Assembly (NCBI GenBank): GCA_964016885.1
Contig: OZ024747.1
Location: forward strand, 52,018,001 to 52,082,000
Source of the DNA: Eledone cirrhosa
Lineage: Eukaryota
DNA: 64,000 nt
Direction: 5' to 3'
The notes under the pieces were generated by a model. It was not told the DNA's origin. It searched no databases and saw nothing but the letters and a program-made list of their open reading frames with translations. The translations under genes were made by a program, and so were the position numbers. Positions 1 to 64,000 of this stretch are shown one piece after another (position 1 is the first letter of the stretch; every line of letters begins with the position of its first letter).

Positions 1-280
1 TGTTCGATCAATATAACTGCCCCCTAGTTAAATAAACAGGAACATAACTGTGTATTGCAGAGTTACCTGTAACATTAACGTAATTCCCAAGAAGATTCAG
101 CAAAACACAATGTTGACCGTTTGAATTACAGGTAAAGTTATCCCAACGGGTTTCCTCTGTAATCTATTTCACACAAGGTTTGGATTAAACCAAGATGCCT
201 TGCCTAAGTTGCCACGCAATAGGATCAAAACAGGAATTCATAACTGTGAAGTAAATTTCTTAAGTATTTGGTCATGGTGT
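1..280 (-). mobile_element. Degenerate SINE-like dispersed repeat (family 3)
   Basis: Similar by eye to 7740-8095, 17905-18255 and 39700-39910 (shared motifs GATCAA..GAAC, AACGT(A/T)ATTC, TTTCAC(A/T)CACAAG). Old, diverged copies. Confidence 0.45.
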
Positions 281-360
281 GATGAGTGGTTACAGTAAGG
301 TACAATAGATTCGGACAAATCAGTTAAGTAAAAGGTAATTTTCTCATCCTAACAGCTCGT

Positions 361-730
<370 letters not shown>

Positions 731-1250
731 TGTTCATTTATCTATTTATCTCACACTTTCAAACCCTATTTCTTTGTCTCTTCGCTCCCTCGCAATCACC
801 ACTGCACAACATTCAAACCTCACACATTTACACTCTTACATTCACTTATATTCACAGATTGCAGGCCATTAACCCTTACCACCTATTACACTGGTCTAGT
901 CTGTGACATTTACACGGACCAGTGAGCAGCTTAGATAAGCAGACTGATAGGTGGATAGATAAAAAGACGGATCCACAGACAGACACACAGACTGGTTGAC
1001 GGTTTGATGGACGGATAGACATCCAATGTTACATTTTACATACAAACAGTCTGGAGACCCAGACAGAGGGATTGGTAATGTCACGGACAAATACATCCGA
1101 AGACGGACAGACAGGCAGACATATGAACAGACGGACAGACATCCTGACCGACAGATATAAGGATAGAGTTATTTAATGTAAAAAAAAATATTATATATAT
1201 ATAGACAGAGACAGAGAGAGAGAGAAAGAGAGAGACGTATATGTATACAT

Positions 1251-1431
1251 ATAATTGTTTCTACTTTAGGCACAAGGCCAGCAATTACCCAGTGCATTAC
1301 TGGTACTTTATTTTATCGACCCCGTAAGGATGAAAGGCAAAGTCAACCTCGGCGGGATTTGAACTCAGATCGTAAAGGGATGTAACTATGCTGGAAAGCA
1401 TGGCGTCCGACCCTTTACCGATACTGCCAAT
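1251..1431 (-). mobile_element. tRNA-derived SINE, family 1 (Meta/MESC-like core)
   Basis: Minus strand: A-box-like TGGCAGTATCGG, B-box GAGTTCAAATCCC, core GCCTTTCATCCTTACGGGGGTCGATAAAATAAAGTACC, tail GGCCTTGTGCCTAAAGTAGAAACAATTAT. About 20 copies in the window. Confidence 0.9.
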
Positions 1432-1465
1432 AATATAATATTATATATATATGTTTTTGTCGTTG

Positions 1466-1651
1466 AATTGGCAGTATCGGTAGAGGGTCGGACGCCATGC
1501 TTTGACGCATAGAGTTATGGCCCTTGCCATTCTGAGTTCAAATCCCGCCGAGGTTAACTTTTTGCCTTTCATCCTTACCGGGTCGATAAAATAAAGTACC
1601 AGTAATGCACTGGGTAATTGCTGGTCTTGTGCCAAACGTAGAAACAATTAT
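1466..1651 (+). mobile_element. tRNA-derived SINE, family 1
   Basis: Same consensus. Head-to-head with the 1251-1431 copy, ~35 bp apart. Confidence 0.9.
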
Positions 1652-2628
1652 ATATATGTATTTATATGTATATACATATATATACATTCACACACCCACC
1701 AACACGCACACACGTTCACACACACACGTTCACACACACCTTCACACACGCGCACAGAGAGAGAGAGAGAGAGAGAGCTGTGAGTTCAAATCCAACTAAG
1801 AGGAACTTTATCTTTCACCCCATTCGAAATCGATAATGTAAAGTGCTAATCCAATCCATAGTTTGTAGTATGTGTTCCTTGAACTTCTGAGTTGAAATCT
1901 CCCTCCCACAGTAGCCTCCTTGGGTGGTAGACCGTGTAATATCTCACGTGGTTTAACACATCCACAAGGAGATAGGAACAGCACTACCATTAATTTTGAT
2001 AGGCAGATGTCTTGAAGGCATTGATCACAGAAACTATTTTCTAAATGGATAACAGCTATATAAAGATTTTATAAGTTAAATAAATATGTTGTAATGTTCC
2101 TGCGATCAATAAAAAAATTTATTAAACATGTCTGCCACGGAGAAGAGGGGTAGAAATATCCAAAACATTGAAGTGCATCGTGTGAGTTTTTGACTAGTCA
2201 CATGATTTGGCGTGGGTGAATGTGGACTATGTAGTAGAAAATGTAGGCTTAGTAATTTAAAAGTGGAAATTATTTTATTTGGGAGTAAAGTGCGCATAAT
2301 ATAAGGATGCTCAATGGCGCAGAATACACAAGAGTCGGGTAGCCATGTTGTATGAGAAATGATGTGAATTGCAACCAAACAGGAGAATTTATGAGAGAGA
2401 GGGAGAGAGAGAAGGAGAGAGAGAAGGAGAGAGAGACAGATATAGAGAGAGAGGCATCCGCATACACACACACACATACACACACATATACGCACATATG
2501 TATGTATACATATATATGAAAACAGGGAGAAAGAGACGATATATTTTTCTTCCTCATAATCGTCTCTTTCTCCCTGTTTTCATATATATATATATATATC
2601 CTAACTCGTGTGCCTCCTCTCCACATTT

Positions 2629-2721
<93 letters not shown>

Positions 2722-3056
2722 CATTGTTATGCACACGTTGCAGAGAGACGCCCAAATAAATAATATACATAACATAATTGTATTCTGTTTATTATCGTCT
2801 GTTATATTTCATTAATTCCCCCAACCTGCGCCACAAGGGGACTCGTATAAGACCCGGAAAATAGCAGATCCAGAATTATCCCATTAAACTTTATGGTTGT
2901 GTATGTTCTACGAAGCAGATAAGCAAATCGGGGAGGGAACCATCTTTGGATGTGGTCAAACACATCGTGTGTATACATGGTATTCAACTTATCAAAATTG
3001 ATGATATACATACACACATACACACTAACATGCACACAATGATTTATGTGTATTAT

Positions 3057-3108
<52 letters not shown>

Positions 3109-3160
3109 TGTGCGTGTGTGCGTGTGTGTGCGTATGTATATATATATTTATTTATTTAGG

Positions 3161-3277
<117 letters not shown>

Positions 3278-3311
3278 TAATAAATGGACACTATATTTAT
3301 AAAACCATATT

Positions 3312-3377
3312 TATTTTATTATATATATTTCAAAGGCAACCAAGGTAAATTATGGTGCGCTTTCATCAGATAAAATA
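3312..3377 (-). ncRNA. Minimal type I hammerhead ribozyme (family A)
   Basis: Minus: TATTTTAT-CTGATGA-AAGCGCACC..GGTTGCCTTT-GAAA-TATATA-TA-ATAAAATA. 8-bp stem I, palindromic stem III. Confidence 0.75.
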
Positions 3378-4732
3378 CAGATTTGTTTTATAAATAAATA
3401 TTGACATACCCGGAAAAAAAGACAACCTTAACGGTTGGAGCCTCCTGGATAGTGGAGATAATATTTTATTGAGGGTAATACAAAGTTATGAGTGAGTATG
3501 CAAATGAGTGTCCGAAAAGTTGAAAAGATAACGGTTTATTTAAATTAAACTGTTGGAAGAAGAGGATATGTAAGGGCGAGAGAAGAAAAGGAAGGAGAAA
3601 GAGAGAAGAAGAAAGAAAGAACGATTATACATGGTGATAGTGAAGATAATCAAAGTGAATGAGGAAATAAATTTTAATGGAAGAATATACAGAACATCAA
3701 TATATCTAAGTGAAAGAAGAAATAAGATTAACGTGGAAGAATAATATTTAGAATGTAGGGTTTATTACGTTGTGATTATAATATTTATAATGATAAGTTG
3801 AAAATTAAATTAAAATAAAAATTAAAAATTAAAAATCAGAATTAAAGATTAAAATTTACTTTAATATTAAAAATTTAATTTAATATTAATATTAAAATTA
3901 AAAATTAAAAATCACTTCTAAAAAATCACTTCTAACTTCCTTTATACTTCCTTACTGTTTTTATAATCTAATTAAGTAGTTATTCCTTTGTAAACTCTCG
4001 TAAATGTTCATAAATTTGGAATTATTTGGATGTTTAAGTTTTGACTTACAACTATTAATAAATATAATTCTGCCAAACTTACATTAATCAAATAAACTAT
4101 ACTAGATTTTCTCCAATGTAAAATACTATACATTTATAATCCATAACATACACATCTAAACCAATATATTATTACTAATACATCTTAATATAATATAAAT
4201 AATTCTGTTTTAATTTTAATTTTTAATTTTAATATTAATATTAAATTATATTTTTAATATTAAAGTAAATTTTAATCTTTAATTCTGATTTTTAATTTTT
4301 AATTTTAATTTTTATTTAATTTTCAACTTAAATATAAATAATTATAATCACAACGTAATGAACCCTACATTCTAGATATTATTCTTCCACGTTAATCTTA
4401 TCACTTAGATATATTTACGTTCTGTATATTCTTCCATTAAAATTTATTTCCTCGTTCACTTTGATTATCTTCACTATCACTATGTATAATCGTTCTTTCT
4501 TCTTCTCTCTTTCTCCTTCCTTTTCTTCTCTCTCCCTTACATATCCTCTTCTTCCAACAGTTTAATTTAAATAAACCGTTATCTTTTCAACTTTTCGGAC
4601 ACTCATTTGCATACTCACTCATAACTTTGTATTACCCTCAATAAAATATTATCTTCACTATCCAGGAAGTTCCAACCGTTAAGGCTGTCTTTTTTTCCGG
4701 GTATGTCAATATTTATTTATAAAACAAATCTA

Positions 4733-4798
4733 TATTTTATCTGATGAAAGCGCACCGTAATTTGCCTTGGTTGCCCTTGAAATATATATAATAAAATA
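4733..4798 (+). ncRNA. Minimal type I hammerhead ribozyme (family A)
   Basis: TATTTTAT-CTGATGA-AAGCGCACC(loop)GGTTGCCCTT-GAAA-TATATA-TA-ATAAAATA. Predicted cleavage after 4790. Confidence 0.8.
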
Positions 4799-5170
4799 AA
4801 TATGGTTTTATAAATATAGTTTTCATTTATTAATATATTGTGTATTTACTTCACTAATTTGTTGAGTGCTTTATATCAGTTATAAAAAATTTTTAAGCTT
4901 GTTGAATCCCATCAAATTAAATATAACTTCTGCTTTTATGTATATATATATTTATATTTATATTAGTATGTATACGTACATACATATATGTGTACAGACG
5001 CACAGTAGTATGTATATATATATACATACATGCACACACATATATATATGTATGTATGGGTTACCGAACATTTATTATAATGTTCGGTTTGTTTGTAAAA
5101 AAACAGCCCGAATTACGCCGTACAGTGCTCGGCAACCATCGTCGCCCTTTTGTTCAACACTGACACAGGA

Positions 5171-5213
5171 ACGATGTACTAGTTTCAAGATTATTAGCTA
5201 TCGTCAGTATCGT
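5171..5213 (-). ncRNA. Minimal hammerhead ribozyme (family H)
   Basis: Minus: ACGATA-CTGACGA-TAGCTAATAATCTT-GAAA-CTAG-TA-CATCGT. Confidence 0.6.
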
Positions 5214-5291
5214 ATACTTTTCTGTCAGATGATTGAACGTCTGAAAGTATATACTTTCCTTATGCATATTAACGGCTGAGCAGAAAGGTAT

Positions 5292-5334
5292 ACGATGCTG
5301 ACGATAGCTAATAAACTTGAAACTTGTACATCGT
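5292..5334 (+). ncRNA. Minimal hammerhead ribozyme (family H)
   Basis: ACGATG-CTGACGA-TAGCTAATAAACTT-GAAA-CTTG-TA-CATCGT. Perfect 6-bp stem I, weak stem II. Confidence 0.65.
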
Positions 5335-5740
5335 TCCTGTGTCAGTGTTGAACAAAAGGGCGACGATGGTTGCCGAGCACTGTACAGCGTAATTCGGGCT
5401 GTTTGTTTACAAACAAACCGAACATTATAATAAATGTTAACCGAACTTTATAATAAATGTTCGGTAACCCATACGTACATATATATATATGTATGCATGT
5501 ATCTATATATATACATACTACTGTGCGTCTGTACACATATATGAATGTACGTATAGATACTTATATTTAGGTATCAGCCGTACTAAGAGTGAGAAATGAA
5601 ATTTCGTTTCATTCTTTTCCATTTATCGTTTTCGGTATGCCCGGCTAACTCACTCGATATGCAAATTAGGCTGCTCAGCCGTTAATATGCATAAGAAAAG
5701 TATATACTTTCAGACGTTCAATCATCTGACAGAAAGGTAT

Positions 5741-5783
5741 ACGATGCTGACGATAGTTAATAACCTTGAAACTAGTACATTGT
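5741..5783 (+). ncRNA. Minimal hammerhead ribozyme (family H)
   Basis: ACGATG-CTGACGA-TAGTTAATAACCTT-GAAA-CTAG-TA-CATTGT. Stem I has one G-U pair; palindromic CTAG loop. Confidence 0.7.
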
Positions 5784-6088
5784 TCCTGTGTCAGTGTTGA
5801 ACAAAACGGCGACGATGGTTGCCGAGCACTGTACGGTGTAATTCGGGCTGTTTGTTTACAAACAAACCGAACATTATAATAAGTGTTCGGTAACCCATAC
5901 GTACATATATATATGTGTTCATGTATGTATATATATATACATACTACTGTGCGTCTGTACACATATATGTATGTACGTATACATACTTATATTTAGGTAT
6001 CAGCCGTACTAAGAGTGAGAAATGAAATTTCGTTTCATTCTTTTCCATTTATATTTATATTTATATATGTATATACATTCACACACAG

Positions 6089-6152
<64 letters not shown>

Positions 6153-6288
6153 TTAAATTTATTTCATTCCTTGTATTTTGATCATGCTTTATTTTTATTT
6201 TTAATTTCATTCGCACCGTTTCCTTTAGCTATATGTCTCTCCACCACTCCCATACACACCCTTTGAACTCTGTTCCCACACACTTCTC

Positions 6289-6320
6289 ACCTGAGGAAGG
6301 GCTTATGCCCGAAATGTCGT
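6289..6320 (+). ncRNA. Degenerate minimal hammerhead (family B)
   Basis: AC-CTGAGGA-A-GGGC-TTAT-GCCC-GAAA-TG-TC-GT. Stem I largely lost. Downstream flank resembles 25700-25780. Confidence 0.45.
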
Positions 6321-6709
6321 TCCCCACCAACACCCCACTCTCCAGAGCGTGAAATTAATAAACATTCGTTGTACTGCCTCTCTGTTTTGTTCCTGTTCAA
6401 ATTTTTCCATTATATATACATATATATATATGTATATATGTATGTATGTAGGTACAGTCGTTTAAGTTTTGAGTTCACATTTCGTCGTTGCCATCGCTTA
6501 AATAAATCGGTTTGATTCAATCATCTACTCCTCTCGCTAAAATGCCTTATATATTTCTGAATTTTAGCACACACACACACACATACACACATACACACGT
6601 ACACATACACACACACACATACATACACACACATATATATATATATATAATGAAGTATTTCTGTAGGAAAGATAAAGGAAAAGAGAGTGCTCTATGTAGG
6701 CTACAGAGC

Positions 6710-6920
6710 TTTTTAGTTATGTAATAAACAACATAAGATAATTATTTCATTTACCAGTGGTTTCTTGAAAACAGATATTTATATCTGTTTTCAGTCATCA
6801 AAATGAATAACAGAATCTGTTATTCATTCTGACGACTGAAAACAGATATAAATATCTGTCTTCAAGAAACCACTGGTAAATGAAATAATTATCTTATGTT
6901 GTTTATTACATAACTAAAAA
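6710..6920. repeat. ~210 bp near-perfect fold-back palindrome containing a hammerhead (family D)
   Basis: Arms TTTTTAGTTATGTAATAAAC... and ...GTTTATTACATAACTAAAAA, centre ~6815. Confidence 0.9.
6823..6884 (+). ncRNA. Type I hammerhead ribozyme (family D)
   Basis: TTCATT-CTGACGA-C-TGAAAACAGATAT-AA-ATATCTGTCTTCA-A-GAAA-CCACTGG-TA-AATGAA. The mirror copy at 6746-6807 (-) has a mutated core, TTGATGA. Confidence 0.75.
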
Positions 6921-6939
6921 CATTGAGGAAATATTAAAG

Positions 6940-7326
6940 GGGAGATGTATATAATTAGGCAAAACCAAGCCAACAGGACACCCAGGGGTAGACCTCAGGC
7001 AAGATAGTTGAATAGCACACATGAACTTGGCTGGTCTCGCTTGGGGATCTAGCCAGATCAGTTGAGGACGGTGGCTTTTGACAGGATCCTCTGGAAGGAG
7101 TGTTTGAGAATTCTGACCCCACGATAAATGGGCGAAGAAGAAGAAGAAGAAGAAGAAGAAGAAGAAGAAGAAGAAGAAGAAGAAGAAGAAGAAGAAGAAG
7201 AAGAAGAAGAAGAAGAAGAAGAAGAAGAAGAAGAAGAAAAAGAGGAAGAAGAAGAAGAAGAAGAAGAAGAAGAAGAAGAAGAAGAAGAAGAAGAAGAAGA
7301 AGAAGAAGAAGAAGAAGAAGAAGAAG
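6940..7326 (+). mobile_element. 3' end of RTE-clade LINE with (GAA)n tail
   Basis: Frame from 6981 reads PRGRPQAR*LNSTHELGWSRLGI*PDQLRTVAFDRILWKECLRILTPR, matching the RTE C-terminal RGRP..RW..W..A.DR..W pattern, followed by (GAA)n. Related copy at ~36600-36970. Confidence 0.7.
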
Positions 7327-8142
7327 GGGGAGGGGGAGAAGAAGGTTTCACCAAGATGAAAGCAGAAGAGAAATAACAACAGGCTGATTACCGATTGATG
7401 ACATCGGAATACAATTATTCTAAACATTTGGGGAAAGAATCATACAGAGACAAATAGAAAATAATATAACGGTCTTCCCAATCCTTAACGAGGTCGATAA
7501 TGAAAATACAAAATTGGAAAAAAAAAAAGAAAAAAAATGATTCCTGTCCTACAGAAATACACCAAAACCAAAAGTGAAAAAAGAAAGATGTACCCAAAAT
7601 GAAGAAGAAGAAGAAGAAGAAGAAGAAGAAGAAGAAGAAGAAGAAGAAGAAGAAGAAGAAGAAGAAGAAGAAGAAGAAGAAGAAGAAGAAGAAGAAGAAG
7701 AAGAAGGGGAATTGTTTCAAAGAAACCACGGTCCCTCTATATATTATGAAATGGTCTTGCGTCAGTTTCAACGATATGTGTTCCTATTGTTCGAGCAACG
7801 GAACAAACAGCTCTTTAAATGAGCGTGCAAGAGAGTGAGCAATCCACTCTTGAACATTTTACGTAATTCTCAAGGAAATTCATCATGACTCATAGTGCCA
7901 AGTTTGACCATTTGTATTAAAGATACAGTCCATCCGATGATATTCCTATCGTCACTATTTCACTATTTCACTATTTCACTCACAAGACGTCGGTGGAAAC
8001 GACACCATAGTAAATAATATTTACTGAAGATACCACAAAGTAGAAATGGAGTGGGTTCATAAAGATTGTGAAGTGAACGTCTTAACCATGCCCCATGCTA
8101 CATCTAAATATTTTAAATATACATTAATATACATGTAATACT

Positions 8143-8320
8143 TTTGGCACAAGGCCAGCAATTATCCCAGTGTATTACTGGTACTTTATTTTATCGTCCC
8201 CCGTAAGGATGAAAGGCAAAGCTAACCTAACCGGGATTTGAATTCAGAACGTAAAACACCGCAACTCTATGTTGAAAATCATGGTGTCCGACGCTCTACC
8301 GATTCTGACAAGCCACCGCA
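8143..8320 (-). mobile_element. tRNA-derived SINE, family 1
   Basis: Matches the family consensus. Confidence 0.85.
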
Positions 8321-8414
8321 CTTAATATTCACATTCTTCTTTCATTCCAATATCAACAAAGTTAACCTCGGCGGGATTTGAACTCAGACCATACATTAAT
8401 ATACATGTAATATA

Positions 8415-8537
8415 CAGAGAGTCCTCCCCCACAAAAAAAAATATATATACACACTTCGACAGCATTCTAATAAATATGTGTTCTAATAAATGTGTTCTAA
8501 TAAATAAATATGTGTATACGTTTTTTGGGACGCCCTG
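8415..8537. mobile_element. Tc1/mariner-type MITE remnant
   Basis: TA|CAGAGAGTCC..AAAA..TATACAC at left and GTGTATAC.TTTTTTGGGACGCCCTG at right form imperfect TIRs of the CAGGGTGTCCCAAAA type. Confidence 0.55.
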
Positions 8538-8555
8538 CATATATATATATATGTA

Positions 8556-8709
<154 letters not shown>

Positions 8710-8897
8710 TGTGTGTGTGTGTCTGTGTGTCTAATATTTATGGAAAACGAAAGCAACAACAGCAGATTGATTGGTAACACATTAAAAACAGACAGACAAA
8801 AATACATAGAGATAAATATACAGATAGTGGGATAGATAGACAGATGAGTAGGAAGGTAGATGGATAGGTAGAGAGATGAACTGATTCACACAACGGC

Positions 8898-8933
<36 letters not shown>

Positions 8934-9001
8934 TTACATATATATATATACATATATATATATATAAATTTACATATACATATATATATATATAAATTTA
9001 C

Positions 9002-9140
<139 letters not shown>

Positions 9141-9144
9141 AATT

Positions 9145-9185
<41 letters not shown>

Positions 9186-9677
9186 CATATATCATTTAAC
9201 CTTTTACATTATTTTGTTTCCCTCTATTTATATGTATTTCTTGTTTATCACTTCTCTTTATATATTCCCGTGTTTCAGATGTTCTTCGGCAAACCGATGA
9301 GTATACATTAGAAATCAAAGGAAACGCTAAATAGTGCAATGTGAGGATGTCGATCTCCGCGTGTTAATTAGGTAAAACAAAATGGCGGAAAACTTTCACC
9401 GTTGAAAGCTTCTTCTCGCTTATCATATCACATTCATAAGTGATATTGCGTTTTGGAGGAAGAAGGAGAGAGAGAGAGAGAGAGAGAAACAAATTTGCAA
9501 TGGGGTTTGGGTGTTTAGAAAGCCGGGGATACGTTTCATTGGATTTTATGATTATTTAGCTATATATATTTATTTTAATGTGATTAGCTATATATTTATA
9601 GATAGACACAGAAAGAGGCCATTATATTTACACAAAGAAATACATATAAATTTCAGACACCCATATATATATGATAA

Positions 9678-9766
<89 letters not shown>

Positions 9767-10092
9767 TATATATATATATATATATATAGGGAGAGAGAGA
9801 GGGGAGATAGAGGGAGGGAGACGGGGGAGCGAGGGAGAGAGAAAGTGGGGTAGGAGAGAATGTGTTTGTGTGTTTCTAAAGCACGAATTTGTTCGGCTCG
9901 AATATAATTCCTTCCTAATTTTTCGGATATCCTTATTTCATATTTCTTTGTTGTCATTCGGAAATGTGACGTAAGTTTTACATCTTCCGCGTTAGAAAGA
10001 TTGTCGATCGCCTAACGTGTTTCGTAATAGAATGATGTATAATACTTACTTTTTACTGTTATAAATTTCATTAATAGTTGTTGGTTGTTCCT

Positions 10093-10171
<79 letters not shown>

Positions 10172-10265
10172 GTAAAATTGAGATAAGCGAAGCAAGCAAT
10201 ATTCAAACAATTTTTTTTAATAATTTAAAAAATATAATCTAAATATTTACCTATTCCAATTGCTG

Positions 10266-10310
<45 letters not shown>

Positions 10311-10615
10311 GTAGGAAAATGTATGACCCCGACGGCAGAACTCAACGGCAATATATATATATACTGTCATATACAGAAAGAGGGAGACAGAGAGAGAGGG
10401 GGGTGACATACACACACACAGGCATGTATATATATATATTTAAGGAAATGACAACACAAACACAGGGCTACAAAAACACAAAGGATTATTAATATCACAC
10501 TTACGAGGAAATAGATGAATGTTTGGTGCTTCGGACGTAATTTCTTCTTCGGGTAATGGAGAGTTCTCCGATAGAGACAACAGGCTGGAACATCGGATTT
10601 GTAAGACGGCGTGCT

Positions 10616-10734
<119 letters not shown>

Positions 10735-10844
10735 TTATATATTTATTGTTAAATTAGTGTTTGAACTTTAAAACAATCAACCCGTTGGCAATTTGATTAG
10801 TTGGCATAGAGATATAGATATATAATTTCATCCACATTTTTAGA

Positions 10845-11061
10845 AAGATGGTTGAGTGGTTAGAGAATTGGATTCACAATCGTGAGGTTGTGAGTTCAAT
10901 TCCAGAACCGGGTAGTGCTATTTGTTCTTGAGCAAGACACTTTATTTCTGCCTGGATTTGCATTTGGAAAAACCAATAGAAACAATGTTTCCTCGATCCG
11001 ATTTGACGAACTCAATCCCACTCGTTAAATGAATGAAGTCTGAAACCGTTTCGATCGATTG

Positions 11062-11062
<1 letters not shown>
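10845..11062 (+). mobile_element. tRNA-derived SINE, family 2
   Basis: A-box-like TGGTTGAGTGG, B-box GAGTTCAATTCC, body GTTCTTGAGCAAGACACTTTATTTC. Homologous to 51808-52060. Confidence 0.75.
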
Positions 11063-11091
<29 letters not shown>

Positions 11092-11094
<3 letters not shown>

Positions 11095-11526
11095 AAAGTT
11101 CTATTTAAAATTGTTGGGATACAACAAGTAAATATTTTTATAACTGATATAAAGCACTCGACAAGTATTTGGAGTAGATATACGATATAATAAATGGAAA
11201 CTATATTTATAAAACCATATTTATTTCATTATACATATTTCAGGGATACCAAATTAAATTATGGTATGCCTTCATCAGACAAAATACAATATATAACAGT
11301 TTTACAAATAAGCTTTGACGTACCCTATTAAAATGAAACCATCGTTTTTGGAAGTCATCCGGATAGTGATTTGTTTATATTCCTTTAATAAGTCATAGTG
11401 TTAAGGACAATTACATAATTTAATTTGGTATCCCTAAGGACATACCATAATTTAATTTGGTATCCCTGAAATATGTATAATGAAATAAATATGGTTTTAT
11501 AAATATAGTTTCCATTTATTAATATC

Positions 11527-11528
<2 letters not shown>
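11092..11528. mobile_element. Diverged family A pLTR-type element with partial fold-back
   Basis: 11092-~11370 is antisense homologous to 4660-4934. 11441-11528 is an inverted partial copy. Confidence 0.7.
11222..11286 (-). ncRNA. Minimal hammerhead ribozyme (family A variant)
   Basis: Minus: TATTTTGT-CTGATGA-AGGCATACCA..TGGTATCCCT-GAAA-TATGTA-TA-ATGAAATA. Changes relative to family A keep the pairing. Confidence 0.8.
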
Positions 11529-11583
<55 letters not shown>

Positions 11584-12218
11584 CAGCGAATTTAAATACC
11601 GTGAGGTATTTGTTCAAAGTTTCTGTGATCAGAGTTCTAATGCCGCTCTCTGGGTCGAACAGTGAATTTGGAGAAATTCTTCAGATGGTCGGGCAAAATG
11701 CTTGGTGGTGTCTGTTCTCGGTCTTTGGGTCCTGGTTTCAAAATCACCAACACAATATTGAAAGCTATTGTGAACTACCATGTTTACTCTATCACCTACA
11801 CGCTCAAATTGTAGTTCAAATATAGTCTTCTGGTGATGTGAGAGAAACAAGATTCTGAATAAAAGAATGCTCTGATGAAGACCTCAGAATATTATTCTTG
11901 AATTGAAGAATGGAATTGATGATCATGTTTAATTATTTGTGGAATCTCTTGGCATAATATCAAACGGAAATTCCTTATGTCCTTGAAAATAGGTACAATG
12001 TTGTTATATAACACTAACAAACAGTGTCACTCTATACGTTTCTTACAGAGAATTACACACATACAGGTACACACACACACACACATATAAACACTAACAC
12101 ATACACAAACTCACACACGTACATGTATGGGGGTGTTATGTATGTGTGCATGCATGTGACATATGAGATATGATTAATGAATGATATATAGATTTTTAAG
12201 CATAAATATCGTGTCTGT

Positions 12219-14640
<2,422 letters not shown>

Positions 14641-14973
14641 TTTCAGTAAATATAATTTATTGCAAGTTGAAACTTCATAAAAGTCTGCTCTTCGGGCGAT
14701 TGTGAAAAATGAAATATGAAATTTAGCATAGATTAGAGATAGGTGAACATATTTGAATAACGAACACTGATTGGGTAAAATAGAACAAAAGAATCACGTT
14801 TAAAATATAAAAATCTCGTTGAAAAGTAAGAATAGAGAGTTGTGTTTGTACTCAGAGTAGTGAAGTTATAGTTGTACGGAACAATGCACTTGGTATGAAA
14901 ATATATAATTGACGTGCATCCATATTTTCAATTATCTCTGTGTACACCTTACGTCGAGAGGCGTACAGAGATA

Positions 14974-15031
<58 letters not shown>

Positions 15032-15222
15032 TACATACACACATGCTATAATGTCCCAGGGGGTAACCACAGTAAGTAAGGTGCTCAATACATTAGTAGG
15101 GTCTAAAAATTGAGTTTAATATAGAAGTGCCTTCTACATGACGAAAACGGTTTCATTCGAAAGAAATCACTTTTCGAATGAAACAGTTCTAGTCCTGTAG
15201 AACGCATTTTTATATTAAGCTT

Positions 15223-15685
<463 letters not shown>

Positions 15686-16296
15686 ATATATACATATACA
15701 GGTACTTAAGTTTCGTTGGGTGATGGACCCCCAACTCATTCAGTCAACCTGTTATAAAAACAAAGATGGCCTCCGGTGGTTGAACCTGATTCCTTTTATA
15801 TATACATTTTCTCAAGTAATAGTGATCCATGCGTTTGAATTCCAACCTTTCAACATTTCATATATAACGAAGGCGAGGAAATGTGGACCGTAGAGCCCCG
15901 GCTCGTCCATTACTCACTCAAGCATTTAGACGTGGAACCATACAAATTAATATCTCAGAGCGTACACTATATACGTTATTCTTAATGGAGACTGCTGTAT
16001 GTCGGTTATGGCAAGTTGTCCCTGACTAATTAGTGTTTGTGGGTATAGACTGATCTGGCACATGCAGTTGCACCTGTCATTCACACGTGCAGATATTGTA
16101 TAACCAAATCTACATAGCTTCATCAGCGGGTAAGAAAGCCTGTGTACGTCAGTTACTAGCCACTAGAAACCAGCAAGAACAGATGGCGTCAGAGGAGGAG
16201 AAAGAAGAATAGCCAACTGATGCTTGGGAATGTTTTGGGCGGGAAGCTCAACTATTAAAACACACACACACACACACACACACATACACACACACT

Positions 16297-16346
<50 letters not shown>

Positions 16347-16349
<3 letters not shown>

Positions 16350-16386
16350 GAGGGCCAGTCAAAATGTAATGCCTTTTGTTTTATTG
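16347..16386 (+). mobile_element. Isolated mariner-like TIR
   Basis: TA|CACGAGGGCCAGTCAAAATGTAATGCC resembles CGAGGG..TCAAAAAGTAATGC mariner termini. No partner end found. Confidence 0.4.
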
Positions 16387-16612
16387 CAAGAAGAATACGC
16401 CGACCCACTACACTACCGGATAGACGTATATGGCTACTGGCATATCACAAGGATTGCATAACTGCACCTATGATTGCGTAATCATCTGACGAAGTCACAT
16501 GAATACCTATGTAACAGAAATATACAATAAACAATTATGGTGAATTAATTACGTCTTAACTACCATTATTTCGAGGATTGGCCTTGTGCCTAAAGTAGAA
16601 ACAATTATTTCG

Positions 16613-16798
16613 AGGATTGGCAGTATCGGTAGAAGGTCGGACGCCTTGCTTTCCAACATAGTTACGTCCCTTTACGGTCTGAGTTCAAATCCCGCCGAGG
16701 TTAACTTTACCTTTCATCCTTACGGGGTCGATAAAATAAAGTACCAGTAATGCACTGGGATAATTGCTGGCCTTGTGTCAAAAGTAGAAACTATTATT
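16613..16798 (+). mobile_element. tRNA-derived SINE, family 1
   Basis: Full consensus, preceded by a duplicated tail fragment (16566-16612). Confidence 0.9.
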
Positions 16799-16867
16799 TC
16801 ATAAATGAATAAATGAATACTCCGTCGCTCCTAATCACTTACCTGCGATAAACTACTGACGTGGTGT

Positions 16868-16908
<41 letters not shown>

Positions 16909-17099
16909 TCGATTATGATGACGACGATGATGATGATAGAAATGAGCATGATGGTGACGTAGTCAACAATGGCAATGAAGATGAAGAATACAACGACGCA
17001 GAGTATTGTGAGGATTATGATAATGATGATGATAATGATGAGGACGATGACGACTACGACAACGAAGTTAATGACGATGATGATGATGACGACGATGAC

Positions 17100-17143
<44 letters not shown>

Positions 17144-17904
17144 CGACAACAATGATGACACGGTGATGCTGACAACGATAGTTATGATGGCAGTGACAAT
17201 GGCGATGACATTGGTATTAATGATTATAATTAGATAATAATGCCCATCTCTCTCTTCCTTTGTCTTCTCTCATTCCACTAATTTTAAATCCCTTTACTTC
17301 CCCCACCTCCACCTCAACATCATTCTGTTCTCTTTCACATCCTCCTCATCTTTCTCCTCCTCCTTCTCATTATCATCATCATCATCATCATCATCATTAT
17401 AATCATCGCCCTCATCGTCATCACCGTTACCACAATCAGTTGTAACCTTAGTTTAAATGGTTGTTATATCCGGGTATTCCACCATTTATTTTAACAACTT
17501 CACCTTCAATACATGGTGTATTCTGCTAATACGGTTTTATGTATTCTTATTTCCTTACACCTGGATCCTGTGGGAATATATTAGACATTGATACGTCAAC
17601 CCGGCAGTGTTTCAGTACATATGTACCTGAATCAAGATATCTTCACATCAGACTTTGATCTATTTTCTCATCTCACTTCTTCTTGTCATTACTTAAGATC
17701 ACGTGAGCCTAACTTTACAGAATAATCTAAAACCCGATCTTTATTGCTCAGAATTTAAGAACGATTACAATAATCATTTCTACTTTAGGCACAGGGCCGT
17801 AACTCTATGCTTGCAAAGCATGTTGTCCGACGCTCTATCGATACTGCCAACCCACCACCAATTATAGTATTAAAGCTCATTATCTTTATCCATAGTGAGT
17901 TTGC

Positions 17905-18255
17905 GACCAGATTGAATGGATCTCCGACTGTTTCGGCGATGAATATTCCAGTTGTTTGATCAACGGAACTACCTGCTCGCGATATCAACATGTAGCTGAC
18001 TGAGTATTCCAAAGGCACGTGTACACTTAACGTTATTCTCAGAGAGATGCAACGTGGCACTGTGAAACATAAGCGTGGCTTTTTTAATTACGTCTAAAGT
18101 TTATTCTAAGGTCATCCAAACAGTTTCCGCTTACCCAATTTCACTCACAAGACATGAGTCAACCCGAGGCATAGGTAAATTGCCCAAGAGGTCGTGTTGT
18201 GGGATTATACGCGAGATTTAATTATCGTGAAGCGAACGTCTTAAACACTTGGCAA
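17905..18255 (-). mobile_element. SINE-like dispersed repeat (family 3)
   Basis: Best-preserved copy of the repeat also seen at 1-280, 7740-8095 and 39700-39910. Confidence 0.5.
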
Positions 18256-19524
18256 CGTTGGCCCAAAATTGGTTATATTGGCATCTCTTTTATTTTCTAC
18301 TCATATTTTGTTTTACTATTTAGTCATAAAAAAAAGTTGAGTACTAATTGTCCAATGTGTTTTGAAGGCCGGTAGTTCAAGAGAAGATGGGGCCCAGCTC
18401 GAATGTTTACAACAGAGTGAACAGATACCCAAGAAATACATCATGGTATTAAACCAAATGACTTATTAGTTACTGAGCTGACAACCTCGCAATTGACAAA
18501 TGATGAAGGCAGATGAGCTGCGCTCGGTTGCCCATTGACATGTAGATTGTCCATGGTTTCAGACACTCAACAATTAGGATTGGAAAAGACCAAAATATAT
18601 GTAAAATGCCTGGGGATTACTACATTGGCCGTAAACAACCTCAAATATAATTTCTTTCTATGTAGGAAAACTTGGGAAAGTTTCTACAACAATAAAGTCC
18701 TATATAACTACAGACATTTGTCAGAGTTACTTCTTCCCTAGACTACTGGCATGACCACCAAAGTACTTTATCAAGTTAAATCACAATTGAGTACCAAACA
18801 ACGATATTTTTTTTTCCCAAGAAACAAACTTTAAAAAAATGACCAGGAATTAAAGATATTTTCGCAGTCATTTAAATAGTTCTATTCTGACTTCATTAGA
18901 GTGATTCGTTTTACATATCCCCCCTAATTAATTTTATCTTTTTTTACCCTCTCGCTATACTAATTATTTCCTTTTTAGATTCATTTTCAAGAGATATTTT
19001 TACAATCTGAACAATTCCTCTTCTTTTATGCTTTCTCTTATCACAATTTTTGTAATGTTTGTTGTTGTTTTTTGGTGCTTTTTGTATTTTTTATTTCATC
19101 TTTTCAGCAATTAATAGGTAATTAACCATAATTTTATAGTTTTGATGAAGTTAATTAAGAGAAAAAGATAGTTGTTATTAATAAAACGTTTGTTGAGAAA
19201 ATGAAGCGTTATCAACTTTTCAGAGACATTTTTAGAGGTTGTAGGGGAAGAGAAGGAAGGGGGGTGAGTAGAGAATTCCATATTTCTGCACATACTATCA
19301 AGAATGGTATAGTTATTTATGACCCTTAAATATGAACAACCTTGAAGAAGCTGCTACTCTAACGATGTACTCAATATGTATCGATGTATAATGTATGTGT
19401 GCATATGTACAGATATTTAAAAGTAATTACAAAGATAACAAAACAAACAGCACTGTAAATGGAAGATATATATTAGTCTAACGCTTGAAATAGCAGGAAT
19501 GTATATACGTACATATGTGTGTAA

Positions 19525-19564
<40 letters not shown>

Positions 19565-19699
19565 ATGTGTGTGTGTGTGTACTCTACTATCCCAATTATC
19601 GAGTACTCTGTTGAATAATAATCTAACTACTTTCATACTCCTTCAATCCTGAGAACTAAGCAGTCTTAACCAGTAACAGTTGATCTCAAGACGAAGGGC

Positions 19700-19955
19700 T
19701 TATTAGTCTGGTGCTTATTTTGGTTTACTTAGCGTTTAGTGATTAACAGTGCAAGTCACCCCACTGGACAGGACGCCAATTCAGTGCAGGGTTAATCCAC
19801 CAACTACTGCTGAGGCTTATTTTCAGCTGACGATACTGGATCAAGTGAAATTATCTGATTTGCTCAAGAACACAATACGCAACCCGATCCAGGAATCAAG
19901 CCTACAAGATTATAATCGTAAATACAACACACTAACCACTAGGGTATATGCTTTT
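19700..19955 (-). mobile_element. Diverged tRNA-derived SINE related to family 2
   Basis: Minus-strand head CTAGTGGTTAGTG..TTGATTCC followed by GTTCTTGAGCAA. Confidence 0.5.
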
Positions 19956-20063
19956 ACACACACAAGCAAGCACTACTTTTGAAAAGCATAAGAAATGTGA
20001 AACCGGTAAAGGAAACAATTAAATATTCTTAAAAAGACTCCAGTTGCATTTTCGATTTCCTTT

Positions 20064-20129
<66 letters not shown>

Positions 20130-20173
20130 AAGTTAAATAAAAGTCAAATGATTAAAATTTAGCTTCGTTTATT

Positions 20174-20228
20174 ACTGCTATATATATTTCAGTGACAGCC
20201 ATCTTTGGCTGTGACCTCTTTAGGCAAT
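20174..20228 (-). ncRNA. Hammerhead motif with one core mutation (family E)
   Basis: Minus: ATTGC-CTAAAGA-GGTCACAGCC-AAAGAT-GGCTGTCACT-GAAA-TATATA-TA-GCAGT. G5>A in the core. Confidence 0.6.
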
Positions 20229-20396
20229 TTGAATTAGTATGGTATAGACAAGTACATATGTTGTTTAGGTGTATAATATTGTCAATACTCTGATATGCCC
20301 AGTTCCTTGTTGGGTTGTTAATTCACTGAGGAACTGGAGTCATATCGAGTGCTCCAGCCTGCATACTGAGGTGTTGGTATACAACCAACATAAACT

Positions 20397-20529
<133 letters not shown>

Positions 20530-20661
20530 GAGGTTATATTTAATTTGTTGGGATTCAACAAGCTTAAAAAATATTTGTAACTAATATAAAGCACTCAACA
20601 ATTTAGTGGATTAAATATACAATATATTAATAAATGGAAACTATATTTATAAAACCATAAT

Positions 20662-20727
20662 TATTTTATTATATATATTTCAAGAGCAACCAAGGTAAAT
20701 TATGGTGCGCTTTCATCAGATAAAATA
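20662..20727 (-). ncRNA. Minimal hammerhead ribozyme (family A)
   Basis: Reverse complement of the 20878-20943 motif. Confidence 0.8.
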
Positions 20728-20877
20728 CAGATTTGTTTTATAAATAAATATTGACATACCCGGAAAAAAGATAACCTCAACGGTTGAAATTCGCTGGAGA
20801 GACTATCCAGCGAATTTCAACCGTTGAGGTTATCTTTTTTCCGGGATATGTCAATATTTATTTATAAAACAAATCTG

Positions 20878-20943
20878 TATTTTATCTGATGAAAGCGCAC
20901 CATAATTTACCTTGGTTGCTCTTGAAATATATATAATAAAATA
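20878..20943 (+). ncRNA. Minimal hammerhead ribozyme (family A)
   Basis: TATTTTAT-CTGATGA-AAGCGCACC..GGTTGCTCTT-GAAA-TATATA-TA-ATAAAATA. Confidence 0.8.
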
Positions 20944-21002
20944 ATTATGGTTTTATAAATATAATTTCCATTTATTAATATATTGTATATATATATGTGT
21001 GT

Positions 21003-21038
<36 letters not shown>

Positions 21039-21169
21039 GTATAATTATATATGTATATATATATATGTAAATGTATAAATGTATGTATTTATGTCAGTTG
21101 TAAAATATAGGACCACCAAACTGGTAAAAGGCTCGGCTAGATTCTAAAGGTAAGTTCCCAAAACAGATT

Positions 21170-22865
21170 ATAGCTCGAAACCAGATGTGAAATATAGGAC
21201 ACCATACCTGGAAATAGCCTAGACCAGATGTGAAACGTAGGACACCATAGCTGGAAATAGTCTAAGCCAGATGTGAAATGTTGGACACCATACCTGTAAA
21301 TAGTCTAGACCAGATGTGAAATGTGGGACACCATACCTGGAAATAGCCTAGACCAGATGTGGAATGTAGAACACCATACCTGGAAATAGCTTAGACCAGG
21401 TGTGAGATGTAGGACACCATAGCTGGAAATAGTCTAAGCCAGATGTGAAATGTAGGACACCATACCTGGAAATAGTCTAGACCAGATGTGAAATGTGGGA
21501 CACCATACCTGGAAATAGCCTAGACCAAATGTGGAATGAAGGACACCATACCTGGAAATAGCATAGACCAGGTGTGAGATGTTGGACACCATACCTGGAA
21601 ATAGCCTAGACCAGATGTGGAATGAAGGACACCATACCTGGAAATAGCCTAGACCAGATGTGGAATGTGGGACACCATACCTGGAAATAGCCTAGACCAG
21701 ATGTGGAATGAAGAACACCACACCTGGAAATAGCCTAGACCAGATGTGAAATGTGGGACACCATACCTGGAAATAGCCTAGACCAGATGTGGAATGAAGA
21801 ACACCACACCTGGAAATAGCCTAGACCAGGTGTGAGATGTTGGACACCATACCTGGAAATAGCCTAGACCAGATGTGAAATGTTGGACACCATACTGGAA
21901 ATAGCCTAGACCAGATGTGGAATGAAGAACACCACACCTGGAAATAGCCTAGACCAGGTGTGAGATGTTGGACACCATACCTGGAAATAGCCTAGACCAG
22001 ATGTGAAATGTTGGACACCATACTGGAAATAGCCTAGACCAGATGTGGAATGAAGAACACCACACCTGGAAATAGCCTAGACCAGGTGTGAGATGTTGGA
22101 CACCATACCTGGAAATAGCCTAGACCAGATGTGAAATGTTGGACACCATACTGGAAATAGCCTAGACCAGATGTGGAATGAAGAACACCACACCTGGAAA
22201 TAGCCTAGACCAGGTGTGAGATGTTGGACACCATACCTGGAAATAGCCTAGACCAGATGTGAAATGTTGGACACCATACTGGAAATAGCCTAGACCAGAT
22301 GTGGAATGAAGAACACCACACCTGGAAATAGCCTAGACCAGGTGTGAGATGTTGGACACCATACCTGGAAATAGCCTAGACCAGATGTGAAATGTTGGAC
22401 ACCATACTGGAAATAGCCTAGACCAGATGTGAAATGTTGGACACCATAGCTGGAAATAGACTAGACCAGGTGTGAGATGTAGGACACCATAGCTGGAAAT
22501 AGCCTAGACCAGATGTGAAATGTTGGACACCATAGCTGGAAATAGCCTAGACCAGGTGTGAAATGTTGGACACCATAGCTGGAAATAGCCTAGACCAGGT
22601 GTGAGATGTAGGACACCATAGCTGGAAATAGACTAGACCAGGTGTGAGATGTAGGACACCATAGCTGGAAATAGACTAGACCAGGTGTGAGATATAGGAC
22701 ACCATAGCTGGAAATAGCCTAGACCAGGTGTGAGATGTAGGGCACCATAGCTGGAAATAGCCTAGACCAGGTGTGAGATGTAGGACACCATAGCTGGAAA
22801 TAGCCTAGACCAGGTGTGAGATGTAGGGCACCATAGCTGGAAATAGACTAGACCAGGTGTGAAAT
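21170..22865. repeat. 43-bp tandem minisatellite (~40 units) with a 128-bp higher-order block
   Basis: Unit GGACACCATACCTGGAAATAGCCTAGACCAGATGTGAAATGT(A/T/G). CCAGATG occurs at 21181 and 21224. Confidence 0.95.
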
Positions 22866-23196
22866 AGTCACCATTTCAAACATTATGTTTTTTTATTTAC
22901 AATGTGTAGGATTCGGCTGTATAAATGTACATGTGGTATACATGTAGTGTACATATAGTGTACATGTATACGTAGTGTACATGTATAAGTAGCATATATC
23001 AATATACTCGTAACTTCAGTGGATGAAGGGGGCCTAAGGAAGACTGAAGAGATTTATTGAGACAAGATAAGACTAAAGTAGAATGTTCAGTCATACGGAG
23101 AGATGAGATGGAGATGAACCTGATATCATTTAGTTTGTGAGTGAATTCATTCACCATATAGGCATGTAAGCCAGTTGTATGTATACATACATACTG

Positions 23197-23259
<63 letters not shown>

Positions 23260-23566
23260 TATATATATATATACATATATATAGAGAGAGAGATAATATA
23301 TATATAGTATATATATATATATATATATATGTATACACTGTATTATACAGTATAAATATATGTGTGTGTATGTGTGTGCGTGCGGATACGCACACATAGT
23401 GTTTACGTTGTTGGTGATTAGCTTCATATAGGGAACGAACCTGGTTCAATTTAGAGATGCATCCATCAGAATGACATGCAACTTCCGCCATTCGCCTGAT
23501 TTGCTGATGTAAGCTACACAAACATATACACACGCGTGCTCACACGCACACACATATACACACACT

Positions 23567-23645
<79 letters not shown>

Positions 23646-23729
23646 TTCAAATAAAGCCCAAATTCCTCATATATATATATATATATATATACATATCCAT
23701 ACACTTATATATACATATATATATATATA

Positions 23730-23784
<55 letters not shown>

Positions 23785-23876
23785 GTGCATATATATATAT
23801 ATATAGATATATATAGATAGATAGATATATATATATATATATTCTCATGTTTTTTATATATATATATATGTATATA

Positions 23877-23939
<63 letters not shown>

Positions 23940-23947
23940 TCATGTTT

Positions 23948-24022
<75 letters not shown>

Positions 24023-24299
24023 TTTTTTTAATATATATATATATACTCATGTTTTTTATATATATGTATATATATACACATATACATATATGTATATATG
24101 AATGTATCTAAACTTGACTGCAGTATATACATGTATCCAGTATGGTGGTGTGGGGTGGGGTGGGGCTCATCCCGGCAGTTATCTGACATGCTGCTGTGCA
24201 ATAAAGGTGGTATCGAGGACGGTGGGATCTCTGTAGGGCGTGGGATGATGGCGGATTGTAAAGATCATGACAACGGTGACGATAATAGTCATCAATGAA

Positions 24300-24421
24300 G
24301 GTTATGATGATGTTGCTTCCGCTGATGCTGATGATGATGATGATGATGATGATGATGAGGAGGAGGAGGAGGAGGAGGAGGAGGAGGAGGAGGAGGAGGA
24401 TAGTGATGTTAATGATGATGG

Positions 24422-24474
<53 letters not shown>

Positions 24475-24718
24475 GTGATGATGATGTTGATGGTGATGGT
24501 GATGATTATGATGATGCTGATGATGATGATGGTGATGATGATGTTGATGGTGATGGTGATGATGATGTTGATGGTGATGGTGATGATGATGTTGATGGTG
24601 ATGTTGATGATGATGATGATGATGATGATGACGGTGATGATGATGATGTTGATGGTGATGGTGATGATTATGATGATGCTGATGATGATGATGGTGATGA
24701 TGATGTTGATGGTGATGG

Positions 24719-24760
<42 letters not shown>

Positions 24761-24763
24761 CGG

Positions 24764-24807
<44 letters not shown>

Positions 24808-24820
24808 TTAATGATGACGG

Positions 24821-24861
<41 letters not shown>

Positions 24862-24874
24862 TTAATGATGATGG

Positions 24875-24909
<35 letters not shown>

Positions 24910-24996
24910 TTAATGATGATGGTGATGATGATGATGATGATGATGATGATGTTAATGATGATGGTGATGATGATGGTGATGATGATGATGATGTTA

Positions 24997-25042
<46 letters not shown>

Positions 25043-25046
25043 CGAC
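24300..25046. repeat. (GAT)n/(GAG)n compound microsatellite
   Basis: Direct reading. Confidence 0.95.
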
Positions 25047-25349
25047 TGTAATAATTCCCAATTTCAATATGTATCTTAACAAGATATTTCTGATGGAAAT
25101 ATTCCAAACACTGAGACTATATCACCATGTGGTCCAATGTTTTACACTTTATATAGATGCATCTGTCACTACTGGTATGTTTCTATGTGTATATACAAAC
25201 ACACATATACGCACATAAACAAAGACACGCATAAACACACACGCCAACACACACACACACACCCATGAAGTTTCGTCAATAACCCTAGGGCGCGGAGAGT
25301 TTCCTTAAGGGCACGTTTCCAATCGCTTATGCAGCCAAGTATATATACG

Positions 25350-25420
<71 letters not shown>

Positions 25421-25435
25421 ATGTGTGTATGTATG

Positions 25436-25508
<73 letters not shown>

Positions 25509-25666
25509 AGATGGGAAAGACAAAAGAATGTACACAAAAATATAACCAATTTTATATACAGTAATACAGTTTATTTAGGAGTTAATAATATTATTACATA
25601 CAGTAACTTACTTTCCAAATATTTTCACAGTACTCACACGTCTATCTGTTCTCTTCCTGTCCGAAC

Positions 25667-25702
25667 TTTCCTGAAGAAGGACTTCTGTCCGAAACGTTGA
25701 AA
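25667..25702 (+). ncRNA. Minimal hammerhead ribozyme (family B)
   Basis: TTTC-CTGAAGA-A-GGAC-TTCT-GTCC-GAAA-CG-TT-GAAA. Confidence 0.7.
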
Positions 25703-25788
25703 CCTTCTCCACTTACTCCAAGTGTGAACCTAATATAACTGTGTAATTTTGCCTCCTGTCTTTCGTTTTGTTTCATTTATTAATTATA

Positions 25789-25830
<42 letters not shown>

Positions 25831-26100
25831 AACATAGAAATTTTGTATATACTCTACTAATGTATTGAGTATTCCATTTACAGTGGTTACTTCTGATTGG
25901 ACACGTGACTCACACACTCACACACATATGTATATATATATAAATTAAATAGAATATGTGTTAGTTTATCATCGACACTTTAGTATGCAAGTTAGAGCAC
26001 TCAATCAAGTACACAAGTGCGTTTGTTTACTCCGGAGTATATTTATAATCACGAAGTACATATCAACAGGTTATAATTCACTTTGTTTATATCCATAATC

Positions 26101-26150
26101 GCTGTTATATATATTTCGGTGGTGCAACAGTTATGACCCCATCAGACAGC
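26101..26150 (-). ncRNA. Hammerhead motif with one core mutation (family F)
   Basis: Minus: GCTGT-CTGATGG-GGT..ACC-GAAA-TATATA-TA-ACAGC. A9>G in the core. Confidence 0.6.
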
Positions 26151-26699
26151 TAGAAGTTGAACAGAAAAAAAAAACCCAGAAAAACATGAAGAAGAAATAA
26201 AGCTTACTTCTGTTGTTTCGATTTATTGATATGCTCCGGGCTGATATTTGAAGTTGCTCTCTCAAATCACCGGTGACATATGACTTAGAATAAGCAGACT
26301 CACAGCATCAACAAAACGGGGTATATAAGGCAATTATCAATTAGTCAGAGTTAGCTTCACCACAATATCATTAAGTCATTTGAATTCCTTAGTCTCGCCA
26401 TGAAAATTGAGCCCGTATGCATGTGTTAGAGTTCGAGACCTTCAATTGACATCTCTTGACCTTAAATAAATCAAGAATCCAATGTAATAATCTATATTAT
26501 CCTGCAATATGGGGGTACATTTTAATATTGGTAAGTATATATTTTTAAAAAAAAACGGAAAAATAAGGGAAAGACAAGGGCTCCAGGATTCAATAGTGTA
26601 AAAACACATACACATGTACACCATGTCCGAACACAGAAGAGCCGTACCCCCACCACCACCAGCTCTCTCTTTTATGAGCAAATGGGGTCCCAACTGCTG

Positions 26700-27203
26700 G
26701 CCGGCCCATGGTCCCGACGGACAGAATAGAGAAGGCGTTTCCTCGGAGGATGGTGAGGGGGATGCACTGGAAGAGCCATTCCAGCTCGCGAGGCGCACAC
26801 ATGCGGTTAGCCAGCTCAGCGCCTATGGTGGTGAGTAGAGAGATGCCATAGGGCAAATGACACCAGATGATCCATTGCTACGGGCTCGACAGCAAACTTG
26901 TCGGAGAGCGACCGATATTTGGAGAGTTTACGCTCCTCAACCCGAAGTGCAGCAGAACCTGGGTTAGTCGCAGACTGTACAAGGTTTCCACTGGAGAATG
27001 GGTCGCTGCATGTGGCATCTCTGACGAGAGGTTTACCACCGCCGAACGGGAAGGTGGTCATGCTGTCAGGCCATCTGCCGTCCCCTCGGTCTAGCTCCAC
27101 CGGCTCGAGCTGGGAGGGGAAGCCTGCAACATCCAAGCCATGATTTATGATTTCGTTGAGAGCAGCATGGTGTGGAAGGCGGCCGGGCCTATAGCAACAG
27201 GAG
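26700..27203 (-). pseudogene. CRE-like non-LTR retrotransposon, C-terminal restriction-like endonuclease fragment (frameshifted)
   Basis: Minus: SCCYRPGRLPHHAALNEIINHGLDVAGFPSQLEPVELDRGDGRWPDSMT..VRDATCSD..EERKLSKY..EPVA, then after a frameshift ELEWLFQCIPLTILRGNA. Paralog of 35945-36403. Confidence 0.85.
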
Positions 27204-27407
27204 TCTCTTACAATAAAATAGCTCTAGGAAAGAGATTTTTCCGTATATTATAATTGAATATAAAAGAGAGAAAAAAACAGATATATACATATTTGTGTTC
27301 AAATCGTAAGGGACCAGATTCGCTAAGGTGAAAAAAATGCTAACTATGGACAATAGGGTTTGCCAGACTCAATTTAAGAATAAATCAAGAAAATAAATAA
27401 CTACCAA

Positions 27408-27487
27408 TCACCCAGACAGCGTTTGGCTATGCTGTTTCACAAATTAATTGTGAAGAGGATTACCAATTTTTGCTCATCAGTGGGTGA
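27408..27487 (-). ncRNA. Canonical type I hammerhead ribozyme (family G), GUC site
   Basis: Minus: TCACCCA-CTGATGA-GCAAAAATTG..CAATTAATTTGT-GAAA-CAGC-ATAGCCAAAC-GCTG-TC-TGGGTGA. 7-bp stem I, full stem III, intact core. Confidence 0.9.
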
Positions 27488-27654
27488 AGAACTAGTAAGC
27501 CCCTCACTTCTAAGTATATCAGAAAACTGAATTGTGAGTACTCTGTACTATAGATAGTTTTAACGTTCGGCGTTGTTTGACTCAACAAGAGGTTTCCTTG
27601 GTTAGGTAGCGAGTTTGCGAGAATTATCTTGTAGGTTATTCTTGGAGTAATAAT

Positions 27655-27913
27655 AGTGAAAGTGTGAAGAATAACATGGTCAGGGCGAGTCTAAATTGCA
27701 TCACTCGACCTTAAATACAGTGTGTGTCTCTGATCAAATCATCTGCAGTATTCTGATGATCTGATCAGAGACACGCACTGTATTTAAGGTCGAGTGACGC
27801 AATTTCGAGTGATCAGCGGGCTTTAGACTCGCCCTGATCAATGAAACAATTGTTAATACTGTAAATAAAACCCTTTTTGTACAGCCGACCATGTTATTCT
27901 TCACCCTTTCACT
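27655..27913. repeat. Fold-back with a deleted left arm around a hammerhead (family I)
   Basis: 27655-27745 is a reverse complement of 27753-27913 with two internal deletions. Confidence 0.8.
27744..27863 (+). ncRNA. Type I hammerhead with extended (~83 nt) stem II (family I)
   Basis: TGCAGTATT-CTGATGA-TC-TGATCAG...CTGATCA-AT-GAAA-CAATTG-TT-AATACTGTA. 9-bp stem I, palindromic CAATTG stem III. Confidence 0.7.
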
Positions 27914-27933
27914 ATATATATATATATATATAT

Positions 27934-27991
27934 AAACAATTTTGATTGGTCGGTAGAGGTCATGACCTCTACCGACCAATCAAAATTGTTT
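27934..27991. repeat. Perfect 58-bp palindrome without loop
   Basis: AAACAATTTTGATTGGTCGGTAGAGGTCA|TGACCTCTACCGACCAATCAAAATTGTTT. Confidence 0.95.
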
Positions 27992-28520
27992 TGACCACAA
28001 GAATTTTTGCAACACCAAAGTAACGCTGGAGCCACTTTTTTAACATAAAAACAGGTCGAATTCCCAAAACTAATCAGATCAGAGCAAACAACACGGACAC
28101 TCTATCTCAAAATTATTTTTGAAAAGCATTTAGAAATGCGCAACCGGTAAAAACTTAAAAACTTAAAACCACAACTGAATACTAACCCATACAATCACTA
28201 ATACTCTTTTATTCCTAATTAAACCGTTTTTCAACTGTGAACAATTTGTCAGCATTTTCTATTCCGTTTACCAATATATAATAACTTGTGTGTTACACCT
28301 CTATTCTTTTAACTATATATATATATATATATATATCGGGAGAAAGTGATACAAACAAAAATAAATAAATGAATAATGAAATGAATAATCCAGACAACAT
28401 TGCTTTTGTTTTATTTTTTAACTTGAAAAATATAGGGGAATTATGAAAGATGTAATGAGGTGATTAAACAATGAATTTAATGACTAAATGAATGGGAACT
28501 AAAGAAGAAATACTAGAAAA

Positions 28521-28845
28521 ATAATTGTTTTTACTTTAGGCACAAGGCCAGCAATTTAGCCAGTGCATTACTGGTACTTTATTTTATCGACCCCGTAAGG
28601 ATGAAAGGCAAAGTTAACCTCGGCGGGATTTAGAAAAATAATGGTTTCTGATGTAGGCACTAGGCCAGCAACTTTGGGGCAGGGTAAAGTCGATTAAATC
28701 GACCCCAGTGCGTGACTGGTACTTTATTTTATCGACACCGTAAGGTTGAAAGGGAAAATTAACCTCGGCGGGATTTGAACTCAGAACGTAAATAGCTATA
28801 ACTATATGCTGCAACACACAATGTCTGACGCTCTACCGATTCTGT
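28521..28845 (-). mobile_element. Two tandem family 1 SINE copies (partial plus long variant)
   Basis: Consensus matches. The second copy carries the extra GGGGTCGATTTAATCGACTT segment. Confidence 0.85.
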
Positions 28846-29366
28846 CATTCAACTGTTCGAGATTATGCATGAATAATGAAGGAATCACAAAGAAATGAAC
28901 TGTTGAAATGTTTAGGGAAAGAATTGGAGAGAGATAGATAGAGGGAGTGAGAGGGACATAGAGAGAGAGAGGTGATAATTAAAAGGAGTTAATGAAAATA
29001 AGGAAAGAAACGAGGAAAAGATAAGACAGACAAAAAAGGGGGGTGAGGGAGATAGAGAAGGGGGAGAATATTCTGCGCCTATGTGTCAGTATGTGTGTGA
29101 GTGTATGTATGAGTGTGTATATACATATGTGTATATGCATGTGTGCGTGTGTGTGTTAGTGTGTATATGTGTGTGTGCTTATGTGTGTGTTTGTGTGTGT
29201 TTTTGTGTGCGTGCATTTGTGTTTGTGTGTGTCAGTGTGTTTGTGTTTGTGTGAGCGTGTGAGCGTGTGAGTGTATGTGTATGTGTGTGCTTGTGTATGT
29301 GTGAGTGTTTGTGTGCGCGTGTGTGTGTATGTGTGTGAGTCCGTGTTTGTGTATGCGTGTGTGTAT

Positions 29367-29426
<60 letters not shown>

Positions 29427-29752
29427 CGTGGTAAATCAATGAATATTCCCTTGTAAACAGGCTAAAACACGTCAGAGTCTGTTTTGTACTAAATGACATG
29501 AGCAGAGAAGCAGCGTTCAATGAAGAGAAATCTATAAGAGAATGGAGGGAACTATAGAACTAAAGATATTATACGCGAAAAAGAAAGACACCCCCCCCCC
29601 CCCCTCTCTCTCTCTCTCTCTCTGTCTTGTAGCAAAGATTACTAATAGGATGTTTATATATTTTCTATCTCTGCTTCATAATTGATGTTGCAGGCAACTT
29701 AATTACAACCGCGATATACGTACCAATCTCTCTACCCTCGCAAGTATATACG

Positions 29753-29811
<59 letters not shown>

Positions 29812-29912
29812 TTATATATATACATATACACATATATATATATAGGCATACACCCAATCTCACCCTTCCATTTCTCTCTTTCTTAGATATACACACACAA
29901 ACATGTACATAA

Positions 29913-30014
<102 letters not shown>

Positions 30015-30150
30015 GAGAGAAAGAAAGGCAAACAAAATATAGGCAAATAAAATATATTACTTAAAGAACATTCACCCATCACATGTATGTATGCATGTAT
30101 GTATACATATATATATTTATATATATTTATATATATATATACACACACAC

Positions 30151-30186
<36 letters not shown>

Positions 30187-30308
30187 GCATGTATGCTTGT
30201 ATGTATGCATATACGCATGTATGTACGTATGTATGCATATACGTATATATGTATGTATGTATGCATATATGAATATATGTGTGTAGTATGTATGCATGTA
30301 TATATATG

Positions 30309-30385
<77 letters not shown>

Positions 30386-30539
30386 ATGTATGTATGTATG
30401 TATGTATGTGTGTGAATAGTACCATTTGTTTACACAATTGTAGAAGATTCAAATCTCATGTATGGCCCAGTTGGGAATCGAAATGAACTTAGTTATAATA
30501 CATAGGCATACGCAAACGTACGCACACACACACACACAC

Positions 30540-30583
30540 ACACTCACACTCGGAATAGACAAATAGATGGATAGATAGCTCGC

Positions 30584-30614
<31 letters not shown>

Positions 30615-30935
30615 CATGTGTCAGTGTGTGTGTGCATGTCAGTATCTGGGTACGTATACTCAAAAATATACGGAAAAACACGACAGACGATGTAGTACAA
30701 TGAAGATATGTAATATTAGTTTCACGCTTCATATAGTAAGAAAATATTTACGTTTCGGACGCTAGCCATTCATCAAATATAGAATGAGGAAATAAAGAAG
30801 GAGTAGAAAGATAAAGAAGAGTGAGAAGGGGTAGAAACCAAAATAAATTTCTTTGAGAAAAAACATGTCTCTTCATTTCACCATATCTTGTTCCAATAGC
30901 TTTGTTGGTATTTGAATGAAAGAAGAATGTGGATA
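30540..30935 (-). mobile_element. Family B hammerhead-bearing repeat (inverted duplicate of 34535-34925)
   Basis: Near-identical reverse complement. Degenerate hammerhead at 30744-30780 (TTGATGA core). Confidence 0.75.
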
Positions 30936-30941
30936 TTAAGT

Positions 30942-31162
30942 GCGGTGGCTTGGCAGAATCGGTAGAGCGTCGGGCACCATGATTTTCAACATAGAGTTGC
31001 GCTTTTTTACGTTCTGAATACAAATCCCGGTTAGGTTAGCTTTGCCTTTCAAACTTACGGGGTCGATAAAATAAAGTACCAGTGATGCACTCGGGTCGAT
31101 TTAAGCGACTTCCCCCTCCCCTAAAATTATTGGCCTTGTGCCTAAATCAGAAACCATTATTT
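30942..31162 (+). mobile_element. tRNA-derived SINE, family 1 (long variant)
   Basis: Consensus match. Confidence 0.85.
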
Positions 31163-31311
31163 ATTGCATGTAAGAAGAAAGTATTCGTGTTCTCGAACCA
31201 TATTACTACAATATGAACTGACAGAAAATAAAGTCCTCATTGTTGAGATTAAAGTACGTAAGGAAGACATTTTGGAGTAAGTGCTTAAAATATGAAGAAT
31301 TTATGAAAGAA

Positions 31312-31739
31312 TAATGGTTTCTTATATAGACATAAAGCCAACAATTTTCGGGGTGAGGGGAAAGTCGATTAAATCGACCCCAGTGTGTGATTGGTACTTT
31401 ATTTTATCGACCCCCGTAAGGATGAAAAGGCAAAGTTAATCTCTGCAGGATTTGAACTCAGATCATAAAGAGCTGTAACTCTATGCTGCAAAGCATGGCT
31501 TCTGTCCAACTACCGATACTACCCATTGACTGCCCTTTTTATATCAAATAATAATTGTTTCTACTTCTGGCACAAGACTAGCGAATACCCAGTGAATTAC
31601 TGGTACTTTATATTATCGACCCCGTAAGGATGAAAGGCAAAGTTAACCTCGGCAGGATTTTGAACTCAGACCATAAAGGGCCGTAACTCTTTGCTGCAAA
31701 GTATGGCGTCCGACCCTCTACTGATACTGCCAATCCACC
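31312..31739 (-). mobile_element. Two tandem family 1 SINE copies
   Basis: 31312-31525 and 31551-31739 match the consensus. Confidence 0.85.
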
Positions 31740-32259
31740 TAATGTCGTGAAGATAGCTGAACAAGCAGGATCTACCCAGCTAGCATCAATGCTGTTTAGC
31801 ACCGCTAGTGTTGTTAACGTTACAACCAGAAGGTACCGACATCGTTGAGATCTCCAGCCGAATGCTGATGAAGGGATATCCCGCCCTAGAAACTGTATAT
31901 AGACTATATTATATAGAGCACATAGTTGTTGTATATAGAATATACTATAATGTGTACATATATAGATACTGTATATCTCCTTATAATATATAACCAGCAA
32001 TTTCTCTGTCTGTCTGTCTGTCCGACAGTGGAAACACGTGCGCGCGTGGTTGCTATCTCTCTCTCTCCAGCTATCCCTCTCTTTTAGTCTGTCTGTTTCT
32101 CGCACTCTCACTCTTTCTCTTTGTAACACACTAACATTCCTCCCCTCTATCGCTGTGACGAATGGGGAGATGGAGGAGGAGGAGGAGAGAGTCACTTCGT
32201 CACTTCACCTCTGCCTTTCTTTCTCTCCCCTCTCACTCCCTCATTACGTACAGACATTA

Positions 32260-32451
32260 GGGCGGTCGATTGGCAGAATCTGTAGAGAGTCGGACACCAT
32301 GCTTCATAGCATGGAGTTACGTCCCTTTACGTTCTGAGTTCAAATACCGCCGAGGTTAACTTTGCCTTTCATCCTCACGGGGTCGATAAAATAAAGTACC
32401 AGTAATGTACTGGGTAATTGCTGGCCTTGTGCCAAAAGTAGAAACAGTTAT
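32260..32451 (+). mobile_element. tRNA-derived SINE, family 1
   Basis: Consensus match. Confidence 0.85.
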
Positions 32452-32569
32452 TAGAAACATTGCTTAATTTTTACATATCTAAGCATTAGTAAAATAACTA
32501 ATAATTTCAAAAGTAATTTTTCAATTCCAATTGTTATGAACAGCAAAACATTAATAATAATTTTGTTCT

Positions 32570-32768
32570 AAGAAATATATATACATTTCTGTGTGTGTAA
32601 TATATATATATATACACACACAGAAATATATATACATTTCTGTGTGTGTAATATATATATATACACACAGAAATATATATACAATTCTGTGTGTGTAATA
32701 TATATATATATACACACACAGAAATATATATATATACACACAGAAATATATATACATTTCTGTGTGTG

Positions 32769-32828
<60 letters not shown>

Positions 32829-32865
32829 ATATATATACTTTTCTGTGTGTGTATTTCTGTGTGTG
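32570..32865. repeat. Minisatellite of self-complementary units CACACAGAAAT-(AT)n-ACATTTCTGTGTG
   Basis: About 5 variable units read directly. Confidence 0.85.
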
Positions 32866-33628
32866 GGCATTTCTCTGTTTGTCTGTCTGTCCTTCCCTTA
32901 AACTCAAATGTAGGTGCTACAGAAATATTACCTTCCCCTTCCTTTCTCCACTTTGGTACTACCAAGAGAAACACTGTCGCTATAGAAACATTACCTTCCC
33001 CTCTCCACTGACTTTGGTCACTGAGGCCGAGGGAATCGCTGGTTGCTATAGAGACACCTTGCACAAGCCAGAAGTAACCAGTTCGAGGCGGTTCTGAATT
33101 GACACCATGCCAAGTCTACTTATAATATATAATGGGCATTTCTCTGTTTGTTTGTCTGTCTGTCCATCTGTAAAAAATGCCAAGGAAACAAATAGACGCG
33201 GTTTCAAATCTCTATGCTTTTCAAATTCATTACATTAATCTTTATTTATACGTTTCGCTTTTCGAGTGTTTCGACTTACGAGTGTTTCGGCTTACGAGTG
33301 TTTCGGCTTATCATTATATATAAACGTTTCTATTTCCATCGTTTTATCGTAAACGTTTATATATTTCCATCGTTATAACATAACGTTTATGTATCATAAC
33401 GTTTATATTTCCGTCACTAATCTCTTTTTCTCCTTTTTCGTTTTAACATATATTTATTTCAAAGATTTCACCGTATAGATAACATATATATTTATACATG
33501 CATAAAAGACACACCGAGAGACGGTGAACATGTGGTGCCGAAAACATTTCTCATCCAAATCTCAACAATATCAGTATATACACTAGATTTGCTAGCAGAA
33601 AACCGCCCACCGGGTAGTTTTCTGCTAG

Positions 33629-34262
33629 TCTATATATATAAAACCGACTGATGTCTGTCTGTGTGTGTGTGTCTGTGAGTTTGAATCCCTAAAACTCGAG
33701 AAGTATCCAACCGATTTTTTTTCAAACTTTACATGTGTATTACTTATGTTTCAGGGAGTGTTATGCACATAAAATTCCACTTTTTTATCCCCTAGCATTA
33801 GGTGAAAAACTGTGTTTTTTTTTCAGTTTTTAGGGTTTTTTTTAGGCGTTACGTCAGACCGATTTTCTTGAAATTGTAACTATGTATTAGTCAGTCTCTT
33901 CTTCATACAGTGAGCAAAGAAAATTCAACTTTTTTATGGCCTAGGTCCATAAAAAAACTTCATTTTTTCAGCTTTTTAGGGCTTTTTTGAGGCGTTACGT
34001 CTAGCCGATTTTCTCGAAATTTCAAGGCATATTATGCACATAAAAAAAAATTCATTTTCTTCATCCCCTAGGGCCGCATTAGGTGAAAACCTGCATTTTT
34101 CCTGGTTCATCGAGGAAAATCTTAAAGATTATCCAGCTATCAGAGTATTCGGTTTATTTTCTTTATATATTGTCCAGGCATGCAGTTTTTCCACGATTAG
34201 GTCTGTTGGCGGTCCACGTTCCAAAATACCTTATCCCGTACAACGCCGGGTATCACTGCTAG
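33629..34262 (+). mobile_element. Non-autonomous Helitron
   Basis: 5' TCTATATATATAAAA..GTCTGTCTG; 3' hairpin CCCG..CGGG then CTAG|T. Second copy at 47634-48269 (-). Confidence 0.85.
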
Positions 34263-34689
34263 TAATCTATATTATATAGTGTACATTGTTACTGTATATA
34301 GAATATATTATATAGTGTACATATATATTTGATGTACGACGGCTGGTGATATTAATTCCTTTCTTAAAATCCTATTTAACTTGAACTTCCAGCACTGTAA
34401 GTACGTTCTTTCGTTTTAGGTAGACATTGTAGCTGAACTTGGCCATTCAATGTTAAGTGTCATGGCCATAAAAAAAAACTTTGCCTTTCATCCTTACGGG
34501 GTCGGTAAAATAAAGTACCAATAATGCACTGGGTAATCCACATTCTTCTTTCATTCAAATATCAACAAAGCTATTGGAACAAGATATGGTGAAATGAAGA
34601 GACATGTTTTTTCTCAAAGAAATTTATTTTGGTTTCTACCCCTTCTCACTCTTCTTTATCTTTCTACTCCTTCTTTATTTCCTCATTCT

Positions 34690-34726
34690 ATATCTGATGA
34701 ATGGCTAGCGTCCGAAACGTAAATAT
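34690..34726 (+). ncRNA. Minimal hammerhead motif (family B), partly degenerate
   Basis: ATAT-CTGATGA-ATGGCTAGCGTCC-GAAA-CG-TA-AATAT. Confidence 0.55.
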
Positions 34727-34927
34727 TTTCTTACTATATGAAGCGTGAAACTAATATTACATATCTTCATTGTACTACATCGTCTGTCGTGTTTTTCCGT
34801 ATATTTTTGAGTATACGCACCCAGATACTGACATGCACACACACACTGACACATGCACGCACGCACACGCACACACACACACACACACACGCGCTATCTA
34901 TCCATCTATTTATCCATTCTGTGTGTG

Positions 34928-35006
<79 letters not shown>

Positions 35007-35302
35007 ATGATTAGTGTTGAAAATATAAATATACTGTTTGTACACTATATGGGCATGGTATGTAAATGTATGTGTATTTCTGGCAGTAATATAGTGTCAT
35101 AAATAGCTACAGTTCCTTCCCGTGTACCCACACAGAGGCTTGCATCTTATATGTTGTGGGAACCCTATTGTTTCGTTACCACTTGGTCCCTATTGTACCA
35201 TATTGCCCCAGATCAGGAATCGATTAAATTGACTTCACCGCTTAACTTGACTGTCTTTTGCATCGATCCCGGAAAAGTGTCGGGCAAAAGTGACATCAGC
35301 AG

Positions 35303-35360
<58 letters not shown>

Positions 35361-35944
35361 CATGCGTGTGGGAGAAAGAAGGTGAAGAGTTAGAAGGAAA
35401 GAAAGAAAGAAGATGACTAAATGTAGCAGGTGTGTGATCCATTAGCCATTGATCATCAACAATAAAAATAATCAATATAAAATTTCTCTAATATCGATTA
35501 TTTACACCTCTTAATTTTGTTTATTTTGTTGTTGTTTTTATTCTTTCACTTTGTTGTTGTTTACCCCATGGTCGGAATTGATCATGAGTATTCTAGCTGT
35601 GATCTTCACTTCATTTTTCTGTGTGCAATACACTAGTCTAGTCCTTTTTAAAACGCTAAGGTGCAATTAAACGTAGATTTTGCTGCTATTTCTTGCACGT
35701 TGAGTGACCGCGAAGAAAGTTTCACGTTGTCTTATCTTTTAAGATGTAAAATCATTATAAAAGTCATTGTTGTTGTTGTTAGTAGTTTTTTTTTCATTTT
35801 TTTTTAACGTTGTGTTTATTTTATTTTTCCAAATATAATTCATTAGTAGAGTAAAGCAATAAAGAATGACACGATGCTGAATGAAAACAAAAGCAATATA
35901 TACAAACACACACACACCGACCACAACTAAATATGGAATGATAC

Positions 35945-36403
35945 GCGATAGGGCTCCGCCACAGCTCCGGTGGTCAGAATAGAGAAGGCGTTTCCCCGGA
36001 GGACAGCAAGGGAGACGCGTTGGAAAAGCCACTCCAACTCGCGGGGCTCACACCTGCGGCTGGCCAGCTCAGCGCCTATGGTGGTGAGTAGGGAGGTAGC
36101 CCTGGGGCCAAGGACACCAGAAGTCTCCACTGCCAGGGGTACAACCCCAAACCTGTCGGAGAGCGACCGGTATTTAAGGAGTTTAGCCTCCTCAGCGCGA
36201 CGTGCAGCAGAACCTGGGTTAATCGCAGACTGCACCAGGTTGCGGCTGCAGAAAGTGTCGGTGCAGGTGGCATCCCAGATGAGATGTTTACCACCGCGGA
36301 ACGGGAAGACGGTCATGCCATCTGGCCTTTTGCCGTCTCCTCGGTCCAGCCCCATCGGCTCGAGCTGGGAAGAGAAGCCTGCAGCGTCCAAGCCATGCTT
36401 TAT
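35945..36403 (-). mobile_element. CRE-like non-LTR retrotransposon 3' fragment, open restriction-like endonuclease frame
   Basis: ORF 35927..36391: LEPMGLDRGDGKRPDGMT..LIWDATCTDT..AEEAKLLKY..VPLAVETSG.LG..WLFQRVSLAVLRGNA, the PD-(D/E)xK-type REL motifs of the CRE clade. 5' truncated, no RT. Confidence 0.9.
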
Positions 36404-36599
36404 GACCCGGTGTTATTTTGCTGCGACTGTCGTTGTTGCTTTTCTACTTTGTTATTGTGTTTGTTACTGTTTATTTTATAGGTCCTGTTGATAGAGTAGT
36501 GTCCAGGGTCGCCTTCACAGTCCTCCAGACAGCGGAAAGATTTATATTGTTGATGTAATGTCACTCCAGGTAGAGAATTGAGAGACCACCGCTCCGATA

Positions 36600-36972
36600 T
36601 TACAGTCATGTGGTTAGAATGTCACAGAAAAGAACCACTGGACAAAATCAACCGGCAGGAAACCCAAGAGTAAATTCCGGGGAAGATCTTTGGATAACAT
36701 CCATGAGCTTGGCTGAGCTCGCTTTGGGGGACCAGCCGGATCACTTGGAATATGGTTACTTCTGAGAGGACCCGATGAAATAAGTGGGTGTAGAAGAAGA
36801 AGAAGAAGAAGAAGAAGAAGAAGAAGAAGAAGAAGAAGGGGAGGAGGAGGAGGAGGAGGAGGAGGAGAAGAAGAAGAAGAAGAAGAAGAAGAAGAAGAAG
36901 AAGAAGAAGAAGAAGAAGAAGAAGAAGAAGAAGAAGAAGAAGAAGAAGAAGAAGAAGAAGAAGAAGAAGAAA
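36600..36972 (+). mobile_element. Degenerate RTE-like 3' end with (GAA)n tail
   Basis: CATGAGCTTGGCTGAGCTCGCTTTGGGGACCAGCCGGATCA resembles 7020-7060, followed by (GAA)n. Confidence 0.55.
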
Positions 36973-37283
36973 TAATGTTCTAACTGTTGTAAATCAACTC
37001 TTTTTGGAAGGAGTCATGAGCCGATGGTGAGTTACAAATAGCTCAGTCTCTGATCTTGTATGACTGGCAGAGGATCTTAAAGGAGATAATTCGGAGTAGT
37101 CGGTAATGTCTGTGTGGAGGTGAGCTGAGACAACACGGCCTTTAGAAAGAGAGACCATTGCAGTAACGGTAGTAAATTCACGATTGAGGGCCAGAGACTG
37201 GAGAATGTTTGTGAGTGACATTCTTTATCTCAACCGACGAGAGGCTTTTCTCTGGAAGCACTCTAGTATGTTGTTGGTATTGC

Positions 37284-37317
<34 letters not shown>

Positions 37318-37963
37318 GCTGCTGCTGCTACTACTGTTGTTGCTATTTCTGTTGCTGTTGTTTTCTTGTTGTTTTCGCTATTGATGTTGATGTTGTTGCT
37401 GTTATTTTGTAGTTGTTGTCGTTGTTGATGTTGTTGTTGTGATTGGTGTTAAATCGTCAACGTCATTTTCATTGATGTAAATTGCCGTTATAAAATTGTT
37501 GCTGCTATTGTGCTTATCCGCATAGTTCACACTTGTTATTGTCATCGCCGTTGTATTCATCATGATTATCATTGTTGTTAATGTTGTTGTTGTTGTTGTC
37601 GTCTTTTATCTTTTATCCACACTCTAGCGATTCTCTCGGACAATTTCCGAGGTAATGGGCTGACCAAACTGTCAAAGCAAGACATTACATTGTCAACCAG
37701 TAGGTGATTTTTCTGATACGGTTCTTCCTTTCCCCTCCTCTCTCACACACCCTCTCTCTCACACCCTTTCTCTCTCCCTTAAACAAATTATCTCTCTCTC
37801 TCTCTCTCTCTCAATTGCTCCAGTCAATATCAACATCTGTTTTTAACATCTCCCATACTCACATTCAGAGGTTTCGTGGCGCCGAAAGTCAATTATTCTG
37901 CTCCTAACATTCCACTGGGAGATTTATGAAAATTATACAAGAAATTAACATCCTTCACTTACT

Positions 37964-38066
<103 letters not shown>

Positions 38067-38331
38067 GGAGAGAGAGAGAGAGAGAGAGCAAGAAAATGTG
38101 ACAGAGAGCGAAAGAGAAGGAGAGAGACAAAATTTTGATGGACTAATGATAAGAAGAACGGTGTGGGAGGAGGAATTGTAGACGAAATATAGGTCTTTAA
38201 GGTGTACTTCCGGTTTATTTGTGATTCTTCACATTATATATTCTACATTATAGAGTAATTTTACGGTAATATTTAACATATAGTTTATCTTGTTTATCTT
38301 GCAATTGGTATTGTTGAGTCTCTTAGCTTCT

Positions 38332-38645
38332 ATAATTGTTTCTACTTTAGGCACAAGGCCAGCAATTCACCAGTGCATTACTGGTACTTTATTTTATCGA
38401 CCCCGTAAGGATGAAAGGCTTCTATAATGTTAATCATACATATGTTCTGGGAAAGCTGATTGGCAGATCAGTAGAGCGTCGGGTACCATGTCAGATGCCA
38501 AAGAGTTACAAACCCTTGCGTCCTGACTTCGAATCCGCCGAGGTTAGCTTTGCCTCTCATCCTTACGGAGTCGATAAAATAAAGTACCAGTAACGTACTG
38601 GAGTCGAGTTAATCGACTTTTCCCCACCTCCAAAATTGTTGGCCT
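38332..38645. mobile_element. Family 1 SINE fragments (38332-38420 minus; 38455-38645 plus)
   Basis: Consensus matches. Confidence 0.8.
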
Positions 38646-39334
38646 TAAATACTATAGTTGAATATATTAGTATTTCATTTGATATATATACACTGTATAC
38701 TATAGTTGGGTATATTGGTATTTCATTTGATATATACAATATACACTATAGTTGAATATATACATAATGTATACTATTTCTACCCATTTTTTTATTCCTC
38801 CTTTGACTAAAGTTCATCCATAATTCAGGCAAGCTCACCTCGATCTGAATCTAGAGCAGTGGGAGAAATTGTTAGGTTACTTGCAATGTTAAGTTTAAAT
38901 AATTACAAACTAGATTGGATTTAGACCTTGGTGGGCACTTCAGGTTCGGTGGGGGCGGGGAGGCCTTCGTACACAAAAAATTAGAATACACAGCAAATCC
39001 CAAATTTTACATATCAATGATATCTTGGCGCACGTAATTGGAATTGAAAAGTTATAAATACATAAATTCAAAAATGTTAATAATCCTAAAACTAAAAAGC
39101 CCAACTGAAGGTAGAATTAAATTGCTACGCCGTCGCTAGTGTGCCCCCCCCCCCCCCCACACACACACACACCACCACCACTGCAGGGGGCCCGGGGCAA
39201 TTGCCCTCTTTGCCCCCATCCTTATTAAAGGCCCTGATTACAAGGGTAATATCTTAAATTGGCTAATGTGTCTAGCCACAGCGTTAAGCGTATCTGAAGT
39301 ATTTATCAGCGTTAAAACGAAGACACGCTCTAAT

Positions 39335-40838
39335 ACACAGCGATTACAGACAGAACGATTTTAGAACATCGAAAAGATCCGTCACTATTGATGATTAAAA
39401 CATACAATATGTTTCAGAAGTAAATATTAAGCTTTCCTATCCCTACTTTTATGTTTCCATTTGAAGGTGTTGTTTTTCTTAGCTTTATTGTAAACAAACT
39501 TTACGTGAGAAATTACTATATATAGTTACATAGCTGAACTGAGAATGAAGATAATGTTTCATTGATCGTGGAAATTTAGAGTGTCAGCAATTGTTAGTAA
39601 ATGATTAAAATTCTATTTCAGATTTTATTGAAAAGCCTTTTTCTTAACGCCTGATCAAGTAGACCCGTTTACAATAATGCTATACCTTATTGTTCCAACA
39701 AGAGGGACCCATCGTCGGTTTCAACGATGAATATTCAACAATTCAATCAACTGAATTCGACTATTTAATGAAGTTCACGTGCTCAAGTATTCCACAAACG
39801 ATAAGATTGGACCATTGTATTGCAGGTACAGTTCATGAGCCTAGTTTTCAGAAAATTTCCGCCAAGCTAATTTCATCCCCCAAAACTTGGGGCCGACCCA
39901 GGATAATGGTAAAATGAAAATTTAAAAAAAGAATTACTTTTTACGATGCCACTTAGCGAGTTTGAACCTAGATCCATCAGTTTTCAAAGCGAAATTTTTA
40001 ACTATTCACCCTATAGCTACGTCCATTGCTTTTGGAATAATGTATCTAAGATTACATTCCTTGAAATATATTTTTTTAAACGGTAGGATGAGATTTAGTG
40101 GAGAGTTTGATAATCATTTACCATTTATCCTCTCTCTGTGATCGGTAGTAACATAGTGGAGATGGAATATTAGAGGAGTCGTTGCAACGCCAAAGAAAAT
40201 GTTTTGCGGTTTTCTTTCTGGCTCAGTGTGCTTTAAGTCCAAATCACACCGAGGTCAAATTTGCCTTTCATCCTTTTAGGCTTTCAAGTCGATAAAATTA
40301 AATTTGCAGCCCCCCCCCCCTCATTCTTCTTCTTCTTCTTCTTCTTCTTCTTCTTCGGCTGTAAGAAATCAGCTGTAATCAAACTTGGAATGGAAAGACT
40401 GGACGCCTCCAGTCTAGAAACGCTGAATGTCTTTGTCTCCACGGCTCCATCAGTATTTTAGAGGATCAGTGTTAATTAATCAGTTTGTGTGTGTAGGGGA
40501 TGTCTAAATATTAGAAGGAATAAGTAATGTCCACTTAAAAATCATCTAGTCTCCGTTTCTGACCAGCCAGTTAAATCTCTAGATAAGACTTGTTACCTCA
40601 CCACTGTCTTTAGAACAATGAAGATTTTCAACTATTTCACCCAGCCTTCGTGTATTCCACTCTTACATGTGTAGCAATGTGTGTGTATGGTTTTGTTTAT
40701 ATCAGTGAACATATGTGTGTGTATATATGTGTACCTATATGTATGTATTTGTGTACTTCAGAAACATTGTATTTTTTAATCATCAACACTGACGATCTTT
40801 TCGATGTTCTAAAATCGTTCTGTCTGTAATCACTGTGT
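39335..40838. mobile_element. Putative non-autonomous TIR DNA transposon (~85-bp TIRs, TA flanks)
   Basis: TA|CACAGCGATTACAGACAGAACGATTTTAGAACATCGAAAAGATC.. and its reverse complement ending ..TGTAATCACTGTG|TA. Confidence 0.55.
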
Positions 40839-41151
40839 ATATACACGCATATATATACGTATAAATGTGTGTATACGTGTGTGTCTATGTGTGCATATGC
40901 GTATAAACATTTAGATATATGTGTGTATGTGTATGCCTGTGTAAATGCAAGTATGTGTTTGAGAATATCATGTCGACACGTGATATAGTTAGTTGTTGAT
41001 AATGTTGGTTGATGGGAGTGATAATTGGTGATAGTGTTGGTTGTTAATAATGGTGATAGTGATAGTGGTTGATAGTGATGGTACTGGATTGTGTAGATTG
41101 TTGATAATGATGGTGGTTGATAGTGTTGGTAGGTGATAGTGCTGATTGTTG

Positions 41152-41340
41152 ATAATTGTTTCTACTTTAGGCACAAGGCCAGCAATTACCCAGTGCATTA
41201 CTGGTACTTTATTTTATCGACCCCGTAAGGATGAAAGGCAAAGTCAACCTCGGCGGGATTTGAACTCAGATCGTAAAGGGACGTAACTATGCTGGAAAGC
41301 ATGGCGTCCAACCCTCTACCGATACTGCCAATCCACCGCC
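41152..41340 (-). mobile_element. Full-length family 1 SINE
   Basis: Complete from GGCGGTGGATTGGCAGTATCGG to the tail. Confidence 0.92.
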
Positions 41341-42061
41341 TGATGGTGGTTGATAGTGTTAGTAGGTGATAGGCTGATTGTTGATAATATTTTATATGTG
41401 ATAATGTTGGTTGTTGATAATGTTGATTATTGATAGTGTATATTGGTGATAATATAGATTGGTGACAGTGTTGATGGGTTTATGATAATTAGAGTGAGTA
41501 TAAAGTAAATTTTTTACATATCTGCCAGTTTAGTTGAGAACCAAAAGCATTCACTTCCTTCTTTTTTCCATTTTTCTACCAGGTTTTATCGTAGCAAATT
41601 CTCCGGTCGTCAACCGAGTGACTAGTTCAAATAAAAGATGGCGGTATATCAGATATATCTTCGCAGTTTTAATCAAATATATTCCCATGCCAGATTTAAC
41701 TCTTTACGCAATATTTCAATATAGAATTGTTTCCTTGGGTGACACACTCGGTCCATAATAATCAATATAAAGCCTGTTTCCAGATCGATACATTCTGTTC
41801 TTTGACAGATTATCGTCACAGCTTAAACACAGCTTAAACACGTTTACTCTCTCTCTCTCTCTCTCTCTCCCTTCCTCGCCCTCTCTAGTACAGTGTCAAC
41901 AGGGCTGTGAATGAATTCATGATATCTGCAGAATTCTTATAATCAGCTTTGTTGCAAGCATGCAGTGGCCTGGTTTATAACATATATACATATACATGTA
42001 TATATCGTATACATACATACACACACGTACACATATATGGGCATTTATATGTGTGTGTGTG

Positions 42062-42106
<45 letters not shown>

Positions 42107-42262
42107 CGTTTTGGAAGCCTCTACAATGCAAATGGATAAATCTCCGAATAATAAAATTAGGTGGCAGTAGGAAGAGAGACAGTGGAAGGGGGATAAAGTA
42201 GAAAGGAAATGTAAAATGAAATGAAAACCAGATATGATGTTACATTGGAATAGATTTATTGC

Positions 42263-42299
42263 CCCCTATATTTCGGAATTCAAATCCATCGTCAGGGGA
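42263..42299 (-). ncRNA. Minimal hammerhead ribozyme (family B-like)
   Basis: Minus: TCCC-CTGACGA-T-GGA-TTTGAAT-TCC-GAAA-TA-TA-GGGG. Confidence 0.6.
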
Positions 42300-43379
42300 T
42301 ATATTATCGGATCGACAACTGATGGTTAGGAAAAAATAAAAGTTTCTGTGAGTGTACCCTAACTCGCTACATTTAGATTAGTTCGAAGATTGTAGATACA
42401 CGTTGATATAATTATATAATCATTCAGAAACCCACCCTAACCTCTGGTTCATAGCCGTACAGTTCTTCCACACTCTCTCTCTCTCTCTCTCTGTCATTTC
42501 TAGCACTACTACCGTAGCATCTGTCCTCGACTGGTCTCGTACCGCAACTTCTCAGGCATCCCTAACTCACTCATTTCTCTTCTTCCTCGTCTTTACGTCA
42601 CCTGTATTGTATCCAGGCTCACAGACCCTATACTATATATTATTAGCCATTATTCCCTCTGCAAACATAGTCTCCCTTAATTTCTCCTATTGCTTATATT
42701 TTTCCCCTTTGCCGAGGACTTGTAAACATTCAAAAGGAATGATTGCATCAATCTTAGAAGATTCGGATGAAAGTTAGCAAAAGCCAAAGACATAGCTTTC
42801 TCCTCAAGACAAAAGCAGGGAGCAGCACATACAAATATTTAATGTTTGATATCCTAGATCACATGCAGCCGGATTAGAAAGACATTCTTGAAAAGAGCAA
42901 AATAGCACGACAATATGTTTACAACAAAAACAAAAGTCCTTACTTGAAGATTACAAATTTTCCCAACAAACAGTCCCGCAGTAAAGATACCAAAAGTGAA
43001 AGATGAATAACCGAATTTATTTTTAAATATTTTCCGCAAAATCATTACAAAATGTTAAACATCAAACTATTAACAAAATAAGATAGAAGATTAATAGAAA
43101 ACCAAAGCAATAGTCCGCTCCATTTAACCCATTTTACCTTTTACTCGATGTTGATGCCTCATGAAATCACGATATTGATCGTCTTGGAAATATGTATAAC
43201 GGCTCAATTAATAAAGGACTTAACATCTACAACTTCACATTTTCCTCATTCTAATTATACATTCCGTCATACTTGTTTTGAAGAAGAAATATGACGTCGA
43301 GTTCTTGATTTGAATTGCACCCTTGCCTACCGAATACACACACACACACACACACACACATACACACACAGACACTCAC

Positions 43380-43429
<50 letters not shown>

Positions 43430-43471
43430 GCACACATAAACAGACATGCGCGCACACACACGTATATACAT

Positions 43472-43504
<33 letters not shown>

Positions 43505-43506
<2 letters not shown>

Positions 43507-44223
43507 CAAATATAATTTCAGCGAGATCGTATTTCGGCGGCGGCCAAAACAAAACGAAACGCAATTTTCGAGATATGCCGGCAAGCACTCAATGGGCTAG
43601 GAAGAAGCCAGAGCAATTAACATACGTTATAAGGGCCAGAAACATTATAAAAATGGCTGTGAATCGACAAGCCAGGCAGCCGAAAAAACGAGCCAATTAA
43701 ACAGGTTAACAAAAAACTTTTACCTGAACCTTCCTGGAACTTGGTGGCAAAATCCAGTGGGAGGTTTCTAAATCAAGTATAGTGTCTGCGTTCATTGTAA
43801 GCTTTTGGTATAATGATCGAACAAGGTAGACACTTTGTCAGCAGCTTTTTGCTCTCAACCGCCTACCAGGTTCAAATGAAGCATTAGTGAAGCCACTACC
43901 TCACGTGGTTACTCTGCTAAGGAGGTAACCCCTGTTTTTGGCGGATGCATTCAAAATTGTAAAGGAGTTGCAAAAAATTACAAAAACCTGCACAAATCGA
44001 AGTAAGCTCTCGACCGGGTTGTTTTTAAATAAACTTAAGCAATTAATCAGTCAATAGAATTGTCTAATTGAATTAATTAATTAAGTGCTAAGCCCGGGAG
44101 ATTAATACAAATATAATTTCAGCGAGATCGTATTTCGGTGGCGGCCAAAACAAAACGAAACGCAATTTCGGGATATGCCGGCAAGCGCTCAATAGACTAG
44201 GAAGAAGCCAGAGCAATTAACAT
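43505..44223. mobile_element. ~720 bp element bounded by ~118-bp direct repeats
   Basis: 43505-43623 and 44106-44223 are near-identical. Inserted among TA repeats. Confidence 0.7.
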
Positions 44224-44242
44224 TATATATATATATATAAAC

Positions 44243-44425
44243 GGGTGGATTGGCAGTATCGGTAGAGGGTCGGACGCCATGCTTTCCGCGCATAGTTACG
44301 TCCATTTACGGTCTGAGTTCAAATCCCGCCGAGGTTAACTTTGCCTTTCATCCTTACGGGGTCGATAAAATAAAGTACCAGTAATACACTGGTTTAATTG
44401 CTGGCCTTGTGCCAAAAGTAGAAAC

Positions 44426-44431
<6 letters not shown>
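44243..44431 (+). mobile_element. tRNA-derived SINE, family 1
   Basis: Consensus match. Confidence 0.9.
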
Positions 44432-44490
<59 letters not shown>

Positions 44491-44501
44491 AATATATATA
44501 T

Positions 44502-44539
<38 letters not shown>

Positions 44540-44686
44540 GCATATATGTATATATACATATATATATACATATATGCATATATATATACATATATATATA
44601 CATATATGCATATATATATACATATATGCATATATATATATATATATGCATATATATATATATATATGCATATATATATACATATA

Positions 44687-44745
<59 letters not shown>

Positions 44746-44786
44746 GTATGTATGTATATATATAGATATAGATATATGTATATATG

Positions 44787-45037
<251 letters not shown>

Positions 45038-45229
45038 ATACGCACACATACACTCATACACACACACAGCTTTTCTTTGTTTACTCTGAAATATTATTCT
45101 AATTAAAGAGAGGAATATTGTAATTTTAATTATATAAACGGTATAAAGCATAATGAAATATTCATTGATCGTCTGTCTAGTTCACACATCTTTAGACTGA
45201 GCTGGGGCTGTGTTTAGGTCTTTGTTGTT

Positions 45230-45882
<653 letters not shown>

Positions 45883-45958
45883 GATTACTACCATTTTTAT
45901 TATCAATAGTATTAATACTAGTATGGTATGTTATTTGTTATTATAATATATTATTATT

Positions 45959-46122
45959 GTCGGACGCCATGCTTTCCAGCACAGTTACGTCCCTTTACGG
46001 TCTGAGTTCAAATCCCGCCAAGGTTAACTTTGCCTTTTATCCTTACGGGGGTCGATAAAATAAAGTACCAGTAATGCACTGGGATAATTGCTGGCCTTGT
46101 GCCAAAAGTAAAAACAATTATT
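45959..46122 (+). mobile_element. 5'-truncated family 1 SINE
   Basis: Consensus match. Confidence 0.85.
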
Positions 46123-46395
46123 ATTGTTATTATAAACATTGTTACTGTGTCCCCCTACCGGAATGGGATCTATGAGATATGACATAACTAGAACTTCTAG
46201 AAGTCTTTCCTTTATCAATTACTGCGGCGGCTCCTCTTTACGTCCACAGAATTAGCGAAAAGTTTCAATTTCAAAAAACAAAAAGTCAGACATTTTAAGT
46301 GTGAATATTATAACACAAAGAAACATACTATCTGCTCTCCACACTCTCGCCTCTCACTATCTCTTACTCTATGTATGTATATATGTATGTATGTG

Positions 46396-46761
46396 TCTCT
46401 TTCTCTTAATTTCGAGTATATTTTTTGGACCGGCCACCATCCTGGTGGCAAGGTTGTAAAGGAAAAGAAATTGTCATCCCTTGAATCGCAAGAATGTTTT
46501 GAAAATTTTGAAGGTGCCAGCTATCGCAGCCATTTGTAGTCTATGAATTAGGGAGCTGCGCTTTTTGTCCGCAAATCCAAGTTCAGTCATACTTTGGTCC
46601 AAGCGGGTTGGTATATAACCCGTAGCTCCAATAATGATGGGTATGAAGCTAAAGGTGTATCTTGGATACTGGATTTGTAAACTCCTCATCAATGGTCCGT
46701 AGATGTCCTCCTTCTCCTGTATTTTTCTGACAACGTTTACATCAAGTGGGCAGCTGATCTC
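46396..46761 (-). mobile_element. R4/Dong-like (REL-type) non-LTR retrotransposon 3' fragment
   Basis: Minus: EISCPLDVNVVRKIQEKEDIYGPLMRSLQIQYPRYTFSFIPIIIGATGYIP..LGF..LQMAAIAGTFKIFKTF, a REL C-terminal pattern. Embedded in (TACA)n. Confidence 0.75.
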
Positions 46762-47251
46762 TGTATGTATGTATGTATGTATGTATGTATGTATGTATGT
46801 ATGTATGTATGTATGTATGTATGTATGTATGTATGTATGTATGTATTTATGTATTTATAAGTGTATATACATGGGTGCATGTGTATGCATATGCCAGGGG
46901 ACATAGAAATAGTCGGGCTGGACACCCGATCGTGCGGTTAAACCACTAGGAGTGAAGGACCTCTAGCCTTTGTCAGGGCATTCTTCTAGAAGGCAACTCA
47001 GGAAACTGGGATAACTCCGATATAAAACCTGCGGCTCAGTAGTTACCGATGATGTTGATCTTTTCTTCTTTTCGGGTTATAGCTACTGTAGCTCAGAGAG
47101 TGGGATTGGCTCAGTGCACAGTCTTTCCTCACTTTAAAAAATATCTTTACGCACAGGCATTGCACGATAGAATTAATTACTAATTATTAATAATGGTATA
47201 TCGTGAAATGGCCATACTCGATAACGAGGGGGGAAGCCATCATCATGTCTG

Positions 47252-47282
<31 letters not shown>

Positions 47283-47484
47283 TCCTCTGGTTTTATAATT
47301 TTATAAAGTTTGCCAATAGAGAGAGGGTCGGTTTCTAACATAGATACAAGACTCTCTCATTGGAATTTAAACACATCAACTAAGTAGATATGTATGTATG
47401 TCTACATGCATGTGTGTGTGCAAGTGTGGATGTTATTGTATGTTTGAATGTGGATGTTTATGTATGTAAGTACGCATGTATGTC

Positions 47485-47560
<76 letters not shown>

Positions 47561-47633
47561 TACATAAGCATGTAGGTAATCTCTCGTTCTCTCCCTCACG
47601 CATCTGTTGGTTTTCACTTCAATTTATTATAAA

Positions 47634-48269
47634 CTAGCAGTGGTACCCGGCGTTACACAGGATAATGTATTTTGGAACGCGGGCCGCCAACAGACCTAAT
47701 CATGGAAAAACTGCATGCCTGGACAATATGTAAAGAAAATAAACCGAATACTCTGATGGCTGGATAATCTCTAAGATTTTACTCGATGAAGTTGGAAAAA
47801 TGCAGGTTTTCACCTAATGCGAGGCCTAGGGAATCAAGAAAATGAATTTTTTTTATGTGCATAATATGCCTTGAAATTTCGGGAAAATAGGCTAGACGTA
47901 ACGCCTCAAAAAAGCCATAAAAAGCTGAAAAAAATGAAGTTTTTCACCTAATGCGGGCCCTAGGCCATAAAAAAGCTCGATTTTCTTTCCTCGCGGTATG
48001 AGGAAGAGACTGACTAATACATAGTTACAATTTCAAGGAAATCGGTCTGACGTAACGCCTCAAAAAACCCATAAAAGCTGAAAAAAACGCAGTTTTTCAC
48101 CTAATGTTAGGGGATCAAAAAGTTGAATTTTAAGTGCATAACACTCCCTGAAACATAAGTAATACACATGTAAAGTTTGAAAAATAATCGGTTGGATACT
48201 TCTCGAGTTTTAGGGATTCAAACTCACAGACACACACAGACAGACATCAGTCGGTTTTATATATATAGA
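47634..48269 (-). mobile_element. Non-autonomous Helitron (second copy)
   Basis: Reverse complement of 33629-34262. Homology extends ~80 bp further, to ~48349. Confidence 0.85.
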
Positions 48270-48920
48270 CTAGCAGAAAACTACCCGGTGGGCGGTTTTC
48301 TGCTAGCAAATCTAGTGTATATTTGTTGAGATTTGGATGAGAAATGTTTGATGATGGTGATATATATATGGCTAGGTTTGCATGCGTACGCGCGTTTATA
48401 TAAATGTATTTGTCTTTGTGTGACCGCGCGTGTGCGTATATACATATGTCTGTTCTTATGTGTGTATGTGTGAAAGTATGTGTGTGTATCTGTATGTAGG
48501 CCTGTGATTAGGTTATCGCTAAAAAAGTTTTTAAACCTTAAACGTGAAATGTATCCTCGGGGTCGATAAAATAAAGTACCAGTAATACATTGGGATAATT
48601 GCTGGCCTTGTGCCTAAAGTAGAAACAATTATTAATACCAGTCTGATGCGTAGTTTTCAGAAGTGAGTCTAATATATTTAAGGTCTTAAAGCTTATCTGT
48701 AAGACTTCTCTCTAAGCTGCTAGCAAGGATTAAAACACGGTTTGTACTTTAAACTTATTACCCAGTAAATACTGGCTTTAAAATCCTACATATGCGAGCT
48801 AATTAGCTTTCTTCAGGATTCGTCCAACATATCACGTGACTATAATGAAAGTTTGCTGGTGTTACACTAGTGATGGTTTTTTATGGTACCAATTTGATTG
48901 CTCTTGTGTGTGTGTGTGTG

Positions 48921-48955
<35 letters not shown>

Positions 48956-49327
48956 TTCAGAGAAAAGAGTAAAATCTATGATATTTGTATAATTACCCTA
49001 GATTGGTCATCATCATGCTATAGTAAAATACACTGTATAACACTGTTATTCACTGTTATACTTGCTCTAAAACTACACAGTTATACACCTGCGCTAATAT
49101 ATTTAAAACTAATTCTATGCTAATTAATTTTGCTGTTTAACAACAACATTAATGTCTGCTATTTTTCAACGTTGAATAACAATAATTTTATGGAAAATAT
49201 TTATTCATTATATTTCATATCTTTTCTAAGATATATATATATATATATATAGTAATAATAATAAATTTGAAGACTAAAATCTGTTAATTTAATAAATATA
49301 TATATACACAATATATATATATATATA

Positions 49328-49542
49328 CACAATATATTAATAAATGGAAACTATATTTATAAAACCATATTTATTTTATTATATATATTTCAAGGACAAC
49401 CAAGGCAAATTATGGTGCGCTTTCATCAGATAAAATACAGATTTGTTTTATAAATAAATATTGACATACCCGGAAAAAAAGACAACCTTAACGTTTGGAG
49501 CTTCCTGGATAGCTATCCAGTAAGCTCCAACCGTTAAGTTTG
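49328..49542 (-). mobile_element. Family A pLTR fragment with short terminal fold-back; hammerhead at 49372-49437
   Basis: Homologous to 3272-3452. CTGGATAG|CTATCCAG inversion centre ~49512. Confidence 0.8.
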
Positions 49543-49727
49543 ATATTTTTCTAATAAAATATGGACATTTTGAAATAATTATGAGAAAAAATATATATCT
49601 TCATATGTATTGTTTACTAATCAGAATAGGAACAGCAGTAACCCGGACAACCCGGGTAATTCAGTTAGTATATATACGTTTTCTCGACGATCGATTTGGA
49701 GCGCGAGTGTATTAGAATTCATAGACT

Positions 49728-49897
49728 AATTGTTTCTAATTTTGGCACAAGGCCAGCAATTACCCAGTGCATTACTGGTACTTTATTTTATCGGTCCCGT
49801 AAGGATGAAAAGCAAAGTTAACCTCAGCGGGATTTGAAATCAGAACATAAAGGGCGACAACTCTATGCTGCAAAGCATGGTTACTAAGGCTCTACCG
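49728..49897 (-). mobile_element. tRNA-derived SINE, family 1
   Basis: Consensus match. Confidence 0.8.
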
Positions 49898-50095
49898 ATG
49901 AGAACTCAACGCAAGAAAGCTGTTAAAATCGCAAAATGCCGTCAATGGCTGCGTCGGGTAAAATTTACCTCAGAGGATAGAAATATATATGTGTGTGTGT
50001 GTGTGTGTGTAAAAGGTAAACAGAAACAACTACACAATCGGTACAGTATATGGAAGGGATATATTAGGTTAACGCTTGATATAGCAGGAAGAGGG

Positions 50096-50131
50096 TCTTA
50101 ACGTTTCAGACGCTAGTCCTTTATCAGAAGA
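50096..50131 (-). ncRNA. Minimal hammerhead motif (family B), one core mutation
   Basis: Minus: TCTT-CTGATAA-A-GGAC-TAGC-GTCT-GAAA-CG-TT-AAGA. Confidence 0.55.
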
Positions 50132-50205
50132 AAGAATGAGAAATAAAATAGATTAAGAGGACGGGAACAGATTAAATTTTAAGCAAAGAATCTTCACATT
50201 TATTA

Positions 50206-50246
<41 letters not shown>

Positions 50247-50249
50247 TAA

Positions 50250-50363
<114 letters not shown>

Positions 50364-50558
50364 TACGTGATTTCTTACATGTATCACCGATGTATGAGAT
50401 GTTACGAACTTGGTGAATGAAACATAAGTAATGATACATATTTGCTATTTTTACGTGAAATATCTTGCCAGATCGAAGATATTGAATACGTTGTGATACA
50501 TCTTTCATCTGGTCTCTTACTCTGTGATATTTGATGATCTCATGTCGAGCTGAGAGTG

Positions 50559-50592
<34 letters not shown>

Positions 50593-50595
<3 letters not shown>

Positions 50596-50852
50596 ATCAA
50601 AAGATGGTTAAATGAGTTCCATGTATTTTATTATGCGCATTTCAAAAACAAATATCATCATGCAATAACATTTGTGTTTTCATCAGATAAAATAGGAAGA
50701 CATGATATGAAGGTTAAAAACACTTGTGAATAGTGCAGTTTTAAATCAACATATGATCTTATATATTATGTATACTCCAGTCCTACAAACTGTAGAGTGC
50801 TTCTTATCCGATATCTGCATTGCTTTATTGTACTACAATAAAACTCACCTCC

Positions 50853-50857
<5 letters not shown>
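50593..50857 (-). mobile_element. Family C element; hammerhead at 50624-50694
   Basis: Minus: TATTTTAT-CTGATGA-AAACACAAATGTTA..TGATATTTGTTTTT-GAAA-TGCGCA-TA-ATAAAATA. Confidence 0.8.
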
Positions 50858-50932
<75 letters not shown>

Positions 50933-51807
50933 TCCCATTTACGTCAATTTTTCGTATTTTATGAAAGTATTTTTCCATTCAGAGGGTTTTTAGGAATCTC
51001 CACTAACAGACTAACTTTATTAAGCCAAATACGGCGTAAGCACATGATTCTACCTTAGTTTCATATATATATATTTATATGATGGCTGCAAATTCACGCT
51101 AAGAGTATTGCAATGACTTGTCAGATTCAGATGTATGACGCTTGAACATGACTTTTCAAGTCTGCTAGAGACTTGGACTCCTTCGTACATCGACGACAAC
51201 TATGGATCTCCCTGGCGTCAGCTCTTGCATCAGGTTGCCTGTGAACCTTCACGTATATAGATAGATGGATAGAGAGACAGATAAACATTCCAAGTCTGAA
51301 AACAGTCGATTTCTTCCTGAAAAAGAAAAAGAAAGTTGGTGAGAGAGAAAGAGAGTGAGGAAAATATTGACTCTAGTGCTAGAGTGGGTAATTATTTATC
51401 GACCTCCAAAAGATGAAATGCAAGGTTGATCTTTGAACCGGAACAAATACTGAAAACCTTTTTATCCGACACACTTGTGGAAACAAAACCCTATTTGTAT
51501 TCTACTTTCCATCATTTGGTCACATCTGTTATTATAGATATTTCAATCTAGGGCAATGTTACACATTGATAACTTGGCTCTTTTTACTGACTAAAGAAAC
51601 GTATACAAATATTTTTTTATGCAAGTATAGTTATCTATATTTCTACTTATGCTAATATGTATACTCTTTTACTCTTTTACCTGTTCCAGCCATCCAGCTG
51701 AGGTCATGCTGGGGCACCACCCTTGTATAGGTACATCTTTGAAATAAAATTTCTAGTTTAGGTGTAAAGTGCACCAAAATATGTTTTGTTATTAGTATAA
51801 AGGTGAA

Positions 51808-52060
51808 GGTGCGTGGCTGAGTTGTTAGAGAATTGGATTCGCAATATTGATCTTGTGAGTTTGATTTCCGTACCGGGCGACGCGTTATGTCATTGAACAA
51901 GATACTTTATTTCACGTTGGTCCTTCTGCCTGGATTTGCGACCAATAGATAGTATTAGCAATTGGAAAGACCAATGGAAACGTTCTTCCTCATTCCAATT
52001 TGATGAGCTCCATCCCACTCTTTAAGCGAATGGGGTATGAGATGTTGTCAATCGACTGGT
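51808..52060 (+). mobile_element. tRNA-derived SINE, family 2
   Basis: Homologous to 10845-11062. Confidence 0.75.
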
Positions 52061-53284
52061 ATATATATATATATATTAGTATAAAGAGCACCGTTAATAA
52101 AAGATGGTCTGGGTACCACTGATATAGGGTATAGTTCTGCCTCTGAAAATATGTTTTTTACATTATGATCTACCATTCTTAATCTATTATTCTAACATCA
52201 AACATAAATCGCTGTGCTGTTTAGATTAACCTTGAATGCCTTTTGAAAATGTGACCTACTTCTTCTCATTATCTATCCACCCCACACCACCCCACTTCAT
52301 ACCATATTTTGTGGGTAGGTGAAGGAAGGTGTATTGTTGTTTATGAAGCAGTCATTGAAAGCACTTAACATATTTTCTTAGATGTTTAGTCAGAAGATGG
52401 CCTGAAATTGAACTAACTTTGACAAACATGCTTTCAAAAGATTGGTGCTCATTGTTTATTATCTATGAACCAAATATCCGATTTCTTATAACCATAATGA
52501 TAGACACAATTTCGGCAAGAGAATGATTGAGAATGAATGGACGAATTACTCTAGGACACATTCTGCATGAAAATTAAATAGGTAAGTCAGTGCTTATTGA
52601 GCCAAGCATCTTTAATTGCTTATAGTCATGATGCCATATATATATTCATCAGAAAATGAAGGACTTTAAAGTAGAAGCAAATTACCCAGAGGTGTTTTCT
52701 GCATTAAAAAGAAATAGTTACGTCCATACGCACAAGATTAATATAGTAAGACAAACCAATTTAATTACTTTAGTTAAAATTAAACACATAGTGAGGGGAC
52801 ACGTTGTACTAATAATTAGTTCTGGTGATGAAAGATGTGAGAGGGAATTAAAACATTTTAATGAATCAAGGTTAGAATTTTTGAAGAGTGTTGGGATCAG
52901 GATCATAAAGTCGTGTGTTCAATTCCTGGAACTGCCGGCGCATTATGTTCTTGACTAGGGTGTTTCATTTGACGATGATAGACCTGGGACCTTTGTCATA
53001 ACCCCCCCCCCCCCCCTAAGAAACCTCATATGAGATACAACCTCGTAAGAGGCCAGCTAATCCTACATAAGTGTAAACATTCAATATCATTTTGTTTTGT
53101 TTTTTTTATTTTTCATTTAATATTTTTGGGGTGTTATCATTATTAACATTTTCTAATGCAATTTAGAACCAATTTACTATAATGTCTGCAATAACCTAAT
53201 TTATTGAGACTCGGATCAAAGGGAACAAGATTATTAATGTGATTTATAAAAGACATTTTGGTAGATTTTTAATGGGAACTGTAA

Positions 53285-53412
53285 TATTGTTTCTACTTTT
53301 GGCACGGGGCCAACAATTATCACAATGCATTACTGGTATTTTATTTTATCGACCCCGTAAAGGGCCGTAACTCCATGCTTCAAAGCATGGCGTCCGACCC
53401 TCTACCGATACT
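53285..53412 (-). mobile_element. Internally deleted family 1 SINE
   Basis: Head and tail match; the B-box region is missing. Confidence 0.75.
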
Positions 53413-54111
53413 TTATATTTAAGTTAGAAAGGTTAACGTAACATCTGTCCATTAAAAGAGTCCATCACTTTGGTATATATAAATGTGTTGGCCTTCTACC
53501 TAAACTATCAATATTTATATGTTTGTTTGTTTTGTTTGTTTTATTTGATATTCAGTTTTCTGAATATCTTCTCTGGGAAGAGAAAGTAGATTAAATCAAT
53601 CCCACTACCTGGGTGGTAATATATTTTATTGTCACGGGAAAAAATTAAAGGCAAAGTTTACCTAGGTTTGATTTGAACTCACAATGTAAAGAGCCAGAAA
53701 AACTGACGCTCGACCGATTTTTTCAATCCAACACCGAAAAAACCTTCTAAATGTGAAATTAATTTAATCTGTTGAGGAAGAGTAGATCCTAAAAGATTTC
53801 TTGTTCATTCTTAACTGGTGTAAATATTAACGGTAAGCAGATAACAAAATTGTAGGTATACCTCAAGTTCAGGTCGACACCATCAATACATTGAATTATA
53901 ACTATATATTTGTAACATTTTTTTTCTGCTTTTCCGCCAGTCTATTTTCAATAGATTTTGGAGCTATGTATGGCTTTACATATATTAAAGAATAATACGT
54001 CTATATGCTTATATGTAGGTTTATGTATATCCGGACTGTATGGATGTTTCTCGGATAAGTCTTAATACGAAGCAATGCGTTAAGATATTTTATGAAAGTA
54101 TTTTTATGTAG

Positions 54112-54167
<56 letters not shown>

Positions 54168-54238
54168 GTTATATACATGTATGTATGTGTTTGTGTGTAG
54201 GATATTCTTTAATATGAGTGCTTCTCTCTCCCTCTCTC

Positions 54239-54326
<88 letters not shown>

Positions 54327-54483
54327 ATGGATAGGTATAGATAGATACCAAGGTATGGTGCAGATATAAATATATAGATCATTGTATACATAATCTATAG
54401 CATTTATATAGACAATCTGCATATATGTCCTTGCATACAGAATTTCATAAATATAATTATGAAAACCTTTCCTCTCCCCCTCA

Positions 54484-54514
<31 letters not shown>

Positions 54515-55090
54515 CATACATATATTCTACTTGCATTTAAATATGTATCAAGATGCATGTGTACATACATACATACATACATACATACACACATCCATAC
54601 ATACACACACACATACATACATATAATCATTCAAGCATTTTCTGCGTTGGGCTTCTTGTAGTTAAGTCTGCATACAAAATGGCAAAGTTTTATTAGTGAG
54701 GTGGAAGCATGCTTTGCTCTGTTGCTTCGAATAGAAAACTCATATATATATGAAAAACAAACACAAAATTCCTTTGCAACAACAACAATAAGAGCAACAA
54801 CAACCAGAACAGAAAAAGTAACAACAACAGCAACAACAATGTTATTTTATAAATAAAATAACGGTAGAAAGAGCAGTAAAAAGCATATAGGATTAAAATG
54901 CTAATATTTGATGTAGCGAGTGTAGTGAAGATCTAACGATTTCCCACTGTATCTGCTGACCATTGGAGAAATAGAATCAAGGGAAAGTAATACTGACGAA
55001 GGAAAGAGAGAAAAATATCGTAGTAAAAGATAAGATTAAAAAAAAGAAGAATCTATGTAAGGGAGTTATAGTGCCTAAGAAGGAAATGAT

Positions 55091-55193
<103 letters not shown>

Positions 55194-55368
55194 AAATAGA
55201 TAGATAAATATGTATATATGTATATATATGTATTTATATGTATATATATATATATATACATGCATATACATATAAATATATGTTATATATATTATATATA
55301 TATAATATATTATATATATATATATAATAAATTTCCACGCACACACACACACACAAACACACACAGAC

Positions 55369-55420
<52 letters not shown>

Positions 55421-55749
55421 TGATAGAGATATATGTGTAGGGAGAGGTGTTTGACAGGAGGGACTCTGTGAGTGTTGGAAGAAATAGGATATCAAAAAGG
55501 TAAAGCAGTGAAAATAAGAGAAGGGAAACATTGGCAGATGAATAAATAAATAAATAAACAGATAAATAAATACATGAATAAATAAACACATAAAAGTATA
55601 TATAAAATATAAATATATAAATAAGAGAAGAAATAAATAGAGAAAGGTAGGGATGGAATACAGAAGGTATTAAAAATGTCCAAGATTATTGCATTATTAT
55701 TCAAGCATATTCCCAAACACAAACAGAGACACGCACACACATACACACA

Positions 55750-55822
<73 letters not shown>

Positions 55823-55833
55823 ATGTATAAGTT

Positions 55834-55880
<47 letters not shown>

Positions 55881-55942
55881 ATGTATAAGTTTATATACAT
55901 ATATATATATATATATACATACATACTTACACACACATACAT

Positions 55943-55993
<51 letters not shown>

Positions 55994-56077
55994 CACACAC
56001 ATATATATATATATATATATACACATACACACACACATATATATATATATACATATATATATGTGTATGTATAAGTT

Positions 56078-56119
<42 letters not shown>

Positions 56120-56199
56120 TATACACATACACACACACATATATATATATATATACATACATACATACACACACATACATACACACATACACACACACA

Positions 56200-56230
<31 letters not shown>

Positions 56231-56488
56231 TAGTTTATATATACTTTTATATTTATGTAAGAATGTGTGTATTTGAAAGCTATGCTGTGCGCAAATCTAT
56301 TACAAGATTACATATTTTTATGTATATAAACACAAATATTTCTGTACACCCGCACTATGATGGCATAGGTATATACATACATACATTTATTTATGTGTGT
56401 GTGTGTGGGAGGGGGGGGGTATGTATGTGTGTATATATTTATATTTATATGCCCATGAATGTAGGTATGCTTATATGTATGCAAATAT

Positions 56489-56537
<49 letters not shown>

Positions 56538-56560
56538 TGTATATATACACACTCACACAG

Positions 56561-56629
<69 letters not shown>

Positions 56630-56914
56630 TATGTGTGAGTGTATACATATTTATATATATAAATGTATGTATATGCATTTACATATATATGCATACACAT
56701 GTGAGTATATATACGATTGTGTGCATGTATGTGTATGTGAATGTGTGTGTGTGTGTTGTTATTAAACTCACATAGCTCTCACTCAATGTATACATCTACT
56801 ACTGTGTAAAGTTCAGTCTATCTTCAGCTATGCACAGCTTTCTGACAGTTGCATTTTTACGCACGTGTTAAGGAGAATAATCAAAGCAGAGAGAGGTAGC
56901 TACTGAGTAGCACT

Positions 56915-56986
<72 letters not shown>

Positions 56987-57028
56987 TGTAGATAGATAGA
57001 TAGATAGATAGGTAGGTAGATAGGTAGA

Positions 57029-57735
57029 TATGTTTCTTTATTAGCCACAGGGGCACACAAGAAGGGGACAAATACAAAGGGGGAAGTTTACATGCAATAG
57101 AAACGTGTAAAATACTATCACAAATACAATTTAAAAAACAATTGATTTTTCCCCAATAGGGGGAGACATTGCATATGGGTAACACATACCCCCGAGAAAA
57201 ATGTGCAACCCTCATCTCCAGCAGTACGAAGAGTGAGTAACCCCTTCCTCTCTTCCTCTTTTTCCTCAACCTACAGGCTGATATAGAGAGAAGGCCCATT
57301 CACTCGGGCCATTCTCGCCACTTTCACCCACCAGATAGATAATTTTCTTTTTATTTGCCACCAGGGCATCAAAAGTGGGACAAGTACAATGGGGGGAGTT
57401 TACAAAACAAGGCGTCCTCAATAAGGAGGAGGCAATAACAAAGTATAAAAATAAAATACAATATAACAAAATAAATTTTATAACAAAATCCTCAATAGGG
57501 AGGAGGCGCCTTGGGGGGTCGCACACACCCCCGAAAAAAAGTGTGCAACCCTTCTCCTCAGGAGCACAGAGAGGGGGTGATCCCTTGATCTTTCATCTTC
57601 CTCAACTTACAGGCTGATATAGAGAGAAGGCCCATTCACTCGGGCCATTCTCGCCACTTTCACCCACCTTTCATAAAATTTGCTGGGGTATAGCACCTCT
57701 CTCTCCATCCTGATTCTTCTTCCAAAGGTAGATAG

Positions 57736-57767
<32 letters not shown>

Positions 57768-57925
57768 GTTTCTTTTATTTGCCACAAGGGCATCAAAAGT
57801 GGGACAAGTACAATGGGGGGAGTTTACAAAACAAGGCGTCCTCAATAGGGAGGAGGCAATAACAATATATAAAAATAAAATAAAATATAACAAAAAATAG
57901 AATTATAACAAAATCCTCAATAGAG
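57029..57925 (-). mobile_element. Three tandem 3' fragments of a Tx1/L1-like LINE in (GATA)n
   Basis: Minus 57725-57607 reads GRRIRMEREVLYPSKFYERWVKVARMARVNGPSLYISL*, a Tx1-like ORF2 C-terminus. Each copy ends in AATAAA..-(TATC)n. Confidence 0.7.
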
Positions 57926-57950
57926 GATTTTGTTATAAAATATAACAAAA

Positions 57951-58056
<106 letters not shown>

Positions 58057-58177
58057 GGATGGATAGAGAGAGAGAGAGATTGATATGTATACATAGATAA
58101 ATTGATATATATATATATGTATATATAATAATAAGTTGACGGGACTAGCATGGGTTTCACTGCTAGAATCGGTTGGT

Positions 58178-58258
<81 letters not shown>

Positions 58259-58624
58259 AGATTGATAGATAGACAGAAGGAGAGTGAGAGAGAGGGAGAG
58301 AAAGAGAAAAAAAAGAGAGTAGAGTAGAGTGAGAGGGAGATCGATAGAACGTTACATATTTCAGCACGAATTGGTTAAAAATTGAAAGAAAAGATCGAGA
58401 CAGAAAAACTAGAAGGAGAGTTGGGGTGGGAGGGAAGGAGGGGGAGAGGGGGGGGGGGATCTCGATAAAAGAAAGAATGAGAGAAAGAGAAGGAGCTAGA
58501 AGAGTGTTAGGAAGAGGAGAAAGTGAGTGAATGGTTGCTGCATGATTGGGTTTCGCCAGAGTATGAGAAGAAATTTTAATCCCTACGTAAAAGACGGACA
58601 TCAAAGATGGATACTCTCTGGATG

Positions 58625-60125
58625 TGTTGTGGTGGTGGTGGTGGGGTACTGGTGGTGGTGTACTGATGGTGGTGGTGGTGTACTGGTGGTGGTGGTGGTG
58701 GTGGTGTACTGGTGGTGGTGGTGGTGGTGGTGTACTGGTGGTGGTAAAGGTAGTGGTGGTGGTGGTGGTGTACTGGTGGTGGTGGTGGTGTACTGGTGGT
58801 GGTGGTGTACTGGTGGTAGTGTACTGGTGGTGGTGTACTGGTGGTGGTGGTGTACTGGTGGTGGTGTACTGGTGGTGTACTGGTGGTGGTGATGGTGTAC
58901 TGGTGGTGGTGTACTGGTGGTGGTGGTGGTGTACTGGTGGTGGTGGTGGTAATGGTAGTGGTGGTGGTGTACTGGTGGTGGTGGTGTGGTGTACTGGTGG
59001 TGGTGGTGTACTGGTGGTGGTGGTATACTGGTGTACTGGTGGTGGTAATGGTAGTGGTGGTGGTGGTATGGTGTACTGGTGGTGGTGGGGTACTGGTGGT
59101 GGTAATGGTAGTGGTGGTGGTGTACTGGTGGTGTACTGGTGGTGGTGGTGGTGTACTGGTGGTGGTGTACTGGTGGTGGTGGTGTAGTGTACTAGTGGTA
59201 GTAATGGTAGTGGTGGTGGTGTACTGGTGGTGGTGGTGTGGTGAACTGGTGGTAGTAATGGTAGTGGTGGTGGTGTACTGGTGGTGGTGGTGGTGGTATA
59301 CTGGTGGTGGTGGTATACTGGTGGTGTAATGGTGGTGGTGGTGTACTGGTGGTGGTGGTGTACTGGTGGTGGTGGTGTACTGGTGGTGGTGTACTGGTGG
59401 TGGTGGTGTACTGGTGGTGGTGGTGTACTGGTGGTGGTGGTGGTGGTGTACTGGTGGTGGTGGTATACTGGTGCTGGTGGTATACTGGTGGTGTAATGGT
59501 AGTGGTGGTGTAATGGTGGTGGTGGTGTACTGGTGGTGGTGGTGGTAGTGTACTGGTGGTGGTGGTATACTGGTGGTGTAATGGTGGTGGTGGTGTACTG
59601 GTGGTGGTGTACTGGTGGTGGTGGTGTACTGGTGGTGGTGGTGGTGTACTGGTGGCGGTGGTGTACTGGTGGTGGTGGTGTACTGGTGGTGTACTGGTGG
59701 TGGTGGTGTACTGGTGGTGTACTGGTGGTGTACTGGTGGTGGTGGTGTGGTGGTGGTGGTGTGGTGGTGGTGTACTGGTGGTGTACTGGTGGTGGTGGTG
59801 TACTGGTGGTGGTGGTGTATTGGTGGTGGTGGTGTAGTGTACTAGTGGTAGTAATGGTAGTGGTGGTGGTGTACTGGTGGTGGTGGTGTGGTGAACTGGT
59901 GGTAGTAATGGTAGTGGTGGTGTACTGGTGGAGGTAGTGTAGTGTACTAGTGGTAGTAATGGTAGTGGTGGTGGTTTACTGGTGGTGGCGGTGGGGTGTA
60001 CTAGTGGTAGTAATGGTAGTGGTGGTGGTGTACTGGTGGTGGTGGTGTGGTGTACTGGTGGTGGTGGTGTGGTGTAGAGATGGCAGTGATGGTGGTGGTG
60101 GTGGGGTTGTGGTGTAGTGATGGTG
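58625..60125. repeat. (GGT)n-GTACT variable minisatellite
   Basis: Direct reading. Confidence 0.95.
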
Positions 60126-60399
60126 GGGGTGGTGCTTGTGGTGGTAATGTTGAGGTGTTGTGTCGGTGGTAGTGGAATTGGTGGTAATGATGGTTGTGTT
60201 GCTGGCGCTGGTGTGAGTGCTGGTGATGGTGGTGGTGGTGGTTTGGTATTGTGTTTGAGTCCTTTGTTTGTGATGTATGGTATAGTCTTGTGTTGTAGTG
60301 GTGTGTTGCGTTGGTGTGGTGGTAATTGCGGTGCTGCCGCTGGTGGTGGCTGCGAGTAAAGGTCAAGGTCTCGTGTGTTGGTGTATTGCATTACAATTA

Positions 60400-63300
60400 A
60401 TTTGGTGGTGGTTGTGGTACTGTTGTTGGTAGCGTTGTGAGTGATGGTGGGATGTGTTAGTACATTGTATTATAGTTGGTTTAGTGGTGGTTGTGGTACT
60501 GTTGCTGGTGGTGATGTTGGTGGTTGTGAGTGATGGTGGGAGGTGTTAATACATTGTATTATAGTTGGTTTAGTGGTGGTTGTGATCCCGTTGCTGGTGG
60601 TGGTGTTGGTGGTTGTGAGTGATGGTGGGGTGTGTTAGTACATTGTATGATAGTTGGTTTAGTGGTGGTTGTGGTATTGTTGCTGGTGGTGGTGTTGGTG
60701 GTTGTGAGTGATGGTGGGATGTGTTAGTACATTGTATTATAGTTGGTTTAGTGGTGGTTGTGGTACTGTTGCTGGTGGTGGTGTTGGTGGTTGTGAGTGA
60801 TGGTGGGATGTGTTAGTACATTGTATTATAGTTGGTTTAGTGGTGGTTGTGGTATTGTTGCTGGTGGTGGTGTTGGTGGTTGTGAGTGATGGTGGGATGT
60901 GTTAGTACATTGTATTATAGTTGGTTTAGTGGTGGTTGTGGTATTGTTGCTGGTGGTGGTGTTGGTGGTTGTGAGTGATGGTGGGATGTGTTAGTACATT
61001 GTATTATAGTTGGTTTAGTGGTGGTTGTGGTATTGTTGCTGGTGGTGGTGTTGGTGGTTGTGAGTGATGGTGGGATGTGTTAGTACATTGTATTATAGTT
61101 GGTTTAGTGGTGGTTGTGGTATTGTTGCCGGTGGTGGTGTTGGTGGTTGTGAGTGGTGGTGGGATGTGTTAGTACATTGTATTATAGTTGGTTTAGTGGT
61201 GGTTGTGGTATTGTTGCTGGTGGTGGTGTTGGTGGTTGTGAGTGATGGTGGGATGTGTTAGTACATTGTATTATAGTTGGTTTAGTGGTGGCTGTGGTAT
61301 TGTTGCTGGTGGTGGTGTTGGTGGTTGTGAGTGATGGTGGGATGTGTTAGTACATTGTATTATAGTTGGTTTAGTGGTGGTTGTGGTATTGTTGCTGGTG
61401 GTGGTGTTGGTGGTTGTGAGTGATGGTGGGATGTGTTAGTACATTGTATTATAGTTGGTTTAGTGGTGGTTGTGGTACTGTTGCTGGTGGTGGTGTTGGT
61501 GGTTGTGAGTGATGGTGGGATGTGTTAGTACATTGTATTATAGTTGGTTTAGTGGTGGTTGTGGTACTGTTGCTGGTGGTGGTGTTGGTGGTTGTGAGTG
61601 GTGGTGGGATGTGTTAGTAGATTGTATGATAGTTGGTTTGGTGGTGGTTGTGGTACTGTTGCTGGTGGTGGTGTTGGTGGTTGTGAATGGTGGTGGGATG
61701 TGTTAGTACATTGTATGATAGTTGGTTTAGTGGTGGTTGTGGTACTGTTGCTGGTGGTGGTGTTGGTGGTTGTGAGTGATGGTGGGAGGTGTTAATACAT
61801 TGTATTATAGATGGTTTAGTGGTGGTTGTGGTACTGTTGCTGGTGGTGTTGGTGGTTGTGAGTGATGGTGGCAGGTGTTAATACATTGTATTATAGATGG
61901 TTTAGTGGTGGTTGTGGTACTGTTGCTGGTGGTGGTGGTGTTGGTGGTTGTGAGTGATGGTGGGATGTGTTAGTACATTGTATTATAGTTGGTTTAGTGG
62001 TGGTTGTGGTACTGTTGCTGGTGGTGGTGTTGGTGGTTGTGAGTGATGGTGGGATGTGTTAGTACATTGTATTATAGTTGGTTTAGTGGTGGTTGTGGTC
62101 CCGTTGCTGGTGGTGGTGTTGGTGGTTGTAGGTGATGGTGGGATGTGTTAGTACATTGTATTATAGTTGGTTTAGTGGTGGTTGTGGTATTGTTGCTGGT
62201 GGTGGTGTTGGTGGTTGTGGTATTGTTGCTGGTGGTGGTGTTGGTGGTTGTGAGTGATGGTGGGATGTGTTAGAACATTGTATTATAGTTGGTTTAGTGG
62301 TGGTTGTGGTACTGTTGCTGGTGGTGGTGTTGGTGGTGGTTGTGAGTGATGGTGGGATGTGTTAGTAGATTGTATGATAGTTGGTTTAGTGGTGGTTGTG
62401 GTACTGTTGCTGGTGGTGGTGTTGGTGGTGGTTGTGAGTGATGGTGGGATGTGTTAGTACATTGTATGATAGTTGGTTTAGTGGTGGTTGTGGTACTGTT
62501 GCTGATGATGGTGTTGGTGGTTGTGAGTGATGGTGGGATGTGTTAGTACATTGTATTATAGTTGGTTTAGTGGTGGTTGTGGTACTGTTGCTGGTGGTGG
62601 TGTTGGTGGTTGTGAGTGATGGTGGGATGTGTTAGTACATTGTATTATAGTTGGTTTAGTGGTGGTCGTGGTACTGTTGCTGGTGGTGGTGTTGGTGGTT
62701 GTGAGTGATGGTGGGATGTGTTAGTACATTGTATTATAGTTGGTTTAGTGGTGGTTGTGGTACTGTTGCTGGTGGTGGTGTTGGTGGTTGTGAGTGATGG
62801 TGGGATGTGTTAGTACATTGTATTATAGTTGGTTTAGTGGTGGTTGTGGTACTATTGCTGGTGGTGGTGTTGGTGGTTGTGAGTGGTGGTGGGATGTGTT
62901 AGTACATTGTATGATAGTTGGTTTAGTGGTGGTTGTGGTACTATTGCTGGTGGTGGTGTTGGTGGTTGTGAGTGGTGGTGGGATGTGTTAGTACATTGTA
63001 TGATAGTTCGTTTAGTGGTGGTTGTGGTACTCTTACTGGTGGTGGTGTTGGTGGTTGTGAGTGGTGGTGGGATGTGTTAGTACATTGTATGATAGTTGGT
63101 TTATTGGTGGTTGTGGTACTGTTGCTGGTGGTGGTGTTGGTGGTTGTGAGTGATGGTGGGATGTGTTAGTACATTGTATGATAGTTGGTTTAGTGGTGGT
63201 TGTGGTACTGTTGCTGGTGGTGGTGTTGGTGGTTGTGAGTGATGGTGGGATGTGTTAGTACATTGTATTATAGTTGCTTTAGTGGTGGTTGTGGTATTGT

Positions 63301-64000
63301 TGCTGGTGGTGGTGTTGGTGGTTGTGAGTGATGGTGGGATGTGTTAGTAGATTGTATTATAGTTGGTTTGGTGGTGGTTGTGGTATTGTTGCTGGTGGTG
63401 GTATTGGTGGTTGTGAGTGATGGTGGGATGTGTTAGTACATTGTATTATAGTTGGTTTGGTGGTGGTTGTGGTATTGTTGCTGGTGGTGGTGTTGGTGGT
63501 TGTGAGTGATGGTGGGATGTGTTAGTACATTGTATTATAGTTGGTTTAGTGGTGCTTGTGGTACTGTTGCTGGTGGTGGTGTTGGTGGTTGTGAGTGATG
63601 GTGCGATGTGTTAGTACATTGTATGATAGTTGGTTTAGTGGTGGTTGTGGTACTGTTGCTGGTGGTGGTGTTGGTGGTTGTGAGTGATGGTGGGATGTGT
63701 TAGTACATTGTATTATAGTTGCTTTAGTGGTGGTTGTGGTACTGTTGCTGGTGGTGGTGTTGGTGGTTGTGAGTGATGGTGGGATGTGTTAGTACATTGT
63801 ATTATAGTTGGTTTAGTGGTGGTTGTGGTACTGTTGCTGGTGGTGGTGTTGGTGGTTGTGAGTGATGGTGGGATGTGTTAGTACATTGTATTATAGTTGC
63901 TTTAGTGGTGGTTGTGGTACTGTTGCTGGTGGCGGTGTTGGTGGTTGTGAGTGATGGTGGGATGTGTTAGTACATTGTATTATAGTTGCTTTAGTGGTGG
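60400..64000. repeat. 89-bp G/T-rich tandem satellite (~40 units, runs off the window)
   Basis: Unit GTGAGTGATGGTGGGATGTGTTAGTACATTGTATTATAGTTGGTTTAGTGGTGGTTGTGGTACTGTTGCTGGTGGTGGTGTTGGTGGTT. ORF starts at 62794, 62883 and 62972 confirm the 89-bp period. Confidence 0.95.

Follow-up and report, generated by a model that had tools for sequence, protein, structure and literature searches.

A truncated hammerhead repeat of Eledone cirrhosa, likely from an undescribed family of Penelope-type non-LTR retrozymes

Background

Non-LTR retrozymes of animals (Cervera & de la Pena 2020, PMC7229834; Li, Clavereau & Pollet 2026, bioRxiv 10.64898/2026.07.22.740005) are described as non-coding, AT-rich units with one type I hammerhead ribozyme each, found as tandem junctions and dispersed monomers beside Penelope-like elements (PLEs). 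In the 2026 preprint, animal retrozymes are interpreted as non-autonomous derivatives of PLEs, and 1 of 9 elements is reported to cleave. The repeat family reported here, one copy of which lies in a window of 64,000 nt of Eledone cirrhosa (GCA_964016885.1, contig OZ024747.1, 52,018,001 to 52,082,000; positions below are those of the window), is alike in all these genomic features. Its unit of 518 nt is larger than the ~220-390 nt retrozymes of PMC7229834 and falls within the 51-972 bp of the preprint. It differs in occurring mostly as dispersed insertions of 0.5-1.3 units with inverted arms instead of long arrays, in a helix III of 5 bp with a 5-10-nt loop (1-2 bp in the described retrozymes) and in a long interrupted helix II. 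Circular RNAs of retrozymes are documented in coral, mussel and axolotl (PMC7229834), whereas the present family is known from genomic DNA.

The hallmarks of PLEs, as given by Craig et al. 2021 (PMC8557442, covering the Hydra clade and non-autonomous Chlamys such as MRC1), are partial tandems, inverted 5' copies and a tail of 30-40 bp at one end only; insertions are mostly 5'-truncated partial tandems, (TA)n targets are described for Hydra and Naiad, and all members of the Hydra clade are reported to carry canonical hammerheads. The family shares partial tandems, 5' inversions and an optional tail at one end with PLEs (PMC4209133; PMC8557442), and (TA)n targets with Hydra and Naiad, while it differs from autonomous PLEs in lacking an RT-GIY-YIG ORF and in a tail of ~85 nt. 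In metazoans, helix III of most type I motifs is limited to 1-2 pairs, and dimers are needed (Cervera & de la Pena 2014, PMC4209133). The present hammerhead is not of the minimal dimer type of metazoan PLE pseudo-LTRs (pLTRs), and its helix III is closer in size to that of the monomer-active PLE variants of fungi and protists.

For Poseidon-Ac of Anolis (Frangieh et al. 2024, PMC11167929), both strands were nicked and extended in vitro, and the tail corresponds to the sequence separating two internal RT start sites, both downstream of the hammerhead. AT-rich targets, priming of both strands, insertion of uncut RNA as template and two internal sites defining a tail are common to Poseidon-Ac and, as far as insertions tell, to the present family. 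Poseidon-Ac is autonomous, with an ORF starting in the hammerhead, whereas the family is non-coding, its start sites are deduced from genomic ends, and each arm uses a different site. The pDo500 repeat of Dolichopoda cave crickets (PMC2837043) is similar in its ~500-bp unit and in a hammerhead kept by compensatory changes; it was described as satellite DNA, whereas the present family is dispersed and has hallmarks of retrotransposition.

The hammerhead and its predicted fold

The motif at 27487-27408 of the minus strand consists of stem I (UCACCCA/UGGGUGA, 27487-27481 with 27414-27408), the core segment C3-A9 CUGAUGA (27480-27474), stem II (27439..27473), the core GAAA (27438-27435) and stem III (ACAGC/GCUGU, 5 bp, 27416..27435) with a non-palindromic loop of 10 nt (27430-27421). 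Stem II has a G10.1-U11.1 wobble, four further pairs, an internal bulge, a distal stem of 5 bp and a 13-nt loop. By hammerhead numbering, the predicted scissile bond follows C17 of GUC, between 27415 and 27414, in agreement with an earlier sequence-only reading, in which stem I, CUGAUGA, GAAA, stem III with its loop and GUC had also been correctly recognised. CUGANGA, GAAA, UH, three helices and an open stem I are all present; judged on its letters, the motif is a true type I hammerhead. Folding predicts an extended stem I (27402..27497), with six extra pairs (27497-27492 with 27407-27402) past a 4-nt bulge (27491-27488) that is a candidate loop 1. Neither this extension nor the length and interruption of stem II had been recognised in the earlier reading. 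The extended helix was paired in 95% of the cells of a 50-copy alignment, and the stem I bulge and the stem II internal loop were kept across the aligned subfamilies; no contact between loop 1 and loop 2 was identified in them.

A strict descriptor (at least 6 pairs in stem I, 4 in stem II and 4 in stem III beyond A15.1-U16.1) gave one match in the window and none in 100 locally dinucleotide-resampled windows. With a model (R1) built from the hammerhead family, window copy included, this copy scored 112.9 bits and nothing else in the window fell below E 0.1. No Rfam hammerhead model, the Infernal check that had been proposed, matched at gathering score in the whole window, and the 38 Rfam matches at E<=10 in 27000-28000 included none to hammerhead models, probably because helices II and III exceed the model lengths. 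The expectation that the motif folds as a monomer held up: its 5-bp helix III removes the need for a dimer that the nine minimal motifs of the window have.

The core-proximal pair of stem II (27473/27439) is where the copy departs from the canonical form. G10.1-C11.1 is described as a highly conserved hammerhead pair (PMC4209133); the window copy has G-U. Of 82 distinct full copies of the family, some of which duplicate one another, 76 have C at position 11.1, 4 have T and 2 have A; nine carry A in place of G12, the pattern that decay of the C11.1-G12 CpG would produce. The change of C11.1 to U at this CpG completes a competing hairpin of 7 bp (27436..27454, minus strand; 27454-27448 with 27442-27436). 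It is part of the minimum free energy fold, which does not contain the hammerhead, and is predicted to sequester G12, A13 and A14. The gap between the free and the hammerhead-constrained ensemble was 8.1 kcal/mol (rank 43 of 54), with a median of 5.2 kcal/mol for 52 G-C copies and values of 0.65 to 6.9 kcal/mol in the eight nearest relatives; since ViennaRNA takes no account of tertiary contacts and also scores the active fold as unfavourable in the majority of intact copies, the gap only ranks the window copy as poor, and the misfolding argument is a relative one.

The description of the motif as fully canonical therefore does not stand: stem II opens on G10.1-U11.1 where 76 of 82 copies have C11.1, and the minimum free energy fold lacks the hammerhead. 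Nor can it be called the best candidate for an active ribozyme, given the missing C11.1, the rival hairpin and its fold rank. The window copy is predicted to cleave poorly, efficient cleavage being unlikely; natural copies with C11.1 (L011, L199 and L034) are better candidates.

Genomic setting of the copy

The hammerhead belongs to a truncated copy of 335 bp (27202..27536, minus strand) of a unit of ~518 nt, which was aligned by BLAST of the L018 unit against the window over q420-515 and q1-260 (89.6% and 87.7% identity; q1 is G12 of the hammerhead). An 18-nt deletion lies just 3' of stem I, and neither end of the copy is a canonical end of the family. With only one hammerhead, the copy is unable to make a unit circle. 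It is itself ordinary decayed repeat DNA, and its decay would have comprised the CpG change at C11.1, the 18-nt deletion and the loss of both ends.

The copy is stacked between other repeats. On its 5' side (27533..27912, limits approximate, minus strand) lies another short repeat, likewise multicopy and with an inverted 5' arm; a (TA)n tract (27913..27934) stands at its far end. This neighbour lacks its last ~42 nt, and the hammerhead element is joined there: matching stops at the junction in all 39 other top hits (the best of 2198 candidates), and 29 other copies of the repeat continue into their own 3' sequence, nearly all reaching (TA)n ~40 nt on. The junction could have arisen by a template switch in the course of one insertion or by a deletion afterwards. 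The upstream 150 nt were thus rejected as the end of an ORF contiguous with the hammerhead, being a separate repeat. The neighbour's family (L122-L150 besides the copy at 27533-27912) has (TA)n ends, inverted 5' arms and, apparently, short and long ends of its own; no hammerhead was noticed in the inspected parts of these copies.

On the 3' side (26690..27201, far limit approximate, minus strand) lies the broken 3' part of a non-LTR retrotransposon, which has a restriction-like endonuclease motif (frame 27223-26819) and which we take to be CRE/NeSL-like; a related copy is found at 36412-35930. Pfam returned nothing for three neighbouring frames, this endonuclease frame among them. No host gene was evident around the copy from the ORFs, a view that short exons would escape. 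Contigs from four sequencing runs of one study were short, and none bridged the window junctions or bore on U11.1. Long and perfect inverted repeats at 27933-27989 and 27697-27801 score below gathering against miRNA models; the miRNA matches near the hammerhead are likely due to the inverted arms of the stacked neighbouring repeats.

Elsewhere in the window, the descriptor search returned eight minimal type I hammerheads that fall into three sequence types and have a palindromic helix III, at 3312-3377(-), 4733-4798(+), 11222-11286(-), 15312-15382(-), 20662-20727(-), 20878-20943(+), 49372-49437(-) and 50624-50694(-). Those at 20727/20878 form a head-to-head pair, these types recur at other genomic loci, and a ninth match (8016-8112) looks like chance. 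The window also holds a minisatellite at 21180-22865 (43-bp period, 39 copies, 90% matches), and 58001-64000 shows extreme strand skew (GC skew ~+0.8, AT skew ~-0.5), probably from a long TG-rich simple repeat.

The repeat family

BLAST of the unit and the model R1 search bore out that the hammerhead is single-copy in the window; genome-wide it is one of many. The earlier reading had not recognised it as part of a mobile element. A 141-nt hammerhead query against the 3.0-Gb assembly gave 1712 first-look candidates, of which the best 40, the number scored in each DNA search, were 88-94% identical (self excluded). A pattern combining the 5' half of stem I, CUGAYGAG and C11.1-GAAAC, stricter than the window copy itself can match, was found 750 times in the genome and never with the reversed control. 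The whole core was kept in 52 of the 82 full copies, and 29 of the 82 had G-C and all stems as well.

Hammerheads are spaced by 518-519 nt in L012 and L018 and by 515-519 nt in three folded units. The unit closes on itself, with a q518-q1 junction in every subfamily. It is AT-rich (33-36% GC), has one type I hammerhead and no long frame, and translation of the tandem unit in six frames meets stops throughout. Two or more hammerheads in tandem occur in L012, L018, L058 and L198, and in 13 arms of the 151 insertions analysed, a sample in which long copies are over-represented; the majority of copies cover less than ~1.3 units. The tandem locus at C2:228.49 Mb holds 2.4 units, and private mutations common to its first two units suggest local duplication. 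Circular folding of three units gave energies 2 to 4 SD lower than those of mononucleotide-shuffled sequences, which make a weak control. At L058:1250-2650, summed contig depth in q30-298 exceeded that of the remaining unit by 10- to 50-fold. Although depth does not measure copy number, this fits a large excess of 3'-only copies without a hammerhead.

At least six subfamilies can be distinguished by eye. A sister subfamily (82 exact matches) is ~80% identical and has ACGGU/ACCGU as stem III, and 20 loci chosen for divergent stem II gave further subfamilies, all with a ~518-nt unit and mostly with the same two ends. Helix III has 4-5 pairs across subfamilies. Pairs changed on both sides comprise A-U to G-C in stem I, A-U to G-C and C-G to U-A in stem III, and A-U to U-A in distal stem II. 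In the subfamily alignment (A2, hand-picked, 24 rows, 22 distinct), cross-subfamily covariation was 0.175 against 0.107 in shuffles (0/500) and at most 0.047 when slid; the cells count inherited changes repeatedly, so that the signal amounts to about four events, i.e. few subfamily events. Covariation was weaker in the window copy's own group (A1, 50 copies), where pairs changed on both sides were equalled by 31 of 500 shuffles. As far as aligned genomic copies reveal it, the compensatory changes show that the hammerhead fold was kept in the source lineages.

No description of this family was found in the literature on hammerhead ribozymes in octopus, retrozymes in cephalopods and PLEs, and three family motifs were absent from a supplement of PMC8557442. 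By this literature, the window copy likely belongs to a previously undescribed family within a known kind, the Penelope-type non-LTR retrozymes; the family may already be listed in other retrozyme or PLE supplements or in Repbase/Dfam.

Insertion ends and template

The insertions follow a Penelope-like pattern of 5' truncation, partial tandem, inverted 5' arm and a tail at one end only. The 5' ends are spread along the unit. The internal 3' ends cluster: 118 of 176 lie within q200-219 or q290-299, most of them continuing into (TA)n. They define two fixed 3' ends, short and long, ~85 nt apart. Arms on both strands were found in 92 of the 151 insertions, head to head in all but one of these (91). 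When both ends were canonical (46 two-armed insertions), 43 paired a short with a long end, 2 were short-short and 1 long-long; the first 103 insertions had given 29 of 32. One short and one long end per insertion matches both the PLE tail at one end and the two start sites of Poseidon-Ac, and by analogy we infer that two-site priming of the Poseidon-Ac type, with a tail of ~85 nt, fits this family. The near-strict pairing (43/46) lends genomic support to priming of both strands from two internal sites.

A separate enrichment concerns the 5' ends, 33 of 230 of which lie at q127-153 (~2.5x an even spread, with no sharp wall; five very long spans were set aside as likely alignment artefacts). 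These ends (e.g. L206, L212, L228) lie just upstream of a palindromic TA-rich hairpin, and could mark a transcription start or an RT stop.

In a sample of 30 copies taken without bias, in coordinate order, with a pattern starting at the cut site, the scissile bond was read through in all 30 and none ended at the cut; TGTC upstream of the cut was kept exactly in 418 of 507 copies. The inserted RNA was therefore uncut or re-ligated, and integration from a hammerhead-cut linear unit was rejected (0/30). Read-through in the genome fits circles and uncut precursors alike and cannot separate them. Hammerhead mutants of Poseidon-Ac still insert in vitro (PMC11167929).

Penelope-like elements in the genome

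Neither a shared ORF at a fixed place nor an RT-GIY-YIG ORF contiguous with the copies was found beside 136 partly overlapping loci. PLE fragments adjoin some copies (e.g. L063, L175); their families and orientations differ, as expected of nested insertions. At L063:2262-2640 and in L175, retrozyme arms directly adjoin coding sequence of Hydra-like PLEs, with no (TA)n in between; at L063, the junction shows ~4 nt of microhomology and lies 6 nt short of the long end. These junctions are either nested insertions or template switches.

An abundant young Hydra-like PLE (L091-L120; 71139 first-look candidates, many open frames of 713 aa) has top matches 95-97% identical in protein, with an RWR motif and a CxCX5C linker like the Hydra clade. 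Comparison of this one PLE family with the unit found no common DNA beyond short AT-rich matches, and no CTGANGA occurred within 800 nt after the matched part of 29 of its copies. It was rejected as the parent on both grounds, and no autonomous partner was found among the PLE fragments at the 136 loci or in the Hydra-like family comparison.

Discussion

We consider it probable that the window copy is a decayed, truncated copy of a ~518-nt non-coding hammerhead repeat, likely a non-autonomous PLE (non-LTR retrozyme) copied in trans by a Penelope-like RT/GIY-YIG endonuclease. Source loci longer than one unit would be transcribed, and the hammerhead, folding as a monomer through its 5-bp helix III, would cut the multimers into units, which would likely be closed into circles. 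A Penelope-like protein would then bind the part 3' of the hammerhead and nick both strands of a (TA)n tract; with uncut or re-ligated RNA as template, cDNA would be primed from two internal sites (~q210 and ~q297), one per strand, and two 5'-truncated cDNAs would join head to head. Self-cleavage, transcripts and circles of the family are predictions of this scheme.

The same insertions could be solo pLTR fragments of an autonomous Penelope-like element and not a self-standing non-coding family, which we judge improbable. PLE insertions are mostly 5'-truncated partial tandems (PMC8557442), rare full-length parents could have escaped searches in which the best 40 candidates were scored, and PLE fragments do abut some copies (L063, L175); these fragments, however, are of mixed family and orientation, like nested insertions. 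Moreover, q518 joins q1 in every subfamily, copies that extend past q298 enter the next unit and not an ORF, and the tandem unit is full of stops in six frames. Local tandem duplication at one locus is what would be expected of a satellite-like repeat spread at the DNA level with the hammerhead as a relic. Such an origin is extremely improbable, as the dispersal of the copies, their polar 5' truncation, the fixed 3' ends and the head-to-head arms all indicate reverse transcription, and the compensatory changes show that the fold was kept in the source lineages.

That the window copy itself is an active ribozyme, possibly used by the host, as first proposed, is very improbable. Its core nucleotides, stem I and stem III are all intact, its G-U can still pair, the extended stem I is present, and nearest-neighbour energies leave out tertiary stabilisation. 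Against this stand the change of C11.1 to U, the rival hairpin and the fold-stability rank, a divergence of ~11% from the reference unit with both ends truncated, and a surrounding of stacked repeat fragments in which the ORFs reveal no host gene; of nine predicted Xenopus retrozymes, only one cleaved in vitro (preprint, bioRxiv 10.64898/2026.07.22.740005).

Within the preferred reading of a non-autonomous PLE copied in trans, a bolder version is possible, if doubtful: selection may have maintained a monomer-competent hammerhead with long helix III in at least six subfamilies because the obligatory template would be a self-cleaved and re-ligated 518-nt circle. On this circle a dimeric Penelope-like RT would initiate at two fixed positions 85 nt apart, using one for each DNA strand. 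If true, this would be a natural system showing what Penelope-type hammerheads do, with a tail of twice the described lengths. Hammerheads are reported to be dispensable for PLE insertion in vitro (PMC11167929), and PLE hammerheads to be possibly parasitic (PMC8557442). The family offers a test case for the role of the hammerhead in PLEs, the fold having been kept although the element codes for nothing else; its interest lies in a long helix III in an animal, in compensatory evolution and in the rule of one short and one long end.
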